In this document: positions 1 through 54,725 of the stretch, one piece after another
Numbering within the stretch: the first letter of the stretch is position 1
Layout of the letters: the number at the start of each line of letters is the position of its first letter
Assembly (NCBI GenBank): GCA_947624545.1
Contig: CANQKV010000001.1
Coordinates: 1-54,725 of the forward strand
Reading direction: 5' to 3'
Length of the DNA: 54,725 nt
DNA from: an uncultured Alphaproteobacteria bacterium
GTDB lineage: Bacteria; Pseudomonadota; Alphaproteobacteria; CAAHEQ01; UBA3637
The notes under the pieces: model-generated
Told to the model about the DNA's origin: nothing
Databases searched by the model: none
Seen by the model: the letters and a program-made list of their open reading frames with translations, nothing else
Position numbers and translations under genes: made by a program

Positions 1-128
1 CCCCACCCGTAAAAGAGCAGCGATGCCAAAAGCAGAAACACATTGCGAAAGCGATTGGGTAATATGTAATAAATTCCGACAACAATCGGCAAAAAATAAC
101 AAAGAAACGTGAATGATGAAAAAATCAT
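1..128 (-). CDS. MBOAT-family membrane O-acyltransferase (AlgI/DltB/PatA-like), N-terminal fragment; the gene continues past the window start
   Basis: The reverse complement of 1-128 translates to MIFSSFTFLCYFLPIVVGIYYILPNRFRNVFLLLASLLFYGW, a typical hydrophobic N-terminus of AlgI/DltB-type MBOAT proteins. Its ATG (128-126) overlaps the TGA of the upstream gene (ATGA). Confidence 0.6.
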   Translation of the reverse strand, partial: MIFSSFTFLCYFLPIVVGIYYILPNRFRNVFLLLASLLFYGW

Positions 129-1339
129 TTAAAAAACCTCATTAATTCCTCCAATTTTTGATCGGAAATGCTTAAAATTAAAATATCAATTTTATTGTTT
201 AACAATTCTTTTTCTTGTTCTTTCCAGCGAATGCCCCACGGAATGCCTGTTCCGCTTTCATTGTATCGGCGCATTCCGATATGTGAAAATGTGGGCATTA
301 AAAACGGAAGCATATAATAAGAAAAGCTGTCACAGATGATATAAGCCCGATGCGGAGAACCCTTTTCATAATCCGAAAACCGAAACTGCTTATCACGGTT
401 AATTTTTAAATTAGCTTTATCTTTGTAAATATAATGCCTGTATTGTGTTTCACCGTAATCAAGCCCTTTTAAATAAGTGCTTCCGTTATAAAAAAACGGT
501 TTTTGCGAATTTTGATAAGGCAACCATACTTCTTTTGTCAGTTCAATATGATAATCATCGGGTGTGACGGCGCGAATGTCTTTAAAATCTTTTTGTATGG
601 CTTCCATTAAAAGTTTGTAGGATTCAAATGCCCCGTCTTCCGACCAATGCGAATCGGTTTTGTAAATTAAAGGAAATTGACTGCGCGCTTGGGAAATAAG
701 GTGTTTTTCAATCGGCACCACGGTTATTATGTTTTTCAGCGCTGTTTCAACCTGTTCCGTAACGGAGGGTTTGTTTTCTCTTAAAATATAATCGGGCATC
801 CATTTGTGATAAATGCGCGATGATTGCGGCGGAATCATAAAATAGACCTTAATGTTGTGTTCTTTGGCAAAATCGGCAATTTTTTGAACGTTTTTTTGAA
901 GCAGGCTGATTTGTTCGGGCGTAAAGAAATAAGTGTTTTGATAAACGGGTAAAGTCGGCAGATTACGGGGAGAATTTTGCCCCATAAACACAAAGTTTTC
1001 TTTACCGATAATGTTATTTTTAGTACCTAAATCACGCCCCAAACCCGATTCGAAATAAAAATCAATTAATTTTGAACGATACGGCAAATGATCGGAAATG
1101 TATTTTTCAAGTTGTTCGCTTTGTGTCCAAAAATGAAAGGGAAAAGTTTCTAAATTGCGCCGTTCACGCAGGCTTTCTTTTTTTTGAGTATCGAGCATAA
1201 GCCCGATAATCAACAAAATACAGAGCGGTAAAAAAATAAACAAACAAAGAAAGAACTTACTTATATATGTACATCTTCGCTGATGAGCTTTTTGATTGGG
1301 TTTTAAAAAGGCGGTAATTTCATACACTCTCCTATGCAT
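125..1339 (-). CDS. AlgX/AlgJ/PatB-like SGNH-type O-acetyltransferase (DHHW-like family), membrane anchored, copy 1
   Basis: The ORF track gives 125-1414. The conserved start MHRR is at 1339 and is preceded by a TTGACA-17-TATGGT promoter. The N-terminus has a TM helix (FFLCLFIFLPLCILLIIGL). The protein carries a TDSHWS (D-x-H-W) motif and a CDSFSYY block, as in AlgJ/AlgX-type enzymes. The gene sits directly upstream of an MBOAT gene. Codons 1414-1340 are a duplicated stub of the MBOAT 5' end. Confidence 0.65.
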   Translation of the reverse strand: MHRRVYEITAFLKPNQKAHQRRCTYISKFFLCLFIFLPLCILLIIGLMLDTQKKESLRERRNLETFPFHFWTQSEQLEKYISDHLPYRSKLIDFYFESGLGRDLGTKNNIIGKENFVFMGQNSPRNLPTLPVYQNTYFFTPEQISLLQKNVQKIADFAKEHNIKVYFMIPPQSSRIYHKWMPDYILRENKPSVTEQVETALKNIITVVPIEKHLISQARSQFPLIYKTDSHWSEDGAFESYKLLMEAIQKDFKDIRAVTPDDYHIELTKEVWLPYQNSQKPFFYNGSTYLKGLDYGETQYRHYIYKDKANLKINRDKQFRFSDYEKGSPHRAYIICDSFSYYMLPFLMPTFSHIGMRRYNESGTGIPWGIRWKEQEKELLNNKIDILILSISDQKLEELMRFFK

Positions 1340-1345
1340 AATATT

Positions 1346-1374
1346 ACCATATGCGTTTCGCAAAAAAATGTCAA
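1346..1374 (-). promoter_or_regulatory. sigma70-type promoter of O-acetyltransferase copy 1 (probably a leaderless mRNA)
   Basis: The minus strand reads TTGACA (1374-1369), a 17-nt spacer, TATGGT (1351-1346), AATATT, then ATG at 1339. There is no Shine-Dalgarno sequence. Confidence 0.5.
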
Positions 1375-1410
1375 TAAAAAAATAACGGGGAAACGTGAAT
1401 GATGAAAAAA

Positions 1411-2478
1411 TCATTTAAAAAACCCCATTAATTCTTCCAATTTTTGATCGGAAATGCTTAAAATTAAAATATCAATTTTATCATTTAACAATTCTTTTTC
1501 CCGTTCTTGCCAGCGAATGCCCCAATTAATGTATTCATTGAATCGATACATTCTGAAATGCGAAAATGTGGGCATTAAAAACGGAAGCATATAATAAGAA
1601 AAGCTGTCACCGATTATATAAACCCGATGCGGAGAGCCTTTTTTATATTCCGAAAAGCGAAACTGCACATCACGATGAATTTTTAAATTGGCTTTATCTT
1701 TGTAAACATAATGTCGATATTTTGTTTTGCCGTAATCAAGCCCGTTTAAATAAGTGCTTCCGTTGTCAATAAAATAAGGTTTTTCCGTAGTTTGATAAGG
1801 TACCCATATTTTTTTTGTCAGCTCAATATGATAATCATCGGGTGTGACGGCACGAATATCTTTAAAATCTTTTTGCATGGCTTTTATTAAAAGCTTATAA
1901 GCTTTAAATGCCCCGTCTTCCGACCAATGCGAATCGGTTTTGTAAATAAGAGGAAATTGACTGTGGGCTTGGGAAATAAGGTGTTTTTCAATCGGCACCA
2001 CGGTTACAATGTTTTGCACTGCCTGTTCAACCTGTTCCGTAACGGAGGGTTTGTTTTCTCTTAAAATATAATCGGGTATCCATTTGTGATAAACGCGCAA
2101 AGTTTCCGGCGGAATTATCAGATAAACTTTAATGTTATGTTCTTTGGCAAAATCGGCAATTTTTTGAACATTTTTTTGAAGCAGGTTAATTTGTTGAGGT
2201 GTAAATGAATAAGAATTTTGATAAACGGATAACGGTTTTATGTATCTATAATCTGAGGAAATATGGAAAACAAAGTTTTCTTTGCCGACAATGCGATCTT
2301 TGGTGCCTAAATCACGCCCCAAACCCGATTCGAAATAAAAATCAATTAATTTTGAACGATACGGCAAATGATCAGAGATGTATTTTTCAAGTTGTTCGCT
2401 TTGTGTCCAAAAATGAAAGGGAAAAGTTTCTAAATTGCGCCGTTCACGCACACTTTGCGTTTGTGTTGTGTCCAGCAT
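1411..2478 (-). CDS. AlgX/AlgJ/PatB-like O-acetyltransferase, copy 2; body of a frameshifted (phase-OFF) gene whose true start is at 2657
   Basis: This is a paralogue of 125-1339 with the same TDSHWS and GDSFSYY motifs. Upstream of the annotated Met, the same frame continues as FLLCLFILFPLCALLTLGL (the TM helix) up to the ATGT repeat. The conserved N-terminus MHRRTNENFTPFFKAEKNARQQR (2657-2589) enters the repeat in a different frame. Confidence 0.7.
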   Translation of the reverse strand: MLDTTQTQSVRERRNLETFPFHFWTQSEQLEKYISDHLPYRSKLIDFYFESGLGRDLGTKDRIVGKENFVFHISSDYRYIKPLSVYQNSYSFTPQQINLLQKNVQKIADFAKEHNIKVYLIIPPETLRVYHKWIPDYILRENKPSVTEQVEQAVQNIVTVVPIEKHLISQAHSQFPLIYKTDSHWSEDGAFKAYKLLIKAMQKDFKDIRAVTPDDYHIELTKKIWVPYQTTEKPYFIDNGSTYLNGLDYGKTKYRHYVYKDKANLKIHRDVQFRFSEYKKGSPHRVYIIGDSFSYYMLPFLMPTFSHFRMYRFNEYINWGIRWQEREKELLNDKIDILILSISDQKLEELMGFFK

Positions 2479-2534
2479 AAGACCAAGAGTTAATAAAGCA
2501 CATAAAGGAAAAAGAATGAATAAGCAAAGAAGGA

Positions 2535-2586
2535 ATGTATGTATGTATGTATGTATGTATGTATGTATGTATGTATGTATGTATGT
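2535..2586. repeat. Tetranucleotide simple-sequence repeat (ATGT)13, which is (ACAT)13 on the coding strand
   Basis: A direct count gives 13 perfect units over 52 nt. The tract lies 70 nt downstream of the ATG at 2657 and inside the 5' coding region of O-acetyltransferase copy 2. Copy 1 carries only a degenerate single unit at the equivalent site. Confidence 0.95.
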
Positions 2587-2664
2587 AGTCTTTGTTGACG
2601 AGCATTTTTTTCGGCTTTAAAAAACGGGGTAAAATTTTCATTTGTTCTCCTATGCATACAATTT

Positions 2665-2692
2665 ACTATATCGGTTCGAAAAAAAATGTCAA
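2665..2692 (-). promoter_or_regulatory. sigma70-type promoter of O-acetyltransferase copy 2 (probably leaderless)
   Basis: The minus strand reads TTGACA (2692-2687), a 16-nt spacer, TATAGT (2670-2665), AAATTGT, then ATG at 2657. Confidence 0.5.
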
Positions 2693-2898
2693 TAAAAAAA
2701 ATAAAAACCGAAAAAATAAAAAAAAAGCACCGCTTTCGCAGTGCTTTTTTATGCAAAGAAACTTATTTCTTTGTTCCACATCCGCAACCCGGCATAACGC
2801 TCCCCCTCCTTTCGCACATATTATCGTATCTCACAAACTCTATGTAAGAATTAAAATAACACTTGTCAAGACGATTTGAATTTGTTATATTAACGTCT

Positions 2899-3654
2899 AT
2901 GAAAAAATTATTTGCTTTTTTATGGTTTCTTTTTTTAACGGCATGTGCCACGCAAAATCCGTTGACGGATTTTCGATTTCAAACACAACCGGCACCGCCG
3001 TACATTTTGGCAAGCTGGTATCGCATTAATGCCCCCGGCGAGCCTGTTCGCATTTATATTGAGGGTGACGGCGCCGCTTTTAATGCCGACGGCACTCCTT
3101 CGGATAATCCTACGCCGCAAGACGCGTTTTGGCGTAACGTTGCCGCCGATGATCCGCATGCTAATACGGCTTATTTGGGGCGTCCCTGCCAATATATGCA
3201 GGCGGGAGCCTGTTCGCAGGTTGATTGGACAACCGGTCGGTTTTCGCCGCAAATTGTGCGCAGTATGAATAGTGCCGTAACGGCGCTGATGAAAAAAGCA
3301 CAAACCGATCAGGCTGTGTTAATCGGCTATTCGGGCGGTGCGCAAATTGCCGGATTGATTGCCGTTCATGATCCGCATGTGGTGAAAGTGATTACCGTTG
3401 CCGGTGTGTTGGATACCGATGCCTGGACGGCTTATCATCATGACACACCCTTAAAAGAATCGCTGAATTTAAAAGATTATCAAATTGAATTTTTAAAAAT
3501 ACCGCAAATTCATTACGTCGGCGAAAAAGATACCGTTGTTCCGCCTGCGCTCACAAAAGCTTTTGTGCAAGAGGCAGCACCGATGGTGATTGTTCGAAAA
3601 GCAACACATAATGACGGGTTTGAGTCTGTTTTGAACGAGTTATATCAACAATAG
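2899..3654 (+). CDS. Lipoprotein, alpha/beta-hydrolase fold
   Basis: MKKLFAFLWFLFLTAC carries a lipobox (LTAC). A GYSGG nucleophile elbow (GxSxG) and a C-terminal HND are present. The ORF track starts at 2863, but the ATG at 2899 gives a proper signal peptide. Confidence 0.6.
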   Translation: MKKLFAFLWFLFLTACATQNPLTDFRFQTQPAPPYILASWYRINAPGEPVRIYIEGDGAAFNADGTPSDNPTPQDAFWRNVAADDPHANTAYLGRPCQYMQAGACSQVDWTTGRFSPQIVRSMNSAVTALMKKAQTDQAVLIGYSGGAQIAGLIAVHDPHVVKVITVAGVLDTDAWTAYHHDTPLKESLNLKDYQIEFLKIPQIHYVGEKDTVVPPALTKAFVQEAAPMVIVRKATHNDGFESVLNELYQQ

Positions 3655-3662
3655 GATAACAA

Positions 3663-4631
3663 ATGCTTGTGTGGATTTTGGCAGATGATCGCGCCGGAAA
3701 CGTTAATCAGTTGTTGGGCATTGCCGAAGCATTAGGTCATTCTTTCGAACGCAAAAACATTGCTTATACAAAAGCCGTAAAACTGCCGAATTTTTTGCGT
3801 GACGGAACGTTAATCGGGTTAACGAAAGAATCAAAAAAAGCAGTGCAAACAACCGTTTATCCCGATGTGGTGCTTAGTGCCGGTCGGCGCGCCTTTCCCG
3901 TAGCGAGATACATACAAAAAAAATCAAAAGGCAAAACAAAAATCGTGCAATTAATGAATCCGGGTATCAGAGGATTTAAAAGCGCCGATTTAATTGTGTT
4001 GCCCGCGCATGATTTATATAAAGGTAAAGCTGAAAATGTGATGATTGTTGACGGCTCACCGCATCGCGTGACGGAAAAACGCTTAAAGGAAGAACGCCAA
4101 AAATGGCTGCCCGTTTTTGCCGATTATCCCGCACCGCGTTTATCGTTAATTATCGGCGGTGCTACCAAAAACAAGCCTTTTACCGTTGCCGATGCCGAAA
4201 AAATTGTTGCGGCGGTGCGACAATTACACCCGGCTTCCGTTTTAATTACGACATCAAGGCGAACGCCTGCCGATGTGGTCGCGTTTCTCAAAACGGCATT
4301 TCCGCCGAAAACAACATTTTTTTATGCTTTCGGTGATAAGAGCGAAAATCCGTATTTCGGATTACTTGCCTGTGCCGATTTAATTGTGGTAACGGGCGAT
4401 TCGATGTCTATGTGTTCGGAATGTTGCGCCGGAAAGGTTCCCGTTTTTATTTTTGCGCCCGATGAAATGATGAGCGTGAAACATCGCCGTTTTCATCAGA
4501 CTCTTTTTCAAAACGGCTATGCGTTACCCCTCGGCAGCGCTTTAAAACCCGTTAAAGGCGGATTTAATCCCTCTCTTTCGATTGCCGAACGAATTTTAAG
4601 TCTTTTGAATGCGTCTGATATAAAAAAATAA
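3663..4631 (+). CDS. ELM1/DUF1022-family protein (predicted glycosyltransferase-like)
   Basis: The N-terminus WILADDRAGNVNQLLGIAEALG and the TGDSMSMCSE block are typical of the family annotated 'mitochondrial fission ELM1' in alphaproteobacteria. Confidence 0.6.
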   Translation: MLVWILADDRAGNVNQLLGIAEALGHSFERKNIAYTKAVKLPNFLRDGTLIGLTKESKKAVQTTVYPDVVLSAGRRAFPVARYIQKKSKGKTKIVQLMNPGIRGFKSADLIVLPAHDLYKGKAENVMIVDGSPHRVTEKRLKEERQKWLPVFADYPAPRLSLIIGGATKNKPFTVADAEKIVAAVRQLHPASVLITTSRRTPADVVAFLKTAFPPKTTFFYAFGDKSENPYFGLLACADLIVVTGDSMSMCSECCAGKVPVFIFAPDEMMSVKHRRFHQTLFQNGYALPLGSALKPVKGGFNPSLSIAERILSLLNASDIKK

Positions 4632-4723
4632 AGAAATTACCGCTTTTTGTAAATTTACAATTTACATTTAAATCTTTTTTCTTTATACTCATACTGTATT
4701 TTTTAAATTAAGGAGTTTTAAGT

Positions 4724-5047
4724 ATGAAAAACATCGGTGATTTAATGAAAAAAGCACAAATGGTTCAATCTCAAATGAACATTTTGCAAGCTAAAATGGA
4801 AAAACAAGAATTTGAAGGTGTTGCCGGTAACGGCGCCGTTAAAATTATGATGACGGGAAAAGGATACCCCGTCAAAGTGAGTATCGATCCGGAAGTTGCG
4901 GATAAAGATGATGTGGAAACTTTGGAAGATTTGGTCTTGTTAGCGATTCGTGACGCTCGTGAAAAAGCTGACAGCGCCATTACGAATGAAATGGAACGAA
5001 TTCAATCTTCACTCGGGCTTCCTTCCGGCTTTAAACTGCCGTTTTAA
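4724..5047 (+). CDS. ybaB: Nucleoid-associated protein YbaB/EbfC
   Basis: A 107-aa protein with LMKKAQMVQSQM...FEGVAGNGAVKIMMTGKG, followed by recR in the conserved synteny. A GGAG ribosome-binding site lies upstream. Confidence 0.9.
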   Translation: MKNIGDLMKKAQMVQSQMNILQAKMEKQEFEGVAGNGAVKIMMTGKGYPVKVSIDPEVADKDDVETLEDLVLLAIRDAREKADSAITNEMERIQSSLGLPSGFKLPF

Positions 5048-5061
5048 TTGTTTGTCGGGTT

Positions 5062-5661
5062 TTGTTAATGGCAGCGCCTGAATTGGAACATTTAATTGCA
5101 TTGTTGGCAAAATTGCCGTCGTTGGGTCCGCGCTCGGCACGACGGGCGGTATTAAGTTTGCTCGGGCAAAAAGAAACGCAGTTTGCTCCGTTGGTGGCTG
5201 CCATGCAAACCGTATTGGAAAAGGTTAAAACTTGTCCGGTTTGCGGTAACCTTGATACAATAACACCCTGTGCCGTTTGCAGTGATTCAACGCGATTAAA
5301 TCATCAAATATGTGTGGTGCAAGATGTTGCCGACTTGTGGGCTATTGAGCGAACAGGGGTTTTTAAAGGACAATATCACGTTTTGGGCGGATTACTTTCG
5401 GCTTTGGACGGTATCGGTCCCGATGAATTGAATATTCAATCGCTTTTGGAAAAAACGGAAGCAAACAAAAATTGTGAGATTATATTTGCTTTGCCGACAA
5501 CGGTTGAAGGACAAACAACCGCGCATTATCTCTCCGATAAATTGGCAAACAGCTTGTGTTCAATCTCAACCCTGTCGCGCGGTGTACCCGTTGGCGGCGA
5601 ATTAGATTATTTAGATGACGGAACGCTTCAAATGGCGTTTAAAGCCCGTCGCAGTTTGTGA
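5062..5661 (+). CDS. recR: Recombination protein RecR
   Basis: Contains the C4 zinc finger CPVCGNLDTITPCAVCSD, a Toprim-like middle region and a LSRGVPVGGELDY C-terminus. The start is either TTG at 5062 or ATG at 5068. Confidence 0.92.
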   Translation: MLMAAPELEHLIALLAKLPSLGPRSARRAVLSLLGQKETQFAPLVAAMQTVLEKVKTCPVCGNLDTITPCAVCSDSTRLNHQICVVQDVADLWAIERTGVFKGQYHVLGGLLSALDGIGPDELNIQSLLEKTEANKNCEIIFALPTTVEGQTTAHYLSDKLANSLCSISTLSRGVPVGGELDYLDDGTLQMAFKARRSL

Positions 5662-5668
5662 GGAAAAA

Positions 5669-5857
5669 ATGGAAGAAATTAAAAATGCCGTTTCTCATTT
5701 GGAAGAAGCCGTTTTGGAATTGGAAAACGCTGTTTATGCGGTGAAAAAAAATTATAACCGCTCATCGGAACGTGCAGATGTTCTGAAAAAGGCCGTTAAA
5801 ACGGCGTATGATAAAATTGATGATATGCTGACAACTTTTAAGCGGGGAGAAGAATAA
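5669..5857 (+). CDS. Small coiled-coil protein, DUF4164/ZauP-like (ZapA-associated)
   Basis: MEEIKNAVSHLEEAVLELENAVYAVKK is predicted to form a coiled coil. The gene lies immediately upstream of and abuts zapA, as in alphaproteobacteria. A GAGGAA ribosome-binding site precedes the ATG at 5669; the ORF track starts at 5615, inside recR. Confidence 0.5.
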   Translation: MEEIKNAVSHLEEAVLELENAVYAVKKNYNRSSERADVLKKAVKTAYDKIDDMLTTFKRGEE

Positions 5858-6192
5858 TGGCTATTGTTTCGTTAAAAATCGGCGAAAAATTTTATAAGTT
5901 TTCCTGTGCCGACGGACAAGAAAATTATATGCGTTCACTCGCGGAAAATTTAGACGCCCGCGCCGCACAACTGATAAAGTCGGTCGGCTTTATGCAGGAA
6001 GGACAACTGCTTGCCATGATGTGCTTAATTTTAGCGGAAGAAAAAAATAAACTGGAACGAACGACAAACGCCGTTGTTTTAGATGAATCGGCAAAACAGC
6101 TCGCCGAAAGAATTCAAAATATTGCCAATAAAATCAGTTCCACGGCGCAAGATTTAAATAAATTAATGACTCAAACAAAAGAAGAAGAATGA
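5857..6192 (+). CDS. zapA: Cell division protein ZapA
   Basis: A 111-aa protein with VSLKIGEKFYKFSCADGQENYMRSLAENLDARAAQL, a ZapA-like N-domain followed by a coiled coil. Confidence 0.75.
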   Translation: MAIVSLKIGEKFYKFSCADGQENYMRSLAENLDARAAQLIKSVGFMQEGQLLAMMCLILAEEKNKLERTTNAVVLDESAKQLAERIQNIANKISSTAQDLNKLMTQTKEEE

Positions 6193-7001
6193 AAATATTG
6201 TTTTGCGGAGATGTCGTCGGAAAATCCGGTCGTAAGGTGTTAAGTGAATGCCTGCCGAAACTGAAACGGCAGTTCGCGCTTGATATGGTTATTGTCAATG
6301 GCGAAAACGCCGCACACGGGTTTGGAATTAATCCGAAAATCTATGCCGAACTGTGTCGTGTCGGTGCCGATGTGATTACACTGGGCAACCATTCTTTTGA
6401 TAAAACCGATATTTTTCCGATTCTGGATTCTGAATCCAACATTATCAGACCGTTGAACTGTCCCGAAAACACAATCGGAAAAGGCAGTTGCTTCTTTACA
6501 ACGTCTGCGGGTGTTCGGGTTGCGGTCGTGCAACTGTTGGGGCATATTTTTATGCGCGCCGTTGATGATCCGTTTGTTGCCATGACAAAGTGGCTTTCAA
6601 TGTATTCCCGCGGCAAGGATTATGATGTCTTAATTGTTGATTTTCATGCCGAAGCAACGGCAGAAAAGGTTGGTATGGGCTATTTTCTTGACGGAAAAGC
6701 CTCTTTGGTTGTCGGAACGCATACGCATATTCCGACGGCGGATGCGCGTATTTTGCCGCAAAAAACGGCGTTTATGTCAGATGTCGGTATGTGCGGTGAT
6801 TATCATTCCATTATCGGAATGGTGGTAGAGAGCGCTTTATCCCGATTTATTGATCCCGAAAACAAAAAACGTTTGCAACCTGCTGAAAATAAAGGAACTT
6901 TTTGCGCCGTTTATGTGGAAATCGATGAAACAAGCGGTGAAGCCGTAAAAATTTTTCCGATTCGAATCGGTGCAATACTTGAAAATACACATCAAATATG
7001 A
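6189..7001 (+). CDS. ymdB: YmdB-like metallophosphoesterase (TIGR00282 family)
   Basis: Contains MKILFCGDVVGKSGR, VIVNGENAAHGFGI, LGNH and DFHAEATAEK, the characteristic metallophosphoesterase motifs. Confidence 0.85.
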   Translation: MKILFCGDVVGKSGRKVLSECLPKLKRQFALDMVIVNGENAAHGFGINPKIYAELCRVGADVITLGNHSFDKTDIFPILDSESNIIRPLNCPENTIGKGSCFFTTSAGVRVAVVQLLGHIFMRAVDDPFVAMTKWLSMYSRGKDYDVLIVDFHAEATAEKVGMGYFLDGKASLVVGTHTHIPTADARILPQKTAFMSDVGMCGDYHSIIGMVVESALSRFIDPENKKRLQPAENKGTFCAVYVEIDETSGEAVKIFPIRIGAILENTHQI

Positions 7002-7051
7002 TATAAAGGAAAAAATTGTTTTTTTGAAACTTAAATTGAGAGGAAAAAATT

Positions 7052-7810
7052 ATGTCAGGACATTCACAATTTAAAAATATTATGTATCGTAAAGGCGCCC
7101 AAGATAAATTGCGTGCCAAAGTGTTTTCAAAACTGGCGCGGGAAATTACGGTTGCCGTCAAAGCAGGCGGTGCCGATATTTCTTCAAACCCGCGGTTACG
7201 CCTTGCCATTCAAAATGCCCGCTCGGAAAATATGCCGAAAGATAATATTGAACGTGCCGTTGCCAAAGGTTCGCAAAGCGCCGATACCACAAATTACGAA
7301 GAAGTCAGATATGAAGGATTCGGTCCCGGCAAAGTTTCCGTAATTGTGGAAGCCTTAACGGATAATCGCGCGCGAACGGCACCGTATTTGCGTTCGACCT
7401 TTTCCAAAAACGGCGGCGCATTGGGTGAAACAGGCTCCGTTACGTTTAACTTTGAACGAATCGGTTATATTGAATATCCGCTGACCGTCGGTTCGGCTGA
7501 TGCTATTTTTGAAGCAGGATTGGAAGCCGGTGCGCAAGATGTTGTTACAACCGAGGAGGCACATGAAATTACCTGCACACCCGAAGATTTATCAAGTGTG
7601 CGCGAAAGTATGGAAGCCAAACTCGGCACGCCCAACATTGCGCGGTTAGATTGGAAACCGTTGGTGCAAAAAGAAATTACCGATTTGGAAACGGCGCAAA
7701 AATTGTTTCATTTTATTGATTTGTTGAATGAAGATGATGATGTTCAGCGTGTGATTACAAATGCCGATATTGCACCTGATGTTTTGGCACAACTGGAAAG
7801 CGCCGAATAA
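7052..7810 (+). CDS. yebC: YebC/PmpR-family DNA-binding transcriptional regulator
   Basis: MSGHSQFKNIMYRKGAQDKLRAKVFSKLAREITVAVK is a near-canonical YebC N-terminus. The gene precedes ruvC, as is common. Confidence 0.93.
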   Translation: MSGHSQFKNIMYRKGAQDKLRAKVFSKLAREITVAVKAGGADISSNPRLRLAIQNARSENMPKDNIERAVAKGSQSADTTNYEEVRYEGFGPGKVSVIVEALTDNRARTAPYLRSTFSKNGGALGETGSVTFNFERIGYIEYPLTVGSADAIFEAGLEAGAQDVVTTEEAHEITCTPEDLSSVRESMEAKLGTPNIARLDWKPLVQKEITDLETAQKLFHFIDLLNEDDDVQRVITNADIAPDVLAQLESAE

Positions 7811-7812
7811 CA

Positions 7813-8310
7813 ATGATTCGCATTTTGGGGATTGATCCGGGACTGCGTCATACCGGTTGGGGCATTGTTGAAAAAGACGGAACACGTTTACGTTTTATTG
7901 CAGGCGGTGTGATTAATCCGTCGGAAACGGGTGCCTTATCGGAGCGATTGGCGGAACTGCACGGAGAACTCAAAAAAATCATTGAAGCTTATCAACCCGA
8001 TGAAGCGGCTGTTGAACAAACTTTTGTTAATAACAATCCGACGTCTACGTTAAAGCTCGGACAGGCACGCGGTGTTGTTTTATTAACGCCGGCATTATAT
8101 CGATTGCCTGTTGCCGAATATACGCCGAATCAAATTAAAAAAATGGTTGTGGGTGCCGGACATGCCGATAAAAAACAGGTGGATATGATGGTGCGCACAT
8201 TACTTAAAAGCGTTCCCGAACATATTCCGTCCGATGCGTCCGATGCGTTGGCAATAGCACTGTGTCACGGATTTATGCGCTCGACTGCCGCACATGCAAT
8301 TTCTTATTAA
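7813..8310 (+). CDS. ruvC: Crossover junction endodeoxyribonuclease RuvC
   Basis: Contains MIRILGIDPGLRHTGWGIV, a VEQTFVNNNP.STLKLGQARG block and DALAIALCH. Confidence 0.93.
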   Translation: MIRILGIDPGLRHTGWGIVEKDGTRLRFIAGGVINPSETGALSERLAELHGELKKIIEAYQPDEAAVEQTFVNNNPTSTLKLGQARGVVLLTPALYRLPVAEYTPNQIKKMVVGAGHADKKQVDMMVRTLLKSVPEHIPSDASDALAIALCHGFMRSTAAHAISY

Positions 8311-8319
8311 AGAGGGCAA

Positions 8320-8862
8320 ATGAAAATTATTCAAAAACCGTCAACCCATTTTAATGAGAGAAAGTGTGCCATTGATATGATTGTGTTGCATGCAACGGCA
8401 ACGCCCTCTTTACGGGAAACGTTTTATTACTTAATTGAAAAAGAAGAAGGCGGTCGTGTCAGCGCTCACTATGTGATTGATACGGACGGAACAATTTATC
8501 AGCTGATCGATGAAGCAAAACGTGCGTGGCATGCGGGTGTGAGTGTGTGGGACGGACAAACCGATATTAACAGTCGTTCCGTCGGTATTGAATTTCAATG
8601 CGCCGCCATCGATAATCAATCTTTTGCGATGTTTTCATCGGCACAAATCGAAGCGGGATTGAATTTGTGTCGCCTGTTGGTTGAAAAATATAAAATTCAG
8701 CCCCATAATGTGGTAGCTCACTCGGATATTGCGCCCGAACGCAAAGTTGATCCGGGGCGCACGTTTCCGTGGGAGCGTTTTTGGTTGGCGGGATTGGCGG
8801 AAAATCCGTTACGCCGACCGTTGATTGCGCAACAATCAAATGAAAGGAATAAAAATGTTTAA
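8320..8862 (+). CDS. ampD: N-acetylmuramoyl-L-alanine amidase, AmpD-like (Amidase_2)
   Basis: Contains IVLHATATPS, SAHYVIDTDGTIYQL, AWHAGVS, SVGIEF and AHSDIAPERKVDPG. Confidence 0.85.
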   Translation: MKIIQKPSTHFNERKCAIDMIVLHATATPSLRETFYYLIEKEEGGRVSAHYVIDTDGTIYQLIDEAKRAWHAGVSVWDGQTDINSRSVGIEFQCAAIDNQSFAMFSSAQIEAGLNLCRLLVEKYKIQPHNVVAHSDIAPERKVDPGRTFPWERFWLAGLAENPLRRPLIAQQSNERNKNV

Positions 8863-9805
8863 TGTGCTTACACATTTATCAACGGGTGTTCTTTGGATTG
8901 TTTTTGCTTGTGTTGTCGGCTTGATTTTATTTTTGGACTTGTTTGTTTTTCATAAAAAATCGGAAGAACCGTCTTTAAAAAGCACGCTTCATATTTGTTT
9001 GGGTTATTTATGCGTTGCTTTGCTGTTCGGTTTGTTTGTCATAGCGGAAAAAGGTACGGAAACGGGATTTTTGTATTATACCGGTTATTTGGTGGAATTC
9101 AGTCTGTCCATGGATAACATTTTTGTTATGTCACTTGTTTTTACGGGGCTTCATGTGGCATCGGCTTATCAACATCGGGTTTTATTCTGGGGTGTTTTGG
9201 GCGCCATTATCATGCGTGCCGTTATGATTTTACTCGGGGCAGGGCTTGTCAGCTCGTTTCATTGGATTTTATATCTTTTCTCGGCATTTTTAATTTATAC
9301 CGGTGTGAAAATGCTTGTGGAAAAGAAAGAAGAAAGAAGTGATGTTTCCGAAAACAAAGTCATTACTTTTTTAAAACGGTTTATGCATGTAACACCCGCT
9401 TTTCACGGAGAACACTTTTTTGTGAAAGAAAAAGGAAAATGGGCAGCAACGCCGCTCTTTTTTGCGTTGATGAGCATTGAGTTGATGGATGTTGTTTTTG
9501 CCGTTGACAGTATTCCCGCCATTTTCTTGATTACACAAGATGTTTTTGTAATTTACACCAGTAATATTTTTGCCATTTTAGGCTTGCGGTCGTTATACTT
9601 TTTATTGGCGGCGGCCGTCAATCGATTTACCTATTTAAAACACGCCTTGTCGTTGGTTCTTATTTTTATCGGTTTAAAAATATTTTTACCCCATATCGGT
9701 ATAACCGTTTCGAATTTAATGTCGTTAAGCGTAACGTTTTCGTTGTTGGCAATGGGAATTATTGCCTCGCTTTATTTCACAAAAAAACCTTTCCTGAAAA
9801 GATAA
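8855..9805 (+). CDS. TerC-family integral membrane protein
   Basis: A multi-TM protein with EFSLSMDNIFV and IELMDVVFAVDSIPA repeats, the TerC signature. The ATG at 8855 follows an AAAGGA ribosome-binding site; the ORF track starts at 8825. Confidence 0.85.
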   Translation: MFNVLTHLSTGVLWIVFACVVGLILFLDLFVFHKKSEEPSLKSTLHICLGYLCVALLFGLFVIAEKGTETGFLYYTGYLVEFSLSMDNIFVMSLVFTGLHVASAYQHRVLFWGVLGAIIMRAVMILLGAGLVSSFHWILYLFSAFLIYTGVKMLVEKKEERSDVSENKVITFLKRFMHVTPAFHGEHFFVKEKGKWAATPLFFALMSIELMDVVFAVDSIPAIFLITQDVFVIYTSNIFAILGLRSLYFLLAAAVNRFTYLKHALSLVLIFIGLKIFLPHIGITVSNLMSLSVTFSLLAMGIIASLYFTKKPFLKR

Positions 9806-10773
9806 GTTAAAAGTTGATACATTAATTTATATCGTAAAATAATCCAATAACATTTTATGAAAAAATTTAATTTTGCGGATTTTTTTCTCAAAGAAAGATT
9901 TATTCTTCCTAAGAAAAAAGCATGTAAACCCCACATCCATTCTTGTGCGGTTAAATGAAACCGTTGTTGGCAAAGTGAGATCCATTTAATGAACTGAAAA
10001 CAGGGGATTATAACAAAAGGAGAATGCTGAATTAAACAAAAAATATATCGCATTAAATCTTCACTGATACATCCGAAACGAATTTCTTCAAAATCTATAA
10101 AAGCAACGCTTTGATGATGCGTGAATAAAATATTATTATTGTGAAAATCTCCGTGAATAACAGTGTTTTGTAAAATACCCTCTTTTGAAACGGATATTTT
10201 ATTAAAATTTTTTAAAATTTGATGATAAAAATATTTTCCGAAAAAGCTTTTTATTTTTCCGACAGAAGGAGAGAAAAATATATCTGTATTTTGAAGTTTC
10301 TTTTGTATCAAACTGTATTCCTGACACCAATCTGTTGCCGAAGTAATAATACTTTTATCTTTCCACGCTGTTTGTAAAAAATAAGTATACGCTTTTAAAA
10401 TTTTTTGAAAATCGTCAGCTTTTATTTGAAAAAAACGTAAAGATTTTCCCGGTTGATATGTTAAAATAAATCCATATTGATGATGATATAAAAAAGAAGA
10501 TTTTCCTTGAATACGTATCGGTTTTGCGGTTAAAATTTTTGAATTTTGTGCCAATGTTTCATAAACACAAAATAATTGTTCAATGTTTTGCGGTTTAGCG
10601 TTCACACAAAGCTTCACCAGAAATTTTTCATCGATTGTTTTAACAACAAAATTAAGAGATCCGGATCCGCGCTTTAATTTTCGATATTTGATAATCGGTT
10701 TTTGCAAAAGTGTTTCCTGCAAAAATCGGATAAAATCAGAAGTATCAAAAGCGTTTTTGGAAATGGAATTCAT
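9772..10773 (-). CDS. Phosphotransferase-family kinase (APH/choline-kinase fold)
   Basis: Contains the Brenner motif VIHGDFHNNNILF followed by FIDFEE. The gene is markedly more AT-rich than its neighbours. Its 3' end overlaps the terC-family gene convergently by 34 nt. Confidence 0.7.
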   Translation of the reverse strand: MNSISKNAFDTSDFIRFLQETLLQKPIIKYRKLKRGSGSLNFVVKTIDEKFLVKLCVNAKPQNIEQLFCVYETLAQNSKILTAKPIRIQGKSSFLYHHQYGFILTYQPGKSLRFFQIKADDFQKILKAYTYFLQTAWKDKSIITSATDWCQEYSLIQKKLQNTDIFFSPSVGKIKSFFGKYFYHQILKNFNKISVSKEGILQNTVIHGDFHNNNILFTHHQSVAFIDFEEIRFGCISEDLMRYIFCLIQHSPFVIIPCFQFIKWISLCQQRFHLTAQEWMWGLHAFFLGRINLSLRKKSAKLNFFIKCYWIILRYKLMYQLLTYLFRKGFFVK

Positions 10774-10883
10774 TGTGAACCTTTAAGGAATGTTATCATA
10801 TTTTGAGGCAAAAAATCAAGTAAAATTATGCTTGCTTTTAAGAAAAAAATAAATTATGCTGATTTTAATGAAGGAGTATAAAA

Positions 10884-11468
10884 ATGTATGAAGCATTGGA
10901 AGAAGTGCGTGCCTGTGCGCTGAATTGTCACAAATGCGCGCTCGGGAAAACAAGAAACAATCTTGTTTTTTCCGACGGAATTCCCAATTCCAAATTAATG
11001 TTAATCGGTGAAGCCCCCGGTTATAACGAAGATATGCAGGGAAAGCCGTTTGTCGGTCGGGCAGGGCAGCTGTTGGATAAAATTTTCGAATCGGTCGGAT
11101 TATCTCGGGAAAAAGATGTGTATATTTGTAATACCGTAAAGTGTCGCCCGCCCGAAAATCGTGATCCGTTGCCGGAAGAAAAAGCTGCTTGTCGGGCTTT
11201 TTTGGATCGGCAGATTGAAATTTTAAAACCGCGCTTAATTTTATTATGCGGCAAAGTGGCGCTGACTTCTTTTCTGCCTGATTTAACGGTGGGTATTACC
11301 AAAGTGCGCGGGCAATGGTTTGACGGTCCTTACGGCTCGAAAATGATGCCGATTTTTCATCCGTCGTATTTGTTGCGTAATCCGTCACACAACCCGGGTT
11401 CGCCCAAAGCTTTAATGTGGGAAGATATCAAAAAAATCAAGCAGGCTTATGAGGCGTTGGATAAATAG
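10884..11468 (+). CDS. Uracil-DNA glycosylase, family 4
   Basis: Contains C..C..C Fe-S cysteines at the N-terminus, GEAPGYNED, VKCRPP and FHPSYLLR. Confidence 0.88.
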   Translation: MYEALEEVRACALNCHKCALGKTRNNLVFSDGIPNSKLMLIGEAPGYNEDMQGKPFVGRAGQLLDKIFESVGLSREKDVYICNTVKCRPPENRDPLPEEKAACRAFLDRQIEILKPRLILLCGKVALTSFLPDLTVGITKVRGQWFDGPYGSKMMPIFHPSYLLRNPSHNPGSPKALMWEDIKKIKQAYEALDK

Positions 11469-11558
11469 TTCTTTTTTATCTTTTTTTGAAAAAAGTTCTT
11501 GACTTCAATTCGGCTTTAATTGATAAATTTTATAAAAAGCTATCGGGAAGGATAAAAA

Positions 11559-12830
11559 ATGTATCGCATTTTACGGCTTGTCAGAAATATAGCGGCAATC
11601 ATTTTGTTTTGTTTTTGTGTTTCTGCTTTTACAAAAGCATTTTATCCGCTTTCCTTTTTTAATATTCAAGGCATTTCTTTACTGGAACGCTTTTCGGTGC
11701 GTGAATCGCTTTTTGCCGGTGCAATGTTGATTTTTTTTGTTGTCTTAACGCTTTTGTTCGGGCGAATTTATTGTTCGATTCTCTGTCCGCTCGGGTTATA
11801 TCAGGAGCTTATTCGCCTTATTTTTCATCGGCAACTGCCTTATCGTTCCAATCGGTTTTTTAAATATGTTTTAGCGCTGTTTTTGGTGGGAATGTTGTTT
11901 GGCGGAACGGTATTTGTGACCCGCTTTTTCGATCCCTATGCCTTGTTCGGTGCGGCAATGAGCGGAGCCGTTTGGGGAATATGCCTTTTGGCGGGTATAA
12001 CGGTTTTAACGGTCTTTAAAGGGCGGTTTTTCTGTACCGATATTTGCCCTCTCGGTGCAATACTGGGTTTTTTGTCACGTTTTGCACTTTTTCGGGTGTT
12101 TATTGATGATTCAAAATGTCGCACCTGCGGCAAATGTGCCAAAGTTTGCCCGAGCGGATGTATTGATTATAAAAATCATTTTGTCAATAATGAACTGTGC
12201 GTACGCTGTTCGGCTTGTTTAAAAGTTTGTCCGTTTCAGGCAATGCGCTTTGGTAAAAAATCACCGCCGCCGATTGCGTTTAACTTAAAACGGCGTGAGT
12301 TTTTGCTGGGGGCTTTATCTTTGGCTGTGGTCGGTGCGGCTTATAAAAGCGGATTGACTTTGGTTCAAAAAACGGCACATCGATTTAAAAATATTATTGT
12401 ACCGCCCGGCGGTGAATCGCCTGATGCTTTTGTCAATCGGTGCTTGAATTGTAATTTATGCGTGCAAAACTGCCCGATGAAAGTGTTAAAGAAAGCAACA
12501 ACGGCTTATCCCGCCGTTCATTTGGAATATGATAACAGTTTTTGCGCCGATTCATGTCATCGCTGTTCGCAAATATGCCCCTCGGGGGCATTAAAACGCC
12601 TTTCTTTGGCACAAAAACGGCAAACAAAAATCGGTACGGCTGATATTAATGCCGAAATTTGTATTAATTGCGGTTTATGTGTTATGGAATGTCCGCGCGG
12701 TGCTATCATACAAGAGGCAACAACAGTTCGTGTACAACGGGAAAAATGTATCGGCTGCGGTGCCTGTAAAGCAGTATGTCCCGTGCAGGCGATTTTGGTT
12801 AACGGAGTTGAAAAACAAACAAACGTATAA
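11559..12830 (+). CDS. Membrane polyferredoxin: NapH-like N-terminal half fused to a NapG-like C-terminal half
   Basis: About four TM helices with two GRxxCxxxCPLG motifs (GRIYCSILCPLG, GRFFCTDICPLG). Two CxxCxxCxxxCP clusters follow, then KRREFLLGALSLAVVGAA (a twin-arginine motif plus TM). After that comes PPGGESPDAFVNRCLNCNLCVQNCP and three more 4Fe-4S cysteine motifs. Confidence 0.7.
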   Translation: MYRILRLVRNIAAIILFCFCVSAFTKAFYPLSFFNIQGISLLERFSVRESLFAGAMLIFFVVLTLLFGRIYCSILCPLGLYQELIRLIFHRQLPYRSNRFFKYVLALFLVGMLFGGTVFVTRFFDPYALFGAAMSGAVWGICLLAGITVLTVFKGRFFCTDICPLGAILGFLSRFALFRVFIDDSKCRTCGKCAKVCPSGCIDYKNHFVNNELCVRCSACLKVCPFQAMRFGKKSPPPIAFNLKRREFLLGALSLAVVGAAYKSGLTLVQKTAHRFKNIIVPPGGESPDAFVNRCLNCNLCVQNCPMKVLKKATTAYPAVHLEYDNSFCADSCHRCSQICPSGALKRLSLAQKRQTKIGTADINAEICINCGLCVMECPRGAIIQEATTVRVQREKCIGCGACKAVCPVQAILVNGVEKQTNV

Positions 12831-12850
12831 ATAACAAAAGGAGGAAAAAA

Positions 12851-13042
12851 ATGTCTATCGGTTTAACGGAACTCGGATTGATTTTGGTGATTGCTTTATT
12901 ATTATTCGGCGGAAAACGGTTGCCCGAATTGGCACGCGGATTGGGTCGGGCGCATTATGAATACAAAAAAGCCAAAAATCTGCTTCAAAACGAGGCACGC
13001 GAAATTAAAGAAGCGCTTGATGCGGAAAATGAAAAAAAATAA
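12851..13042 (+). CDS. tatA: Twin-arginine translocase subunit TatA/E
   Basis: A 63-aa protein, MSIGLTELGLILVIALLLFGGKRLPELARGLGRA, with the FG hinge and amphipathic helix. A GGAGGA ribosome-binding site lies upstream. Confidence 0.9.
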   Translation: MSIGLTELGLILVIALLLFGGKRLPELARGLGRAHYEYKKAKNLLQNEAREIKEALDAENEKK

Positions 13043-13766
13043 AACGCTTTCAAACGAAACGATTTTACCGCATTTGGAAGCGTTTCGACAAGTATTGTTA
13101 CACTGTCTTATTGCGTTGGGCGTTGTGTTCATACCGGCGTTTTTAGCGGCGCCGATGTGTTTAAACGCGCTCACGAGGTTATTTCTCGATTCCTCTCATT
13201 CTTTAAATTATTTTACGCCGCTGGAAGTTTTTTGGGTGCAGGTAAAATTAGCGTTCGTGATTGATTTAATTTTTTGTGCGCCGTTGATTGCTCGGTCGGT
13301 TTGGCGTTTTTTATTGCCGGCGCTTTATGAATCGGAACGCAGAATGATTCGATATTTATCTTTATGCGCTGCCGGTTTGTTTATAACAGGCGTGTGTTGT
13401 TGTTTATTTTTCATTATGCCGACGGTTATTCGATTCGGATTCAGTTTTGAATCTGTCGGTTTAAACGCTGTTTGGAGCATCAGTGCCTTGATTGATTTCG
13501 CTCTGAAACTTTCCGTTGTTTTCGGGCTGATGTTTCAATTTCCGTTAATGACTTATGCCTTAATTCGCTTGAAAATTGTTTCGAAAGAAAAAGTTAAACA
13601 GCAGCGTCCGAGTGTTTTTTTGGGTATTTTAATTTTATCGGCACTCTTGACACCGCCGGATATAATCAGCCAGCTTTTGTTGGCGCTTCCGACATATTTT
13701 TTGTTTGAACTCGGCTTGTTTTTTGCTAAAGATGAAAAAAAGAAAAAAAAAGTCTTGACATTATGA
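13029..13766 (+). CDS. tatC: Twin-arginine translocase subunit TatC
   Basis: Has the six-TM TatC pattern: HLEAFRQVLL, FLLPALYESERR, LLTPPD. The likely start is ATG at 13029 (or 13020), overlapping the tatA 3' end. The ORF-track start at 12891 lies inside tatA. Confidence 0.88.
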   Translation: MKKNKTLSNETILPHLEAFRQVLLHCLIALGVVFIPAFLAAPMCLNALTRLFLDSSHSLNYFTPLEVFWVQVKLAFVIDLIFCAPLIARSVWRFLLPALYESERRMIRYLSLCAAGLFITGVCCCLFFIMPTVIRFGFSFESVGLNAVWSISALIDFALKLSVVFGLMFQFPLMTYALIRLKIVSKEKVKQQRPSVFLGILILSALLTPPDIISQLLLALPTYFLFELGLFFAKDEKKKKKVLTL

Positions 13767-13812
13767 CTGTTTTGAATGAGATTCTATAAAGAGTAAAATA
13801 AAGGAGGAAAAA

Positions 13813-14376
13813 ATGAAAAAATTATTATTCGGCTTATTAGCCGGTACGCTTTTACCGTTCGGTGCGGCGCATGCCGATGAAACGAGTGTGTCAAACCAAA
13901 ATCCGAATGTGTTGATTGCCTATTATTCCTGGTCGGGAAACACAAAGGAAATTGCCGAGGATATTCATAAAGCCGTCGGCGGTACGCTTTTTGAAATTCA
14001 AACCGTTCAAAGTTATCCGGAAGAATATCGCGCAACGACGGAGCAAGCCAAAAAAGAAATTAACGATCATTTTAAGCCGCAATTAAAAACAAAAGTTGAA
14101 AATATGGCGCAGTATGATACGATTTTTATCGGTTCGCCGAATTGGTGGGGTACCATTGCGCCTGCCGTCAGCAGTTTTTTGGCAGAATATGATTTGAACG
14201 GTAAAACCGTTATTCCGTTTATTACACACGGCGGGGGCGGCGAACAAAATACCGTTAAAGATTTAACGGCACAATGCAACGGATGTAACGTTTCTTCTCA
14301 TCCGTGGGTCAGTTATAAAACAATGACGCTCGGACGAATGAGCGGTTGGTTAAAAGAAATCGGATTTAAAGAATAA
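13813..14376 (+). CDS. Exported flavodoxin-like protein (Flavodoxin_4-type)
   Basis: Has a signal peptide, MKKLLFGLLAGTLLPFGAAHA. VLIAYYSWSGNTKEIAEDI and IGSPNWWGTIAP are flavodoxin FMN-binding-type motifs. Confidence 0.7.
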   Translation: MKKLLFGLLAGTLLPFGAAHADETSVSNQNPNVLIAYYSWSGNTKEIAEDIHKAVGGTLFEIQTVQSYPEEYRATTEQAKKEINDHFKPQLKTKVENMAQYDTIFIGSPNWWGTIAPAVSSFLAEYDLNGKTVIPFITHGGGGEQNTVKDLTAQCNGCNVSSHPWVSYKTMTLGRMSGWLKEIGFKE

Positions 14377-14428
14377 ATTAAGTTTTTCCGTTAGAAAACC
14401 GATGTTTTGAAAAAAGCATCGGTTTTTT

Positions 14429-15529
14429 TTAACCGTCTTCCGTATGAAGCAGGGCGGAAATACAAAGCGGTATAACCACCAAAGACGGTCCCCAAGCCGC
14501 AAGAACATACGGCAGACTTTGTGATAATCCCAGCACATTGGTAACGCGCCCCAGAAAATATAAAACAAAACCGCCTAAAATTGCCAATACAATTCGAGTC
14601 AGCATTTTGCCTTGTCGTGTATTCGGCGGTAACGTAAAAACGGCAGCAATAAATAACATGGCAACAAGCATAATCGGATAAGCCAACAATTCGTTAAAAT
14701 ACATGGCGTGTTCGGCAACGGCAAACCCCGATTCGCGCAAGAAATGAATAAACTTCGGAAACCGCCAGAAAGACATGGTTCTCGGTTCGTCAAAACGCTC
14801 TAAAATGCGTTCTAAACTAAAACCCGTTTTAATGCTTTCAACCGGCTTTGTAAAAGCTTCCTCCGTCATCGGATTAATGATAAAAGCATTCGGAAGAGTC
14901 AGTTGTCCTTTCATTAAAATGGCGTTATTTCCTTCGATTTGTCGCTTTAATGCGCCGTTCGGCAGTAATTCAAACAAGGAAACCCGATCCAGAATAACAT
15001 CGTTTCCTTTTTGCCGAACGCGACCCGCCCGCAAAACAAGTGTTTGATTTTCACTCGCCTCACGAAGCCATAAGCCTTTTTCCGACCACGAAAACGGATG
15101 AGAGTTTGTCATGCCGATTCGCTCTTCCAGCCGTTCGAATTGCTTGGCTGTCATTGCCGCAAACGGATTAAAAATCGTCACGTTAAAAACACCCAGTAAA
15201 AAAACAAAAGCAATCATCGGTGTCATAAAATTCCATACGCTCATACCAATGGAGCGCATAATGATTAATTCCGATGAAGCGCTGTATTTTAAAAAGAAAA
15301 TAACACCGGCAATTAAGGCGACAAAAGGCAAAATAATGTGTATCATTTGAGGCGATTTTAACACGCCTAAAACCAAAATATCCCAAAAGGCAATATTTTC
15401 CCGTTTGGCTGCCATACGCAATAATTCAATAATATCAAACAACAAAACAACTGCCGTCAATGCAAATAAAGTTGCAAAGAAAATAAAGACATAATGTTTT
15501 AAAATATATTTAAATAGAATTAAGTTCAT
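14429..15529 (-). CDS. lptG: LPS export ABC transporter permease, LptF/LptG family (LptG-like)
   Basis: A 366-aa protein with YjgP/YjgQ architecture: three TM helices, a periplasmic beta-jellyroll segment, then three TM helices. The N-terminus is LFKYILKHYVFIFFATLFALTAVVLLFD. Confidence 0.78.
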   Translation of the reverse strand: MNLILFKYILKHYVFIFFATLFALTAVVLLFDIIELLRMAAKRENIAFWDILVLGVLKSPQMIHIILPFVALIAGVIFFLKYSASSELIIMRSIGMSVWNFMTPMIAFVFLLGVFNVTIFNPFAAMTAKQFERLEERIGMTNSHPFSWSEKGLWLREASENQTLVLRAGRVRQKGNDVILDRVSLFELLPNGALKRQIEGNNAILMKGQLTLPNAFIINPMTEEAFTKPVESIKTGFSLERILERFDEPRTMSFWRFPKFIHFLRESGFAVAEHAMYFNELLAYPIMLVAMLFIAAVFTLPPNTRQGKMLTRIVLAILGGFVLYFLGRVTNVLGLSQSLPYVLAAWGPSLVVIPLCISALLHTEDG

Positions 15530-15653
15530 TCAAAGTACCTTGTATTTTTTAACAATCATACGCAAAAATAAAAAATTGTCAATATTTAATATCAAATTAG
15601 CGCGCAATGAAATGCAAAAGAAATAAAAAAAATGAATAAAACAAAAAAAACTG

Positions 15654-15682
15654 TTGACAACCGATAAATTATTCTGTATAAA
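15654..15682 (+). promoter_or_regulatory. sigma70-type promoter for tRNA-Lys
   Basis: TTGACA (15654-15659), a 17-nt spacer, then TATAAA (15677-15682), about 20 nt upstream of the tRNA 5' end. Confidence 0.55.
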
Positions 15683-15701
15683 AAAGCTCTGTTGAGCCGA
15701 T

Positions 15702-15777
15702 GAGTGCGTAGCTCAGCTGGTAGAGCACCTGACTTTTAATCAGGTGGCCCTGGGTTCGAATCCCAGCGCGCTCACCA
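15702..15777 (+). tRNA. tRNA-Lys (anticodon UUU)
   Basis: A cloverleaf was folded by hand. The acceptor stem GAGTGCG/CGCGCTC has one G-U pair. The D-arm is GCTCAGCTGGTAGAGC and the anticodon loop is CTTTTAA. The T-arm is GGTTCGAATCC and the CCA end is encoded. Confidence 0.93.
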
Positions 15778-15783
15778 TTTAAA

Positions 15784-15809
15784 AACCACCTTTCGAGGTG
15801 GTTTTTTTT
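15784..15809 (+). terminator. Rho-independent terminator after tRNA-Lys
   Basis: AACCACCT-TTCG-AGGTGGTT hairpin followed by T8. Confidence 0.85.
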
Positions 15810-15988
15810 ATAAATATCATTCCCGAAGAAAAAACAACCTCGTTTTTTTGGCAACAATCCCGTTTCTCGGAAGCAGATATAATAACCTTTGTTCGGAAAA
15901 ATGTGAACAGCCACATCCTGCGTGGGCGTTCAATAATTTTTATTGATTTTAACGATATTTTTGATAAAATAAGTTCTGTGAGGAAGAA

Positions 15989-17017
15989 ATGAAACATATT
16001 TTATGTGTCGGTATCGGGAAAATGGGTCAATTAACGCTCGATTACTTTAAAAAAGATAAAACAATCGAGCATATTTATGTTATTGATCCTAAATTTCAAG
16101 CGCGTTCAACAAAACGCATTACTTGGTTGAAAAACTTTTCGCAATTACCCTCATCAGCTCAAATAGATGCCGCTTTTATCATGACACCTGTTTCGGCACA
16201 TCAATCTTGTTTGGAACAAGCCCTGAAAGCCGGTATTCAAAACATTTTTATCGAAAAGCCCGCGTTGCAATCAAAAAAGGAGTTTCAAGCTGTTTTACCG
16301 CTCATTCAAAATCAAAAAATCGCTGTCGGTTATATTTTGCGCCAATCGAAAGCCTTGCAAGACTTAAAGCATTTTTTAAAGCAATATTTTCACAACGGAT
16401 TTTCTTTAACGCACTGTCATGTAACATATACCAAGCCTTATGATTTTTCTTTAAAACACATAAACGCATGGGAAGAATGCTGTCATCCGTGGGATTTATT
16501 GTTTTGTTGTTTGAATTTTAAAAAAGCGCGAAAAATGACGGTCAGGCAAAAAAAGCTGATTAATAATTTAAAATCAGGGCAAACGGTTGCGGCAAAAATA
16601 AAATATGAACTGACTTTTAATACGCAAAAAACAAATTTAAATATTTTCTTTTCTTATTTGAAACCTGCCCGCAAAAGAGAGTTTATTTTTGAGTTAAAAG
16701 ACAATGAAAATCATTCGTGTAAAATGATTTTATCGCTCGATGTTGCGGATTCGACAGGAAAAGTGCATGATAAAATATGTATTTATCAAAACAATAAACC
16801 CGTTTACAATGCCGTGTATCCGGCTTATGAAAAATTGGCGCGTCAAATTAAAAGCGTTTGTCGTTATTTTAAAACAAATAAAAAAGAACAACTGCACCTT
16901 TTTCAAGATTCGATTGTTTTACAAAACATTTACGATAACACTTTCGGCTTTGCAAAAAATATTGATGAAAAAAAGATAATACCGCTTTTACAAAGCAAAA
17001 ATCAAAACAATCGTTAA
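15989..17017 (+). CDS. Gfo/Idh/MocA-family NAD(P)-dependent oxidoreductase-like protein
   Basis: Has an N-terminal Rossmann motif CVGIGKMGQ, then AAFIMTPVSAHQSCLEQALKAGIQNIFIEKP (EKP motif). The gene is AT-rich compared with its surroundings. Confidence 0.6.
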   Translation: MKHILCVGIGKMGQLTLDYFKKDKTIEHIYVIDPKFQARSTKRITWLKNFSQLPSSAQIDAAFIMTPVSAHQSCLEQALKAGIQNIFIEKPALQSKKEFQAVLPLIQNQKIAVGYILRQSKALQDLKHFLKQYFHNGFSLTHCHVTYTKPYDFSLKHINAWEECCHPWDLLFCCLNFKKARKMTVRQKKLINNLKSGQTVAAKIKYELTFNTQKTNLNIFFSYLKPARKREFIFELKDNENHSCKMILSLDVADSTGKVHDKICIYQNNKPVYNAVYPAYEKLARQIKSVCRYFKTNKKEQLHLFQDSIVLQNIYDNTFGFAKNIDEKKIIPLLQSKNQNNR

Positions 17018-17173
17018 TTTATTTTACCGAAACAGTCTTTTGTTATTTTGTTTTCTCGATTTTTTTTATTAAAATTGCGAAAACCGTAAATTGTATGTTT
17101 TTTGCGCTTTTTTCTTGAATAATACATGTTTATGTGCTATAAAAACTTGTTTTTAACAAAACGAGGTATAGAT

Positions 17174-20100
17174 ATGTTCGCGCAATTATTTAAAAATAAA
17201 AAATTTTTACCGTTATTGGCATCTCGCTTTTTATCTGCCATTAACGAGGGTTTTATTCGCTATGTTTTCCTCTTTTTGGTTACATATAAACTGACACAGC
17301 CCAATCCCGTTTTTATGATTATGGCTGTTGTTTTATATGCGCTTTCGTTTTGCTTTGCAACGTGCTATATCGGGCAAATTGCCGATAAATATTCCAAAGC
17401 AAAGTGTTTGCGAGCGGTTCGATTGTGTGAAATCGGCATTATGGGAATGGCACTTGTCGGCATTTCGTTGAATTCTCCCGTTTTGTTTTTAAGCATTTTA
17501 ATTGCCATGGGGCTTATTAACGCTTGTCAGAAAGTTTTGGATACTTCTCTGATTACCGAATTAATCGCGCCCGCAAAATTAAATGCCGGTAACGTTTTAA
17601 TGAAAATCGGCGTTATTTTTGCCTCAGGATTGTCCTGTCTGTTGTTAACCAGCATTTTAAAGTTTGATGTTGCTTATATGGCAGTTTGTTTGTTGGGATT
17701 TGTTTTATCCATTGTCAGTTTTCTTGTTTCTTTGAAAATTATACCGGTGGAACCCGCCGATCAAGAAACCGTTATTTTTCGTAATCCGTATAAAGCTTTC
17801 GGATTTGTTTCGGAAAAACTGAAACATCATTTTGATATGTGGGCTTATTTGGTCGGTATTGCTTGGTTTTGGATGATTTCAACGGTTATTTTCTTCTTCT
17901 CTGCCGATTATGGTCGAATTGTTTTGCATGCCCGTTGGTCGGTTGTTATGTTTTTATCCGCGGGCATTTTCACAATCGGATATATTTTAGGCGGTATTCT
18001 TTATGCGCGATTTTCTCGTAAAAATAATATGGGCGCGCATACGTCCGTTGTTTGCCTGCTGATTTCGTTATTTTTATTTAATTTTATTTTTGCCAGTTCA
18101 AATGCCGAACATATTGTTTTGGCACGTGATATTACCGTTTTCAAAATGCTGACCGCAAACTTCAATTATTGGTGCATTATGATTGATGTTTTGGTATTGG
18201 GAGCTTTGTCGGCGTTTTATGTTATTCCGTTTTACACGTTGATTCAATTAAAAACACCCAAGTTTATGATGGGTCGAATGATGGCGTTTTCCAATATGGT
18301 TAACGCCTGCGCCGTTGTGGCGTCGTTAATGATTACGTTAAGCTTAACAATTTTGTCTTTCGGTGTATTGAATATATTGCTTATTTATGCCGTTGCCAAT
18401 TTGTTGATTGCCGTTTATATGATTCGATTGCTTCCGATTGATGCCCGAAAAAAAGTGTTTCGTCGTGTTTTGAGCTTTTTGTTTAAAGTGGAAGTGAAAG
18501 GGCTTGAAAACTTAAAAAAAGCGGGTCAAAAAGCCTTGATTATTCCAAATCACACCTCATACATGGATGTGTTGCTGATTTCCGCCTTTTTAGAGGATGA
18601 AATTACGTTTGCCGTCAGTGATAAATTAATTGAAAAAACGCTCGTTAAGTTTATGACCAACTTAACGGATGTGCGACCGCTCGATCCGCAAAGTCCGTTC
18701 GCCGTTAAATATATGGTGGAACAATTAAACGAAAATAAACTTTGTATGATTTTAACCGAAGGAATTATTGACGGCGGTAATACGCGTATGAAAATTTATG
18801 AAGCGCCCGCAATGATGGCGGTTAAAGGAAATGCGCCTATTTTGCCCATTCGGATTGATGGCGCTTCAAATGCCGTTTTCTCTCGCATTTTGGGTACAAA
18901 ATTTGTTTTTAAATTGCTGCCGAAAATAACCTTAAATATTTTGGAACCGGTGAGTTTTCATTTTTCCGAAGAAATGACGACAAGAGAAATTCGGGAAAAG
19001 TCAAGCTCGCGCTTGCACGATATTTTAATGCAAATGACGTTTGACAGTTATGACAAAAACAGAACCTTGTTCGAAGCCGTTTCCGATTCCATGCACATGG
19101 CGGGATATTTAAAGCCCATTATGGAAGATACGTCACGAAAACCGATTAAGTTTTGCTTGTTTTTCTTGAAAGCCTTTATTTTGGGGCGCTTAATGCAACG
19201 TGCCGTCGGTGATGAAAAATATGTCGGCTTGATGATTCCCACGTCTAACGCCTGCGCCATTGCCTTTTTCGGTTTACACGCTTTCGGTAAAACACCGGCA
19301 ATGATTAACTTTACTTCCGGACCGAAACAAGTGGTGTCCACCTGTGAAACAATCGGATTAAGAACCGTTATTACGGCGCATAAAGTTGTTAATATGGCTA
19401 AATTGGAACACTTGATTGAAGAATTGGAAAAAAATAAAATTCGGGTTGTTTATTTAGAAGATTTAAAACCTTCGTTAAAGCCGAAAGATGAACTCATCGG
19501 TATGGCAGGTGCCTTATGCCCGAAAACGATTTATCAAAAAACGTGTGAACGAAAAGTTTCGCCCGATGATACCGCTGTTGTCTTGTTTACATCGGGAACG
19601 GAAGGTTTGCCGAAAGCCGTCTTTTTATCGCACAAAAATATTTTATCCAACTGTTATCAGTTACCGTCAATTTTTGACGTGTATCCGAATGACGTGTTTT
19701 TAAACTGTTTGCCGATGTTCCATTCTTTCGGATTGGGCGCCGGTGTTGTTTTGCCGCTCTTATTGGGTATTAAAACGGTTTTATATCCCACACCGCTACA
19801 TTATCGGATTATTCCGGAAATTTGCGCTTCCGTAAAAGCAACCATTTTCTTCGGAACGGATACCTTTTTGGCAGGTTATGCCAAGTGCGCCAATCCGTAT
19901 GACTTCAACAGTCTGCGTATTGTGGCATCGGGTGCCGAAAAGGTAAAAGAAGAAACACGACGAATTTGGGCGGAAAAATTCGGTGTTCGTATTTTGGAAG
20001 GATACGGGGCAACGGAATGTTCACCGTTTATTGCCGTCAATACGTTTTTGCACTCGAAAAAAGATTCCGTCGGACGCATTTTGCCCGGTATGAGTTATGA

Positions 20101-20599
20101 CTTAAAGCCTGTTGAAGGAATTACCGACGGAAAAGAACTTTGGGTTAAAGGTCCGAACATTATGCAAGGGTATATGCGTCATACCGCGCCGCTTCAATTA
20201 GATCCCCCTCATAACGGTTGGTATGATACGGGTGATATTGTATCGGTTGATGAAGATGGCTATATATCCATTAAAGGACGGTGCAAGCGTTTTGCTAAAA
20301 TCGGGGGAGAAATGGTTTCGTTGTTGGCGGTGGAAATGGTTGTTGAAAAACGGTATCCCGATTTTATTTCCGGAGCCGTCAATATTCCCGATGCCAAAAA
20401 AGGTGAACAGATTGTTTTGATTACCACCTGTAAAGATATTACCCGCGATGATTTGGTGAGCGCCTTTAAAGCGGCAGGCATTACCGAACTCGGATTACCC
20501 TCCCGCATTATCGTAACCGATCAGCCGCCCCTTTTGGGAACAGGAAAATTCGATTATGTTACCGCCAAAGAAATGGCTTTAAAAGAAACAGGAAAATAA
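17174..20599 (+). CDS. aas: Tri-domain fusion: LplT-like MFS lysophospholipid transporter, PlsC-type acyltransferase and acyl-ACP synthetase (Aas)
   Basis: Residues ~1-420 are a 12-TM MFS domain. PNHTSYMDVLL (HxxxxD acyltransferase motif) follows. FTSGTEGLPKAV (AMP-binding motif), GYGATE, YDTGD and GRCKRFAKIGGEMVS are adenylate-forming ligase motifs. The ATG at 17174 follows a GAGG ribosome-binding site. Confidence 0.85.
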   Translation: MFAQLFKNKKFLPLLASRFLSAINEGFIRYVFLFLVTYKLTQPNPVFMIMAVVLYALSFCFATCYIGQIADKYSKAKCLRAVRLCEIGIMGMALVGISLNSPVLFLSILIAMGLINACQKVLDTSLITELIAPAKLNAGNVLMKIGVIFASGLSCLLLTSILKFDVAYMAVCLLGFVLSIVSFLVSLKIIPVEPADQETVIFRNPYKAFGFVSEKLKHHFDMWAYLVGIAWFWMISTVIFFFSADYGRIVLHARWSVVMFLSAGIFTIGYILGGILYARFSRKNNMGAHTSVVCLLISLFLFNFIFASSNAEHIVLARDITVFKMLTANFNYWCIMIDVLVLGALSAFYVIPFYTLIQLKTPKFMMGRMMAFSNMVNACAVVASLMITLSLTILSFGVLNILLIYAVANLLIAVYMIRLLPIDARKKVFRRVLSFLFKVEVKGLENLKKAGQKALIIPNHTSYMDVLLISAFLEDEITFAVSDKLIEKTLVKFMTNLTDVRPLDPQSPFAVKYMVEQLNENKLCMILTEGIIDGGNTRMKIYEAPAMMAVKGNAPILPIRIDGASNAVFSRILGTKFVFKLLPKITLNILEPVSFHFSEEMTTREIREKSSSRLHDILMQMTFDSYDKNRTLFEAVSDSMHMAGYLKPIMEDTSRKPIKFCLFFLKAFILGRLMQRAVGDEKYVGLMIPTSNACAIAFFGLHAFGKTPAMINFTSGPKQVVSTCETIGLRTVITAHKVVNMAKLEHLIEELEKNKIRVVYLEDLKPSLKPKDELIGMAGALCPKTIYQKTCERKVSPDDTAVVLFTSGTEGLPKAVFLSHKNILSNCYQLPSIFDVYPNDVFLNCLPMFHSFGLGAGVVLPLLLGIKTVLYPTPLHYRIIPEICASVKATIFFGTDTFLAGYAKCANPYDFNSLRIVASGAEKVKEETRRIWAEKFGVRILEGYGATECSPFIAVNTFLHSKKDSVGRILPGMSYDLKPVEGITDGKELWVKGPNIMQGYMRHTAPLQLDPPHNGWYDTGDIVSVDEDGYISIKGRCKRFAKIGGEMVSLLAVEMVVEKRYPDFISGAVNIPDAKKGEQIVLITTCKDITRDDLVSAFKAAGITELGLPSRIIVTDQPPLLGTGKFDYVTAKEMALKETGK

Positions 20600-20609
20600 A
20601 GGAGGGCAA

Positions 20610-21596
20610 ATGGCAAATATCGGTGTTATCGGCGCAGGCGCTTGGGGAACGGCTTTAACCGTTACGGCGGCAAAGGCAAAAAATAATGTGCGCGTTTGGG
20701 CATTCGAATCTGAAACGGTTCGTGAAATCAATGAAAAACATCAAACCTCTTTTTTGCCGACGGCGACAATTCCCGAAACGGTTGTTGCGACCAATGATAT
20801 GAAAGAAGTGCTTTCATGGGCGGATTGTGTTTTACTCGTTTCACCGGCGCAATTCACGCGTTCGGTATTCATGCAAATGGCGCCGTTTTTAAAAACCGTC
20901 ACGCCGGTTGTTTTGTGTGCCAAAGGCATTGAGCTGTCAACAGGGTATTTGTTAAGTGAAATCGTGAATGAAATTCGTCCGCAAACACCGCTTATCGTGT
21001 TATCGGGTCCGAATTTCGCAACGGAAGTGGCGAAAGGTTGTCCGACGGCGGTTACCATTGCTTCGCCGTCACAAATGTTGGCGGACAGAGTGTGTCGTTA
21101 TTTGAAAACCGATTATTTTCGTCCGTATTCTTCCACCGATTTAATCACGCCGGAAGTTTGCGGTGCCATTAAAAACGTGTTGGCTATTGCCTCGGGTATT
21201 TCTGACGGTTGTCGGTTGGGCGACAATGCCCGTGCGGCTCTTTTAACGCGCGGATTAGCGGAAATGTCACGTTTTGCCGTTGCGTTGGGCGGAAAAAAAG
21301 AAAGTGTGTTGGGGCTTTGCGGTATCGGAGATTTAATGTTAACGGCAAACAGTCGGCAATCCCGCAATTATTCGTTCGGTTTTGCCGTCGGTGAAGCGGG
21401 GGAAGCCGAAAGCGTTTTGAAAAGTTGCACCAAAACGGTTGAGGGGGTTGCAACGGCGTCATCTGTTATGAAGCGCGCCCGTGAACTTCATGTCGATTTA
21501 CCGATTTGTGAATCGGTTGAGGCTGTTTTATATCACAAAAAGCCCATTCATGAGGTTTTAAAAGAAATGTTAGCCAGACCGTTACGCAAAGAATAA
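20610..21596 (+). CDS. gpsA: NAD(P)H-dependent glycerol-3-phosphate dehydrogenase
   Basis: Contains IGVIGAGAWGTALT, GPNFATEVA, IKNVLAIASGI and GDLMLT..S..SRN. Confidence 0.93.
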   Translation: MANIGVIGAGAWGTALTVTAAKAKNNVRVWAFESETVREINEKHQTSFLPTATIPETVVATNDMKEVLSWADCVLLVSPAQFTRSVFMQMAPFLKTVTPVVLCAKGIELSTGYLLSEIVNEIRPQTPLIVLSGPNFATEVAKGCPTAVTIASPSQMLADRVCRYLKTDYFRPYSSTDLITPEVCGAIKNVLAIASGISDGCRLGDNARAALLTRGLAEMSRFAVALGGKKESVLGLCGIGDLMLTANSRQSRNYSFGFAVGEAGEAESVLKSCTKTVEGVATASSVMKRARELHVDLPICESVEAVLYHKKPIHEVLKEMLARPLRKE

Positions 21597-21611
21597 CAGC
21601 GAAGGTTAAAA

Positions 21612-22751
21612 TCAGCTTGTAAAATCATTCCAGATTTTTTTAATCTGACACAAAAAGTCTTTACAGGCTTCTTGATTGGATTCTTTTGTTTCGGCGGCAA
21701 ACTGTTTTAATAATTCTTTTTGCTTGGCACTTAAATGTGTCGGTGTTTCAACGCGAAACGTCACAAATAAATCTCCGAACAAATCGCTTTTCAGTTGCGG
21801 CATTCCTTTGCCTTTAATTTTGAGCTGATACCCCGATTGCATACCGGCTTTAATTTCCGTCGGTATCGGTTTTCCGTCCATGGAGGGGACATTGACTGTT
21901 CCGCCCAAAGCGGCGGTTGTCATCGGTACGGGCATTTCGCAATATAAATGAGCGCCTTTTCTGTTAAAAATGGCGTGTTTTTTTACCTCGACGAACACAT
22001 ATAAATCTCCGGCAGGTCCGCCGTTTCTGCCGGCATCTCCTTCGCCGGCAAGACGCATTCTGACACCCGTATCAACTCCTTTGGGAATGGTAATTTCCAG
22101 ATTTCTTTTTTTATGAATACATCCTGTTCCTTTGCAATCGGGACACGGCTCATGAACCGTTTTTCCCGTTCCGTGACAATCAGGACAAGAGGTATCCATA
22201 ACAAAAAAGGCTTGTCGTTGCCGAATCCGACCATATCCGCCGCATGTCGGGCAATTATCCAGTCTTTTTCCTCCCTTTCCGTCACATGTTTTACAAGGAA
22301 CGCACGTATCGACCGTAATGGATTTTTTAACGCCTTCATAGGCTTCTTGTTGCGTAATGGATATATCATACCGCACATCGGCGCCGCGTAAATTAGATTC
22401 GACGTCTTCCGATGCGTTTCCGTTGAATCCGCGGAACATTTCTTCAAAAATGCTTTCAAATCCGCTCTCTCCCAGCCCGAATCCGCCGAATCCTCCTCCG
22501 CCGAATCCGGTTTGTCCGTTTGAAAATGCCGCATGTCCGTAACGGTCATAGGCTGCTCGTTTTTGGTCGTCTTTTAAAACTTCATAAGCTTCATTGATTT
22601 CTTTAAATTGTAATTCCGCTTTGACATCTCCCGGGTGCATATCGGGGTGGCATTCTTTTGCTTTTATACGAAACGCCCGTTTGATTTCTTCGGCAGACGC
22701 ATTTTTGGAAACGCCCAACATATCATAATAATCTTTTTTTGCCATATTCAA
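21612..22751 (-). CDS. dnaJ: Molecular chaperone DnaJ
   Basis: Has a J-domain with HPD (DYYDMLGV...CHPDMHPGD), a G/F-rich linker and four CxxCxGxG zinc-finger repeats. Confidence 0.97.
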   Translation of the reverse strand: MNMAKKDYYDMLGVSKNASAEEIKRAFRIKAKECHPDMHPGDVKAELQFKEINEAYEVLKDDQKRAAYDRYGHAAFSNGQTGFGGGGFGGFGLGESGFESIFEEMFRGFNGNASEDVESNLRGADVRYDISITQQEAYEGVKKSITVDTCVPCKTCDGKGGKRLDNCPTCGGYGRIRQRQAFFVMDTSCPDCHGTGKTVHEPCPDCKGTGCIHKKRNLEITIPKGVDTGVRMRLAGEGDAGRNGGPAGDLYVFVEVKKHAIFNRKGAHLYCEMPVPMTTAALGGTVNVPSMDGKPIPTEIKAGMQSGYQLKIKGKGMPQLKSDLFGDLFVTFRVETPTHLSAKQKELLKQFAAETKESNQEACKDFLCQIKKIWNDFTS

Positions 22752-22859
22752 CCTCTGTGCCGTTTTTTTAAGTCTGTATTGATAAACATCGAAAGGTCCT
22801 TTCCGAACATATGGATTTATGTTATCGGAAAAGACCTTTCAAGGTTAAGTTACAACTTT

Positions 22860-24770
22860 TTATTTTTTAACTTCTTCAAAATCAGCATCGACAACCGAAT
22901 CATCTTTCTTTTCTTCGGTTGAAGCGCCGCTTTCTCCGGATGTGGTGCCGGCAGCCGTTGCATCAGCCGATTGTTTATACATTGCTTCGCCGAGTTTTAA
23001 AGAAGCTTGCGTTAAAGCATTTGTTTTATCTTTAATTTTTTCGGCATCGTTACTGTCTAAAACATCTTTCAACTCTTGAACGGCTTTTTCAATGCCTTCT
23101 TTATCGGAGGCGCCGATTTTATCGCCGTTTTCTTTCAAGAGTTTTTCCGTTTCGTGAATCAGGGCATCTGCGTGATTTCTTGCTTCGATTGCCTCTTTGA
23201 CTTTTTTATCTTCTTCGGCATGTTGTTCGGCTTCCTTGACCATTTTTTCAATATCTTCGTCTTTTAAGCCGCCCGATGCCTGAATACGAATATTCTGTTC
23301 TTTGCCGGTTGCTTTATCTTTTGCCGACACGTTGACAATACCGTTGGCGTCAATATCAAACGTGACTTCAATTTGCGGCATACCGCGCGGTGCCGGCGGA
23401 ATACCGATTAAATCAAACTGACCCAACAATTTGTTGTCGCGCGCCATTTCCCGCTCGCCTTGGAAAACGCGAATGGTAACGGCGGTTTGTCCGTCTTCCG
23501 CCGTAGAAAAGACCTGACTTTTCTTTGTCGGAATGGTCGTGTTTCTGTCAATCAAACGGGTAAACACGCCGCCCAATGTTTCAATACCCAACGAAAGCGG
23601 TGTCACATCAAGCAACAAAACATCTTTCACATCGCCTTTAAGCACACCGCCCTGAATGGCTGCGCCCATTGCCACCACTTCATCGGGATTCACGCCTTTA
23701 TGCGGTTCTTTCCCGAAGAAGTCTTTGACAATTTCTTGTACTTTCGGCATACGCGTCATACCGCCGACCAAAATCACTTCATCGATTTCACCTTTATTTA
23801 AGCCGGCATCTTTCAAGGCTTTTTCCATCGGTCCTTTGGTGCGATCCAACAAATCTTCAACCAGGCTTTCCAATTTGGCACGGGTTAAAGAAATATTCAG
23901 GTGTTTCGGACCCGTTGCATCGGCTGTAATAAACGGCAGATTAATATCGGTTTGTGTTGCGGAAGACAATTCGATTTTCGCTTTTTCGGCGGCTTCTTTT
24001 AAGCGCTGTAAAGCCATTCGATCGTTTCTTAAATCAATGCCGTTTTCTTTTTTAAACTCATCTGCCAAATAATCCATGACGCGTGCATCAAAATCTTCAC
24101 CGCCCAAAAAGGTATCGCCGTTGGTGGATTTTACTTCGAACACGCCGTCGCCGATTTCCAAAATCGAAACATCGAATGTACCGCCACCCAAGTCATAAAC
24201 GGCAATCGTACCCGATTTTTTCTGATCCATACCGTAAGCCAAAGCGGCAGCTGTCGGCTCGTTAATAATACGCAACACTTCCAATCCTGCGATTTTGCCG
24301 GCATCTTTGGTGGCTTGACGTTGTGAATCATCAAAATAAGCCGGTACCGTAATAATGGCTTGCGTGACTTTTTCACCCAAGTAACTTTCGGCATCTTCTT
24401 TTAATTTTTGTAAAACATATGCCGAAATTTGACTCGGGGCATATTTTTTATCGGAAACTTCAACCCACGCGTCACCGTTATCGCCGGAAACAATTTTATA
24501 GGGCATTAAGCCTTTATCGCGTTGCACCATTTTATCATCATACCGCCGACCGATTAAGCGCTTAATGGAAAACAACGTTCCCGTCGGATTTGTGACGGCT
24601 TGACGTTTCGCCGGTTGTCCGACCAAGCGTTCGCCTTTGCCCGTAAAAGCAACCATAGACGGTGTGGTGCGGGCTCCTTCACGGTTTTCCAACACTTTGG
24701 GATCTTTACCGTCCATAATTGCCATACATGAGTTTGTTGTACCTAAATCAATTCCTAAAATTTTAGACAT
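22860..24770 (-). CDS. dnaK: Molecular chaperone DnaK (Hsp70)
   Basis: Contains [37 protein letters not shown] and an EEVKK-type C-terminus. Confidence 0.98.
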
Positions 24771-24811
24771 TTTTTGCTCCTTTTTGTTAAAATTTAAAAC
24801 TGATATGGTGT

Positions 24812-24840
24812 ATATAGGTCATAACATTGTATTTAACAAC
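24812..24840 (-). promoter_or_regulatory. Putative RpoH (sigma32)-type heat-shock promoter of dnaKJ
   Basis: The minus strand reads GTTG-N18-CCTATAT. The same ATGACCTATATA block occurs upstream of htpG. It matches the alphaproteobacterial sigma32 consensus CTTG-N17/18-CYTATNT. Confidence 0.45.
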
Positions 24841-24924
24841 CCCCTTTTTGCATTTTTTTTGATTTTTTTTGTTTTTTTTGCTAAAAGAGGCGCAAAACAA
24901 GTAAAAAATCAGTGAAAAAACATC

Positions 24925-24952
24925 TTGATTTTTTAGGCTTTTTGCATATAAT
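24925..24952 (+). promoter_or_regulatory. sigma70-type promoter of the Na+-dependent transporter gene
   Basis: TTGATT, a 16-nt spacer, then TATAAT, 37 nt upstream of the ATG at 24989. Confidence 0.55.
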
Positions 24953-24988
24953 ACGATTGATTGATTATTTTTCAAAAGGATTTTTAAA

Positions 24989-26395
24989 ATGAAGCGAGCA
25001 CAATGGGGCGGACAAATCGGTTTTATTCTGGCAACGGCAGGATCCGCCATCGGATTGGGAAATGTTTGGCGATTTCCTTATATGGCAGGACAAAACGGCG
25101 GCGGTACGTTTTTATTGTTATATCTGATTTGCGTTTTCGGATTGGGATATTTTTTGCTTCTTTCCAAGTTGGCTTTCGGGCGATGCGCTCATACCAACAT
25201 TATTGACGGATTTTCGATTGTCGCTGCCAAAAACAAAAAGACTGTTTCGCCGCGGTGGGGAAAATTTGCCGGTGCGTTGGTACTTTTTAATACGTTGTTA
25301 GTTCCGAGTGTTTATGTGGTTGTTATCGGGTGGACATTGTTTTATTTGGTTCATGCCGTTTTATACTTATTCAACATATCAGACACACCTTTAAATAAAA
25401 CGTTGTTTGAGGAATTAACCGCTTCTTTCAAAGAGCAGCTTTTTTGGGGAATTATTTGCATTGCGGCAACCATGGGTATTATTATGCGCGGTATTCGAAA
25501 AGGAATTGAAAAAATATCATTGCTTTTAATGCCGATTTTGTTTGTATTGCTTGTTTTTATGGCTGTTCGAATGTTGTTGATGCCCGAAGCTTTTAAAGGG
25601 GTCGTATTTTTCTTAAAACCCGATTTCACTGCCATGGGATTTACTCCCGACGGTTTTCAATTTAAAACGTTTGCGACATTGTTATTGCAGGTTATCGGAC
25701 AAGCTATCTATTCTTTATCATTAGGGTTGGGCGTGTTGTTTGCTTACGGTTCTTATTTATCCGACAAAGAAAACTTGTTAAAATCTGCAACATGGATTGC
25801 CGCGCTTGATACGTTGGTGGCGCTGCTTTCAGGCTTTATTGTTTTGCCGGCGGTGTTCGCTTTTCATCTTCCGCCCGAATCAGGTCCGACATTGAGTTTT
25901 ATTACATTGCCGATGGTTTTCGAACAAATGCTCGGCGGTGCTTTTTTAACGGTTGTTTTCTTTGCCCTTCTTTTTATTGCCGCCATTACTTCCTTAATTT
26001 CCATGTATGAAAGCGCCGTCAATATTATTTCCGAAAAAACACGCTTCAATCGAATAGAATCTGTTTGGCTTGTCGGCGGTATCAATACCGTTATGACGGG
26101 AATTCTTCTTCTTTCGTTTTCAAAAACGGTTTCATGGAAAATCGGCGGAACGGATTTGTTTTCATTTGCCGATGTTTTAACCGGTTCCTTTACAATGGGC
26201 TTCCTTGTATTATATACAACACTTTTTATGGGGTGGATGGTTTCAAACGCCGTTATTCAAAACATTCAACAAGGTATTTCAAAACCTTTACCGAAGTTTT
26301 TTAAACGGTATATGAAATTTACGTTGCGTTTTTCGGCGCCGTTCATCTTGGTTATTTTATTTGTAACGGCTTTTGTTAATTTGTTTAATGATTGA
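24989..26395 (+). CDS. Sodium-dependent transporter, neurotransmitter:sodium symporter (SNF/NSS) family
   Basis: Contains W..QIGFILATAGSAIGLGNVWRFPYMAGQNGGG, the NSS signature, plus about 11-12 TM helices. Confidence 0.92.
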   Translation: MKRAQWGGQIGFILATAGSAIGLGNVWRFPYMAGQNGGGTFLLLYLICVFGLGYFLLLSKLAFGRCAHTNIIDGFSIVAAKNKKTVSPRWGKFAGALVLFNTLLVPSVYVVVIGWTLFYLVHAVLYLFNISDTPLNKTLFEELTASFKEQLFWGIICIAATMGIIMRGIRKGIEKISLLLMPILFVLLVFMAVRMLLMPEAFKGVVFFLKPDFTAMGFTPDGFQFKTFATLLLQVIGQAIYSLSLGLGVLFAYGSYLSDKENLLKSATWIAALDTLVALLSGFIVLPAVFAFHLPPESGPTLSFITLPMVFEQMLGGAFLTVVFFALLFIAAITSLISMYESAVNIISEKTRFNRIESVWLVGGINTVMTGILLLSFSKTVSWKIGGTDLFSFADVLTGSFTMGFLVLYTTLFMGWMVSNAVIQNIQQGISKPLPKFFKRYMKFTLRFSAPFILVILFVTAFVNLFND

Positions 26396-26431
26396 GAGCG
26401 TTGGAAAACAAAAATCGTTTTAAAAAGCGGT

Positions 26432-26932
26432 TTACTTAAATGTTACGCGCTCCAAAACACGGAAAACTTTCTCTAACGCTTTATCCGTTTCTTTTTCGGA
26501 CGGCGGAACAGATTCATCTTGCAACATTTCTTTGGTTTTGGTCATAAGCTGTTCCAACAAAATTGCGGTAATATCCTGTCCGGTATTTTCCTCAATGGCG
26601 CGAATTCTGTCTTGAACGTCTTTTTTACGCGTTGCCAAGCGTTGGCAGATTTTTTCATCGGCGTCTTGTTGAATTAAAATTGCCTCTTTTTTCGCTTCGT
26701 TTATAATTTCAATACATTCTTTATCCGAATTTTTTGTGCGATTTTGATATTCATCATATAAGGCTTCCGCTTTTTCACGCAGCTGATGCGATTCATCAAT
26801 TTCTTTTTTGATTAGAGAAGCGCGAGCGGCACCCCAGACGGACAATTTTTGTTTCAGCGGTTTGACCATCAGCAAAACTACCAAACAAAAAGCAAACGCA
26901 ACCCAAAACTCCGGATTTTGCAATTCTGTCAT
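26432..26932 (-). CDS. atpF: F0F1 ATP synthase subunit b
   Basis: A single N-terminal TM helix followed by a long charged coiled coil. It is the last gene of the atpI-B-E-F'-F cluster. Confidence 0.8.
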   Translation of the reverse strand: MTELQNPEFWVAFAFCLVVLLMVKPLKQKLSVWGAARASLIKKEIDESHQLREKAEALYDEYQNRTKNSDKECIEIINEAKKEAILIQQDADEKICQRLATRKKDVQDRIRAIEENTGQDITAILLEQLMTKTKEMLQDESVPPSEKETDKALEKVFRVLERVTFK

Positions 26933-27390
26933 TTTTTGTCCCTCTGATTTTTTCGCTCTTTGCCGACAAGTTTTTGCGTTAACTCTCGGGCAAGCACCAG
27001 CGCAACCTGATCGGATTCTTGCAAAACCGATTCTTTAACACGGCGCATTTTTTGTTCGGTTTCTTCTATTTGTTGACGAAACGTTTGCTCATGTTCGGAA
27101 TCGATATGTGCGGCATATTTTTGAATGTCTTGATACGTTTCATTCAAAATTTCGGCTTTGGTCTGACGCGCGGAATATATTCGCCCGTTATAATCCTGAA
27201 TAAGCTGTGCCGCTTGATTATTGACTGCCTCGGCAACCGATAAATCGTTTTTAATTTTATGTTCTCGTTCCGTAAAGACGTCTTGAAACAAAGGCATAAG
27301 AATATAAACCGTCAAGACGTAAAAAACGCCGAAACATAAAAGCATCCAAAAGGCTTCGCCCAAAAACCAGTTCGTATCAAACTGCGGCAT
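26929..27390 (-). CDS. F0F1 ATP synthase subunit b' (second b-type stator subunit)
   Basis: Has the same architecture as subunit b (TM helix plus coiled coil). It lies between atpE and atpF, the alphaproteobacterial/photosynthetic-type arrangement. Confidence 0.78.
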   Translation of the reverse strand: MPQFDTNWFLGEAFWMLLCFGVFYVLTVYILMPLFQDVFTEREHKIKNDLSVAEAVNNQAAQLIQDYNGRIYSARQTKAEILNETYQDIQKYAAHIDSEHEQTFRQQIEETEQKMRRVKESVLQESDQVALVLARELTQKLVGKERKNQRDKK

Positions 27391-27407
27391 AAATTTTTAA
27401 CCCGAAT

Positions 27408-27653
27408 TTATAAGAATAATAACATAATAGCCAAACCTAACGCATATAATGCAATGGCTTCCGTCATAGCGGCACCGCCCCATGCAAACACGCTGACGTC
27501 TTGCTTAACGTTCGGATTTCGACTGACACAGGTAATAATTGTCGTAAAGACCGATGCCACGCCTTTTGCCACCGATAACATAACCAGACTGATTAATCCG
27601 ACCGATAAATATTTAGCGGCTTCGGCAATATAATTCATAGATTCTGTTTCCAT
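27408..27653 (-). CDS. atpE: F0F1 ATP synthase subunit c
   Basis: An 81-aa hairpin proteolipid with a conserved carboxylate in helix 2 (AAMTEAIALYAL). An AAGGAG ribosome-binding site lies 7 nt upstream. Confidence 0.92.
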   Translation of the reverse strand: METESMNYIAEAAKYLSVGLISLVMLSVAKGVASVFTTIITCVSRNPNVKQDVSVFAWGGAAMTEAIALYALGLAIMLLFL

Positions 27654-27672
27654 TTTAATTCTCCTTTTTTAA

Positions 27673-28395
27673 TTAATGCGAATGCACTGCTTCTCCGATA
27701 TAAATACTGGTTAAAATCGTATAAATATACGCTTGCAGAAAAGCAATAAACAACTCAAATAAAATTAACACCCCCACAATCAGCAGAGGCAGTCCGCCGG
27801 CCAGTCCCAGCGAATAAACAAAGCCGGCAATAATCTTCAAAAGAATATGTCCGACAATCATATTCATAACCAATCGTACCGTTAAACTGAACGGTTTGGC
27901 AAGAAACGAAAAAATTTCAATCGGTATAACAACGGGTGCCATAATTAACGGAATTCCCTCCGGTAAGAATGTGCGAAACCATTTCACGCCATGATTGGAT
28001 AACCCGATGCAAATTGAAACAATTAAACCTAAAACGGCAAAGGCGCCGACCGGTGCCAGTTGGCTGGTATATGTAAACGCATACGGAAACAATCCCAAGA
28101 AATTTCCGAAAAACACCATTAAAAAAACCGTTAAAATAAAAGGTAAATAGCGTTCATATCCTTCACCGATACAATCTTTCGCCGTTGTTCGAACAAAACC
28201 GAACAGGGCTTCTCCCACCGATTGCGCCGTAGAGGGAATTAATAATTGCCGCCGCATTAAAAACCACATGATGCCAAAACCGCATAAAACGGAAAGAGCC
28301 ATAAACAAAGAAGAATTCGTAAAGCTCAAATCAATTCCGTTCCATTCAATCGGAATAATGGATTTTACTTCAAACTGGTGCAGCGGACTGCTCAT
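27673..28395 (-). CDS. atpB: F0F1 ATP synthase subunit a
   Basis: A multi-TM protein with LSLTVRLVMNMIVGHILL (conserved Arg in the penultimate helix). The start is probably MSSPLHQFEV at 28395; the ORF track extends to 28437, into atpI. Confidence 0.9.
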   Translation of the reverse strand: MSSPLHQFEVKSIIPIEWNGIDLSFTNSSLFMALSVLCGFGIMWFLMRRQLLIPSTAQSVGEALFGFVRTTAKDCIGEGYERYLPFILTVFLMVFFGNFLGLFPYAFTYTSQLAPVGAFAVLGLIVSICIGLSNHGVKWFRTFLPEGIPLIMAPVVIPIEIFSFLAKPFSLTVRLVMNMIVGHILLKIIAGFVYSLGLAGGLPLLIVGVLILFELFIAFLQAYIYTILTSIYIGEAVHSH

Positions 28396-28403
28396 CTGAC
28401 CGC

Positions 28404-28670
28404 CTACCGTTTCATAGCATACCGAATAACGGACCACAAACCGGCAAATCCGCCGAAAATGGTAAATCCCGCCGTTAATAAAGAGGAGGTGTTGAATAAA
28501 TTATGACATAAAACACCCAACGACAGCCCGATGATAACGCACCCGAACAGGTTTGTAATCATTTCAATCGCCGTTTGATACCCGTGGGTCGGGGTACTGT
28601 TTATTTTTTTTGCGTGTTGTTGCTTTTTCTCGGCAATTTTTTTTGCCAAAGCATCTGTTCTTTTTGTCAT
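28404..28670 (-). CDS. atpI: AtpZ/AtpI-family ATP synthase accessory protein
   Basis: An 88-aa two-TM protein directly upstream of atpB. Confidence 0.7.
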   Translation of the reverse strand: MTKRTDALAKKIAEKKQQHAKKINSTPTHGYQTAIEMITNLFGCVIIGLSLGVLCHNLFNTSSLLTAGFTIFGGFAGLWSVIRYAMKR

Positions 28671-29341
28671 TTTTCCTCCAATTTCTTTTGAACGTCTTTT
28701 AAAATAACCGCTGTATCCGTACCGATAATTTTTGTCGGTGTTTGTTGATTTAAAACAACAATGGTCGGTGTGGCGCGTACAACGTATAATTCGGATAAGT
28801 TATTGCGTTGCTGCATAATTTTCTTGCGTAACGCCATATTTGAAACGCAAGCTTCTATTGCCTGTTCATTTTCGGCGGTTTCACCGGCAAAAGTCGCGAT
28901 GAGTTTTCGCGGTTTCTCGGCATAGGTTAACTCTTGTTGATGCGTAAACATTTTTTCCAGAAACGATTCATAATTTTTCGGATCAATACACCGTCCGTAA
29001 AGAGCGCCCGTCATCGCACGCGGATCATAAGGCATATCAACATAAATCAGTTTTGCCTGATTTGTTTCGACAAAGTTTTTTAACAATTCCGGCAAGACTT
29101 GTTGATGAAACACCGCGCAATGTGAACAACTCATTGAGGAAAAAACATAAATTGTTTTCGGATTGTTTTTATCGCCGAAAACCCTTAAATCCATTGGGTT
29201 TAAATCGGACACAATGTGTGATTTTGCGGTTGAATCGCTTACGGCAGCCGGTGTTTCGTCAGCAAAAACGGAACGTGCTTGTGCGCTCAGACAAATAATG
29301 CCCGTCATTAAAATGCAATGGAGTGTCTTTCGAAAATTCAT
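28667..29341 (-). CDS. DsbA-family periplasmic thiol:disulfide oxidoreductase
   Basis: Has a signal peptide (ICLSAQA), an SCSHCAVFH CxxC active site and a cis-Pro region (ATPTIVV). Confidence 0.8.
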   Translation of the reverse strand: MNFRKTLHCILMTGIICLSAQARSVFADETPAAVSDSTAKSHIVSDLNPMDLRVFGDKNNPKTIYVFSSMSCSHCAVFHQQVLPELLKNFVETNQAKLIYVDMPYDPRAMTGALYGRCIDPKNYESFLEKMFTHQQELTYAEKPRKLIATFAGETAENEQAIEACVSNMALRKKIMQQRNNLSELYVVRATPTIVVLNQQTPTKIIGTDTAVILKDVQKKLEEK

Positions 29342-30063
29342 TATCGTCTGTCGCCGAGAAAGTTTAATAAAAATTGAAACAGGTTTACAAAATCCAAATA
29401 AAGAGATAACGCGCCCGTGACAACAACCACATTTTGTATGTCGGCGTTTCCTTGCGATTGGTAATAAAGTGCTTTTAAGCGTTGCGTGTCATAAGCAATT
29501 AAACCGGCGAAAATACCCACACCCAAAACGGAAACAACAAACGCCATCAATGACGATGCCAAGAAAATATTAACAATCATCGCCACAATAATACCGATTA
29601 AGCCCATTACCAAAAACGAGCCGAAGCCGGTTAAATCACGCTTTGTTGCGCTGCCCCAGAGGCTTAATCCCAAAAAGGAAACTGCCGTAATTAAAAATGT
29701 TTGCACAATGGAAGAGGGGGCATAAACGGTAAAAATGCTTCCCATGGATAACCCGAACAAAGCGGCGAACAACCAAAAGTAAAAATTGGTTTTGGCGGCG
29801 TTTAATTTGCCTGCCGCATTTTGAATCATAAAAATTAAAACGAACGGCGCCAATAAAACAACCCACCCCAACACGGATAAACTTACTTTATCGGGGCGAA
29901 CGGTATAGAGCAAACGCACAAGCGGTTCCTGCGTTGAGGCATACGCCGTTAAGCCGGATAAAACAAGGCTGCCTGCCATATATTGATAGATTTTTCCGAA
30001 AAATGCCCGCAACCCTTCCGCCGGACGTTCAACAGCTTTTGTTTGAGGTAAATTTGTGTTCAT
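29341..30063 (-). CDS. Bax inhibitor-1/YccA-family membrane protein
   Basis: A seven-TM protein with the C-terminal motif YDTQRL...ALSLYLDFVNLF. The ATG at 30063 follows an AAGGAG ribosome-binding site; the ORF track starts at 30081. Confidence 0.85.
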   Translation of the reverse strand: MNTNLPQTKAVERPAEGLRAFFGKIYQYMAGSLVLSGLTAYASTQEPLVRLLYTVRPDKVSLSVLGWVVLLAPFVLIFMIQNAAGKLNAAKTNFYFWLFAALFGLSMGSIFTVYAPSSIVQTFLITAVSFLGLSLWGSATKRDLTGFGSFLVMGLIGIIVAMIVNIFLASSLMAFVVSVLGVGIFAGLIAYDTQRLKALYYQSQGNADIQNVVVVTGALSLYLDFVNLFQFLLNFLGDRR

Positions 30064-30203
30064 CTGATTCTCCTTTAACAAATGGTAAGTTATTATATCT
30101 CATTATACGCAAAATACAAGTTATTTTTTTTAAAAACAAAAAAATAAATGTCTTTACAGTATCTGTAAGGCGATTAAAGTTAAAAATCAAGAAGAAACAT
30201 ATT

Positions 30204-30237
30204 AAAAAAACCTCGCCTTTATGAGACGAGGTTTTTA
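30204..30237 (-). terminator. Rho-independent (bidirectional-looking) terminator after lpxC
   Basis: AACCTCG-loop-CGAGGTT hairpin flanked by an A-run and a T-run. Confidence 0.7.
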
Positions 30238-30254
30238 TTTATTCGGATAAGGCG

Positions 30255-31211
30255 TTACGCCGATACTTTTCGAACGGATTGAAGTAAAGATTCTTCATAA
30301 TCATCTAAATTGACAATTTCATAAGCCGATTTATCCGCCATAAGTTTCCGTAACAATGTATTGGTGTGCATATGTCCCGATTTTACACCCGAAAAACAAC
30401 CGATGATCGGCATTCCCAGTTGATATAAATCGCCGATGGCATCGAGTGTTTTATGCACCACGAATTCGTTTTCGCTGCGTAATCCTTCCGCATTTAATAC
30501 CATATCACCTTCAACAACGACCACGTTATCCAAAGAACCGCCGCGACCCAAACCCATTGAGCGTAACATTTCAACTTCTTGCGCAAAACCGAACGTACGG
30601 GCGTAAGCTACCGATTCTTTAAATGTTCTTTCCGTTAAAACAATGGAATATTCCTGTCGTCCGATAACGCGTGATTTTTTAAAATCAATCATAAAATTAA
30701 CGGATAAATCTTTTTCCGCCGGATATAAACAAACGCAGGCGCCTTTTTGATCATCAAACAACACGTCTTTTAAAATTTTAACGGCTTTTAAAGGGGCATC
30801 TTGTTTCACAATGCCCGCGCATTCGATTAAAGTAACGAAATCATTGGCAGAACCGTCCATAATAGGCACTTCACCGCTATCCAGCTCAATTAAAATATTT
30901 GTAATGCCGAAACCGGCAAGTGCCGCCATTAAATGCTCAATCGTTCCCACCGTAACGCCGTCTTTATTGCCGACACAAGTACACATACGCGTATCAACCA
31001 CCGTTTCATAGGAAACCGAAACCAAATTATCTTTATCGGTTATATCAACGCGTTTAAAAACAATACCGTGTCCGACGGGTGCCGGTTTTAATGTCATATG
31101 TACTTTTTGTCCGCCGTGCAAACCGATTCCGACGCACGGAATGGCGTTCTGCAATGTTTTTTCACAGTTTTTATAAGCGGTTAATGTTTTAATTTCAGCA
31201 ATCATGCTCAC
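30255..31211 (-). CDS. lpxC: UDP-3-O-acyl-N-acetylglucosamine deacetylase
   Basis: Contains GIGLHGG, TIEHLMAALAG.GI.N, VPIMDGSA and HKTLDAIGDL. Confidence 0.95.
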   Translation of the reverse strand: MSMIAEIKTLTAYKNCEKTLQNAIPCVGIGLHGGQKVHMTLKPAPVGHGIVFKRVDITDKDNLVSVSYETVVDTRMCTCVGNKDGVTVGTIEHLMAALAGFGITNILIELDSGEVPIMDGSANDFVTLIECAGIVKQDAPLKAVKILKDVLFDDQKGACVCLYPAEKDLSVNFMIDFKKSRVIGRQEYSIVLTERTFKESVAYARTFGFAQEVEMLRSMGLGRGGSLDNVVVVEGDMVLNAEGLRSENEFVVHKTLDAIGDLYQLGMPIIGCFSGVKSGHMHTNTLLRKLMADKSAYEIVNLDDYEESLLQSVRKVSA

Positions 31212-31389
31212 TCCTTATTTATCAGATTTGTTCACAGATTACTGCCGTTTTTGTTTTTTGGCAAATCAAAACTTATTTCAAAATATTTCAAAACAATTTT
31301 GCCTCTTTATTCGTTTATGTTCAATATATTCGTATATGTTTTTTAAAATAAACTTGACTTGTGACAAAAAATAGTAGAAAGTAAGGACT

Positions 31390-32865
31390 ATGAGTTTAAC
31401 AAACAGAATTCGAAAAGCATCGCAACAATCAAAGATTTTTCGGTATAAAACATACAAAAAAATCGGCTGTGTCGGACATCGCAAAAGTGTTGATCGCATT
31501 ATTATGAGTCTGATGATTGTTTTATTGATTGTCGGTGCTTTTTTCATTATTAAAAGAGATACCTCCACGGTTGATTCGTTAAATTGCTCGCCGGATTGTC
31601 CGATTGAACCCGTTATTAACGAAGAAGCGCAAGAGATTGTTCATTCCGACTTGGGCGATGAAACCGTCATTGAAGAAGAAAATCCCGAATTAAGCATTAA
31701 TGATTTGGAAGATCGCGTTCGGAAACAAACGGCGAAAATTAAAACATTATCGTTAAACAAAAATGAATCGTTTGCATCATTTTTGGCGCGAGCGAATTTG
31801 GCAAAACCCAATCAAACGGGTGTTTTGGAAACACTCGGTGCGTTAATTGATGTGAAATCGCTTAAAAAAGGAACAACGGTTATTTTCTTTTTTGACAAGA
31901 AAAACGATTCGTTTTTAGGTTTGTCCGTTTCGCTGTCGCATGAAGAATACATTGCCGTTATTAAAAATGAAAACGGCGAATTTTCCGCCTCGTTTCAAGA
32001 AGGAGCTCCCGAAACAAAAAATAAACGTGTGGTCGGAAAAATCGAACGCACTTTCAGCGGTTCGGCACAAAAATACGGTGTGCCGAAACGGGTCGTCGAT
32101 CAAATTCTGAATGCGTTGGGGTCGGAAATTAATTTAAGAAACGGTGTTCGCAAAGGCGATAAGTTTGAAATTATTTATTCACAAAAAATAACCCCGGGCG
32201 GATTGGAAATCGATTCTCAAAATCAAGCTTTGTATGTGGGCATAAAAATGGGTTCCAAAGAATATCATCGATACTTATATACCGATAAATCGGGTACGCC
32301 TGCTTTTTATAATCCTTTCGGTCAGCGCGGACAACGGACATTGGAAAAACGCCCCGTTAAAGCCGTTCCGCGCTTATCTTCCCCTTTCGGTTGGCGTGTT
32401 CATCCCGTTTTAATGTATCGCATTTTTCACAGCGGTGTTGATTTGGCATGTCCGCGCGGTACACCCGTTTATGCCGGCGGTGACGGTACCATTGTTCATT
32501 TGGGACGAAAGGGTGCTTACGGTAAATACATTAAAATTAAGCATGCGCCCGGTCTTGAAACCGCTTACGGACATTTAAACGGATATAAAGCCGGATTGAA
32601 AGCCGGATCACGCGTTAAACAAGGCGATATTATCGCTTACGTCGGCTCGACAGGTCGGGCAACCGGTCCGCATTTGCATTATGAAGTGTGGAAAAACGGA
32701 AAAACAACCAATCCGTTTCAAACGCATGTCATTTCGGGAAAGCAGTTAACGGGCTTTGAATTAGAGCAGTTTCAATCTTTTGCGGAAAGTATTAATCCCG
32801 ACTTTCAAAAACATTTGTTAGGAAAATTTCCGCCGATTCCGCCCATGCGCCCGAATAATATTTAA
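31390..32865 (+). CDS. M23-family metallopeptidase (membrane anchored)
   Basis: Has an N-terminal TM helix. The C-terminal domain carries HSGVDLACPRGTPVYAGGDG and GPHLHYEV (HxxxD and HxH zinc motifs). Confidence 0.88.
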   Translation: MSLTNRIRKASQQSKIFRYKTYKKIGCVGHRKSVDRIIMSLMIVLLIVGAFFIIKRDTSTVDSLNCSPDCPIEPVINEEAQEIVHSDLGDETVIEEENPELSINDLEDRVRKQTAKIKTLSLNKNESFASFLARANLAKPNQTGVLETLGALIDVKSLKKGTTVIFFFDKKNDSFLGLSVSLSHEEYIAVIKNENGEFSASFQEGAPETKNKRVVGKIERTFSGSAQKYGVPKRVVDQILNALGSEINLRNGVRKGDKFEIIYSQKITPGGLEIDSQNQALYVGIKMGSKEYHRYLYTDKSGTPAFYNPFGQRGQRTLEKRPVKAVPRLSSPFGWRVHPVLMYRIFHSGVDLACPRGTPVYAGGDGTIVHLGRKGAYGKYIKIKHAPGLETAYGHLNGYKAGLKAGSRVKQGDIIAYVGSTGRATGPHLHYEVWKNGKTTNPFQTHVISGKQLTGFELEQFQSFAESINPDFQKHLLGKFPPIPPMRPNNI

Positions 32866-33287
32866 TCATTTGTTTCAGATATATCGGAAATCGGTTTTTC
32901 CAAATCGGCTTTCACGCGCGGCGTGTTTAATAATTGTTCGATATATTGAGAAGATTCAAAGCCCGAATCGGATTTAAAAACAATTTCCGGCACAAGACGT
33001 AATCGAATTCGTTTACCGATTTGATAACGAAATACGCCTTTATGTTTATTCAGTAATGTAATTTGTTCATCGGTATCAATATCGCCGATGCCTTGAATAT
33101 AAATGACGGCAAAAGATAAATCCGGCGAAACGGAAACTTCGGTAACCATAATGTAAGGCGACTTTAAACCGGCAATAAATAAATTATCCGCCATCAGCAT
33201 TTTGCCGATAACATGCCGAATTTCTTCTCCGACGCGTAATTGCCGTTGTGACGGTTCTTTTGTCTGCCCTTTTTGAATGTGTGCCAT
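32862..33287 (-). CDS. rbfA: 30S ribosome-binding factor RbfA
   Basis: Contains QRQLRVGEEIRHVIGKML, VTEVSVSPDLSFA.IY. and synteny downstream of infB. Confidence 0.9.
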   Translation of the reverse strand: MAHIQKGQTKEPSQRQLRVGEEIRHVIGKMLMADNLFIAGLKSPYIMVTEVSVSPDLSFAVIYIQGIGDIDTDEQITLLNKHKGVFRYQIGKRIRLRLVPEIVFKSDSGFESSQYIEQLLNTPRVKADLEKPISDISETND

Positions 33288-33298
33288 TTTTTTATCCT

Positions 33299-35731
33299 TT
33301 ATGCTTCCTCAAAGTTTAATTTAACGGCAATTTGTTCCATTTCAAAGCATTCAATGGTATCATTCACCTTAATATCATCATAATTATCGAAATTAATACC
33401 GCAATCAAAGCCTTCTTTTACTTCTTTCACATCATCTTTTTGCCGTCTTAATTGATCAATGCTGCCGGTGAAAATAACAACACCGTCCCGCAACAGTCGC
33501 GCTTTGGCGCTCCGACGAATAACGCCTTCCTTGACCATACAGCCTGCAATATTGCCGACTTTGGAAATATGGAAAACCTGTCGAATTTCGGCATAACCCA
33601 AAATCTTTTCGCGCAATTCGGGTTCCAACAATCCTTCAACGGCGCGTTTCATATCATCGGCAACATCGTAAACAATGGAATAATACCGAATATCAACACC
33701 GTCTCTTTTGGCAATTTCCCGAGCGCCCGGATTGGCGCGAACGTTAAATCCGATGACAATGGCTTTTGAGGCTCTTGCCAAAGCAATATCCGATTCGTTA
33801 ATGGCGCCGACAGCACTGTGCAAGACATGTACCTTAACTTCATTGTTGGCAATTTTGGATAAAATACCGTTCAGCGCTTCAACCGATCCCTGCACGTCAC
33901 CTTTAATTAAAACAGGCAGTTCTTTAATTTCGCCGGCTTTAATTTTTGCCAACAAATGTTCCGCCGTACTGATGGTTTTCACTTGCAATGTTTCCCGCGC
34001 TTTTCTTTGACGATACGCGGAAATTTCCCGCGCCCGATTTTCCGAATCGACCACGATAAAATCATCGCCGGCAGCCGGTGTGCCTTGTAAACCGATGACT
34101 TCAACCGGTTCGGACGGCAAAGCTTTATTCACGCGTTGTCCCTTATCGTTAAACAACGAGCGGACACGCCCCCATTCCTGCCCCGAAACAAAAATATCGC
34201 CGACGGATAACGTTCCTTTCTGAATTAAAACCGTTGCAACCGAGCCGCGTCCTTTATCCATTCGCGCTTCAACGACAACGCCTTCCGCCGTTCTGTTCGG
34301 ATCGGCTTTCAAGCCCAAAATTTCCGCCTGCAATAAAATGGTTTCAATCAATTTATCCAGATTCAAGCGTTTTTTGGCGGAAACTTCAACATCCAACACA
34401 TCGCCGCCCATCGATTCGACAACCACATCGTGTTGCAACAAATCGGTTCGCACTTTTTGCGGATTCGCTCCCGGCACGTCAATTTTATTGATGGCAACCA
34501 CAATCGGCACACCTGCCGCTTTGGCATGATGAATCGCCTCAACGGTTTGCGGCATAACGCTGTCATTTGCCGCCACAACCAACACAACCAAATCGGTTAC
34601 TTTTGCACCGCGGGCGCGCATAGCCGTAAAGGCGGCATGTCCCGGTGTATCGATAAAGGTCACCTTTTGATTATCGGGTAACGTAACCTGATAGGCGCCG
34701 ATGTGTTGCGTAATACCGCCCGATTCGCCTTCGGCAACGTGTGCCGATCGCAAGGCGTCCAACAAAGAGGTTTTACCGTGGTCAACATGTCCCATAACGG
34801 TAACAACCGGCGGACGTGATACCATATGTTCGGGATTATCTTCTTCTTTTTTCAAAATATCTTCCACATCGGATTCGGCGACGCGTTTAAACTTGTGTCC
34901 GAGTTCCGATACCACCAATTCCGCCGTATCGGCATCAATGGTTTGCGTAATGGTTACCATCATGCCGAGCTTCATTAAAATCTTAACGACCGTTGCGCCT
35001 TTTTCACTCATACGGTTGGCTAATTCTTGTACCGTAATTGTTTCGGGAATAATGACTTCACGAATGATTTTTTCGGCGGATTTTAATTGTTCTTGATGTT
35101 TTAACCGCTCTTTTTCGTGCGCCCGTCGAATGGAAGCCAATGAGCGCCGTTGATGCGGTACGCCGTCATTATCGTCATCATCATCGCTATCGGATATACG
35201 AATGTTCCGATAAGCATTCATATTCATTTTACTGTTTCTCTTTTCCTCATAAGAACTGCGGTTACGCCCCATTTTATTTTCGTCACTGAACTCACGGTCT
35301 TTTTTGCGGGAAAATGAAGAATCATCGGAAAAATTTTTGCGATCTTCTCGTGTATTTTCTTTCGGTAAGGAAACAATCGGCGTTTCAATTTTGGCGGTTT
35401 CTTCCTGTGCGACTTTGGCGGCGGCTTCTTTTTCTTCCGCTTCTTTTTTCTTTTGTTCTTCTATTTTTTGTTGTTCTGCCAATGCGGCGGCTTTTTCCAA
35501 TTCCCGTTGTTTGGCTTCCTGAATTAAACGCAGTTTTTGTGCGGCATCTTCCGACAGACTTCCGATACTCGGTTCCGGCGTTATCACTCTTTTTTTGCGC
35601 ACTTCCACCTGTACGATATTTGTTTTACCGGCTCCCATATTTTGCCGAACCCGTCCGGTTAAGGAAAGAGTTGATTTCTTTAATTCCAAGGTTTTTCCTG
35701 TTAAGGTAAGCGGTTTTTTTTCTTCCGTCAT
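33299..35731 (-). CDS. infB: Translation initiation factor IF-2
   Basis: Has a GTPase domain ([25 protein letters not shown]) and a charged N-terminal region, within nusA-infB-rbfA synteny. Confidence 0.98.
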
Positions 35732-35734
35732 CGT

Positions 35735-36349
35735 TTATCCTTTCATTGAATCTTGTGTATAAAGGGTTGTTTTTGTTGCTGCCTGTTTTAATTTTTCTGC
35801 CAATTTACTTTTTATTACCAAAAGATGCACCTGTTCCGTCTGCCCCGTTATTTGTCCTAATTCTTCCCGTGACAGAAAAGAAAAAACGGGAAAAGTATCT
35901 GTCGGACGAAACAACTTGTTTTTACCGTTTTCGGCGGCGTCTTGTGCTTCAAAAGCCACACCGGCTTCAAGAGTATTCAAACTTTTTTTCACGTTTTCAA
36001 ACCCGAACACAAGCAATCCCGCCTTGCGCGCCATACCCAATAACGAAAGACAACACGCTTTCAACTCTGTTTCAACCGTATCGGGCAGATTATCGGGTAT
36101 AATTACATTCCGACCTGCGGCTTTATTGAATAAGCGTTTTGAGACGGCTGTTTGCAGAATTGCTTTGTCGGCTTTTATCCACAGACCGGCACCGGGCAGT
36201 CGTTCGGAAACATCAAAGACCAACGTACCCTCGGGCGAAACAACAAATCGAAGCATTTCTTCCCGTGCATAAGTTGTTTTTGTAACCAAACAGACTTTTA
36301 AACCGTTTTCGGCAGCCCGTTTTCGCATCTGTCTATTTTTCGTTTGCAA
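35735..36349 (-). CDS. YlxR (DUF448)-like RNA-binding protein fused to an L7Ae-like domain
   Basis: Contains C.VTK......MLRFV and GAGLWI (DUF448). The C-terminal LGMARKAGLLVFG is an L7Ae/YlxQ-like motif. The gene lies between nusA and infB. Confidence 0.75.
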   Translation of the reverse strand: MQTKNRQMRKRAAENGLKVCLVTKTTYAREEMLRFVVSPEGTLVFDVSERLPGAGLWIKADKAILQTAVSKRLFNKAAGRNVIIPDNLPDTVETELKACCLSLLGMARKAGLLVFGFENVKKSLNTLEAGVAFEAQDAAENGKNKLFRPTDTFPVFSFLSREELGQITGQTEQVHLLVIKSKLAEKLKQAATKTTLYTQDSMKG

Positions 36350-37841
36350 ACCAGTGTTCCCGTGCTTTCATAATTAATGTATTGGCTTCATCTGATGAAA
36401 TCATATCTTCACCCAACACTTCAACCAATTCATCGCCGGCTAAATCGGCTAAATCATCAAGCGTTTTAATGCCGTTCTTTCCTAATTTAGCTAATTTATC
36501 CAAAGACAAACCGTCAAAATGGCGTAAATCATCTTTGATTTTCAATTTTTCCAGTTCTTTTTCCAAATTATCCTGACGCACAATCAAATACGCCTTGGCG
36601 CGATTTTGCAATTCTTCCGCCAATGCTTCATCAAACCCTTCAATGCTTTCCAATTCCGCAAGAGAAATATAAGCAATGTCTTCCACTTTGGAAAAGCCCT
36701 CCTGAATGAGTAAATGTGCCATCATTTCATCAATATCCAATGCGTGCATAAATAAATCGACACGTTCTTTCGTTTCTTTTATCCGATGTTCCGATTCCTG
36801 CGCTTCGGTCATCATGTCGATATGCCACCCCGTTAATTGACTGATGAGTTTAATGTTTTGTCCTCTGCGTCCGATTGCCATGGATAATTGCTCATCGCTT
36901 AAAACAATTTCCACGTTTTTGGATTCTTCATCAATAACAATCTTCAACACTTCATTCGGTGCCAAAGCGTTTACAATAAAGGTTGCCGGATCGGAAGACC
37001 ATTGAATGACATCGATTTTTTCGCCCTGTAATTCTTGAACAATGGCTTGAACTCTCACGCCGCGCATACCGATACAGGCGCCGCGGGCATCCAAAGTGTT
37101 ATCTTTGGACCAAACGGCAATTTTCGCCCGCGAACCGGGATCGCGTGCAACCGCTTTAATTTCAATGGTGCCGTCATAAATTTCGGGGACTTCCGCCGTA
37201 AATAATTGTGCCAAAAATTGCGGATGCGAACGGGATAAAAACACTTGCGGTCCTTTAATTTCCGGACGCACATCCAACACATATGCCCGTAATCTGTCGC
37301 CGATACGATATGTTTCGCGCGGAATTAACTCATCACGACGCAATAAAGCTTCAACACGACCGATTTCCAAAATTAAATTACCGCCTTCAACGCGTTTGAC
37401 AATTCCGTTTATAATTTCGCCTTTTTTGTTTTTCATTTCGTTATATTGACGCAACCGCTCGGCTTCCCGTACCTTTTGAGTAATGACTTGTTTTGCCGTT
37501 TGAGCGGCGATTCGTCCGAAATCCATCGGCGGCAACATATCAACAATTTCATCGCCGATTTTTAAGTTTTTATCCTTTTTTTGCGCATCTGCCAATGAAA
37601 TTTGCGTAAACTCGTCTTCCACCGTTTCCGTTACCGTTAAATATCGTGCCATTTTAATGGCGCCGGTGTTGGGATCGATTTGTGTGCGAATATCATAATC
37701 CGGACCGTATTTTGAACGCCCCGCTTTTGAAATACCTTGTTCCATTGCTTCCAACACATCGGCTTTGGTAATATCTTTTTCACGCGCCAAAGCGTCTGCC
37801 ATTTGAATAAGTTCCGGTCTGGGAAGAGTTGATACTTGCAT
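36333..37841 (-). CDS. nusA: Transcription termination/antitermination factor NusA
   Basis: Has S1 and KH domains (GACIGMRGVRVQAIVQELQGEKIDV, AIGRRGQNIKL) and a C-terminal HhH acidic repeat. Confidence 0.97.
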   Translation of the reverse strand: MQVSTLPRPELIQMADALAREKDITKADVLEAMEQGISKAGRSKYGPDYDIRTQIDPNTGAIKMARYLTVTETVEDEFTQISLADAQKKDKNLKIGDEIVDMLPPMDFGRIAAQTAKQVITQKVREAERLRQYNEMKNKKGEIINGIVKRVEGGNLILEIGRVEALLRRDELIPRETYRIGDRLRAYVLDVRPEIKGPQVFLSRSHPQFLAQLFTAEVPEIYDGTIEIKAVARDPGSRAKIAVWSKDNTLDARGACIGMRGVRVQAIVQELQGEKIDVIQWSSDPATFIVNALAPNEVLKIVIDEESKNVEIVLSDEQLSMAIGRRGQNIKLISQLTGWHIDMMTEAQESEHRIKETKERVDLFMHALDIDEMMAHLLIQEGFSKVEDIAYISLAELESIEGFDEALAEELQNRAKAYLIVRQDNLEKELEKLKIKDDLRHFDGLSLDKLAKLGKNGIKTLDDLADLAGDELVEVLGEDMISSDEANTLIMKAREHWFANEK

Positions 37842-37860
37842 AATATTTTCCTTTCGTTAT

Positions 37861-38358
37861 TTATGATTTTTTTTGAGATGGTTGTTTTTGAATGCCGATA
37901 TCAGTCATCAGCAGTTTTGCTTTTGCGATATTTGAAAAATCAATTATCATTTCGGATTCTTCAAACGCAAACGTTAAACGCATTTGAGATAAATCAAAAG
38001 CGATGATTCGCCCTTTAAATCGTTTACGACCGTTTATTTCCGATACCGTTTCGATTTTGGCGTTTGAACCTTGAAACCGTACAAAATCGGCGGGTTTTAC
38101 CAACGGACGATCAATGCCGGGCGATGAAATTTCCAACAAATATTTGCCGGGGAAGGGATCGGCAACATCAAGCAATGCCGAAACCGTTCGACTGACTTTT
38201 TCACAATCGTTTAATGTCATATCTTTTCGATCAAGCCGCTCTGCCATAATTTGAACGGTCTTCACATCACCGCCTTGCAGAACAATTCTGACAATTTCAT
38301 AGCCCAACGCCGTTAAAGACGGGGCAAGTTGTTCTTCCAGCTTTGTACAAAAATCCAT
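37861..38358 (-). CDS. rimP: Ribosome maturation factor RimP
   Basis: Contains LGYEIVRI, LEISSPGIDRPL and synteny upstream of nusA. The ATG at 38358 follows an AGGAAAG ribosome-binding site; the ORF track starts at 38388. Confidence 0.88.
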   Translation of the reverse strand: MDFCTKLEEQLAPSLTALGYEIVRIVLQGGDVKTVQIMAERLDRKDMTLNDCEKVSRTVSALLDVADPFPGKYLLEISSPGIDRPLVKPADFVRFQGSNAKIETVSEINGRKRFKGRIIAFDLSQMRLTFAFEESEMIIDFSNIAKAKLLMTDIGIQKQPSQKKS

Positions 38359-38564
38359 TTTTCTTTCCTTTTTCGGTTCATTTATCAAAAAAGGCGAGCT
38401 TTTCAGCCCACCCTCACATTATATTATTGAAGATTTATCCTCATTATGCACAAAATTTTAAAAAAGACAAGCTTTTTTTTAAAAAAAACAAAAAAAAATT
38501 AAAAAAGGTTGCAAAATTCAAAAAATTGTGTCACAACAAAAGAAAGAACAAAGAGAGGGAAACT

Positions 38565-39974
38565 ATGTTTTTTAAAGCACCAAATCCAGTTAATTTAACG
38601 CAACCGTCGGCGCCGATGCAGCCGAAACTGACACCGATGCCGACGCCGCAACAAATGGCGCCCGAATCGCCTGCCCAAGCATTTCCGAATCCGCCGTTGC
38701 CGCAAGCGCCGTTCGTCGCCGAAGCGACGCCTGCCGTTCCGACAGAAGCAAATCCGTTTTCGCCGACAGAAGCAGTGGAACCGATAATTGATGAGGTTGT
38801 TTCTTCTGTCGCACCGACGGGCGAAAGTTTGACGCATTCAGCCGATTTTGCGCCCGAATCCGTCCAAGAAGCGCCTGTTACCAATCCTTATGCCAAGCCG
38901 ACGGATTATATCGAACCGCAAGAGGCGGAACCCGAACCGCAAATAAATGTGTCGGAAACCGTTATGGAGCCGCACGAAGAAGTTTTGCCGAACGGCGATA
39001 AAGTTTTTAAAGCCGCTTCCATTAAAGACGTTAATTTTTCGGATATTTGGTACACTCCCGAAAAAGTAGCTTATATTCGCGATAAATCAACCAAATTTGC
39101 GCTGATTCCGTTTGAAACGAACGACTTGGAAGATTTTTACAAAATGTTGGAGCAGGGGTATACCGGTTCTTCCTCTTATGCCGGTCGGTTTAAAGAGGAA
39201 TCTTATCGTATTGAGCGAGTCGTTACGACAACCGGTATTCAGTATAACTGCCGTAAAATGCCTGTTTCAACACCGAATTTGTATACTTTGGGACTTCCCG
39301 ATTCGATTACGCATTATCTTGCCACTTTGGCAACGGAAGCGGGGTTGATTTTGTTTGCAGGTCCGACAGGTATGGGAAAAACAACAACGGCATCGGCGTT
39401 AATGAAAGAGTTTTTGGAAAATCACGGCGGCTTTTTATATACGATTGAAGATCCGCCGGAAATGCCGCTGGACGGCTTATATCACGCCAAAAACGGCGCG
39501 TTGGGCTTGTGCAAACAATCGCCGGTCGAAAACGAACGCTGGGAAGACGGCTTAAAATCGGCATTGCGTTCTCGTCCGCGGTACATTCTGGTTGGTGAAA
39601 TCAGAACGCCGGAAGTTGCCTCGCAGGTTTTACGGGCAGCTACTTCCGGACACTTGGTGTTATCGACCATTCACGCCACCAGCGTGGAAGATGCTTTAAA
39701 TTCCATGATTAAGTATGCCTCCGGTGCCGGATTAGATGAAAAACTGGTCGGTGATTTGTTGGCACGCGGTATTTTAGCGGTTGTTCATCAAAAACTGGAA
39801 GGCACAACAACATTACATCCCGTTGTTCAAACGTGTTTTGCTAATCCGAATCCCTTAATGCCCGATCAAATGCGCAGTGCCATTCGAGAAGGACGAATCA
39901 GTTTGGGAACGCTTATGGAAGCGCAAACAACAAAATTAATACGAGGTGTTTCCATGTTTAAGGAAATGCGTTAA
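38565..39974 (+). CDS. PilT/GspE/VirB11-superfamily secretion ATPase with a long proline-rich N-terminal extension
   Basis: Contains Walker A GPTGMGKTTT, TIEDPPE, Walker B/Asp box YILVGEIR and the His box GHLVLSTIHA. The first ~190 aa are Pro/Ala/Glu-rich low complexity. The ATG at 38565 follows a GAGAGGGA ribosome-binding site; the ORF-track start at 38343 overlaps rimP. Confidence 0.75.
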   Translation: MFFKAPNPVNLTQPSAPMQPKLTPMPTPQQMAPESPAQAFPNPPLPQAPFVAEATPAVPTEANPFSPTEAVEPIIDEVVSSVAPTGESLTHSADFAPESVQEAPVTNPYAKPTDYIEPQEAEPEPQINVSETVMEPHEEVLPNGDKVFKAASIKDVNFSDIWYTPEKVAYIRDKSTKFALIPFETNDLEDFYKMLEQGYTGSSSYAGRFKEESYRIERVVTTTGIQYNCRKMPVSTPNLYTLGLPDSITHYLATLATEAGLILFAGPTGMGKTTTASALMKEFLENHGGFLYTIEDPPEMPLDGLYHAKNGALGLCKQSPVENERWEDGLKSALRSRPRYILVGEIRTPEVASQVLRAATSGHLVLSTIHATSVEDALNSMIKYASGAGLDEKLVGDLLARGILAVVHQKLEGTTTLHPVVQTCFANPNPLMPDQMRSAIREGRISLGTLMEAQTTKLIRGVSMFKEMR

Positions 39975-39982
39975 CAACTTAA

Positions 39983-40017
39983 AATGCCCGTTTTTTAAAA
40001 GGCGGGCATTTTTTTTA
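39983..40017 (+). terminator. Rho-independent terminator
   Basis: AATGCCCG-loop-CGGGCATT hairpin followed by T8. Confidence 0.8.
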
Positions 40018-40026
40018 ATCGTCTCT

Positions 40027-40055
40027 CTTGCTTTTGGTAAAAAATGACCTATATA
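40027..40055 (+). promoter_or_regulatory. Putative RpoH (sigma32)-type heat-shock promoter of htpG
   Basis: CTTG-N17-CCTATAT. It shares the ATGACCTATATA block with the dnaK upstream region. Confidence 0.45.
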
Positions 40056-40089
40056 TGTATGTTGTTTAAAAAAGAAAGAAGGTTTAGCC

Positions 40090-41946
40090 ATGACAAAAAC
40101 GGAAGAACAAAAAATTGAATTTAAAGCCGAAGTCAGCAAAGTTTTGGATATAGTGATTCATTCTTTATATTCCAATAATGAAATTTTCTTGCGCGAATTG
40201 ATTTCAAATGCTTCGGATGCGTGTGATAAATTGCGTTATGCCCTGCTCATTCACCCGGATTTATCCAAAGAAGCTTCGGCGTTTAAAATTACGTTAACTC
40301 CCGATTCGAAAGCCGATACGCTGACCGTTACCGATAACGGTATCGGTATGGATAAAGATGATTTAATCAATCATTTAGGCACCATTGCCCGATCGGGTTC
40401 TGCCGAATTTATTAAATCTTTAACGGGCGATAAACAAAAAGATATGGCGTTAATCGGACAATTCGGCGTTGGATTTTATGCCGCTTTTATGGTGGCGGAC
40501 AGCGTGACCGTTAAAACGCGAAAAGCCGGCACCGATGTCGGTTATGTGTGGATATCGACCGGCGCCGATTCGTTTACGATTACACCGGCAGAAAAATTGC
40601 CTGTCGGCACCAGTGTGATTTTACACTTAAAACCCGATGCCAAAGAATATTTGGAACCGATTCGGCTGCGTCATCTCGTGCGACAATATTCCGACCATAT
40701 TTCTTTGCCCATTATTTTAAAAGAAGGCGATAAAGAAGAAACAATCAACTCGGCAAGCGCTTTGTGGACACGTAAAAAAACAGATATAACCCCCGAACAA
40801 TATAAAGATTTTTATCAATCCGTTTCGCACGCTTTTGATGATCCGTGGATGACGCTTCATTATAAAGCCGAAGGTGTGATTGATTATACGGCTTTATTGT
40901 TTGTGCCGACAAAACCGCCGTTTAATTTGTTTCAACCCGATCGAAAATCGGGCATACAGTTATATGTCAATAAAGTGTTTATTTCCGATGACATTCCCGA
41001 TTTAATGCCGTTCTATCTGCGATTTGTGACGGGTGTTATCGATACGAACGATTTGCCGCTCAATGTGAGTCGCGAAATGTTACAAAAAACACCCGTTATG
41101 AGTAAAATTAAAAAGGGTATTGTCAAACATTTGTTAACGGAATTGAAAAAACGCGCCGAAGATAAAGCCGATTATCAAAAGTTTTGGGAAAGTTTCGGCA
41201 TTGTTTTTAAAGAAGGGCTTTACGAACCGATTGATGAAAGAGCGGAAGTTGCGGAATTATGTCGGTTTCACGTTTCCGCATCCGATGAGCTTCTCTCTTT
41301 TTCCGATTATATCGGCTTGATGAAACAAAATCAGGAAAACATATATTATTTGTCGGGCGCCGATTTGGAAACCTTAAAAACAAATCCGCAACTGGAAGGT
41401 TTTGCGGCACGCGGTATACCCGTTTTGTTGTTGACCGATCCGATTGATGAGTTTTGGGTGCAAACGTTTACGGAATATCAAGGAAAGAAAATTGTATCAG
41501 TTATGCACGCCAAAAACGATTTGGAAAAAATTGAACCCGATTCCGAACCCGTCGGCGATAAATTAGAAACCGCCGATGAGTTAATAAAACGCATCAAAGA
41601 AATTTTAGGCGATAAAATTAATTCGGTGCAAATGACCGATCGGTTGACGAAAAGTCCTATGGCGCTTATTACGCCCGAAGGACAAATGAGCCTTCATTTA
41701 GAACGGTTAATGAAAGCCAACGGACAGCAAATTGCTTACACCAGCGACCGAATTGTTGAAATTAATCCGCGTCATCCGCTGATTCATAAGTTGGCAGAGC
41801 TTGTCAGTCGTCGGGAAACGCCCGAAAAAGTGGCAGATGCCGTTTGGGTGTTGTATGATCAGGCGTTAATTGCGGAGGGCGAAAATATTTCCGATCCGGC
41901 AGCTTTTGCCGAACGACTCGGCAAGTTTGTGTTGTCGGGCTTATAA
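40090..41946 (+). CDS. htpG: Molecular chaperone HtpG (Hsp90)
   Basis: Contains FLRELISNASDACDKLRY and GQFGVGFYAAFMVAD (GHKL ATPase). The protein is 618 aa. Confidence 0.97.
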   Translation: MTKTEEQKIEFKAEVSKVLDIVIHSLYSNNEIFLRELISNASDACDKLRYALLIHPDLSKEASAFKITLTPDSKADTLTVTDNGIGMDKDDLINHLGTIARSGSAEFIKSLTGDKQKDMALIGQFGVGFYAAFMVADSVTVKTRKAGTDVGYVWISTGADSFTITPAEKLPVGTSVILHLKPDAKEYLEPIRLRHLVRQYSDHISLPIILKEGDKEETINSASALWTRKKTDITPEQYKDFYQSVSHAFDDPWMTLHYKAEGVIDYTALLFVPTKPPFNLFQPDRKSGIQLYVNKVFISDDIPDLMPFYLRFVTGVIDTNDLPLNVSREMLQKTPVMSKIKKGIVKHLLTELKKRAEDKADYQKFWESFGIVFKEGLYEPIDERAEVAELCRFHVSASDELLSFSDYIGLMKQNQENIYYLSGADLETLKTNPQLEGFAARGIPVLLLTDPIDEFWVQTFTEYQGKKIVSVMHAKNDLEKIEPDSEPVGDKLETADELIKRIKEILGDKINSVQMTDRLTKSPMALITPEGQMSLHLERLMKANGQQIAYTSDRIVEINPRHPLIHKLAELVSRRETPEKVADAVWVLYDQALIAEGENISDPAAFAERLGKFVLSGL

Positions 41947-41979
41947 GAGATTGATTTTTATTTCTTTTTAATTTTTAAA

Positions 41980-42010
41980 ATCCCTGTCGACTCGGCAGGG
42001 ATTTTTTTTA
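41980..42010 (+). terminator. Rho-independent terminator after htpG
   Basis: ATCCCTG-9 nt-CAGGGAT hairpin followed by T8. Confidence 0.8.
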
Positions 42011-42402
42011 TTGCTTGCCAAAGAAAAAACGATTCGATTTGTTTAAAAAATATTTAAAAAAAAGAGGAAAAACAATCGTTATTTTGAATAAAACATTATT
42101 TATTTGTCACTTTTTTTGGGAAAACGAATCAAAAAATAAAATAAAAATTTTTAAATTCAAAAGATTATAATCTTATGTCTTTCTTTCTTTTCTGATTTTT
42201 TCTTTTTTTTGCCGTTTTGTCTAATTTGTCAAAAACAATACGAAATAATTACGCAAAAAAATGCTTATTTTTTAATAAGTTTTAAAAAAAATTTTTTTTA
42301 TGCCAAAAAACGTTTGACATTTGAGTGCAAGACATGCTAACTGGAATCAATAAAACAAAATTTCTACCATATATTGTGTTTATTTGATAAGAGGAGTACT
42401 AT

Positions 42403-44463
42403 ATGTTGGGTGTTGTGCAAGGCGAAGACAAAAACAATATTGATTTGGGACCTTTAACCGAAGTTATTAAACGTGACGGCGCCAAACACGCGTTTGATGC
42501 CTCAAAAATTGCCATGGCAATCACGCGTGCCGGTGAAGCCACAAACGAATTCGGTACGGATGAAGCTTGGTTGCTGACGCGTCAGGTTATTAAGGTTTTA
42601 AAACATAAGTTTGCTTTCGGGCATATTCCCGCCATTGAACAAATTCAAGATGTTGTCGAACAAGTATTAATTTCATCGAACTATTATAAAACGGCGCGCT
42701 CTTATATTGTTTATCGCGAACAACGGGATAAAATTCGGAAAGACAAGCATGCCGCCATTGATGCCATTTCCTCCATTAACGAATATTTGGATCGCTCCGA
42801 TTGGCGCGTGAATGCTAACGCCAATCAGGGATATTCGCTCGGCGGTTTAATTTTAAATGTGTCGGGAAAAGTGGTTGCCAACTATTGGTTAAATCACGTT
42901 TACACACCGGAAATCGGAGAGGCGCACCGCAACGGCGATTATCATATTCATGATTTGGATATGTTATCGGGTTATTGTGCCGGTTGGTCGTTACGGGTGT
43001 TGTTGACGGAAGGTTTTAACGGCGTGCCGAACAAAGTGGAATCGAATCCGCCGCGTCATTTGGTTTCGGCGTTCAGTCAAATGATTAACTTTTTGGGAAC
43101 ACTGCAAAACGAATGGGCGGGTGCGCAAGCTTTTTCATCGGCAGATACATATTTAGCCCCGTTTGTGCGTATTGAAAAATTATCGTATGAAGATGTGAAG
43201 CAAGCCATGCAGTCTTTCATCTTTAACTTAAATGTGCCGTCGCGTTGGGGAACGCAAACACCGTTTACGAACTTAACGTTTGATTGGACGTGTCCGGATG
43301 ATTTGAAAGATCGTCATCCGATGATCGGCGGTGTGGAACAAGATTTTGTTTACGGCGATTTACAAAAAGAAATGGATATGATTAATCGGGCGTTTTTGGA
43401 AGTGATGGGTGCCGGCGATGCCAAAGGTCGACCGTTCACGTTTCCGATTCCCACTTACAATATTACCGACGAATTTCCGTGGGATTCGCCCAATACCGAA
43501 TATTTGTTTGAAATGACGGCAAAATACGGATTGCCTTACTTTTCAAACTATTTAAATTCCGATATGAAACCGAGTGATATTCGCTCTATGTGCTGTCGTT
43601 TACGGTTGGATTTAACCGAACTGAAAAAACGCGGCGGCGGCTTGTTCGGTTCGGCAGAACAAACGGGATCCATCGGCGTTGTTACCATTAACTGCGCGCG
43701 GTTGGGCTATTTGTTTAAAGGACAGAAAGAAGCTTTATACAAGCGCTTGGACGAGTTGTTGGATTTAGCCAAAACATCTTTGGAAATTAAGAGAAAAACC
43801 ATTTCCATGCATATGGACAGAGGCTTATATCCTTATACACGGCGGTATTTGGGAACATTCCGTAACCACTTTTCAACCATCGGCGTGAACGGTATTAATG
43901 AAATGATTCGCAATTTTACGAACGATATGGAAAACATTACGACCGAATACGGACGCGCATTTGCCAAGGAGCTTTTAACGCATATTCGTGAAAAAATGTT
44001 GGCATTTCAGGCGGAAACGGGCAATATGTATAATTTGGAAGCCACGCCTGCGGAAGGAACGACATATCGTTTTGCCAAAGAAGATCAAAAACGGTACAGC
44101 GGCATTATTCAAGCCGGCACCAAAGACGCTCCTTATTATACCAATTCTTCTCAATTACCGGCAGGCTTTACGGATGATCCGTTCAAGGCGCTGGATTATC
44201 AGGACGATTTACAAACGCAATATACCGGCGGAACAGTCTTACACTTGTATATGAGTGAACGTATTTCATCGGCATCTGCTTGTAAAGCATTAATTCGACG
44301 GGTTTTGGAAAATTATCGGTTGCCGTATGTTTCGGTAACGCCGGTTTATTCCATTTGCCCGAAACACGGCTATATTGCCGGCGAGCACAAATACTGCCCC
44401 ATGTGCGATCAAGAGCTTATCGAAAGAAAGCGCAAAGAAATGGAAGCGGCAGGAAACTTTTAA
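42403..44463 (+). CDS. nrdD: Anaerobic ribonucleoside-triphosphate reductase (class III) large polypeptide, lacking the glycyl-radical C-terminal segment
   Basis: Has an N-terminal ATP-cone (VIKRDGAKHAFDASKIAMAI), the core NrdD barrel (SMCCRLRLD) and a C-terminal Zn ribbon (CPKHG...CPMC). The ORF stops 21 aa after the last Cys, before any RVxGY motif. Confidence 0.9.
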   Translation: MLGVVQGEDKNNIDLGPLTEVIKRDGAKHAFDASKIAMAITRAGEATNEFGTDEAWLLTRQVIKVLKHKFAFGHIPAIEQIQDVVEQVLISSNYYKTARSYIVYREQRDKIRKDKHAAIDAISSINEYLDRSDWRVNANANQGYSLGGLILNVSGKVVANYWLNHVYTPEIGEAHRNGDYHIHDLDMLSGYCAGWSLRVLLTEGFNGVPNKVESNPPRHLVSAFSQMINFLGTLQNEWAGAQAFSSADTYLAPFVRIEKLSYEDVKQAMQSFIFNLNVPSRWGTQTPFTNLTFDWTCPDDLKDRHPMIGGVEQDFVYGDLQKEMDMINRAFLEVMGAGDAKGRPFTFPIPTYNITDEFPWDSPNTEYLFEMTAKYGLPYFSNYLNSDMKPSDIRSMCCRLRLDLTELKKRGGGLFGSAEQTGSIGVVTINCARLGYLFKGQKEALYKRLDELLDLAKTSLEIKRKTISMHMDRGLYPYTRRYLGTFRNHFSTIGVNGINEMIRNFTNDMENITTEYGRAFAKELLTHIREKMLAFQAETGNMYNLEATPAEGTTYRFAKEDQKRYSGIIQAGTKDAPYYTNSSQLPAGFTDDPFKALDYQDDLQTQYTGGTVLHLYMSERISSASACKALIRRVLENYRLPYVSVTPVYSICPKHGYIAGEHKYCPMCDQELIERKRKEMEAAGNF

Positions 44464-44478
44464 AACAGGGAGGATTAT

Positions 44479-44628
44479 ATGAGTCAAAAACCTCAACAAG
44501 TCAAGAAAAAAATCTCAACACAAAAGCCATTTGTCTGGGTATCAAATTCCCAAAAAAAAGAAAAGGGGCTTCGGCAGTTGTCGTTTGATGATTACTTGAA
44601 AAAAACAAAGCAACACACGAAAGGATAA
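44479..44628 (+). CDS. Hypothetical 49-aa lysine-rich protein (micro-ORF between the nrdD pieces)
   Basis: The ATG at 44479 follows a GGGAGGA ribosome-binding site. The product is MSQKPQQVKKKISTQKPFVWVSNSQKKEKGLRQLSFDDYLKKTKQHTKG. It is in the same reading frame as nrdD, separated only by TAA plus 5 codons. It is below the ORF-track length cutoff. Confidence 0.35.
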   Translation: MSQKPQQVKKKISTQKPFVWVSNSQKKEKGLRQLSFDDYLKKTKQHTKG

Positions 44629-44630
44629 TC

Positions 44631-44819
44631 ATGACAGACACGGAACTTTTGAAAAAACACGAACAAGAACGGCAACCGGTAGAATGCTGGACGCGGGTTA
44701 TGGGTTATTTCCGCCCGTACAGCCAATTTAACAAAGGTAAAAAATCGGAATTCAACGAACGGAAATGGTTTGTTGAGGAAAATTGCGGGTGTGCCTGTAA
44801 GAACGAAAAAGCCGCTTAA
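44631..44819 (+). CDS. Stand-alone glycyl-radical domain of class III ribonucleotide reductase (NrdD C-terminal segment as a separate 62-aa protein)
   Basis: TRVMGYFRPYSQFNKGKKSEFNERKW matches the NrdD glycyl-radical signature (RVxGY ... NxGKxxExxxR). It has its own AAAGGA ribosome-binding site and ATG, and its frame differs from nrdD. Confidence 0.75.
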   Translation: MTDTELLKKHEQERQPVECWTRVMGYFRPYSQFNKGKKSEFNERKWFVEENCGCACKNEKAA

Positions 44820-44831
44820 TCGGAGTGTATT

Positions 44832-45521
44832 ATGTTAACGCCGGCCGGATTGGTTCCCTTCACGACTATTGATTTTCCGAACCGTTTGGCCGCCGTTATT
44901 TTTTTTCAGGGGTGTCCGCTCAGATGCCCCTTTTGTCATAATCCGAATTTGCAACCGATTCAAACCGAAAGTACGGCACAATGGAGCGAAATCGTTTCAT
45001 TTTTAAAAACCCGTCAAAAACAGTTGGACGGTGTTGTTTTCAGCGGCGGCGAGCCGTTAATGCAGGCAGATTTGAAAAAAGGCATTCAAACCGTTAAAGA
45101 AATGGGTTTTCAAACAGCTCTTCATACCAGCGGTGTTTTCCCCGATAAGTTTGCCGATGTTTTACCGCTGATTGATTGGGTCGGATTGGATATTAAAGCA
45201 CCTTGGGCAAAATATTCTTTATTAACCGGACGACCCGACATCAGCGAATCGGTTCAAAAAAGCTTACGTCTGTTAATTCAATCACAAACGTCTTATGAAG
45301 TGCGAACGACATTGGATCCGCGATATTTAACCGTTGATGATGTTTATCAATCGGCGAAAGAATTGTTGGCTGAAAACGTACAAACTTATACGTTGCAAAA
45401 ATATCGCACGTTTGATGCGGATAAAAATCCGCCGCAACAAAGTCAAATCGATTCGTTTTTTAAAGATACGGACTTAATGACTTACTTACAAAATCATTTT
45501 TCGCATTTTACTTGTCGATAG
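44832..45521 (+). CDS. nrdG: Anaerobic ribonucleotide reductase activating protein (radical SAM)
   Basis: Contains the CPLRCPFCHN (CxxxCxxC) radical-SAM cluster motif and VVFSGGEPL, and lies adjacent to nrdD. Confidence 0.9.
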   Translation: MLTPAGLVPFTTIDFPNRLAAVIFFQGCPLRCPFCHNPNLQPIQTESTAQWSEIVSFLKTRQKQLDGVVFSGGEPLMQADLKKGIQTVKEMGFQTALHTSGVFPDKFADVLPLIDWVGLDIKAPWAKYSLLTGRPDISESVQKSLRLLIQSQTSYEVRTTLDPRYLTVDDVYQSAKELLAENVQTYTLQKYRTFDADKNPPQQSQIDSFFKDTDLMTYLQNHFSHFTCR

Positions 45522-45612
45522 TAAATAAAAAGCTTGTTTTTTTGTTCTTTTTCGGCTATAATCAAAAAGAAAAGTGTTATTATGTGCAAGCCCGAAAGAC
45601 GGAGGCAAAAAA

Positions 45613-46824
45613 ATGTCGGAAACAAAACAAAATGTCAATATCCCTCTTGAAGAAACCGAATTGAATCTTTCTTCTTTTGATTTTCAACAACAGTTGGAAC
45701 TGTTAAATCATCAGAAAGCGGAATTATTACATCGAAAAAAAGTTGCCGATCATTTTTCTCAAACCGCCCAGCGAAAATTAGATGAAATTGATGAACAGAT
45801 TTTAATTCTCAAAGGCTTTTTGGGAGAGAAAGAAACAAATGAAATCAAGCCCGAAGTCGTGATTGAAGATAACACAAACGAACGTTTTCAATCGAATCCG
45901 ACACAAAAGAAGTTTGAACCGCGTTTAATTGTAAAAGGAAAATCGGAAGAAGAGGCGGAAGCCGAACAGGAAAAAGAGAAAGAAGCGGCAACGCAACAAG
46001 CCCAACCCAATCAACCGCAACAACCGCAACAACCGAAAACGCCCGCTCAACCGAATCAACCGCAGCAACCGCAGCCGCAGCAGGAATTAACACCTGCCGA
46101 ACGGTTAGAGCAAATTCGGCAAAAGCTGACACAACGGGATCCGCGCAAGCAAAAAGAAGGATTGGAAGAGCTTAAAAAGCCCGAAAATAAAGATTTGGGT
46201 AAAGATGATCCGGTCTTTCAAAAGTTGCAAAAAAATGCCGAAAAACGGGTGGAACGTTTTGATAAAATTCGGGAAAGTCTGCGTAAAAACTTAAAAACGT
46301 TAATGCAATCCGATTCGTCAGTCGTTAAAAAGAATCTGGATCATATCCGTGCCGGTCGAATTGGTATGGGTATGGCGGGAATGAAAGAAATCGGCAAAAC
46401 AACCGATCCGCGCTTTAACGAAGTTGCAAAAGCCGCCAAAGGGTTATTTGAAAATGTAAGTGCGCTTTATAAAGAGTTTGATATTAAGCCCGAAGAAGCG
46501 TTATCGCGAGAAACATTGAATGAAGCGCGTCCGACTTTTACGCGGCAAATGGGCTTTAAATCGAAAGAAGATAAAGATATTGATCGCAATTCGCGTCAGA
46601 ACCGTTGGTTGGGACAATCCAACGAACTCAGCGAAGAAGAGCGGCATACTTACAAAAAAATTAAAGATATTTACGGTGTTGAAGTTGATAAATTACCGCC
46701 GGTTGATGCGCAAACGCAGCAAGATATGTGGATTATTCGGGAAATTGTTAAAGAAACGGCACAAAATACAACGACAAAAATTAAGCCGGCTTTAATGTTA
46801 AAATCGGGCGGTAATTCTTTATAA
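45613..46824 (+). CDS. Hypothetical protein with coiled-coil and Pro/Gln-repeat region
   Basis: The ATG at 45613 follows a GGAGG ribosome-binding site. The protein has a QPNQPQQPQQPKTPAQPNQPQQPQPQQ low-complexity block. I recognise no family. Confidence 0.5.
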   Translation: MSETKQNVNIPLEETELNLSSFDFQQQLELLNHQKAELLHRKKVADHFSQTAQRKLDEIDEQILILKGFLGEKETNEIKPEVVIEDNTNERFQSNPTQKKFEPRLIVKGKSEEEAEAEQEKEKEAATQQAQPNQPQQPQQPKTPAQPNQPQQPQPQQELTPAERLEQIRQKLTQRDPRKQKEGLEELKKPENKDLGKDDPVFQKLQKNAEKRVERFDKIRESLRKNLKTLMQSDSSVVKKNLDHIRAGRIGMGMAGMKEIGKTTDPRFNEVAKAAKGLFENVSALYKEFDIKPEEALSRETLNEARPTFTRQMGFKSKEDKDIDRNSRQNRWLGQSNELSEEERHTYKKIKDIYGVEVDKLPPVDAQTQQDMWIIREIVKETAQNTTTKIKPALMLKSGGNSL

Positions 46825-46848
46825 TCCTTGTGAAAACGATTTCTGTTT

Positions 46849-46891
46849 AAAACGAATCCGCGTGAAAAGGCGATTCGTTTTAAATTTTTTT
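46849..46891 (+). terminator. Rho-independent terminator
   Basis: A perfect 10-bp stem AAAACGAATC/GATTCGTTTT (46849-46858 and 46872-46881) followed by AAATTTTTTT. Confidence 0.7.
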
Positions 46892-47211
46892 CGAGTCGTT
46901 TTTTAAAAATTATTTTTTTTCAAAAACAGGGCAAATTTTTTAAATTTTTTCCCATATACATCACAAAATGTTGAATAAGCGAATCTATATATTGCGTCAA
47001 GAATTTTATTTTTAAAAATTAACAAAAAGTTAATTGCTTTTTTAAGAGAAGCCATTAATATGTTCTTATACAGATCAGGTGTGCATTACAAAAGCACATA
47101 CGGATATAACGGCGTGCGTAACGGAACAACAAAGCGCATAACGAAAAAAGCAGGAGAAAGCAGGAAAGGCAACGCAAAAAGGAACGTAAAGAACAGAGTA
47201 CAGGGATAACA

Positions 47212-48627
47212 ATGGAAGAGCAGACAAACATTATCGGTGAATGGGAAAAAGTTTATAAAGCTTTGGAAAAAGAAGTCAATAACCGTTTGGTTATGAAGTG
47301 GCTGAAACGGAGTGTTCCCGAAAAAACCGAATCGAATCGAATTTGTTTGTCATTTCCCTCTCCTTGTATCGAAGAAATGATTAAACGCAATTATGCGCGT
47401 CAAATTTTTGATACATGGAAACGCGAAAATCCAACGGTGGAAGCAGTTGATTTTAAAGTTATCGAGCATAAAAATGAGGCACTGACGAAAGATTCGATGC
47501 CGATTAGCGTTCCTCTGATGGAGCAACCCGTTGTTGTCGACAAAATCAAGCGGCGCGGTACCTCGAAAGTGGAAATTGATATAACGACCGATACGGAAAT
47601 CATTCCCTGTTATTTAGATGAAACGCATACATTTGAACGGTTTGTTGTAGGAAAATCAAATGTTTTTGCCTATGAAGCGGCGCGCCGTGTTGCCGAAGAT
47701 GAAAAAGATGTTTTTAATCCGCTTTACATTCATTCGCCGGTCGGATTGGGAAAAACGCATTTATTACATGCGATAGCCTGGCGTGCGAAAGAACTGTATC
47801 CCGACAAAAACGTTCTTTATTTATCATCGGAACAATTCTTTCAGCACTTTTTAAAAGCGTTACGGAATCAAAAAACCGGTTCGTTTCATGATTTGTTTCG
47901 CGCCGTTGATATTTTAATGATAGATGATATTCAGTTTATTTGCGGCAAAAAAGCCACGCAGGAAGCGTTTTTTCACACATTTAACCAACTGATTGCCTGC
48001 GGTAAAAAAGTGGTTTTGTCGTCCGATTCGCACCCCATGGATTTACTTGAAATGCAAGAGCGGTTAAAAACCCGTATTGCGCAAGGGCTGGTTGTTCACA
48101 TTGAGCCGACAACTTATGAATTGCGACTGGGGATTTTACGGGAAAAAGTACAGCATTTACCCGTTCAAATCAGTGAAGATGTTTTAAATTTTTTGGCTAA
48201 AAACATTACCGGCAGCATTCGAGAATTGGAAGGGGCTTTAAAACGTTTAACGGCGCATGCGCAAATTATGGGAACGGCTATTAATCCGCAAACAACGAAA
48301 ACCGTATTAAAAGATATGTTGCAAGTTTATGATCGTCAATTTTCGGTCAATGAAATTCAGCGAGTTACGGCTGATTATTATCATATAAAGTTATCGGATA
48401 TTCAATCGGCACGGCGGGATCGAAAAATTGCGCGTCCGCGGCAAATGGCAATGTACTTGGCAAAAACGGCGACGGCTTTATCGCTTCCCGATATCGGACG
48501 GCGATTCGGACGGGATCATACAACCGTTATGCACGCCGTTAAAACCATTGAAAATTTAATGAGTCGAGATAAGCAGTTATGTCAAGACAAAGAAAACATT
48601 TTAATGCAATTACGGGAGGGTATATGA
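47212..48627 (+). CDS. dnaA: Chromosomal replication initiator protein DnaA
   Basis: Contains F.FERFVVGKSN, Walker A SPVGLGKTHLLHAI, Walker B LMIDDIQF, SIRELEGAL and the domain IV motif GRRFGRDHTTVMHA. Confidence 0.98.
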   Translation: MEEQTNIIGEWEKVYKALEKEVNNRLVMKWLKRSVPEKTESNRICLSFPSPCIEEMIKRNYARQIFDTWKRENPTVEAVDFKVIEHKNEALTKDSMPISVPLMEQPVVVDKIKRRGTSKVEIDITTDTEIIPCYLDETHTFERFVVGKSNVFAYEAARRVAEDEKDVFNPLYIHSPVGLGKTHLLHAIAWRAKELYPDKNVLYLSSEQFFQHFLKALRNQKTGSFHDLFRAVDILMIDDIQFICGKKATQEAFFHTFNQLIACGKKVVLSSDSHPMDLLEMQERLKTRIAQGLVVHIEPTTYELRLGILREKVQHLPVQISEDVLNFLAKNITGSIRELEGALKRLTAHAQIMGTAINPQTTKTVLKDMLQVYDRQFSVNEIQRVTADYYHIKLSDIQSARRDRKIARPRQMAMYLAKTATALSLPDIGRRFGRDHTTVMHAVKTIENLMSRDKQLCQDKENILMQLREGI

Positions 48628-49067
48628 GCAATTCGAATCCGTTTCACAATCCGTTTATGTTAGGTTTTGACGAGTTGGAAGATATTTTTTTGAGTATATC
48701 CAAAGGGGCAGAGAGTTTTCCGCCGTATAACATTGAACAAACGGGTGCGCGAACGCTGCGTATTACGTTGGCGGTTGCCGGTTATCGGGAAGAAGATTTA
48801 GAGGTTTCGTTGGAAGAGAATCGCTTGATTGTGCGCGGGCGTCAAATCCCCGATGAAAAGCGTCATTTTTTATATCGCGGCATTGCCGGTCGAAACTTTT
48901 TGAAATCGTATGTGTTGGCGCAAGGATTAAAAATTACGGGCGCCTTATTGGAAAACGGTTTGTTAAACATTGATTTGGAACGTCCGGAACCGGTTAAGAA
49001 TGTTCAAAAAATTACCATTCAAACCCAAGGAAAGGGAACAAAATTATTGAAAGGAAAAAATCTATGA
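48624..49067 (+). CDS. Hsp20/alpha-crystallin small heat-shock protein (IbpA-like)
   Basis: Contains FPPYNIEQTGARTLRITLAVAGYREEDLEVSLEENRLIVRG, an alpha-crystallin domain. The ATG at 48624 overlaps the dnaA stop (ATGA) and follows a GGGAGGG ribosome-binding site. Confidence 0.88.
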   Translation: MSNSNPFHNPFMLGFDELEDIFLSISKGAESFPPYNIEQTGARTLRITLAVAGYREEDLEVSLEENRLIVRGRQIPDEKRHFLYRGIAGRNFLKSYVLAQGLKITGALLENGLLNIDLERPEPVKNVQKITIQTQGKGTKLLKGKNL

Positions 49068-49282
49068 CAAAGGAATTTGAATTAGCGTTATCTGTTGTTA
49101 ACGATATTTTACCTAATTCCAGCGGATTAGAAACGGCATATATCAAACAGGAAACGCTGAATAACAATGCCGTTTGGTCGATATACAATCTCCGCGGAGA
49201 GAAAATGGGTTATGCCGAAACGCGTGAAATGGCGTTTGCCGTCGCGAAGCAAAACGCCTATAACGGAATGAACGTACATTAA
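49064..49282 (+). CDS. DUF1150-family small protein (hsp20-associated)
   Basis: A 72-aa protein. AYIKQE...WSIYNLRGEKMGYAETREMAFAVAKQNAYNGMNVH fits the DUF1150 pattern. An ATGA overlap joins it to hsp20. Confidence 0.65.
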   Translation: MTKEFELALSVVNDILPNSSGLETAYIKQETLNNNAVWSIYNLRGEKMGYAETREMAFAVAKQNAYNGMNVH

Positions 49283-49300
49283 AAACAATTTAAAAAAAAC

Positions 49301-49329
49301 TTGCAAAAAGGAAGAGATAAACATATACT
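49301..49329 (+). promoter_or_regulatory. sigma70-type promoter for tRNA-Gly
   Basis: TTGCAA, a 17-nt spacer, then TATACT, 10 nt upstream of the tRNA 5' end. Confidence 0.5.
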
Positions 49330-49338
49330 GATAGGTGC

Positions 49339-49412
49339 GCGAGTGTAGCTCAATGGCAGAGCGGAAGCTTCCCAAGCTTAAGACGAGGGTTCGATTCCCT
49401 TCACTCGCTCCA
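49339..49412 (+). tRNA. tRNA-Gly (anticodon CCC)
   Basis: A 74-nt hand-folded cloverleaf. The acceptor stem is GCGAGTG/CACTCGC, the anticodon loop is TTCCCAA and the T-arm is GAGGGTTCGATTCCCTT. The discriminator is U and the CCA end is encoded. It closely resembles E. coli glyU. Confidence 0.92.
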
Positions 49413-49494
49413 TTTTTTTAACAAGCCGATTCGTTGGTATGTTCAATGCAAGAAATATCTGTTTTTTTCAAGATATATTAAAGCGGAGTTAAAC

Positions 49495-50205
49495 ATGATT
49501 TACGGTTACATTCGTGTTTCGTCCGAAAAGCAAACGGTGGAAAATCAAAAGTTTGAGATTCAAAAGTTTGCTTTACGGAACAGTATTCACATAGACAAGT
49601 GGGTTGAAGAAACCATTTCCACGCGCAAGCCGTTAAAAAAGCGCAAATTAAGTCGATTATTAGATATTTTAACGGAAAATGATATTTTAATTACATCTGA
49701 AATTTCGCGTTTAGGGCGTTCTTTACTGGAAGTTATGGGTATTTTGCAGAATTGTTTATTAAAGGGCTGTCAAATCTGGACAATAAAAGAAAATTACCGA
49801 TTGGGTGCCGATTTACAATCCAAAGTTATGGCGTTTGCGTTTGGATTATCGGCGGAAATTGAGCGACAATTAATATCCGATCGCACGCGGGCATCGCTTG
49901 AAAACTTAAAGGCGAAAGGAATTAAGTTAGGGCGTCCGATCGGGGCGAACGGACGGGCATTAAAGTTGCCGAACAGTTTGCAAAAAATATTTTGTTTAAT
50001 TAAAAACGGCTGTTCGCAATCGGAAGTTTCGCGCATTATGGGTGTTCATAAAACAACCATTTGTCGGCTGATTCAAAAGCATTATCCCGAGCTTTCAACG
50101 GAAGAGCCTGAAAAGTCAATTTATAAGACGGAAAACTACTCTTTGGCTTCTGATTTTGCGGTAAATACGCCTGATCTTTCGCATTCGTCGAATGAAAATC
50201 AATGA
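49495..50205 (+). CDS. Small serine recombinase (resolvase/invertase family)
   Basis: Contains MIYGYIRVSSEKQ (catalytic Ser motif), SRLGRS and a GRP hinge. A C-terminal HTH is present (CSQSEVSRIMGVHKTTICRLIQK). The gene starts 83 nt downstream of tRNA-Gly. Confidence 0.88.
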   Translation: MIYGYIRVSSEKQTVENQKFEIQKFALRNSIHIDKWVEETISTRKPLKKRKLSRLLDILTENDILITSEISRLGRSLLEVMGILQNCLLKGCQIWTIKENYRLGADLQSKVMAFAFGLSAEIERQLISDRTRASLENLKAKGIKLGRPIGANGRALKLPNSLQKIFCLIKNGCSQSEVSRIMGVHKTTICRLIQKHYPELSTEEPEKSIYKTENYSLASDFAVNTPDLSHSSNENQ

Positions 50206-51377
50206 GGAACTTCTTGCTGATTTTCATTAATAATGCCCATTTTCAGCAAGCGATACATATATTGTGTTCCCAAAACAAACAAGATTTTTTCGGGGGGAAT
50301 CATAAAGTAAAGAGAGGAAGAGAAACCGCCGACCAAGTCAGGTCCATAACCGGTTAAGAAAAGAGCCTCAACGGGAATATTCGATTCAAGAGCAATCCAT
50401 CCGGGGAAAGCTTTTTTAATTTTTATGCATTCCTTTTGGGCGTCGAGAGACGGATGACATTTGAGCAACACGCGATACGGTAATTTCTTAACGAGTTGAA
50501 AAGAATCGATTTCATACTTTACTTTTGGTTCTTTATCAAAGAAATATCCTGCTGTCAGCACCAAAGTTTTTCGATTACTTTTCTTGTTAAACAACTGGGG
50601 GTCAATTTGGAAAAAGCGGGTTAATAATTTTTTCTCATAAGGGAGAAGACGATCGGTTTCGCGTTTTAAATCAAGCGTTTTAATATTTTCGGCGCCGATC
50701 CATTCTACAAAATTTTTATAATATTTATCTTTTTTAATTTCATCGCCTTTACACAAATGATAAGTTGCCGGCACGAATTTCCCGACTGAGGCTTTCCAAA
50801 AGAGAGCAGAGGGTGTTAATGAGAAATTCCAAGCGGATTTATGCTCCAAATTCACCATTTTGAACGGTTGGAATTTTGTCCATGCGGGGTTTTCAACGCC
50901 GTAAACATTGCAAGCGCCGTCTTCATACATATGGATATGTTCAATTTTATCGCCCAGTTCTTTTATGAGCGGATACACAAAATAAAACACCTGATTGATA
51001 TTTGTATAAACTTCCAATTTTGCGGTGGGATATTTTTGAACAATTTTTTTCAACTCTTCAATACAATCCGGTGCATTGTATAACCAAAAGCCTTCTATCG
51101 AGCTTAAAGCGAGTTCGATTGTATTTTCTCCCAAATCGAGGATATTTGAGCGTTTCGGGAAGCGATGAAAGAAAAACACCTTTAATTCACTTTGATTGGG
51201 GAGAGATTTAATCAATTCCACGCTTTCCCAGAGAGCGGGGGAAGTGGCATAAACTTCCAGAAAGACTTTAATTTTTTTAATTTGGGGTTTAGGTTGATAA
51301 TAACAGCTGATAACGGCGCAAGTACATGCAAGAGCCATAAAGAACCATTTTAAAAAAGTTCTAACGGAATGTTTCAC
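50199..51377 (-). CDS. GT80-family (Pasteurella PM0188/PmST1-like) sialyltransferase
   Basis: Collinear matches to PmST1, recalled from memory. These are HMYEDGACNVY (D/E-D/E-G motif), LLKCHPS (HP motif), IPVEALFLTGYGPDLVGGFSSSLYFMIPPEKI (SS motif block) and LKMGIINE at the C-terminus. A hydrophobic N-terminal anchor is present. Confidence 0.7.
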   Translation of the reverse strand: MKHSVRTFLKWFFMALACTCAVISCYYQPKPQIKKIKVFLEVYATSPALWESVELIKSLPNQSELKVFFFHRFPKRSNILDLGENTIELALSSIEGFWLYNAPDCIEELKKIVQKYPTAKLEVYTNINQVFYFVYPLIKELGDKIEHIHMYEDGACNVYGVENPAWTKFQPFKMVNLEHKSAWNFSLTPSALFWKASVGKFVPATYHLCKGDEIKKDKYYKNFVEWIGAENIKTLDLKRETDRLLPYEKKLLTRFFQIDPQLFNKKSNRKTLVLTAGYFFDKEPKVKYEIDSFQLVKKLPYRVLLKCHPSLDAQKECIKIKKAFPGWIALESNIPVEALFLTGYGPDLVGGFSSSLYFMIPPEKILFVLGTQYMYRLLKMGIINENQQEVPH

Positions 51378-51846
51378 GCGAGTAAGCTCCGTAAAAATCT
51401 TCTTTATTCAACCAACCGGTATATTCTTTATCATTAAACAAAAAGGAAAGACGACAAGAATCGACTTCACAGGCTTCCAATTTTCCGAGGGCGCCTTTTT
51501 GGACGAAAGCGACGGGGGGTGCCGATGTTTCGATGTCCCGACGCAAGGCGGTATCTTCTGTCACGACGGCAAAGCGTCCTGAGCTGAGCATTCGGCGATG
51601 AACCCAACCGACTGTTCCGTCAACTTCGCGGATTTGACGCCATAATTCGTATTCATCAATCACTTCAACGGGATAATTTTTCATTCGATAGACGAATTTA
51701 ATGGGATAGCGATTGCCCGGACCTGTTCTTAAATTCACATCGGATCTGCGAAACGAAACGAATCGGGGAATAGCCAATTCCTGCGCGCAAACGGCGGAAG
51801 CGAGGGAGAGGGCGCCCACAAACAAGAGAACGGATTTAACTTTCAT
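51361..51846 (-). CDS. Secreted bacterial SH3-like (DUF1058) domain protein
   Basis: Has a signal peptide, MKVKSVLLFVGALSLASAVCAQE. RFVSFRRSDVNLRTGPGNRYPIKFVYRMKNYPVEVIDEYELWRQIREVDGTVGWVH is an SH3b pattern. Confidence 0.7.
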   Translation of the reverse strand: MKVKSVLLFVGALSLASAVCAQELAIPRFVSFRRSDVNLRTGPGNRYPIKFVYRMKNYPVEVIDEYELWRQIREVDGTVGWVHRRMLSSGRFAVVTEDTALRRDIETSAPPVAFVQKGALGKLEACEVDSCRLSFLFNDKEYTGWLNKEDFYGAYSRETFR

Positions 51847-52372
51847 TTGAAGCTTTAACCCTTTCACGAACACTTTTAACCGTTCGTTTTTTATTGGGGG
51901 TTGATTGTTTTACGGCAGGCTGTTCGGCATCATCGATTGAATCGAGGATCATTTCTTTATGCTCTTCGCGTAATTGACCGCTGACTTCATTCCAACAGAT
52001 TTGAAGAACGGGTGAAATGAGTAATTGAGCAATTTCTTCGCCGCGCCGCAAAATTAACTGACGACGAGAGGCATTTTGCAACAAAACAAAGAGTGCTTCT
52101 CTGTCGGCGGGATTGATAATTTGAGGCGAATCGAGGACGATTAAGCCTTTTTCGACGGCGACGGCGGGTAAAGAAACAACTTGACCGCACAGACCGTCCG
52201 GCACGCCGAAACCGAAGCCGACAGGCACCAAAGCGCGCTCACTCGGATCTAATTTCAGCACACTGGGAATAGCAGCGCGCAAAATCAAGCCGACGTGATG
52301 ACGTGACGTATAAGACGGCAAAGGAAAATCAACGCCGTCGGGCGTACGAATGATGTGGATTCTCGGAATCAT
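51836..52372 (-). CDS. dUTPase-fold protein with degenerate catalytic motifs (probable pseudoenzyme)
   Basis: Aligns collinearly with trimeric Dut (FPLPSYTS..., LVPVGFG, GLIVL, GEEIAQL). The motif positions read HVGLIL, SLPAVA and QIINPADREA, and the glycine-rich motif V is absent. Confidence 0.6.
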   Translation of the reverse strand: MIPRIHIIRTPDGVDFPLPSYTSRHHVGLILRAAIPSVLKLDPSERALVPVGFGFGVPDGLCGQVVSLPAVAVEKGLIVLDSPQIINPADREALFVLLQNASRRQLILRRGEEIAQLLISPVLQICWNEVSGQLREEHKEMILDSIDDAEQPAVKQSTPNKKRTVKSVRERVKASNES

Positions 52373-52396
52373 TGAATGCCTTTCACAATTTTGTTC

Positions 52397-52425
52397 ATTG
52401 TGGCGTATTTGTTATTTTTTGTCAA
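52397..52425 (-). promoter_or_regulatory. Putative sigma70-type promoter of the dut-like/SH3/sialyltransferase operon
   Basis: The minus strand reads TTGACA (52425-52420), a 17-nt spacer, then CACAAT (52402-52397), about 25 nt upstream of the ATG at 52372. A GAAAGG ribosome-binding site lies in between. Confidence 0.45.
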
Positions 52426-52520
52426 GAAGTTTTTTACAAAATATAAGGAACAAAGGCGATATTCCGATTGTTTTTAAATTGTTTCAATAAAAGAGGCATT
52501 TTTTTACGGAATCAAAAAGA

Positions 52521-52653
52521 GGGAAGCCTGACAGCGGGTAAGGAAAACGGCGATTGTTCATGAAACAGGGTTTTTTGAGGGGGAGGGTAAGGAAAGAGAG
52601 GATAAAAATAGAAAACATTGACAAAAATGGGTAAAAAAACGAGTTGAATTGAG
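52521..52653. repeat. 133-bp conserved element, copy A (head of the polypurine module)
   Basis: GGGAAGCCTGACAGCGGGTAAGGAAAACGGCGATTGTT...GAGTTGAATTGAG is a direct repeat of 53111-53243, with only a few substitutions. Confidence 0.9.
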
Positions 52654-52702
52654 CAAATTTCTGTTTCTCTTTTCAGTTCATGACAAGATAAAAAAACGAA
52701 TT

Positions 52703-52930
52703 GAGAGAGAGGAAAAAGCAGAAAGAAAGAGAGAGAGAAAAAAGAAAAGGAGGAAAAAAGAGGGGGAGGAAAAGAGGGGAGAGGGGAGAGGGGAGAGGGG
52801 AGAGGAGAGAGGAGAGAGAAAAGAGACGAAAGAGGGGAAAGAAAGAGAAGAAAAAAGAGAGGGGGAAAAATTGGGGTGGGAGATAGGAGGGGAAGAGAGA
52901 CGAAAAAGAGGGAGGGGATAAAAAAAGGAA
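52703..52930. repeat. Polypurine (G+A) / polypyrimidine tract A
   Basis: By direct count, 228 nt on the + strand contain only 8 pyrimidines. The tract contains (GAGGGGA)n-type micro-repeats. Confidence 0.95.
52776..52800 (+). other. Canonical G-quadruplex-forming motif GGGG-AGA-GGGG-AGA-GGGG-AGA-GGGG
   Basis: Four G4 runs (52776-79, 52783-86, 52790-93, 52797-800) are separated by 3-nt AGA loops. An extra GGGGG run lies at 52762-52766. Confidence 0.8.
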
Positions 52931-53110
52931 CCCGCTCGGGAGAGCGAAGCCTTTTACTAACTTTAAGAAAAGGGAAAATCCGCTTGTTGTTAAAGAAAAG
53001 AGCAGATTTTTGAGCGGGCTGGTAAGAAAAGAGAATGAGGATTATTTTTTATTCATAAAAGCGGAAAAATGTAGAAAGTGGAAAGTGCATAAGGGGTTAA
53101 CGGCATGCAA

Positions 53111-53243
53111 GGGAAGCCTGACAGTGGGCAAGGAAAACGGCGATTGTTAAAGAAACAGGGTTTTTTGAGCGGGAGGGTAAGGAAAGAGAGGATAAAAATA
53201 GAAAACATTGACAAAAAAAGATAAAAAAACGAGTTGAATTGAG
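53111..53243. repeat. 133-bp conserved element, copy B
   Basis: Direct repeat of 52521-52653, 590 bp downstream of copy A. Confidence 0.9.
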
Positions 53244-53347
53244 AGAGAGAAAAGAAAAGGACGAAAAGAGAGAGGAAAAAAGGGGTGGGAGATAGGAGGA
53301 AAGAGGGGAGGGAAAAGAAAGAGGAAAGGGAGGGGATAAAAAAGGAA
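53241..53347. repeat. Polypurine / polypyrimidine tract B
   Basis: 107 nt with 4 pyrimidines. It ends in the same GGGGTGGGAGATAGGAGG...GGGAGGGGATAAAAAAGGAA block as tract A. Confidence 0.95.
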
Positions 53348-53370
53348 CCCGCTCGGGAGGGAGCGGGTCC
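53335..53370 (-). terminator. Intrinsic terminator-like hairpin (minus-strand orientation)
   Basis: An 8-bp stem ACCCGCTC/GAGCGGGT with a 6-nt loop. The minus strand then reads TTCCTTTTTTAT, while the plus strand has no comparable T-run. Confidence 0.55.
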
Positions 53371-53481
53371 TTGGTATGTTTAATTTTAAGAAAGGGGAGA
53401 ATCCGCTTATTTCAAGGGAGTTTTTACGGATTACCCCTTATTAAGAAAGCCCGCTCGGGAGAAAACGCGGACGTTTCTTAA

Positions 53482-53940
53482 TTATTCTTCGTCGGGAGAG
53501 TGCAAGTCAAACTTATACAGCTTGACAGTACTGTTATCGACGAAATAAATGCAAACGCCTCGAATATCCGATTCCTTTTCACAGGAGAGTGTGAAAGGAC
53601 AAGAAATCGAGTGCCCGTATTGAGAAATATATTCATCGGATTCGGGCGCACGTTCGCCGGCAACGCAAGGGCTGATTGTACTGATTTGACATTTGCCCAA
53701 GAGTTGTTTTGCTGCAACAAGGTTTTCGGCAACTTGTTTAATGTGAACGTTATCGACAAACAAAGAGGGAACAAGAGCTAAATCCCATGTGGAAACGAAA
53801 TTGGCGAATTGAGTTTTCATTGCCGTCATGGCAATTTGTTCGCGGTGTGTAATTTTCGATTGAGAATATTGTTTTATTCCCAAAGCGACGGCGCCTGCGA
53901 GCAGGCAAAGAAGCAAAACAAACAAAATTTTTTTTATCAT
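53482..53940 (-). CDS. Hypothetical exported or membrane-anchored protein
   Basis: The N-terminal hydrophobic segment MIKKILFVLLLCLLAGAVALG is a signal peptide or anchor. I recognise no family. Confidence 0.5.
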   Translation of the reverse strand: MIKKILFVLLLCLLAGAVALGIKQYSQSKITHREQIAMTAMKTQFANFVSTWDLALVPSLFVDNVHIKQVAENLVAAKQLLGKCQISTISPCVAGERAPESDEYISQYGHSISCPFTLSCEKESDIRGVCIYFVDNSTVKLYKFDLHSPDEE

Positions 53941-54003
53941 AAATATCTCCTTAAAGCAAGCGGATTCCGTCCCGTAAGGAACGGCAACGGAATCCTTTCT
54001 TTA

Positions 54004-54725
54004 TTAAATTGTCTCAACACAACATGTTTCCTCTTGCGGTGGCGGCGGCGGTGTAACGGAGGGTGTTACAGGCGGCGTTACAGGTGTTGGCGGTGGTGTA
54101 CAATCGCAACAGCAGTTTTTTATATCCGCTTCATAAACACAACCAGGGTGGCTTTCACAACATGTTTTTGCCTTATCGTCAGGACAACTATTGATTTCAT
54201 TGTTGTAGACCTTGTCGCAATCGCAAACGGGCGTCGTTGGCGGCGTTGTTGTGGGCGTCGGCGTTGGCGTCGGTGGCGGCGTTGTTGTGGTCGGCGTCGT
54301 TACGGGCGTTGGCGTCGGTGGCGGCGTTGTTGTCGACGGCGTCGTATCAGGAGGCGTAACAATAGGTGTTTGACCACCACACGGATGTCCATTACCACCG
54401 CAACAGATTGAACCGTCCCAAGTACCGCCATACTGCTCACAACACCGTTTGGCAGCATCATTACTGCAATGATGTTGTCCGCCGTTATGATACACAGCTG
54501 AACAATCACATGTTGTTGTCGGCGGTGTCGTCGTTGTCGGTGGCGGCGTTGTTGTCGACGGTGGCGTCGTTTCGGTCGGCGTCGGTGTCGGTGTTGGCGT
54601 CGTATCAGTCGGCGGCGGCGTTGTTGTGGTCGGCGTCGTTATGGGCGTCGGCGTTGGCGTCGGCGTCGTATCAGTCGGCGGCGGCGTCGTTGTGGTCGGC
54701 GTCGTTGTGGGCGTCGGTGTTGGCG
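54004..54725 (-). CDS. Thr/Pro-rich, Cys-module repeat protein (mucin-like), C-terminal part; the ORF is open to the window end
   Basis: The frame stays open upstream of the ORF-track start at 54495 (a GTG): ...TPPTTTCDCSAVYHNGGQHHC... Two Cys-rich modules (CDC..VY.N...C....K.CCE...) are separated by long (T/P)n linkers. Tandem 66-bp repeats lie at 54601-54725. Confidence 0.7.
   Translation of the reverse strand, partial: PTPTPTTTPTTTTPPPTDTTPTPTPTPITTPTTTTPPPTDTTPTPTPTPTETTPPSTTTPPPTTTTPPTTTCDCSAVYHNGGQHHCSNDAAKRCCEQYGGTWDGSICCGGNGHPCGGQTPIVTPPDTTPSTTTPPPTPTPVTTPTTTTPPPTPTPTPTTTPPTTPVCDCDKVYNNEINSCPDDKAKTCCESHPGCVYEADIKNCCCDCTPPPTPVTPPVTPSVTPPPPPQEETCCVETI

Follow-up and report, generated by a model that had tools for sequence, protein, structure and literature searches.

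What is known of contingency loci comes mainly from a handful of mucosal pathogens that have been cultured, such as Haemophilus, Neisseria, Campylobacter and Helicobacter. Among glycan O-acyltransferases whose genes are switched by slippage, OafA, WciZ and IcaC are integral-membrane acyltransferases. In Haemophilus influenzae, the licA gene of lic1 carries a (CAAT)n tract and has initiation codons in two of the three reading frames (PMC2212159). The same species switches oafA by means of a tetranucleotide repeat (PMC10505976), and OafA has been treated in a review of the acyltransferase-3 proteins (PMC9558356). Slipped-strand mispairing also acts on icaC of Staphylococcus aureus and on wciZ of Streptococcus pneumoniae, the gene behind 15B/15C (PMC4432689).

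The locus discussed here lies in a stretch of 54.7 kb, referred to as the window, from an uncultured low-GC gut alphaproteobacterium whose relatives are found among MAGs named 'Lapin'. Like licA, it has a tetranucleotide tract in the 5' coding region and start codons in two of the three frames, an arrangement that leaves two length classes ON and one OFF. The preliminary description of this DNA had already drawn the comparison with the Haemophilus lic genes; the licA design stands, with two start frames instead of the single one then assumed. The locus differs from licA in its repeat unit, ACAT instead of CAAT, in its predicted product, a periplasmic O-acetyltransferase and not a choline kinase, and in its uncultured gut host. 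The likeness to oafA, wciZ and icaC is that slipped-strand mispairing within a coding sequence would toggle the O-acylation of a surface glycan, whereas the gene switched here encodes an AlgX/PatB1-type protein with a soluble domain, whose MBOAT partner is a separate protein, and stands beside a tract-less paralogue.

For the enzyme itself, the closest described systems are Bacillus cereus PatA1/PatB1, Pseudomonas AlgI/AlgJ/AlgX and P. fluorescens WssH/WssI, which have in common with the window locus a PF16822 domain, a permuted Asp-x-His...Ser order of catalytic residues and an N-terminal anchor. As in the other pairs of MBOAT and AlgX-family proteins, the MBOAT gene adjoins its partner and is translationally coupled to it, and the closest structure is that of PatB1, although the window protein shares just 15-16% of its residues with PatB1 or AlgJ. 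The mechanism proposed below is a classical one and no new mechanism is involved; what is new for such a switch is the family of the enzyme and the group to which the host belongs. A literature search returned no report of phase variation in MBOAT plus AlgX-family systems, and another on phase variation by simple sequence repeats in Alphaproteobacteria or in metagenomes returned nothing relevant.

The (ACAT)13 tract and its two start codons

Tandem Repeats Finder and an exact regular-expression count both recovered a perfect (ACAT)13 tract at 2586..2535 on the minus (coding) strand, the former reporting 2535-2587 with period 4, 13.2 copies, 100% matches and 0 indels. The tract lies in the 5' coding region of the upstream gene (copy 2), between the start codons at 2657 and 2641 and the segment encoding the membrane anchor. 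It encodes a (T-Y-I-H)n-type peptide in all frames, with no stop codon. Only one other simple sequence repeat of at least 14 nt, a four-copy heptamer at 52773, occurs in the window, and the longest tetranucleotide run in each of 200 shuffles of the window reached 2-4 copies. A run of 13 is therefore far above chance expectation.

No stop interrupts the body frame of copy 2 between 2616 and 1411 (401 codons), and access to this frame depends on the number of repeat units. The first start, ATG1 (MHRR..., 2657..2655, minus strand, frame 0), opens with MHRRTNENFTPFFKAEKNARQQR, reaches the tract after 71 nt and, at 13 units, stops at the TAA at 2492..2490 after 55 aa. The distance from this ATG to the body frame is 122 nt, which is 2 mod 3, and hence the two are offset; in simulated tracts of 8, 11, 14 or 17 units the same start yielded products of 408-420 aa. 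A second start, ATG2 (MKILPRFLKPKKM..., 2641..2639, minus strand), is set in frame +1 and follows an AGGAG Shine-Dalgarno sequence (2651..2647) with a 5-nt spacer; at 13 units its frame ends at 2446..2444, after 65 aa. The remaining frame upstream of the tract holds three stops, and no ATG, GTG or TTG follows the last of them. With 13 units, both starts are out of frame with the body.

These results agree with what the preliminary description had stated for this region, namely 13 perfect units beginning about 70 nt after ATG 2657, the offset of 122 nt and the TAA that closes the first frame. It had further proposed that 14 or 11 units would restore a full-length protein, as the simulations bear out, but it had missed ATG 2641, through which 12 units would do the same. 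Its phrase "currently OFF" fits the 13-unit allele, with the qualification that this is the assembly consensus of one sample and not a fixed state.

By slipped-strand mispairing, 4-nt units would be gained or lost in the stretch that separates the start codons from the membrane anchor. Counts of 2 mod 3 (11, 14, 17) would bring ATG 2657 in frame with the body and counts of 0 mod 3 (6, 9, 12, 15) ATG 2641, both of them ON states. Counts of 1 mod 3, 13 included, would leave no start in frame, so that only the 55- or 65-aa peptides would be made and the anchored enzyme would be absent. Since ATG 2641 has its own AGGAG and uses another frame, tracts of 12, 9 or 6 units should be ON as well, and OFF would be confined to one length class in three. 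We consider it about 85% probable that the (ACAT)13 tract is a slipped-strand translational frame switch of the upstream O-acetyltransferase gene.

The two starts may differ in how they are used. A promoter-like site, TTGACA-16-TATAGT (2692..2665, minus strand), was found by consensus scan with 11 of 12 matches, as had been proposed for copy 2 beforehand; its hexamers and their spacing to ATG1 are kept in lineages W, A, B, C and E and ahead of the downstream copy of lineage D. ATG 2657 follows the -10 hexamer by 7 nt and has no Shine-Dalgarno sequence, so the mRNA would be leaderless or nearly so if this start were used, and ATG 2657 is possibly a leaderless start. Intact genes with two repeat units or fewer occur in each start frame (in L007 and L009 with ATG1, and with ATG2 in L002, there in the downstream copy), the ATG1 frame is open in relatives with 2, 5 or 11 units, and both alternative N-terminal tails are basic, with 6 K+R each. 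Both starts may be used, and ATG 2641 and ATG 2657 possibly differ in strength.

Repeat number in related bacteria

Evidence for slippage comes from the comparison of the locus in related genomes, a check suggested together with the original idea. A second sample of the window's species (L022), reached by look-up of the neighbouring FSH1-like protein and represented by a contig of about 2x coverage, shows 6 mismatches and a single 28-nt gap against window positions 1197-3766. With six units in place of 13, this contig has ATG 2641 in frame and an intact gene of 400 aa. In lineage A, a sister lineage with a single copy of the gene, 7.1-9.2 kb are common to five assemblies, which come from different samples. 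Three of these (L008, L024 and L026) show 0 mismatches and one gap relative to L001, and for L025 there are 4 mismatches, located in those parts of the alignment that extend into its tract; beyond the tract, the five assemblies have no mismatch over 7-9 kb. Lineage A has tracts of 3 units (ON through ATG2), 6 (ON through ATG2), 7 (OFF), 11 (ON through ATG1) and, in L025, about 24.

Lineage D gave a similar result, with 0 mismatches over 7657 bp and one 24-nt gap corresponding to 9 versus 3 units; both observed alleles of its tract-bearing copy are OFF. Lineage B has 2 versus 5 units. Altogether, ON alleles were found in L022, L001, L026, L008 and L027, and OFF alleles in the window, L024, L002 and L004. 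The number of units is not the same in bacteria from other samples that are otherwise identical, so the slippage switch is taken as real; it may operate reversibly and in real time. Among the fetched loci of more distant homologues (L011-L015, from roe deer, yak and other gut MAGs), no repeat of at least 14 nt was present on the gene strand, and the tract appears confined to the clade that unites the window with the 'Lapin' MAGs. In a scan of contigs from JGI metagenomes, ACATACATACATTCCTTCTTTGCTT was not found.

All repeat counts, in the window as in its relatives, are consensus values from short-read metagenome assemblies, and this raises the question of whether the OFF state and the differences between samples could be artefacts of assembly. 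The 96-nt tract of L025, with 19 substitutions relative to (ACAT)24, is degenerate and resembles a poorly resolved long tract, and two contigs (L003 and L006) begin about 25 nt past a tract. Yet at 12-53 nt the tracts fall below the length of typical reads and below a k of 55. Moreover, the four perfect counts of lineage A come from contigs of roughly 9x coverage that are otherwise identical, and an artefact is unlikely to be the sole difference every time. An artefactual origin of the counts is accordingly regarded as very improbable. The specific case of the 13 units as a de Bruijn collapse at k=55 was considered and rejected, the periodic run being 53 nt and the reasoned floor for such a collapse 14 units.

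Family, fold and membrane anchor of copy 2

The body of copy 2 is a 355-aa ORF (2478..1411, minus strand) with an AlgX/AlgJ/PatB1-type, SGNH-like domain. It scored 42.5 bits against Pfam PF16822, and copy 1 scored 44.6 bits (cutoff 26.5). A profile search of the PDB with copy 2 retrieved PatB1 with an E value of 3e-16. The AF2 model of copy 2 (pLDDT 87, pTM 0.81) was compared with the PDB by Foldseek, and the best 11 matches were all to PatB1, a DHHW-family protein, AlgJ or AlgX, with E values from 4e-15 (PatB1) to 2.5e-7. PatB of the Gram-negative PatA/PatB system, which O-acetylates peptidoglycan, was absent from the sequence and fold matches, which comprised PatB1, AlgJ, AlgX and DHHW relatives only, in a library where the presence of a PatB structure is unconfirmed. 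A search of the NCBIfam profiles gave no family match for the AlgX-like protein, and exact-sequence protein look-ups with the 355-aa ORF (P0001) and with the 429-aa copy 1 ORF matched no record.

The predicted catalytic residues are Asp182 (1935..1933), His184 (1929..1927) and Ser292 (1605..1603), all on the minus strand. They lie in the motifs KTD182-S-H184-W and GD-S292, whose columns are invariant or nearly so among homologues and which align to 'KTDHHW' and 'KDSF' of PatB1. The order is circularly permuted, with Asp-x-His first and Ser about 100 residues further on, the same order as in the WssI triad Asp205/His207/Ser304 (PMC10302187). By family, as judged from these alignments and the predicted fold, copy 2 is an AlgX/AlgJ/PatB1-type polysaccharide O-acetyltransferase.

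Directly after the tract, and in the body frame, a hydrophobic N-terminal segment (FLLCLFILFPLCALLTLGL, 2535..2479, minus strand) is predicted to act as a signal-anchor. Its position bears on another reading of the locus, in which translation starts at Met 2478, or the tract does no more than adjust how long a cytoplasmic (HTYI)n tail is, and expression is not switched at all. The 355-aa ORF is indeed present in a public collection, and the length of the tail does vary in the ON alleles, whose products range from 397 to 425 aa. A start at Met 2478, however, has no Shine-Dalgarno sequence ahead of it, and its product would be without the hydrophobic segment, which homologues whose N-termini are complete have in the same place. 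Enzymes of the AlgJ/WssI type are type II membrane proteins, anchored at the N-terminus and active outside the cytoplasm (PMC10302187). Tuning of the tail, for its part, fits poorly with the observation that length changes between samples are not limited to multiples of three units. This unswitched reading is considered extremely unlikely in both its forms.

Copy 1, the MBOAT partner and surface variation

Downstream of copy 2 lies copy 1 (1339..125, minus strand), a 404-aa paralogue in the ATG1 frame which is 80% identical to the copy 2 body. It has a promoter-like site of its own, TTGACA-17-TATGGT (1374..1346, minus strand), detected by consensus scan. At the position of the tract only the degenerate TACATATATAAG is present, in accord with the earlier account of an intact copy 1 with a single degenerate unit. 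The same account had the two paralogues share one MBOAT protein, and the 5' end of an MBOAT gene (AlgI/DltB/PatA-like) does occupy 128..1 on the minus strand, where it leaves the window at its edge; its ATG overlaps the copy 1 stop (ATGA). In the syntenic loci of relatives, the complete gene encodes 469 aa with PF03062. The protein scored 145 bits against the DltB model, under the cutoff of that model, and it is therefore not called DltB.

The first eight MBOAT codons (MIFSSFTF) recur as a relic at 1414..1391 (minus strand), duplicated after copy 2 and in frame with copy 1, and the ATG of this relic overlaps the copy 2 stop (ATGA) in turn. The relic marks what its sequence identifies as a tandem-duplication junction.

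The presence of an intact second copy with its own promoter invites the view that copy 2 is a redundant duplicate turning into a pseudogene, in which the 13-unit frameshift is permanent and the tract a neutral microsatellite. In the two lineages that have two copies, three of the four observed alleles of the tract-bearing upstream copy are OFF (the window, L002 and L004), and with the window allele and both lineage D alleles in this state the upstream copy could be dispensable where a second copy is present. Against this view, the copy 2 body is open throughout its 401 codons, retains its catalytic residues and is under purifying selection, with dN/dS of 0.21-0.33 against orthologues and paralogues. 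The tract has no interruptions, an in-frame 6-unit allele exists in the same species (L022), and single-copy lineage A has the same switch, with three of its four perfect-tract alleles ON. Decay of copy 2 was rejected on the strength of the dN/dS values and the in-frame allele of the same species, and is held to be improbable. The slipped-strand contingency locus put forward in the preliminary description is instead supported, both by purifying selection and by differences between samples that lie only, or nearly so, in tract length and shift the frame.

In the ON state of the frame switch, the MBOAT protein would relay acetyl groups across the membrane and the copy 2 enzyme would place them on an extracytoplasmic glycan, which may or may not be peptidoglycan. 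The tract-less copy 1 would always be ON. With copy 1 constitutively ON, the switch of copy 2 would probably alter the pattern or extent of O-acetylation rather than act in an all-or-none manner. The selective agent may be phage or host immunity. The neighbouring genes, which encode an FSH1-like lipoprotein hydrolase, an ELM1-family protein and BacA, gave no pointer to the glycan substrate. An Rfam scan of the window found two tRNAs and nothing else at the gathering score, and a search of Rfam with the conserved upstream element gave sub-threshold matches only.

A more far-reaching proposal, offered tentatively and thought less probable than not, is that the locus serves a commensal alphaproteobacterium of the gut as a combinatorial serotype switch of glycan acetylation. 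Two paralogues that differ in two hypervariable patches, one constitutive and the other switched at random, would rely on one MBOAT protein and O-acetylate a surface polysaccharide in different patterns. A tract with three states (strong, weak and off), together with recurrent tandem duplication and gene conversion between the copies, would then generate surface diversity under phage or IgA pressure. If true, this would be the first contingency locus for an MBOAT/AlgX-type pathway and for this bacterial group.

The frame switch itself would extend contingency control to the MBOAT plus AlgX/PatB1-type acetylation pathway, and stochastic switching of surface-glycan O-acetylation to the gut commensals of herbivores. 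The evidence comes entirely from public metagenome assemblies, in which the same strain background has different repeat numbers in different samples.

A last observation concerns annotation. The form in which copy 2 stands in the public protein collection is the 355-aa ORF starting at Met 2478, and annotators should be aware that this ORF is a shortened version of a switchable gene whose full product has about 400-416 aa.

Start codons and repeat tract of copy 2

Copy 2, the upstream member of two tandem AlgX/AlgJ/PatB1-type O-acetyltransferase genes on the minus strand, is preceded by a promoter-like site, TTGACA-16-TATAGT (2692..2665, minus strand; 11 of 12 consensus matches), and its first start codon, ATG1 (2657), lies 7 nt past the -10 hexamer. 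A second start, ATG2 (2641), follows an AGGAG motif (2651..2647) after a 5-nt spacer. Further along the same strand are a perfect (ACAT)13 tract (2586..2535; 2535-2587 by TRF, with 13.2 copies and 100% matches), a hydrophobic segment of 19 residues, FLLCLFILFPLCALLTLGL, and a body of 355 codons that ends at 1411. The tract and one four-copy heptamer are the only sizeable simple-sequence repeats in the 54.7-kb window, and the longest tetranucleotide run in 200 shuffles was 2-4 copies, compared with 13 in the tract.

ATG1, ATG2 and the body are each in a frame of their own, and with n (the number of ACAT units) at 13 the two starts lead to a 55-aa peptide, which stops at 2492-2490, and a 65-aa peptide, respectively. 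The third frame 5' of the tract has three stops and no start codon. In simulated tracts with n = 8, 11, 14 and 17, ATG1 is joined to the body, giving products of 408-420 aa, while frame arithmetic, together with natural alleles having n = 3 and n = 6, joins ATG2 to the body when n = 0 mod 3. The N-terminal tails read from both starts are basic, with six Lys+Arg apiece, as expected on the cytoplasmic side of a signal anchor. The coordinates and arithmetic of the preliminary description were all correct when the tract, the frames and the TAA at 2492-2490 were recomputed, and 14 or 11 units do restore the gene as it proposed; however, it overlooked ATG2 and therefore the fact that loss of a single unit restores the gene as well.

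Tract length in other samples

Regions containing homologues or the neighbouring gene were retrieved from other samples and compared, and the repeat number, in every case an assembly consensus value, differed between samples in lineages W (the window's species), A, B and D. In lineage W, the window is OFF (start codons out of the body frame), and locus L022 (ERZ27249148; coverage about 2x) has n = 6 and is ON via ATG2 with a 400-aa product, the two differing by 6 mismatches and one 28-nt gap in 2570 bp. In lineage A, where the gene is single-copy, each comparison with the reference L001 (n = 6, ON via ATG2) spans 7.1-9.2 kb of common sequence, and three loci differ from it by no mismatch and one gap: L026 (n = 3, ON via ATG2), L024 (n = 7, OFF) and L008 (n = 11, ON via ATG1, 413 aa). 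A further lineage A locus, L025 (ERZ27249395), has 4 mismatches, which fall in alignment pieces extending into a 96-nt degenerate tract (3056..3151), and its ATG2 frame is open; this tract keeps the exact register of (ACAT)24 with 19 substitutions between flanks nearly identical to those of other lineage A contigs, and reflects either the misassembly of a long tract or an allele that is interrupted and locked ON.

In lineage B, the reference L009 (n = 2) and L027 (n = 5; 97.4% identical to L009) are both ON via ATG1. Lineage D has two copies, and its upstream copy has n = 9 in the reference L002 and n = 3 in L004, with no mismatch and one 24-nt gap in 7657 bp; because the upstream ATGs of this lineage are all in one frame, both observed alleles are OFF. 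Since there are genes fixed in the ATG1 frame (n = 2; L007 and L009) and a gene fixed in the ATG2 frame (the tract-less downstream copy of lineage D), both starts must, judging from the reading frames, be usable.

Several independent comparisons show no difference, or almost none, other than in the tract, and its unit changes are not multiples of three; at the sequence level, this pattern marks a hypermutable contingency repeat. A count of 13 is, by reasoning, no obvious outcome of k-mer collapse. The slipped-strand contingency locus first proposed for copy 2 is supported by this polymorphism and is amended by the second ON frame.

In another related lineage (L020 6001..6891 and L021 619..1509; Logan SRR29273038/9), a single AlgX-like gene with 2 ACAT units, in the ATG1 frame, has a mid-gene premature stop that leaves 296 aa, and a separate 70-aa ORF lies 5' of the gene for the membrane-bound acyltransferase partner (MBOAT, PF03062); this state looks like a non-reversible inactivation.

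The enzyme and its proposed switch

Both copies score above threshold for Pfam ALGX (PF16822). The family profile matches Bacillus cereus PatB1 (E 3e-16) and, weakly, AlgJ, and the only significant PDB neighbours of the AlphaFold2 model of the copy 2 product (pLDDT 87, pTM 0.81) are PatB1, a DHHW-family protein, AlgJ and AlgX. The conserved residues D182, H184 and S292 (355-aa body numbering) follow the permuted Asp-x-His...Ser order described in AlgJ, AlgX, PatB1 and WssI (PMC10302187). Sequence, catalytic motif, predicted fold and gene context place the protein in the AlgX/AlgJ/PatB1 family, and because of the Pfam, PatB1 and motif matches it is predicted to partner an MBOAT in acetyl transfer outside the cytoplasm. 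The family is rare: in a collection of 5.8 billion proteins, only 14 clusters reached E <= 1e-50. Among genome records, the MAGs Lapin-005, -024 and -032 (uncultured Alphaproteobacteria bacterium) come closest, gut MAGs from roe deer and yak being more distant relatives.

The OFF state might mean that copy 2 is a dead gene, but this reading is rejected on four grounds: a body frame open over 401 codons, a dN/dS of 0.21-0.33 against paralogues and orthologues, intact catalytic residues and an in-frame allele within the same species.

Slipped-strand mispairing during replication would alter n. With n = 2 mod 3 the enzyme would be made from ATG1, and since every lineage has the end of the -10 hexamer 7 nt before this codon, the transcript is probably leaderless. 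With n = 0 mod 3 the enzyme would be made from the Shine-Dalgarno-led ATG2, and with n = 1 mod 3 not at all. A product started at Met 2478, which the preliminary description had considered, would have neither anchor nor ribosome-binding site and is therefore unlikely to function. Because copy 1 would be constitutive, the likely effect of the switch in the window genome is a changed pattern or amount of O-acetylation. Lineage A has a single copy, and there the OFF state (L024) would leave the MBOAT with no partner at all and probably also lower MBOAT translation through lost ATGA coupling.

The switch would work like that of licA in Haemophilus influenzae, where two of the three frames contain initiation codons (PMC2212159), and is similar to those of the glycan O-acyltransferase genes oafA, wciZ and icaC, which are switched by slipped-strand mispairing (PMC10505976, PMC4432689). 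In the one literature collection searched, nothing was found on phase variation of an MBOAT/AlgX-type pathway or on contingency loci of the simple-sequence-repeat type in such gut Alphaproteobacteria. Copy 2 is a well-documented case of a contingency locus whose host and enzyme family are unusual, and it brings no new principle.

Tandem duplication and surrounding sequence

Copy 1 (125..1339, minus strand; 404 aa) shares 80% identity with copy 2, carries a promoter-like site of its own (TTGACA-17-TATGGT) and keeps the ATG1 frame intact; where copy 2 has the tract, it shows just a degenerate remnant. Its stop overlaps the MBOAT start (ATGA); the MBOAT gene extends beyond the window and in syntenic contigs encodes a 469-aa PF03062 protein. 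The eight initial MBOAT codons are duplicated 3' of copy 2 (1414..1391, minus strand), where they likewise overlap its stop (ATGA) and mark the tandem-duplication junction, which has the microhomology GTTATTTTTT. This relic is in frame with copy 1, creating a 429-aa ORF (125..1414, minus strand), the form present in public protein collections. The different, relic-less junction of lineage D suggests independent duplications or a later deletion.

Identity between the copies is patchy (100% over 2438-2379, 47-55% over 2288-2199 and 65% over 1568-1518), a mosaic that would fit gene conversion plus two diversified patches, and it is a reasonable idea from these alignments that the paralogues differ in acceptor specificity. 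In L019 (ERZ27249360), of the window's species, copy 1 bears a copy-2-like patch, KVYLIIPPETLRVYHKW, and in L005 (ERZ27249451), of lineage D, the upstream-copy body is joined to the tract-less 5' region, with a partial extra copy. Together, the mosaic, the patch and the fusion suggest that the locus has undergone gene conversion and changes in copy number.

Genes for a lipoprotein-like FSH1-type alpha/beta hydrolase (2863..3654, plus strand; possible lipobox LFLTAC) and an ELM1-family protein (3663..4631, plus strand; PF06258) are divergent from the acetyltransferase genes and keep this position in the examined syntenic loci of lineages A, B, D and E. It is conceivable that they act in the same glycan pathway, e.g., as an O-acetyl esterase; these neighbours and BacA give no pointer to the glycan substrate.

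A module of about 140 nt 5' of the copy 2 promoter (2716..2855, minus strand) contains a promoter-like site (TTGACA-17-TACATA), a strong ribosome-binding site (AAGGAGGGGGAG), a 10-codon ORF, MPGCGCGTKK (2795..2763), and a terminator with a 13-bp stem (2750..2721). It is nearly invariant in five lineages, while the flanking genes are only 83-89% identical, and it has no Rfam match above threshold; it could act as a leader-peptide attenuator or give rise to a small RNA or a micro-protein. Toward the right end of the window, a purine-rich AG-repeat region with units of 7-31 nt (52705..53344) and GC-rich repeats of 18, 45 and 66 nt (GGCGTCGTTG...-like; 54230..54725) stand out against the window's overall GC content of 41%.

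Follow-up and report, generated by a model that had tools for sequence, protein, structure and literature searches.

Fusions of a NapH-like membrane module to a NapG-like ferredoxin domain were described by Tooke et al. 2017 (eLife, PMC5449189) as polytopic polyferredoxins (PFDs) that are inserted by the dual action of Sec and Tat, and reporters fused after the fifth transmembrane helix (TMD5) were exported in a Tat-dependent manner. We analyzed a 54,725-nt stretch of DNA from an uncultured alphaproteobacterium, here termed the window, in which tatA, tatC, and a gene for an exported flavodoxin lie downstream of a gene for such a fusion. Because Tooke et al. described the PFD architecture, it is not new. 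The NapH-NapG fusion, which the initial annotation had called an unusual substrate, is also common, its family being a large one with 700 representative clusters at E ≤ 1e-30. That paper contains no gene-context analysis, and neither a tatAC linkage nor a flavodoxin partner appears in it. What our analysis adds is the linkage to tatAC and to the flavodoxin, the separate TatC clade, and the absence of UbiA-family genes. We consider it reasonably probable that the window PFD belongs to the dual Sec/Tat-inserted family and that, with TatAC and the flavodoxin, it forms a quinone-independent Fe-S/flavin outlet from ferredoxin to the periplasm.

BLASTP of the window PFD against residues 1-364 of the MLMS-1 PFD (Supplementary file 1 of Tooke et al.) gave an E value of 1e-6, with 23% identity over the aligned part. 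The two CX3CP motifs, the two cytoplasmic clusters, and the twin arginine align collinearly with those of the MLMS-1 protein (Q1NSB0, from a delta proteobacterium), and the two proteins share a four-helix NapH-like module, an RR pair directly before a weakly hydrophobic TMD5, positive charges after it, and a four-cluster NapG-like C terminus. The window protein is, however, far more compact, with TMD5 at about residues 248-269 rather than 338-359, and, unlike Q1NSB0, is a member of a subfamily of about 424 aa from gut alphaproteobacteria. The initial annotation had cited the actinobacterial Rieske proteins as precedent. The likeness itself stands, since in Sco2149 and QcrA, with which dual Sec/Tat insertion was first described, the final helix is likewise preceded by an internal RR, and a folded Fe-S domain is exported by Tat once Sec has inserted the earlier helices; the Rieske proteins nevertheless form an unrelated [2Fe-2S] family that has three helices, where PFD has five, and that works in the bc1 complex, and the PFDs of Tooke et al. 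are the closer precedent.

Three further systems resemble parts of the locus. Both halves of PFD are homologous to NapGH of Escherichia coli and Wolinella succinogenes, in which NapG is Tat-exported with four clusters and NapH has four helices and cytoplasmic clusters; PFD differs in being one polypeptide, with no nap operon, NapA-type molybdoenzyme, or detected quinone synthesis. The Bacillus subtilis phoD-tatAdCd operon (Pop et al. 2002, as cited in a 2026 Tat review, PMC13673990) joins a minimal TatAC to a dedicated cargo, as we propose here, the cargo being a phosphodiesterase that a Gram-positive host secretes in soluble form; in the present case, by contrast, Tat would carry the final helix and domain of a polytopic Fe-S membrane protein, the host is a Gram-negative alphaproteobacterium, and no Tat system besides the linked one was found in its assembly. 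Finally, Meheust et al. 2021 (PMC8238504) described NapH-like systems whose FMN-binding domains are flavinylated by ApbE and in which a PF12801 membrane Fe-S protein is proposed to pass electrons to an extracytosolic flavoprotein, as we propose here, and Flavodoxin_4 proteins, some of them flavinylated, are documented as extracytosolic redox components (mSystems 2024, PMC11334425). Unlike these systems, the order to which the window's genome belongs lacks ApbE (absent from 80 of 80 genomes), no FMN_bind domain was found among the Pfam matches of PFD, TatA, TatC, and the flavodoxin, the flavodoxin has no inserted flavinylation loop, and the relay would be a predicted Tat-exported polyferredoxin domain.

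Architecture of the fusion protein and its fifth helix

The features of the PFD gene are as follows (all on the + strand).

11559..12830, +, polytopic polyferredoxin (PFD) gene, 423 aa, NapH-like membrane module joined to a NapG-like 4x[4Fe-4S] domain
11772..11789, +, first CX3CP motif, C72-P77 within GRIYCSILCPLG, a NapH hallmark; conservation of C72, C76, and P77 at least 90% across 71 diverse homologues
12033..12050, +, second CX3CP motif, C159-P164 within GRFFCTDICPLG; P164 invariant, C159 and C163 at least 90% conserved in the 71 homologues
12117..12233, +, predicted cytoplasmic di-cluster ferredoxin domain, C187...C197 and C214...C224-P225, CxxCxxCxxxC motifs with invariant Cys
12291..12296, +, internal twin arginine R245 R246, in KRREFLLGALSLAVVGAAYK, the sole RR in PFD
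12300..12365, +, TMD5, predicted Tat-dependent helix, F248-V269, with conserved K263 and, downstream, K270, R275, and K277
12402..12827, +, NapG-like predicted periplasmic domain, four [4Fe-4S] motifs starting at C295, C329, C368, and C397 (motif scan)

Pfam searches placed two stretches of Fer4_5 and many Fer4 families on PFD. With NCBIfam models, residues 41-233 matched NapH (E = 7.8e-27, 94.1 bits against a cut-off of 234) and residues 242-410 matched NapG (E = 1.8e-15, 56.8 bits against a cut-off of 269), so that both equivalog cut-offs were missed by far; the NapG match covers model positions 8-199, from that protein's own signal region onward. The NapH-like part has two GRxxCxxxCPLG motifs (residues 68-79 and 155-166) and four hydropathy peaks (7-25, 50-68, 103-121, and 135-153), which correspond to four N-terminal helices that are also present in the AF2 model (pLDDT 91.7, pTM 0.86); no solved structure was found for this membrane fold. 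The di-cluster domain, with its C187 and C214 motifs, aligns with the cytoplasmic clusters of the MLMS-1 PFD, and by analogy with the NapH topology (Brondijk et al. 2004, as cited in PMC5449189) it is predicted to be cytoplasmic. There are 32 Cys in the whole protein. All 16 in the four C-terminal cluster motifs are invariant in the 71 homologues, the motif at C329 having a variant spacing, and the best PDB sequence matches of the NapG-like domain are the polyferredoxins MvhB and FwdF.

The twin arginine is retained almost without exception in full-length homologues (R245 in 120/121 and R246 in 121/121), which argues that it is more than a chance motif, and an RR likewise precedes the fifth helix in the g3, g6, and g8 orthologues. 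Among genome ORFs of at least 120 aa, R245 R246 was the only match to an RR-[DE]-hydrophobic-stretch pattern. Of the five helices, TMD5 has the lowest hydrophobicity, at +4.0 compared with −2.3 to +1.0 for TM1-4 (median for TMD5 of the homologues, +2.5), on a crude sum over the Hessa 2005 scale that differs from the position-weighted dGpred server used by Tooke et al. The net charge of its C-terminal flank is +4, with a minimum of +2 among the 121 homologues, and the position of R275 holds K in 113 of them. Low hydrophobicity of TMD5 and a positive C-terminal flank are the two handover features identified by Tooke et al. In the AF2 model, residues 244-275 form a single uninterrupted helix of 32 residues running into the periplasmic domain. 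The window protein thus combines a NapH-like module, an RR before TMD5, a weak TMD5 with a positive flank, a NapG-like domain, and homology to the MLMS-1 PFD. The topology argument of the initial annotation, an internal RR helix that leads into an exported Fe-S domain, fits these domain matches, the RR conservation, and the modeled helix, and its proposal that Sec and Tat must act together on one chain is consistent with the likeness to the tested MLMS-1 protein. It is on this analogy that the insertion route described below would depend.

Linkage to tatAC and the exported flavodoxin

The ORFs and Pfam/NCBIfam matches agreed with the four-gene description given in the initial annotation (NapH/NapG-like fusion, tatA, tatC, and a flavodoxin with a signal peptide).

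12851..13042, +, tatA, 63 aa, Pfam TatA_B_E, 57.8 bits
13020..13766, +, tatC, about 245-248 aa, Pfam TatC, 168.5 bits
13813..14376, +, exported Flavodoxin_4 gene, 187 aa, PF12682, 94.8 bits against a cut-off of 24
13813..13875, +, flavodoxin signal peptide, residues 1-21, N terminus MKKLLFGLLAGTLLPFGAAHA/DE, Sec-type with cleavage at AHA/DE, by inspection

A 20-nt spacer separates the PFD gene from tatA, which is preceded by a strong Shine-Dalgarno sequence, AAAGGAGG. For tatC, ATG 13020 or 13029 is the probable start, so that the gene overlaps the 3' end of tatA, and not the TTG at 12891 of the mechanically called ORF; TatC homologues are 237-242 aa long. The absence of tatB, reported earlier for the window, extended to the assembly, in which a profile search returned one TatC (PF00902) match, one TatA/B-family (PF02416) match, and no separate tatB; the assembly is 77% complete, and a second TatA/B gene could lie in the remainder. 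What is assembled is therefore a two-component TatAC, a TatC with a single TatA/B protein.

The initial annotation had pointed out that the adjacency could be coincidental if the neighborhood were conserved in no relative. We found that it is conserved: tatA begins less than 150 nt after PFD, in the order PFD-tatA-tatC, at 51 of 67 species-level loci, although PFD identity is only 45-52%, and the same order occurs at the locus of a 39%-identical homologue; at the other 16 of the 67 loci an adjacent tatAC is absent. Among the 80 genomes of the order, PFD and TatC were both present in 11 and both missing in 67, with two discordant (one has a PFD fragment at the edge of a contig and no TatC, the other TatC without PFD), a pattern that, related genomes not being independent, reduces to about four genus-level events. 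The PFD-linked TatC proteins, including that of the window, form a separate clade with 45-78% mutual identity, compared with 25-34% to the serS-linked housekeeping TatC of sister genera, and the PFD-linked tatC is the sole TatC gene found in the window's genome and in five others. In addition, neither a Rieske protein nor a molybdoenzyme, both potential Tat cargo, was detected in PFD-bearing genomes, and no credible N-terminal or further internal Tat signal was found in 1256 ORFs. Tat in this lineage appears to have been kept, or acquired, chiefly to assemble PFD alone.

The flavodoxin adjoins PFD or lies within ~1.5 kb of it in every PFD-bearing genome of the order, save one with a contig-end fragment (G006), and this closeness holds even where tat is unlinked. 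Each of the four PFD-bearing genera has linked orthologues, and three different gene orders are seen, which is hard to ascribe to chance. By inspection, all ~39 flavodoxin orthologues at PFD loci start with a Sec-type signal, so that a Flavodoxin_4 domain well above the Pfam cut-off is combined with an N-terminal export signal, as in extracytosolic members of that family. PDB relatives are 4ICI, 4J8P, and 3KLB, the last described as FMN-bound (PMC11334425), and a phosphate-loop-like SWSGNT is visible in the sequence. It is this tight gene linkage that suggests the flavodoxin as the electron partner of PFD.

Candidate electron donors and acceptors

The domain matches raise the question of whether quinol is the donor, and the initial annotation had named the quinone pool (or the cytoplasm) as the electron source. 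PFD would then act as a NapGH-type quinol dehydrogenase whose membrane part oxidizes quinol, perhaps scavenged menaquinone, and passes electrons through the periplasmic clusters to the flavodoxin. NapH and NapG are indeed the best NCBIfam matches, the family is a NapH-NapG fusion and NapGH a quinol dehydrogenase (PMC5449189), and a quinol donor has been suggested "in some cases" for NapH-like proteins (PMC8238504). However, the scores fall far under the equivalog cut-offs, and no UbiA-family (MenA/UbiA) prenyltransferase was found in six PFD-bearing genomes, namely, the window's and five relatives that are 94-99% complete, whereas the control search gave matches in 14/14 reference genomes; this bears on quinone synthesis and is still compatible with uptake of external quinone. 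A NapA-type molybdoenzyme (PF00384) was likewise missing from all six genomes, and cytochrome bd, Frd/Sdh, and Rnf/Nqr were not found in the window's own genome. Since the window's genome is 77% complete, absences from it are weak evidence, and they rest mainly on the five near-complete relatives. We regard the quinone pool as disfavored and a quinol-oxidizing PFD as unlikely.

Pyruvate:ferredoxin oxidoreductase (PFOR) and an [FeFe]-hydrogenase are present in the window's genome and in close relatives. On the basis of these enzymes and of the missing quinone synthesis, cytochrome bd, Rnf/Nqr, molybdoenzymes, Rieske protein, and ApbE, we propose a ferredoxin-to-flavodoxin outlet, a function to which gene content and linkage point. 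In this model, Sec/YidC would insert helices 1-4, the di-cluster ferredoxin domain staying in the cytoplasm, and Sec would reject helix 5 because it is weakly hydrophobic, preceded by the invariant RR, and followed by a positive stretch. The C-terminal four-cluster domain would fold and gain its Fe-S clusters in the cytoplasm, after which the two-component TatAC encoded downstream would move the folded domain across the membrane, leaving helix 5 as an anchor. About seven Fe-S clusters in PFD could then form a chain across the membrane, which electrons from reduced ferredoxin would enter at the cytoplasmic clusters and leave toward the Sec-exported Flavodoxin_4 protein, with FMN presumably held noncovalently. 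The flavoprotein would in turn reduce some periplasmic acceptor, and the whole would serve as a quinone-independent electron outlet. A broader possibility, which we put forward tentatively and hold to be doubtful as a whole, is that the four genes constitute a self-contained, horizontally mobile electron-outlet cassette of PFD, a cotraveling private TatAC clade, and the Sec-exported flavodoxin. It would act as a ferredoxin-driven periplasmic reductase for gut fermenters that lack quinones, cytochromes, and ApbE, built from Fe-S clusters and noncovalent flavin only and with Tat maintained for a single membrane-protein substrate.

If the proposed outlet is correct, the locus would be a natural case of a whole Tat system serving one polytopic membrane protein and a clean model in which to follow handover from Sec to a cognate two-component Tat translocase. 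It would also mean that NapH/NapG-type Fe-S wires do not always need quinones and can link cytoplasmic ferredoxin directly to periplasmic chemistry, that such wires exist in abundant but uncultured gut Alphaproteobacteria, and that exported Flavodoxin_4 proteins are candidate periplasmic redox enzymes.

Next in plausibility after quinol oxidation, and also unlikely in our view, is that the adjacency of the flavodoxin reflects coregulation or chance and that PFD really serves a different exported enzyme, such as a Tat-exported aldo-keto reductase (AKR) with an Fe-S tail. At two loci of other lineages (L075 and L124), the neighbors of PFD are AKR-Fe-S and Flavodoxin_2 proteins with N-terminal RR signals, and given this arrangement the true terminal enzyme of the window's organism could sit in the unassembled 23% of its genome. 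Against this, tblastn with the AKR-Fe-S proteins gave no match in the window's genome, and the flavodoxin linkage recurs across genera and gene orders as described above.

The favored model, with helix 5 as a permanent anchor, also has to be weighed against cleavage of that helix. TMD5 could be a cleavable Tat signal, cut by signal peptidase I after an A-x-A at 259-261. The NapG-like polyferredoxin would then be soluble in the periplasm, a NapH-like stub would stay in the membrane, and the fusion would secure a 1:1 NapG/NapH ratio. In the homologue alignment, A259 is found in 92/121 and A261 in 112/121 proteins, resembling the c-region of a signal after a 14-residue h-region, and the NapG model, as noted, aligns from its own signal region. 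Yet residue 259 of the window PFD is itself Gly, the AF2 helix continues unbroken through this site into the periplasmic domain, and Tooke et al. (PMC5449189) treated TMD5 as a transmembrane domain; we therefore think cleavage quite improbable. Least plausible, and in our judgment very improbable, is an inward flow in which the periplasmic flavoprotein oxidizes an external donor and PFD passes the electrons to cytoplasmic ferredoxin or hydrogenase: NapH-like modules have been proposed for both reductases and oxidases (PMC8238504), and the [FeFe]-hydrogenase is a possible sink, but loading low-potential ferredoxin from outside needs an energy input with no evident source, and reducing power is already in excess in a fermenter with PFOR.

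A fused polyferredoxin with an internal twin-arginine motif

The initial annotation described four neighboring genes in the window, a fusion of NapH-like and NapG-like parts with an internal RR motif, tatA and tatC immediately behind it, and a gene for a flavodoxin-like protein with a Sec-type signal. Open reading frames, motifs, and profile matches all agreed with this description:

11559-12830 (+), polytopic polyferredoxin (PFD), the NapH-like/NapG-like fusion, 423 aa
12851-13042 (+), tatA, 20 nt after PFD, with a strong Shine-Dalgarno sequence
13020 or 13029 (most probable ATG starts) to 13766 (+), tatC, its start overlapping the tatA stop
13813-14376 (+), Flavodoxin_4 gene, with the Sec-type signal MKKLLFGLLAGTLLPFGAAHA/DE

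A promoter and terminator scan gave counts near the shuffled expectation. The organism belongs to the uncultured Alphaproteobacteria, with rabbit-gut MAGs under that label as the nearest records, and its assembly comprises 1.26 Mb in 91 contigs and is 77% complete.

Hydropathy peaks in PFD at residues 7-25, 50-68, 103-121, and 135-153. A motif scan detected GRxxCxxxCPLG at residues 68-79 and 155-166 and CxxCxxCxxxC at 187 and 214. The single RR, at 245-246, is followed by FLLGALSLAVVGAAYK and then by four more cluster motifs at 295, 329, 368, and 397. Pfam matched two stretches of PFD to Fer4_5, which is the membrane motif of NapH, and further matches came from many ferredoxin families. The NCBIfam NapH model matched residues 41-233 (E 7.8e-27) and the NapG model residues 242-410 (E 1.8e-15). 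The NapG alignment begins inside the signal region of that model, and the two scores were far under the equivalog cut-offs. AlphaFold2, given 71 homologues, produced a confident model (pLDDT 91.7, pTM 0.86) in which the two ferredoxin-type parts are joined by a single long helix (244-275). A PDB sequence search and Foldseek returned ferredoxin-domain matches only (MvhB, FwdF, and RnfB), and the NapH-like membrane fold was not among them.

The RR motif is nearly invariant, with R245 present in 120 of 121 PFD homologues and R246 in all of them, and an AxA-like site, at which cleavage may occur, is conserved at helix 5, the transmembrane helix directly after the RR. By a crude Hessa-scale sum, helix 5 of the window PFD scored +4.0, compared to -2.3 to +1.0 for helices 1-4, and the median for helix 5 across the 121 homologues was +2.5. 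The 18 residues after helix 5 carry a net charge of +4 in the window PFD and at least +2 throughout the homologues.

The central claim to novelty, a fusion that carries its Tat signal internally, does not hold, as this architecture has been in print since 2017. In a search for internal Tat motifs, Tooke, Babot, Chandra, Buchanan, and Palmer (eLife 2017, PMC5449189) described the "polytopic polyferredoxin" Q1NSB0 of delta proteobacterium MLMS-1, which they called "a fusion of NapH ... with NapG". It has five TMDs, a conserved RR immediately ahead of TMD5, and Fe-S clusters on either side of the membrane. Reporters placed after TMD5 were exported in a Tat-dependent manner, and the handover from Sec to Tat was governed by low TMD5 hydrophobicity together with positive charges beyond TMD5 (PMC5449189). 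Compared with residues 1-364 of the MLMS-1 protein (supplementary file, PMC5449189), the window PFD is collinear at 23% identity (E 1e-6); the RR falls in register, as do the two CX3CP and the two cytoplasmic cluster motifs. The window PFD also shares both handover features, a weakly hydrophobic helix 5 and positive charge after it. From this homology to an experimentally tested protein, we infer that the window PFD would also undergo dual Sec/Tat insertion. The family is large: a word-indexed search matched more than 1399 proteins, of which the best 120 were all ∼424 aa long and 46-91% identical, and the 700 representative clusters at E<=1e-30 were mostly full-length fusions of 420-560 aa, many of them with an internal S/T-RR-x-F-L.

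Linkage of PFD to tat genes and to the flavodoxin

The gene neighborhood, whose conservation in relatives the initial annotation had proposed as a check, proved to be conserved. The survey covered 67 species-level loci where PFD is full-length and no less than 400 bp of sequence is available downstream of it; in 51 of them, tatA lies no more than 150 nt past PFD and tatC comes next. Because PFD at these loci is only 45-52% identical to the window PFD, the PFD-tatA-tatC arrangement is either old or repeatedly selected; a homologue at 39% identity, taken from a different metagenome, shows the same order. A Flavodoxin_4 orthologue (≥45% identity) lay within 6 kb of PFD in 34 of the 67 loci, whether upstream, downstream, or ∼4 kb off. 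No RR stands at the start of any of these orthologues, all of which open with a Sec-type signal.

We also followed the genes through 80 species genomes of the organism's order, which represent one family and 16 genera. PFD and TatC were each detected in 12 genomes, together in 11, and 67 genomes, many of them >95% complete, had neither. The exceptions were one genome (78% complete) with PFD as a contig-end fragment only and no TatC, and the complete genome G012, which has TatC without any PFD and so must have another Tat substrate. At the genus level, four genera have both and twelve have neither; since relatives are not independent, the co-occurrence amounts to approximately four events and not to 80 observations. 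In the window's genus, the cassette of all four genes is limited to four closely related rabbit-type genomes. The PFD-tatA-tatC-flavodoxin order occurs in one other genus, that of genome G007, where a second TatA-like reading frame lies ∼1.6 kb upstream of PFD (L120:2637-2765).

In two genera, g6 and g8, PFD and tat are unlinked, and tatA-tatC stands in a housekeeping context before serS. TatCs of the serS context are 25-34% identical to the PFD-linked TatCs, which are 45-78% identical among themselves, so a distinct TatC clade has traveled with PFD. Apart from the PFD-linked tatC, no TatC gene was detected in the window's genome or in five PFD-bearing genomes of other lineages, and the window's genome (77% complete) has a single TatA/B-family gene, in line with the reported lack of tatB. 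The g6/g8 tat row (loci L117, L119, and L121 of G010, G016, and G012) is itself conserved: a nagZ-like gene comes first, then a membrane protease-like gene of 224 aa that G012 lacks, then tatA, here longer at 115-149 aa, and tatC, with serS ending the row in G010 and G012.

A flavodoxin orthologue adjoins PFD or lies within ∼1.5 kb of it in all the order's PFD genomes except for the contig-end fragment in G006. This close spacing also holds where tat lies elsewhere in the genome, indicating that PFD and flavodoxin form the tighter functional link. An apparently split PFD in G011, a genome of a sister genus (NapH-like part C32:12549-13286, NapG-like part C21:15597-16109), broken exactly at the RR, was rejected as a natural split, as both halves abut contig ends and the break is thus one of assembly.

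Candidate Tat substrates and a proposed electron route

Among 1256 ORFs of ≥120 aa, a scan for RR ahead of an uncharged hydrophobic segment matched a single cofactor protein, PFD. Other candidates were discarded as Sec-like signals on non-cofactor envelope proteins (Sel1-like, MscS-like, outer-membrane beta-barrel, and SPOR) and the rest as internal helices or spurious ORFs. Neither a Rieske protein nor a molybdopterin oxidoreductase was detected in the window's genome or in five of its PFD-bearing relatives that are near-complete (94-99%). Taken together, these data leave PFD as the only recognizable Tat substrate in the 77%-complete genome, and it is probably the main reason why this organism keeps Tat. 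In several other lineages, a 378-aa metallophosphoesterase gene lies directly after PFD or after tatC (L075:10215-11351; L058, L061, L063, and L066). Its product has an N-terminal TM helix and a later internal KRRK preceding a hydrophobic helix (SKRRKIFGAAAAVFLF...), and it resembles the YkuE-type proteins that Tooke et al. give as their third candidate family for dual Sec/Tat insertion; both metallophosphoesterase homologues in the window's genome (C3:50236-51909 and C40:8462-9697) lack the RR.

The initial annotation read the cassette as a module that moves electrons from the quinone pool or the cytoplasm to a periplasmic flavoprotein, with the translocase encoded beside its substrate. This overall interpretation is supported, although the quinone pool is disfavored as a source. 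Synthesis of ubiquinone, menaquinone, and heme O requires a UbiA-family prenyltransferase, and no such gene was found in the window's genome or the five relatives. Cytochrome bd, Rnf/Nqr, and fumarate reductase/succinate dehydrogenase were likewise not detected in the window's genome (77% complete). A NapGH-like quinol dehydrogenase role, which the NapH and NapG matches might bring to mind, is unlikely given these absences, and membership in NapGH itself was rejected on the sub-cut-off scores and the lack of both a molybdoenzyme and a UbiA-family gene in the window's genome and the five relatives. A NapH-like system with flavinylation of the ApbE type (Meheust et al. 2021) is also unlikely and was rejected, as ApbE was found in 0 of the order's 80 genomes.

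PFOR is encoded in 20 of 21 genomes of the window's genus, and an [FeFe]-hydrogenase in the window's genome and its close relatives. The most economical reading is a quinone-independent Fe-S chain. Reduced ferredoxin, the probable source, would hand electrons to the cytoplasmic clusters of PFD, the membrane module would pass them on to the four periplasmic clusters, and these would reduce the exported flavodoxin, the putative acceptor, which in turn would serve a further acceptor. In Firmicutes, extracytosolic Flavodoxin_4 proteins are redox components that ApbE flavinylates via an inserted loop (PMC11334425). Unlike these, the window flavodoxin lacks the inserted loop and would bind FMN non-covalently. 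Its relatives among solved structures of the flavodoxin family are 4ICI, 4J8P, and 3KLB, the last of which carries FMN without a covalent bond (PMC11334425). At two loci of other gut Alphaproteobacteria (L075:5349-7335 and L124:3993-6470), PFD has as neighbors aldo-keto reductases with a 4Fe-4S part (AKR-Fe-S) and a Flavodoxin_2/FMN_red protein. All open with classic Tat signals (MNRREFL..., MNRRNFIK...), two having a Cys as a candidate lipobox. They are putative periplasmic reductases connected to PFD, in support of PFD as a general supplier of electrons to periplasmic enzymes; no homologues of them were detected in the window's genome (77% complete). In the literature searched, we found no description of a TatAC clade dedicated to PFD and firmly linked with it, of Tat presence following PFD in a reduced-genome gut order, of a Sec-exported Flavodoxin_4 as a PFD partner, or of a quinone-free background of PFD.

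The junction upstream of the cassette

An empty-site test for gain of the cassette, made in PFD-less species of the window's genus, did not reveal a clean insertion site. Synteny with these congeners runs from about 4.8 kb as far as the UDG gene and then breaks (UDG/PFD junction, 11468-11559). The regions past UDG vary between the congeners and map to contigs C2, C58, C81, and C87 of the window's genome, which places the cassette at a rearrangement-prone point. Between TerC and UDG lies a variable, AT-rich APH-fold kinase-like gene (9772-10773, -). It is absent from L003 and L004, persists as a C-terminal remnant (80% identity) in the sister MAG L002, and has only 28-34% identity in other species of the genus.

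Follow-up and report, generated by a model that had tools for sequence, protein, structure and literature searches.

The class III ribonucleotide reductase encoded in the window (the whole 54,725-nucleotide stretch of DNA analyzed here), an oxygen-sensitive enzyme that produces DNA precursors, is divided between two genes: the catalytic core of NrdD ends without a glycyl-radical loop, and a separate ORF of 62 codons carries that loop. The split is conserved, all of its parts are under purifying selection, and copies of the small gene also occur alone, both on bacterial chromosomes and in phages. The split, described from this one locus in an earlier note on the DNA, is no local peculiarity; comparison with other genomes indicates that a large NrdD subfamily, well-known cultured bacteria among its members, is normally organized in this way. 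We consider it probable that the two polypeptides form a functional class III reductase in which the radical carrier is a separable module, and probably a replaceable one.

Organization of the split nrdD operon

The features of the operon are collected in Table 1. The earlier note gave coordinates, frames, and translations for the ORFs that are reproduced here, and its assignment of an ATP-cone, a catalytic barrel, and a Zn ribbon to the longer ORF, with no radical motif, is borne out by profile matches.

Table 1. Features of the split nrdD operon, in window coordinates.
Feature	Position	Strand	Remarks
Candidate operon promoter, TTGACA / 17 nt / CTAACT	42314..42342	+	Read from the sequence; consensus scan did not call it
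Candidate NrdR box, CTACCATATATTGTGT	42364..42379	+	13/16 matches to the NrdR-box consensus
nrdD core (ATP-cone, catalytic barrel, Zn ribbon)	42403..44463	+	686 aa, 77.9 kDa; without glycyl-radical loop
Basic ORF	44479..44628	+	49 aa, 5.8 kDa, pI 10.3; between the nrdD pieces
Free-standing glycyl-radical subunit of NrdD	44631..44819	+	62 aa, 7.5 kDa; NRDD C-terminal match
nrdG, radical-SAM activase	44832..45521	+	229 aa; TIGR02495 (NrdG2) 4.9e-58, 195.7 bits (cut-off 131); Radical_SAM, Fer4_12

The core matches the Pfam ATP-cone profile (5e-21) and positions 2-534 of the 562 in Pfam NRDD (5.7e-174), as well as positions 3-662 of the 684 in NCBIfam NF006126 (1136 bits, cut-off 548) and TIGR02487 (466 bits, cut-off 326). 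The catalytic cysteines of the barrel (GYC192AGW) and the finger loop (S-M-C397-C398-R) are both invariant across 13 aligned pairs, and a finger loop of the double-Cys type MCCR has been described (PMC9669993). The putative Zn ribbon, C652-x2-H655...C665-x2-C668, is conserved in the nearest 120 homologues; metal binding is predicted from the sequence, with a His in place of the second Cys. The core ends at F686, 18 residues past the last Zn-ribbon Cys (C668) and not 21 as was first counted, and the glycyl-radical loop is absent from the barrel polypeptide. The earlier note had named intact single-chain relatives of a decaying locus as evidence that would count against the split. The nearest 120 core homologues (84-100% identity) all stop at the same position, and the dN/dS of the core, calculated against the related locus L018, is 0.013, which reflects very strong purifying selection.

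The glycyl-radical loop lies on an ORF that begins 167 nt beyond the core in a different frame, with its own ATG and, 6 nt before that, a ribosome-binding site (AAGGA), as had been described. The identification of this ORF as an NrdD C-terminus also stands. The small protein matches only positions 531-561 of 562 in Pfam NRDD (E 6e-8, 32.2 bits, cut-off 26.2) and only positions 649-682 of 684 in NF006126. When aligned to Thermotoga maritima NrdD (PDB 4coi, 651 aa), the core covers residues 100-614 and the small protein covers residues 612-643, so the break precisely separates the Zn ribbon from the glycine loop; profile searches of both ORFs, a check that the earlier note had proposed, likewise place a clean break in homology between them. 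The radical glycine is expected to be G25, within RVMGYFRP, and the tail of the small protein is rich in Cys (NCGCACKNEKAA). The only significant match of the small ORF is to the NRDD C-terminus, with no match to the PFL-type Gly_radical profile PF01228 at E<=0.1. An AlphaFold2 model of the small protein alone is of low confidence (pLDDT of 59) and mostly disordered except for an N-terminal helix, which fits a peptide that folds upon docking. The window was also searched for another copy of the small gene, and none was found.

The four cistrons are closely packed, with successive gaps of 15, 2, and 12 nt, the last of which places nrdG directly after the small ORF, as claimed. The spacer between the nrdD pieces contains the 49-aa ORF, which the earlier note overlooked. 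This ORF is preceded by a strong ribosome-binding site (GGGAGGA, 44468-44474), and the next ATG begins 2 nt beyond its stop. A copy in L018 is 88% identical, with a dN/dS of 0.11, and a 60-aa relative in loci L020, L184, and L185 shares the pattern F.W...Q..F.DYLK..QH..G. The 49-aa ORF was not found in the other split loci checked, and the insert is confined to the lineage of the window. A homing endonuclease in the spacer was considered and rejected, as the ORF has no match to any family in Pfam, NCBIfam, or PHROG. An intron or structured RNA in the spacer was likewise rejected, as an Rfam scan (E<=1) detected no intron or other RNA family inside the operon. A terminator hairpin of htpG at 41977-42005 sets the operon apart from the upstream gene.

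Distribution of the split and of the small gene

The same arrangement is present in four independent assemblies of the species from which the window derives. A genome scan returned 571 matching stretches, and the split was found in dozens of further species-representative loci. Approximately 60 loci, with cores 53-98% identical, contain the core and the small ORF, together with nrdG where the locus reaches far enough. The order core, small ORF, nrdG is kept in approximately 50 loci, and one phage contig has a different order (core, nrdG, small ORF). Across the split loci, the gap between core and small ORF ranges from -4 to 197 nt (-4 to ~20 nt in most), the frames are mixed, and TAA, TAG, and TGA are all used as stop codons; in some relatives, such as L013 (gap of 0), the two ORFs share a frame and only a single stop lies between them. 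Each of the small ORFs seen at the sequence level starts with ATG, and an AAGGAG-type ribosome-binding site is present at the junctions inspected.

Among cultured bacteria, the split is found in Paracoccus denitrificans, Cupriavidus metallidurans CH34, Bradyrhizobium, and Sulfuricystis, and Ralstonia solanacearum gave a protein-level match. Complete RefSeq replicons of cultured bacteria carry the split, and RefSeq annotates both pieces without comment. A survey for the same split, as the earlier note had suggested, finds it to be common, with the ATG of the small ORF retained, and the split is both ancient and widespread. In fused relatives, only 3-12 residues separate the last Zn-ribbon Cys from CEVWTRVMGY; the split forms have approximately 35-40 extra residues shared between the two new termini. 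A neighbor-joining tree of the cores does not cleanly separate split from fused forms and carries no support values; consequently, no conclusion is drawn about the number of fission events. The split is at best loosely tied to oxygen exposure, as Actinomyces oris and Acidiphilium, which have fused enzymes, are also exposed to oxygen.

Homologues of the small protein are numerous. A word index returned 285, the best 120 of which are all 57-86 aa in length, and 3873 cluster representatives match at E<=1e-3, the best 150 of which are all 52-152 aa. More than 150 distinct 50%-identity clusters consist of free-standing homologues of 52-152 aa. Conservation on this scale is far beyond chance. Together with a dN/dS of ~0.06, the comparisons support the reading of the small ORF as a conserved gene that is translated independently and bears the radical glycine loop.

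The small gene lacks a nearby core in 79 of the ~160 loci examined. A copy was counted as lone if there was no core within the 4-6 kb inspected on each side, a definition under which a phage copy may still have a core farther away in its genome. Lone copies include those at a second chromosomal site in gut Alphaproteobacteria; a conserved chromosomal site, with the small gene between an outer-membrane protein gene and a transglutaminase-like gene, is present in seven species representatives. Operon and lone copies coexist in five genome bins, and the small gene is carried by at least two phage lineages. In the first, the order is endolysin, 62-aa ORF, small gene, integrase; in the second, which has a T7-like DNA polymerase, the order is Holliday-junction resolvase, small gene, DUF6378, endolysin. 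The phage copies found so far derive from metagenomic viral contigs and prophages only, and a tblastn search of the isolated phage genomes in INPHARED with the small protein gave no match. The small protein is matched by phrog_4132, which PHROG labels 'unknown function'. The dN/dS values of the lone copies (0.02-0.26) place them under purifying selection.

A proposed two-piece enzyme and its alternatives

In the mechanism that we propose, all four cistrons would be transcribed together, and the small subunit would be the target of NrdG, which would abstract a hydrogen from the glycine of the free peptide. The core would contribute the catalytic cysteines, housed in a ten-stranded barrel, as well as the Zn ribbon and an ATP-cone for allosteric control, while the RVMG*YFRP loop of the 7.5-kDa subunit would be the sole glycyl-radical loop supplied. 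The two chains would assemble non-covalently, such that the glycine loop enters the core barrel and adjoins the finger-loop cysteine. Docking would probably involve the core tail (D.ELI..KR...) and an N-terminal helix of the small subunit that ends in (D/E)ERQP; both putative docking segments are absent from the short-linker fused enzymes. With no covalent bond between the radical carrier and the core, damage following O2 cleavage at the glycine would be limited to the loss of the 62-residue peptide. The core could then be repaired by exchange, reloaded from the operon copy, other chromosomal copies, or the copies of an infecting phage. Weighing against this model, the small gene in the window is a stoichiometrically coupled operon member and not a separately regulated spare.

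A broader proposal, offered tentatively, is that these NrdD-derived proteins of ~60 aa may constitute a large family of exchangeable class III radical cartridges. Under intermittent oxygen, the 78-kDa core would be kept and the O2-cleaved 7-kDa carrier replaced, with some genomes holding a second copy. For a phage, a 190-bp gene of this kind, as opposed to a 2-kb nrdD, may be a minimal auxiliary metabolic gene that recharges the reductase of the host.

The main competing explanation is neutral gene fission, in which the two pieces form an obligate, fixed 1:1 heterodimer that behaves exactly like the single-chain enzyme. The pieces would then not be exchanged, the split would bring no benefit for repair, and extra copies would matter only for dosage. 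The close spacing of the genes (most gaps are between -4 and ~20 nt) and their translational coupling are what such a heterodimer would predict, and the NrdJa/NrdJb split of a class II reductase is a precedent with no known spare-part role. We nevertheless regard this explanation as rather unlikely, as roughly half of the loci contain the small gene alone and under purifying selection, and a subunit that is never exchanged would be useless on a phage with no core within 6 kb. The same lone copies could be read as a sign that the main job of the small protein is elsewhere, for example as a decoy or regulator of NrdG or as a radical donor to another partner, with the core inactive or served by another source of radical. 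This would also leave room for the conserved Cys ahead of the loop and the Cys-rich tail, which the two-piece enzyme leaves unexplained. It is improbable, however, given that the core retains the barrel Cys, the SMCCR finger loop, and the Zn ribbon at a dN/dS of 0.013, that the segment missing from the core is precisely what the small ORF matches, and that the order of core, small ORF, and nrdG is conserved.

Explanations that would restore a single polypeptide or dismiss the split altogether fare worse. Recoding (a frameshift, ribosomal bypass, read-through of the stop, or splicing of the RNA or the protein) is suggested by relatives such as L013 in which only a stop codon intervenes, and yet we judge it highly improbable. 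In the window, the pieces differ in frame and are separated by 167 nt that contain another ORF, and the operon matches no Rfam family. Elsewhere, the variable gaps, frames, and stop codons and the lone copies, which have nothing to be fused to, rule out read-through, frameshift, and bypass, and the ATG that opens the small ORFs is conserved, with a ribosome-binding site at the junctions that were read. An error in sequencing or assembly, or a pseudogene in decay, has only the prior expectation of a single-chain NrdD in its favor; its probability is close to negligible, and it is ruled out by conservation (four assemblies of the same species, dozens of species loci, and RefSeq replicons) and by dN/dS values far below 1.

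Whether spare parts exist for glycyl-radical enzymes other than pyruvate formate-lyase is a standing question in the field, and according to a 2026 review, formate lyases are the only enzymes with known spare-part proteins. The split NrdD family, kept in hundreds of bacteria according to sequence searches and with its small piece alone in phages, is a very large, natural candidate for such a system, and would, if the proposal is true, be the first outside the formate lyases. No description of a split NrdD was found in the literature searched, which was mostly outside subscription journals. The CH34 genome paper assigns NrdDG to Rmet_5137 and Rmet_5139 (PMC2864759) and skips the intervening small gene, Rmet_5138. 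A survey of reductases applied a length filter of 400-1100 aa (PMC9531940); the small subunit is lost from surveys that apply such a filter. The NrdD and NrdG of a split-subfamily member, expressed without the small ORF, would probably give an inactive enzyme. The question is testable, as the split is present in the tractable Paracoccus denitrificans, Cupriavidus metallidurans, and Bradyrhizobium, and a radical domain that is detached in nature would offer a useful means of examining how activases gain access to the glycine loop, which is buried.

Comparison with known systems

Similar to GrcA/YfiD of Escherichia coli and T4 Y06I, the autonomous glycyl-radical cofactors that act as spare parts for pyruvate formate-lyase (PFL), the small NrdD protein is free-standing, consists of essentially one glycyl-radical loop, and appears to be partly disordered alone; in each case, a cognate radical-SAM activase is expected to activate the small protein, which then completes a large barrel. 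GrcA has a length of ~127 aa, versus 62 aa for the small NrdD protein. GrcA is about 14 kDa, and both it and Y06I undergo activation as free proteins and rescue PFL that oxygen has cleaved; a phage-encoded version of the GrcA type is known (PMC8683613), as is one of the small NrdD protein. The earlier note had likened the peptide to GrcA as a detachable part, and the chromosomal and phage copies standing alone under purifying selection lend real support to the detachability. The likeness to GrcA itself does not hold throughout, since the small protein is a homologue of the NrdD C-terminus and not of PFL, as the missing PF01228 match indicates. Furthermore, the NrdD core invariably lacks its own glycyl-radical domain, and the small protein is therefore a constitutive subunit and not a repair part for a cleaved enzyme. 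The small gene of the window lies inside the operon, with the 79 lone copies, including the second copies in five bins and those in phages, found elsewhere.

The single-chain NrdD enzymes of phage T4, Escherichia coli, T. maritima (4coi), and Prevotella copri (8p23) share the barrel, Zn ribbon, glycine loop, ATP-cone, and adjacent NrdG with the split form, which differs in carrying the glycine loop on a separate polypeptide and in the ~35-40 extra residues that flank the break. In the class II NrdJa/NrdJb of Pseudomonas aeruginosa, the catalytic chain of a reductase is also formed from two adjacent genes. NrdJb carries the C-terminal module, a Zn-finger/IscU-like domain for reductant delivery, and extra terminal sequence in NrdJa has been proposed to serve in docking (PMC9669993, PMC4860495). 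In contrast to the small NrdD protein, the detached NrdJb module belongs to another class of reductase and is not the radical carrier, and no lone or phage-borne copies of NrdJb were found in the literature searched. Friedrich et al. are said to have reported in PNAS in 2007 that the class Ia NrdA of Aeromonas phage Aeh1 is split by the homing endonuclease gene mobE and is still active, which would parallel the window in having two reductase ORFs with an inserted ORF between them. The Aeh1 insert, however, can be recognized as a homing endonuclease, and the Aeh1 split arose recently in a restricted lineage, whereas the 49-aa insert has no nuclease family match, most split NrdD loci have no insert and gaps of 0-40 nt, and the NrdD split is ancient and widespread.

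Where the homology breaks between the two nrdD genes

The earlier note claimed that the glycyl-radical domain of this class III reductase is encoded by a free-standing gene. This observation has been confirmed by HMM searches and by alignment to the solved structure of T. maritima NrdD (4coi, 651 aa), both of which place the homology break between the two ORFs. The 686-aa core matches the Pfam ATP-cone, positions 2-534 of 562 in the NRDD profile, and positions 3-662 of 684 in NCBIfam NF006126; the sole matches of the 62-aa small ORF are to NRDD 531-561 and NF006126 649-682. Similarly, the core aligns to 4coi residues 100-614 and the small protein to residues 612-643, RIVGY radical loop included. 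The core retains Cys192 of the barrel, the S-M-C397-C398-R finger loop, and the Zn-ribbon residues C652, H655, C665, and C668. It ends 18 residues past C668, and not 21 residues after the last Cys as originally counted.

The pieces are separate as described, but the spacer between them is not empty, as it contains a 49-aa ORF. The four cistrons are packed tightly, with gaps of 15, 2, and 12 nt, and htpG with its terminator hairpin lies upstream. An Rfam scan found no family match within the operon. The 49-aa ORF is very basic (pI 10.3), is preceded by a strong ribosome-binding site, and matched no family. It is restricted to this lineage, being 88% identical (dN/dS 0.11) in L018, a homologous locus with a 98%-identical core, and occurring as a 60-aa form in L020, L184, and L185 with the common motif F.W...Q..F.DYLK..QH..G. 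This ORF is the sole local peculiarity of the locus, which is otherwise typical of a large split subfamily that has apparently not been described.

The small ORF has a conserved Cys just ahead of the radical loop (C19). This residue is found at either of two positions, QPVECW in the gut alphaproteobacterial clade and QPCEVW elsewhere. The gut clade also has a Cys-rich CxC tail, a possible redox tail or metal site, that is missing from Paracoccus and Bradyrhizobium.

Features of the window and of related loci
Feature	Position	Strand	Remark
htpG terminator hairpin	41977-42005		upstream of the four cistrons
TTGACA/CTAACT pair	42314-42342		promoter-like; not called by promoter scan
Candidate single NrdR box	42364-42379		CTACCATATATTGTGT; directly upstream of nrdD ribosome-binding site
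nrdD core, 686 aa	42403-44463	+	ORF listing
49-aa basic ORF	44479-44628	+	GGGAGGA ahead of start
Small ORF, 62 aa	44631-44819	+	AAGGA ahead of start
C19	44685-44690		pre-loop Cys
NCGCAC (N51-C57)	44781-44798		Cys-rich tail
NrdG, 229 aa	44832-45521	+	ORF listing
416-aa ORF	45574-46824		downstream of nrdG; long, low-complexity, Gln/Pro/Glu-rich middle region
C. metallidurans CH34 locus L179	NC_007974.2, 1831772-1838900		megaplasmid
Chromosomal lone small genes	near 3500-4200		loci L019, L022, L023, L030, L034, L037, L043
Reverse transcriptase, temperate phage	L098:906-2018		phrog_1423, 1.2e-66
DUF6378 protein, T7-like-polymerase phage	L105:6192-6458		also in relatives L100, L101, L103, L104, L106

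Conservation and spread of the split form

Four independent assemblies of one and the same species show the identical arrangement, and the tail ...CPxCDxELIxxKRKExE... terminates each of the 120 closest core homologues (identity 84-100%, length 681-716 aa). A word index returned 285 homologues of the small ORF, the best 120 of which are all 57-86 aa; in these 120 the MTDxEIL start is conserved and the core ...E.W.RVMGYFRP..N.GK..EF..R.WF.E is invariant. When 1.84 billion cluster representatives were searched exhaustively with a profile, 3873 matched at E<=1e-3 (795 at E<=1e-10), and the best 150 of the 3873 are all 52-152 aa, with R[VI]MGY in 145. Between the window and L018, dN/dS is 0.013 for the core, 0.06 for the small ORF, and 0.15 for nrdG. 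Recurrence in assemblies and homologues, together with low dN/dS, rules out the sequencing error or pseudogene that the earlier note had wished to see checked.

The survey of small-ORF starts proposed there also bears out separate translation starts. Across ~60 loci with both pieces readable, each small ORF begins with its own ATG, with an AGGAG-like ribosome-binding site ahead of it at the junctions read. The core ends with TAA, TAG, or TGA, the gap ranges from -4 to 197 nt (but measures 689 nt in a single phage contig whose gene order differs), and the two frames are sometimes the same and sometimes different. Consequently, read-through, frameshifting, and bypass are ruled out as a general mechanism.

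Going by record titles, the relatives of the window belong to uncultured Alphaproteobacteria of the gut, sampled from rabbits, ruminants, chickens, and humans. The split extends well beyond this clade and lies at the same place in cores only 67-75% identical, from other Alphaproteobacteria, a Usitatibacter bin, and an Acidobacteria bin, and Pleomorphomonas is also split (a MAG and cultured P. koreensis DSM 23070). Complete RefSeq replicons show it too: in Bradyrhizobium ottawaense a 63-aa gene, named nrdD by PGAP, comes after a 678-aa 'ribonucleoside triphosphate reductase', and Sulfuricystis encodes 712-aa and 57-aa proteins. The sequences of Cupriavidus metallidurans CH34 and Paracoccus denitrificans likewise contain the same two ORFs, and protein-level matches were obtained in 132 Ralstonia replicons. 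Small genes of the alphaproteobacterial kind were also found in loci binned as Holdemanella biformis (L051, where core and nrdG adjoin) and Lactobacillales (L078), a placement that may be binning contamination.

Fused relatives include Acidiphilium multivorum, Actinomyces oris, and a set of phage NrdDs, 596 aa long, in which the ATP-cone region is missing. In the junction alignment, fused forms have 3-12 residues from the last Zn-ribbon Cys to CEVWTRVMGY; split cores carry a charged tail of 18-22 residues (D.ELI..KR...), and split small proteins an N-terminal segment of 15-20 residues ending (D/E)ERQP. The profile match P0318, a 106-aa contig-edge fragment, is the C-terminus of a fused NrdD whose long linker contains EDRQP (...CPKCDEVAILKSAGSISCVKDLAVEDRQPCEVWTRVMGY), which shows that split forms are not alone in having the ERQP segment. 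The long linker may predate fission, or P0318 may be a re-fusion. Fused forms are nested among split ones in a neighbour-joining tree, which carries no support values.

Lone and phage copies of the small gene

Approximately 160 loci were fetched with the small-protein profile, with 4-6 kb either side. In 79 of these no nrdD core lies within the fetched flanks, and nrdG is likewise absent there in all but one of the 79. Three contexts recur. In temperate phages, some within bacterial contigs of up to 194 kb, the order is endolysin, a 62-aa ORF, the small gene, and integrase. A second phage group encodes a T7-like DNA polymerase, a gp2.5-like SSB, a Cas4-like exonuclease, and a Holliday-junction resolvase, then the small gene, DUF6378, and endolysin. 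The third context is chromosomal, in seven species representatives of gut Alphaproteobacteria, where the small gene lies between genes for an outer-membrane beta-barrel protein and a transglutaminase-like protein (alanine racemase is next in one lineage). In the second group, the DUF6378 protein (PHROG label 'phosphofructokinase') always follows the small gene. A reverse transcriptase, perhaps of the kind found in diversity-generating retroelements, is also present in one temperate phage with a lone small gene (L098).

In five genome bins an operon copy coexists with a lone one; the pair is 66-87% identical in four bins, and in the fifth the lone copy has diverged further. One bin has its two copies on a single contig, ~82 kb apart. 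Lone copies retain every conserved motif, with dN/dS of 0.02-0.10 (chromosomal), 0.04 (prophage), and 0.15-0.26 (T7-like-polymerase phages). Viral contigs hold both the ..VECW.. flavour of the window's clade and the ..CEVW.. flavour of other clades. The small protein is matched by phrog_4132, labelled 'unknown function', and had no match among INPHARED isolated phage genomes.

Proposed mechanism and comparison with known systems

The most economical reading is that the operon encodes a class III reductase of two subunits, the smaller of which would contribute the radical glycine (G25) and be activated by NrdG, after which the loop would take its usual barrel position beside the finger-loop cysteine. 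In a model of the small protein by itself, most of the chain is disordered apart from a short N-terminal helix (pLDDT 59), a prediction that fits folding on docking. Because the pieces are exactly complementary, split forms have specific extra terminal segments, and selected lone copies exist, we infer non-covalent assembly, activation of the free peptide, and exchange of the small subunit. A fixed heterodimer without exchange, the main rival, accounts for the operon copy equally well but leaves the lone and phage copies unexplained; lone copies would have no obvious use unless the small subunit loads onto a core encoded elsewhere. The detachable radical peptide proposed in the earlier note is partly supported, and in some respects strengthened, by the separate gene and the selected lone and phage copies, with exchange as its predicted step. 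King and Reichard reportedly found in 1995 that oxygen cleaves E. coli NrdD at Gly681. By analogy with GrcA/YfiD and T4 Y06I (PMC8683613), cleavage at the glycine of an exchangeable subunit would destroy the 7.5-kDa peptide alone, and the native core could be used again.

The full-text literature searched, which lies mostly outside subscription journals, yielded no account of a split NrdD and none of a ribonucleotide-reductase spare-part protein. A June 2026 review lists formate lyases as the sole glycyl-radical enzymes with identified spare-part proteins (PMC13450708), and a 2021 YfiD paper leaves spare parts for other enzymes as an open possibility (PMC8683613). The CH34 genome paper gives NrdDG as Rmet_5137 and Rmet_5139 (PMC2864759); the gene between, which goes unmentioned, presumably corresponds to the small glycyl-radical ORF that the sequence shows. 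Both pieces are annotated by RefSeq, and the sequence fact is therefore already in databases, even if unremarked.

The suggested likeness to GrcA/YfiD holds for the mode of working, which would be similar, and not for family membership: unlike GrcA/YfiD, the small ORF has no PF01228 homology, and its partner enzyme does not itself carry a radical domain. In all respects tested, the system is a class III reductase, except for the defining placement of the glycine loop in a single chain. Among the nearest structural parallels in reductases is the NrdA of Aeh1, reportedly encoded by genes in pieces, with its radical carrier not detached. Another is the split class II NrdJa/NrdJb (PMC9669993, PMC4860495), in which, unlike the split NrdD described here, the radical carrier is likewise not detached.

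Follow-up and report, generated by a model that had tools for sequence, protein, structure and literature searches.

The 1.1-kb gap between positions 52373 and 53481 of the analysed stretch of DNA (54,725 nucleotides, hereafter the window) contains two modules that are a young, strain-variable tandem duplication of a terminator region, combined with a simple-sequence expansion. We give roughly an even chance to the reading that the gap represents the duplicated and slippage-expanded 3′ region of a minus-strand gene, the array having no sequence-specific function of its own. On the basis of structure models, a predicted three-hairpin terminator RNA with anti-Shine-Dalgarno-like (anti-SD-like) loops looks like the only conserved part. 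All the anatomy given for the gap in a preliminary description is present in the sequence, and the minus strand is the informative one. The host is one uncultured gut-type alphaproteobacterium, the closest relatives of its DnaA being found in uncultured Alphaproteobacteria, including metagenome-assembled genomes labelled Micavibrio and Holosporaceae, at no more than 54% identity.

The array lies entirely within the 3′ region of a minus-strand gene (53482-53940) encoding a 152-aa protein that has a signal-peptide-like N-terminus and no Pfam family. On its other side, the minus-strand region 52373-52440 contains the promoter (TTGACA-17-CACAAT, 52425-52397) of an operon for dUTPase-like, SH3 and sialyltransferase-like (GT80-like) proteins; this region is ancestral and is outside the array. 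A decayed or cryptic coding sequence in the gap was ruled out, since Pfam gave no family for its low-complexity ORFs or for a 165-aa ORF called on allele L001, and the region is missing in the sister species; these ORFs are open only because G/A-only DNA has no stop codons and C/T-only DNA has no start codons. An origin of replication was also rejected: no TTATCCACA-like DnaA box (at most one mismatch) occurs in 52373-53481, and the total of 19 such boxes in the window is within the shuffle range. A flanking 12-mer, TTTTTACGGA(A/T)T, was dismissed as a target-site duplication, about one chance match being expected on a rough estimate. Elsewhere, the contig also has a perfect microsatellite, (ATGT)13, between two divergently oriented genes.

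The two nearest sister species (L097 and L103) indicate what preceded the array. In both, an orthologue of the 152-aa gene (151 and 159 aa) is found directly upstream of the dUTPase-like gene, the two genes being 192 bp apart in L097 and 134 bp apart in L103, with only a terminator and a promoter between them. Positions 52373-52440 are the only part of the gap that matches these species (94% identity for L097 and 80% for L103), and the array, whose recurrence in related genomes had been an issue since the preliminary description, is absent from both. In the ancestor, the 152-aa gene would have been followed by a stem-loop, an intrinsic terminator and, directly behind it, the operon promoter. 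In the present species only, the hairpin loops would have turned CUCCC-rich, and so anti-SD-like, with an extra hairpin (SL1) present, a G-poor C/U tract and a 134-nt A/G-rich head would have accumulated behind the terminator, and the block formed by the hairpin SL2, the terminator, the tract and the head would have been tandemly duplicated with a period of 590 bp.

The two heads, head A at 52520-52653 and the A/G-rich head B at 53110-53243, are direct repeats of 134 nt each that are 94% identical and 590 bp apart, in agreement with the two copies described previously (8 mismatches over the 133-nt coordinates then given). The same description had called the head conserved; it is duplicated instead, with an 8% difference between strains, an approximately neutral rate of change, no structure and no counterpart in the nearest species. 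A third, incomplete head copy, corresponding to the middle of the element (52986-53034, repeat families D5 and D11), is confirmed and exceeds the length first stated; its 48-column alignment to 53143-53189 scores 50 against a shuffle maximum of 30, and only these middle 48 nt of the head have a detectable paralogue. An origin of the 5′ part of the head from the terminator flank was not significant, the score being reached by 178 and by 20 of 1000 shuffles. Only A-type heads are followed by a 49-nt insert (52654-52702, repeat family D9) whose end repeats the 3′ end of the head; present in L003 and L005 and absent from L002, it is identical at 49 of 49 positions between the window and L001, where about four changes would be expected at 8% divergence, which counts against a neutral array.

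Folding of the heads on both strands gave z-scores of −0.07, +0.60, −1.92 and +0.06, with no stable fold of head B on either strand, and a structured head RNA was excluded on these values. Neither the window nor 1.4 Mb of fetched loci contained a further head copy, and none was found in JGI metagenomes, IMG/VR, plasmids or phages (blastn for plasmids and phages, pattern search for IMG/VR), and the 8 matches of the head pattern in a metagenome-contig collection were all chance matches of 22-30 nt. An origin of the head in mobile or foreign DNA was rejected on the lack of plasmid, phage or IMG/VR matches and of other copies in the fetched loci. A further possibility is that the serine recombinase 2.3 kb away, pointed out in the preliminary description, uses the heads as res-like sites to excise or amplify the 590-bp unit. 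Direct repeats of ~130 bp do have the size of res sites, a resolvase-family gene is located at 49495-50205 and single-module alleles exist. However, L097 encodes the orthologous recombinase at the corresponding position and has no heads, the window has no other head copy, no inverted repeats or dyad subsites were found inside the heads, and the junctions between alleles are scattered over head interiors, the terminator block and a 9-nt microhomology. Such heterogeneous junctions imply homology-driven rather than site-specific events, and we consider a role of the recombinase to be extremely unlikely.

The purine tracts have the lengths and compositions claimed for them: on the plus strand, tract A (52703-52930) is 228 nt long with 8 pyrimidines (96.5% purine), and tract B (53241-53347) is 107 nt long with 4 pyrimidines (96% purine). 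The end blocks common to both modules, which correspond to repeat families D2, D6 and D4/D10, and the threefold 12-mer CCCGCTCGGGAG (0.04 occurrences expected) were likewise found as described. Nowhere else in the 54.7-kb window does the purine or pyrimidine content reach 85% over 100 nt, and the longest uninterrupted run of purines measures 107 nt (52720-52826); at a threshold of at least 90% over 80 nt no such stretch occurs in ~1.28 Mb from 80 related alphaproteobacterial dnaA loci, except one masked run of N. Tract A contains a heptamer array, (AGAGGGG)x6.6 at 52773-52818 with 97% matches, that is present in the window allele only; the remainder of the tract is cryptically simple, made of G and A only with many overlapping periods. 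An assembly artefact does not account for these tracts, as independent assemblies obtained from other samples (L001, L002 and L005) also have tracts between the same flanks.

Tracts of this kind could form non-B DNA. As H-DNA or a G-quadruplex, they could obstruct polymerases, take up supercoils or make mutation and recombination more frequent nearby. A perfect homopurine mirror repeat of 31 nt is found in the window allele, whose G4 motif at 52776-52800 in tract A is the only canonical one in the 54.7 kb; in L001, both the mirror repeat (26 nt) and the G4 motif differ from these. The locus resembles homopurine-homopyrimidine H-DNA motifs, which as triplex-forming sequences have been associated with instability of bacterial genomes (PMC4666352), in its long tract, in the mirror symmetry of two alleles and in the unusual divergence and rearrangement of the DNA around the tracts between close strains. 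Unlike the bacterial triplex motifs described so far, which are short, conserved and multi-copy, it is a single non-conserved tract of ~75-228 nt whose mirror and G4 segments are specific to individual alleles. In L002 and L005, no G4 motif is present and mirror repeats do not exceed 11-12 nt, so that a non-B structure is not conserved at the locus, the motifs of the preliminary description being absent in two of the four alleles. Since plain repeat recombination and slippage explain the instability equally well, a non-B element appears very unlikely.

A purine-rich RNA (GGA/GGAGG) acting as a sponge had also been suggested; it would be transcribed on the plus strand from the head and would bind CsrA, Hfq or 30S subunits. 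GGA occurs 19 times in tract A and 11 times in tract B, each head has a TTGACA hexamer, and a weak TTGTCA-17-TATAAG match can be seen by eye upstream of head A. Against this, no plus-strand promoter passes the sigma-70 scan, no acceptable −10 hexamer is found 16-18 nt after the TTGACA of the heads, no plus-strand terminator was found and Rfam gave no match. Known CsrA sponges present GGA in hairpin loops, whereas the purine strand of the heads folds no better than its shuffles, and the sequence is poorly conserved. We regard the plus-strand sponge as scarcely probable.

Comparison of strains shows how the array changes. Four structural alleles, with one or two modules and tracts of ~75-228 nt, occur within one species, and contig flanks are 98-100% identical among these alleles of variable length; this range supports the earlier view of an expandable tract. 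In L002, a head that is a chimera of A and B precedes a B-type tract, L005 has one module only, with tract A shortened to ~75 nt, and L001 has a deletion between GGATAAAAA microhomologies and lacks tract B. All three support the view that the direct repeats act as recombination substrates, as had been anticipated. The alleles are short-read metagenome contigs, several of which break inside tracts (L002 ends in one), and some of the structures, especially that of L002, could be incomplete or chimeric. A search for more alleles with the SH3 protein returned only L001.

Between the window and L001, the divergence is 8.2% for head A (91.8% identity), 14% for the inter-module spacer and 15% for tract A (85% identity, with 33 gap columns in addition). 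For these two strains, the 8-15% divergence of heads, tracts and inter-module spacer equals or exceeds that of local 4-fold sites, for which values of 4.0% overall and 10.6% in the neighbouring dUTPase-like gene were obtained. In contrast, no change is found among the 147 positions of the promoter spacer (52373-52519) and only 2 among the 134 positions of 53348-53481. Heads and tracts would evolve at or above the neutral rate, being remodelled by replication slippage, as in the heptamer array, by deletion at microhomologies and by unequal crossover involving heads or terminator blocks, and these processes would lead to different alleles in different strains. All four alleles retain at least one head and one tract of at least ~75 nt, and the tracts stay ~96% pure, which could reflect selection rather than slippage alone.

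Variation of this type recalls contingency loci, in which case slippage or recombination would change the expression of the dUTPase-like/SH3/sialyltransferase-like operon, and could do so through the number of terminators, the distance to the promoter or the local DNA topology. The array is directly upstream of the operon promoter, module number and tract length vary between strains, the GT80-like protein is itself strain-variable (84% aa identity, where the DnaA genes of the same strains differ at 5 of 1416 nt), and the (ATGT)13 array is a second perfect microsatellite on the contig. The locus also resembles contingency loci and the G-rich GGGNATC-type heptamer repeats of Xanthomonas and Nostoc (PMC4692102) in its intergenic position between same-strand genes, its G-rich, G4-capable heptamer array and a total length that varies between strains, consistent with slippage. 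In contrast to simple-sequence loci, it consists mostly of a cryptically simple tract (G/A only) rather than a clean unit repeat, has a single occurrence instead of being dispersed over the sequence seen and is embedded in a 590-bp higher-order duplication. Furthermore, the variable DNA begins ~95 bp upstream of the −35 hexamer (52425), tract A only ~278 bp upstream; this DNA is outside both the promoter spacer and any reading frame, and the number of units cannot shift either of them here. Alleles differ by sequence turnover and not by a simple change of unit number, the promoter is invariant, and the sister species have the same operon without the array; a contingency function seems improbable to us.

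Little change is also seen in the part of the gap next to the 152-aa gene. On the minus strand, 53481-53336 folds into three hairpins (MFE −52.9 kcal/mol, z = −5.7), each of which has CUCCC in its loop. SL1 (53441-53481) is a 41-nt hairpin whose 12-nt loop, GUUUUCUCCCGA, includes CUCCC; its loop and 3′ arm hold the third copy of the 12-mer, and two substitutions in L005 preserve its pairing (A-U to G-U and U-G to C-G). SL2 (53392-53439), a 48-nt hairpin with CUCCC in a 19-nt loop, is regarded as part of the ancestral 3′ UTR, its structure being kept in the module A paralogue and in L097 while 8 of its 13 pairs have changed on both sides. Terminator B (53336-53372) is a GC-rich 31-nt hairpin with the loop CCUCCC, followed by UUCCUUUUUUAU; its loop region, CUCCCUCCC, agrees with the 9-mer CCUCCUCCC at 7 positions. 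The hairpin at 53345-53370 has a predicted energy of −19.3 kcal/mol, and its counterpart in module A, terminator A at 52931-52948, has −10.1 kcal/mol and a U-run. Each of them, with the T-run behind it, is scored as an intrinsic terminator of the minus strand; the one previously seen in copy B is confirmed, and the hairpin of module A, previously taken to be eroded, is indeed shorter and still scores as a terminator. Hairpins with CUCCC or CCUCC in the loop number eight in the whole window, and four of these eight are clustered at 52931-53472 on the minus strand.

A covariance model built here, R1, finds a decayed second copy of SL2 and terminator at 52919-53020 on the minus strand (30.5 bits, E 2e-4) and the 3′ UTR of the sister species (E 2e-3). 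In the resulting alignment, which leans towards the structure because it was fitted to the model, 17 of 39 pairs are changed on both sides, where slid controls give no more than 4, and 99.4% of the cells are paired. These changes suggest that the sister species retains the fold through compensatory substitutions. The decayed copy is 14% diverged between strains. The distal hairpin unit would be decaying, whereas the gene-proximal unit 53481-53336 would be intact and constrained, as a predicted terminator-ended RNA or 3′ UTR of ~140 nt. A separate start for this three-hairpin RNA is possible at a sigma-70-like sequence, TTGACT-18-AATAAT (53481-53510, minus strand), that overlaps the stop codon and agrees with the consensus at 10 of 12 positions; this is a consensus match only, in a region where promoter matches are as frequent as expected from shuffles. 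An attenuator or antiterminator based on CUCCCGAGCGGG, which is repeated in SL1 and the terminator, was rejected: terminator B persists when the first 12-20 nt, in the SL1 5′ arm, are blocked, and therefore is not an attenuator.

Comparison with known RNA families points to the anti-SD sRNAs of Alphaproteobacteria. At gathering thresholds, Rfam found only two tRNAs elsewhere in the window and nothing in the gap, so that no known family matches, and permissive scans of the gap gave sub-threshold hits only. The weak hits with the best coverage belong to the anti-SD sRNA families ar14, RsaE and suhB/mmgR; ar14 (RF02344) aligned over all 123 model positions at 18.4 bits, against a gathering score of 58.8 (E 0.13 in a 221-nt search). 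Cuckoo RNAs are tandem, 3′-UTR-derived copies in Alphaproteobacteria (PMC8034643, PMC4615179), and the cuckoo/ar14/CcsR family has 2-4 adjacent hairpins of 24-50 nt each, with CCUCCUCCC in every hairpin loop (PMC4615179); a neighbouring DUF1127 gene (the CIN1 context) is typical and not obligatory. Like Cuckoo, ar14, CcsR1-4 and NfeR1, the present locus has an alphaproteobacterial host, and it shares with this group three adjacent hairpins of 31-48 nt with the terminator last (SL1 41, SL2 48 and terminator 31 nt), a C/U-rich anti-SD-like motif in every loop, and a position in the 3′ UTR of a protein gene with tandem duplication of the unit. It differs in that the loops have only CUCCC (SL1 and SL2) or CCUCCC/CUCCCUCCC (terminator) and not the full CCUCCUCCC, the upstream gene encodes the 152-aa protein and not DUF1127, the loops of the sister-species hairpin orthologue have no CUCCC-type motif, and a long homopyrimidine tail, which known members do not have, stands behind the terminator. 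From its sequence, the hairpin RNA thus appears to resemble these sRNAs without belonging to them.

The same likeness raises the question of whether the minus-strand C/U tracts are themselves working parts of a cuckoo-like anti-SD RNA locus, the length of the tract tuning the dose. Transcripts that read through or start separately would then carry CUCCC/CCUCC arrays, pairing with Shine-Dalgarno sequences or titrating an RNA-binding protein. The CUCCC loops of all the neighbouring hairpins, the weak Rfam hits, the tandem 3′-UTR origin of cuckoo RNAs, the 18 GGGAG and 10 GGAGG in the plus-strand sequence of the gap (CUCCC and CCUCC when read from the other strand) and an exact CCUCCUCCC on the minus strand of the L002 and L005 tracts are all in favour, the exact motif being absent from the window gap. 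However, these motif counts are near chance for G/A-only sequence, one exact 9-mer being about what chance predicts, a strong intrinsic terminator (−19.3 kcal/mol with U6) is upstream of each tract on the minus strand, no promoter match occurs between terminator and tract, and the tract sequence is not conserved between strains. We therefore find this function of the tracts doubtful, and of the CCUCC-rich, anti-SD-like minus-strand RNA proposed earlier we retain the hairpin loops beside the tracts and not the tracts themselves. A related and more speculative interpretation, to which we attach a low probability, is that of a newborn, fast-evolving cuckoo relative that gained CUCCC loops, grew a CUCCC/CCUCC homopyrimidine tail and was then duplicated, its tails being transcribed as length-tunable anti-SD regulators or sponges. 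This would involve read-through of the terminator or a promoter unlike the sigma-70 consensus that was scanned, and changes of length between strains would alter translation globally or the expression of the adjacent, strain-variable sialyltransferase-like operon.

Returning to a duplicated and slippage-expanded 3′ region, the array likely acts on the minus strand, as far as the modelled RNA indicates. The intrinsic terminator would stop transcription coming from the upstream gene, and any read-through RNA would be unstructured, C-rich and G-poor, an ideal Rho loading site, so that the terminator and Rho loading together would insulate the downstream promoter. Tract B is a G-poor C/U tract on the minus strand, and tract A has ~46% C (104 of 228 nt) and at most 8 purines on that strand; in the modelled read-through RNA the tract is wholly unpaired. 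Tract A would thus provide the at least ~80 nt of unstructured, C-rich and G-poor RNA after a transcription unit by which rut regions are recognised. Like rut regions that back intrinsic terminators, it is more than 80 nt long and lies directly downstream of such a terminator and upstream of the next promoter; unlike known rut sites, it is far longer, purer and hypervariable. No rho gene was identified among the window ORFs scanned.

Taken at face value, the locus is a clear natural example of the growth of non-coding DNA in a bacterial genome, a terminator region of ~150 bp having reached 0.55-1.1 kb within one species by tandem duplication, slippage and unequal crossover, with intermediate alleles still segregating. 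To our knowledge, homopurine tracts of ~100-230 nt are very rare in bacteria; as 1.28 Mb from related loci contained none, the present one offers a useful test case for the instability of purine-pyrimidine tracts, for Rho loading and for the effects of R-loops and H-DNA in vivo. Unless the tracts are both transcribed and active, the finding would be a curiosity confined to a single uncultured lineage; if they are, they would represent a new, length-variable form of anti-SD regulator. A 3′-UTR hairpin array that has just acquired anti-SD-like loops would also bear on the origin of cuckoo-type sRNAs.

The gap at 52373-53481 is flanked by two minus-strand genes or gene groups: upstream, a gene for a 152-aa protein without Pfam family (53482-53940), and downstream an operon encoding, according to the Pfam search, a dUTPase-like protein, an SH3 protein and a GT80-like (PM0188/polysialyltransferase-like) glycosyltransferase, for which the promoter scan located the minus-strand promoter TTGACA-17-CACAAT at 52425-52397. 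The contig is chromosomal and encodes DnaA, Hsp20, NusA, IF-2, DnaK, HtpG and an anaerobic ribonucleotide reductase; among species-representative genomes, the nearest DnaA shows only 54% identity, all hosts being uncultured Alphaproteobacteria. The genes for the reductase (NrdD) and its radical-SAM activase, at 42403-45521, indicate an anaerobic lifestyle of this uncultured alphaproteobacterium. oriC, attenuator and coding readings of the gap were each tested and rejected.

The repeat search found two direct head copies of 134 nt (52520-52653 and 53110-53243), with 94% identity and a spacing of 590 bp, and 8 mismatches over the heads as delimited in the preliminary description. Tract A (52703-52930) has 228 nt with 8 pyrimidines and tract B (53241-53347) 107 nt with 4. 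The repeat search also recovered the tract-end block and the block TTTAAGAAA...AATCCGCTT common to both modules, together with the partial third head, whose full alignment (53143-53189 with 52986-53034) spans 48 columns, and the 12-mer CCCGCTCGGGAG occurs 3 times for 0.04 expected, so that the organisation first described for the gap is accurate. A purine or pyrimidine content of 85% or more over 100 nt is reached only by tracts A and B in the 54.7-kb window, where the longest unbroken purine run is 107 nt, and no purine or pyrimidine tract of at least 90% over 80 nt was found in 80 related alphaproteobacterial dnaA loci (about 1.28 Mb). Such homopurine tracts are genuinely unusual for a bacterium. 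As they lie between the same flanks in independent assemblies from other samples, an assembly artefact is ruled out.

Simple sequence is present elsewhere on the contig. A perfect (ATGT)13 microsatellite (2535-2587) and a long A-rich run (2694-2726) sit between ORF 1411-2478 (minus strand) and ORF 2863-3654 (plus strand), forming a second simple-sequence locus that could serve as a contingency locus or reflect a tolerance of this genome for repeat expansion. At 54004-54725, the minus strand encodes Thr/Pro-rich, Cys-rich proteins without Pfam family that run off the contig end; the DNA contains long tandem repeats (periods 45 and 66, 91-95% matches) and varies among strains, the contigs L006 and L007 ending inside it at about 54313 and 54290. 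A long GC-rich minus-strand hairpin (GGATTCCGTTGCCGTTCCTTACGGGACGGAATCC, 53945-54003) separates this gene from the 152-aa gene and, by eye, has the string AAGCGGATTC in common, in the same orientation, with the 3' arm of the hairpin SL2.

Read on the minus strand, the region 53481-53336 folds into three hairpins (-52.9 kcal/mol, z = -5.7), none of 200 shuffles being as stable: SL1 (53441-53481), SL2 (53392-53439) and terminator B, whose 10-12 pairs (-19.3 kcal/mol) followed by UUCCUUUUUUAU constitute a predicted canonical intrinsic terminator. CUCCC is found in every loop (SL1 GUUUUCUCCCGA; SL2 ...AACUCCCUUG...; terminator CCUCCC). Scanning of both strands gave only 8 hairpins with CUCCC or CCUCC loops in the window, 4 of them at 52931-53472 on the minus strand, where the triple 12-mer corresponds to the loop and 3' arm (CUCCCGAGCGGG) of SL1, terminator B and its module A counterpart, terminator A. 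The four inter-strain substitutions within the hairpins are all structure-neutral, two keeping the pairing and two lying in a bulge or loop. Since the promoter scan gave a sigma-70-like match, TTGACT-18-AATAAT, overlapping the stop codon of the 152-aa gene, the three-hairpin RNA may be transcribed separately, with a length of about 135 nt, or just be the 3' UTR. The plus strand, proposed earlier to produce a sponge RNA, showed neither promoter, terminator nor fold in the promoter/terminator scan and folding, which makes that role highly improbable.

A covariance model built from the three-hairpin unit was used to search the window and its relatives. Its minus-strand hit at 53020-52919 (30.5 bits, E 2e-4) is a decayed second copy, made up of SL2' and the eroded terminator A, and a further hit is the 3' UTR of the sister species (L097 2356-2492, 25.9 bits, E 2e-3 over 1.38 Mb). 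In the alignment fitted to the model, 99.4% of cells are paired and both partners have changed in 17 of 39 pairs, a figure inflated by this fit, although the contrast with controls in which the partner was slid by 1-3 columns (at most 4 pairs) is still large. From these model-based results, SL2 and the terminator appear to be the ancestral 3' structure. Because the loops of the sister species L097 and L103 are devoid of CUCCC, the CUCCC loops are, on sequence comparison, new in the window's species.

The cuckoo/ar14/CcsR RNAs of alphaproteobacteria are 3'-UTR-derived, with 2-4 hairpins, CCUCCUCCC loops and tandem copies (PMC4615179, PMC8034643), and by analogy the three-hairpin loops may act like their anti-SD loops. 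In contrast to true members, however, the three-hairpin RNA scores only 18.4 bits against the ar14 Rfam model, for 58.8 needed, does not match the full loop motif and is not in the DUF1127 context, so membership fails. Growth by simple-sequence and tandem duplication and cuckoo-like hairpin RNAs are both known kinds, of which this locus is a variant. The dense packing of CUCCC and CCUCC could also make the minus-strand tracts themselves functional anti-SD elements; we consider this unlikely, as each tract lies behind a strong terminator and shows no sequence conservation.

Four structural alleles were found among contigs encoding identical flanking proteins. The window has two modules in a gap of 1109 bp; L001 (965 bp) has module A with a rearranged tract, a truncated head B and no tract B, the deletion junction being GGATAAAAA, a string common to the head and the tract end; L005 (550 bp) has one module, with head A, a 49-nt insert, an A-type tract of about 75 nt and an intact terminator; and L002 has a chimeric head (5' part A-type, 3' part B-type) without insert, then a B-type tract inside which the contig ends. 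This chimera is the expected product of unequal crossover between heads, and several further contigs break exactly at the tracts. The tract was rightly thought expandable: blocks such as GGGTGGGAGATAGGAGG and AAAAGAGACGAAAGAGGGGAAAGAAAGAGAAGAAAAAAGAGAG are common to the tracts while their order and number vary between alleles, tract length varies as well, and tract A of the window contains a heptamer array, (AGAGGGG)x6.6, with 97% matches. The alleles thus fit the crossover or deletion between repeats suggested previously, whereas the proposed recombinase link is not supported: heads acting as recombinase sites are extremely unlikely given heterogeneous junctions and a sister species that possesses the recombinase yet no heads. 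Likewise, G4 or H-DNA motifs exist in the window and L001 but differ in sequence, and none occurs in L002 or L005, so that a role of such structures at the tracts is very unlikely. The 49-nt insert (52654-52702) occurs only after A-type heads; it is identical in the window and L001 (49/49) and is also present in L003 and L005, though the DNA on either side is 8-15% diverged.

Between the window and L001, the SH3 and dUTPase-like CDS are 98.5% and the 152-aa CDS 98.0% identical, the promoter spacer 52373-52519 is identical at 147/147 positions and 53348-53481 at 132/134. Identity decreases to 91.8% in head A, 85% with 33 gap columns in tract A and 86% in the inter-module spacer (52931-53109). 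Divergence at four-fold degenerate sites is 4.0% across eight genes and reaches 10.6% in the neighbouring dUTPase-like gene, so that heads, tracts and inter-module spacer evolve at the neutral rate or faster; change is much slower in the promoter spacer and the gene-proximal hairpins. Neither strand of the heads folds better than shuffled sequence (z = -0.07, +0.60, -1.92, +0.06). Contingency control of the downstream operon by the array would agree with the strain-variable glycosyltransferase, 84% identical in protein where the dnaA genes differ at 5/1416 nt, but the promoter is invariant and the variable DNA sits at a considerable distance upstream of it, and this explanation seems rather improbable. 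The glycosyltransferase genes themselves (window 50199-51377, minus strand; L001 2896-4074) differ at 109/1179 nt, with differences restricted to residues ~88-300, whereas divergence is 0.1-0.6% for the neighbours dnaA, hsp20, resolvase and SH3; the pattern resembles that of a mosaic or diversifying surface-glycan gene.

A search with the dUTPase-like protein gave no relative in the range from 100% down to 79% identity. The species at 79% (L097-L100) has 192 bp between its orthologue of the 152-aa gene, which encodes 151 aa, and the dUTPase-like gene, and a species at 76% (L103-L105) has 134 bp between this pair; these gaps contain a stem-loop and/or intrinsic terminator, then the same promoter as in the window. 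Only 52373-52440 of the window gap matches them (L097 94%, L103 80%), and in the more distant L101 and L102 another gene precedes the dUTPase-like gene. Searches of the metagenome-contig collection and of IMG/VR gave no real match to the head pattern, and those of plasmids and phages none to the gap region. The array is confined to one species, and the "conserved non-coding module" reading gives way to that of a terminator region which was duplicated and expanded in this lineage only and evolves fast. As to the surroundings, in L101 and L102 the dUTPase-like and SH3 genes lie behind dnaA-hsp20-DUF1150 in the same orientation, while this block is inverted relative to dnaA in the window and its closest relative L097. 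L097 and L103 have a GT80-like gene adjoining the block and, next to it, a serine recombinase gene, as in the window, where the latter comes after a tRNA gene (regions 49339-50205 and 50199-52372); this suggests an old inversion or insertion beside the recombinase.

The minus-strand order is: 152-aa gene, SL1, SL2, terminator B, C/U tract B, head B, spacer, SL2', terminator A (weak, -10.1 kcal/mol), C/U tract A, 49-nt insert, head A, ancestral spacer and promoter. This order identifies the 590-bp repeat as a putative tandem duplication of SL2, terminator, tract and head. The overlap between the third partial head and the beginning of SL2' is a hint of an earlier duplication round; derivation of the 5' part of the head from the terminator flank was not supported by sequence comparison. 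Our data show a constrained, terminator-ended three-hairpin RNA element and, behind it, a young unstable array changed by slippage, unequal crossover and microhomology deletion. The array itself would have no sequence-specific role. The minus-strand terminator would stop transcription of the upstream gene, and any read-through RNA is, from its composition and modelled fold, an unpaired stretch of ~46% C with almost no G; this composition would suit Rho loading and so insulate the downstream promoter well. The sole feature of real biological interest is the newly evolved three-hairpin RNA with anti-SD-like loops.
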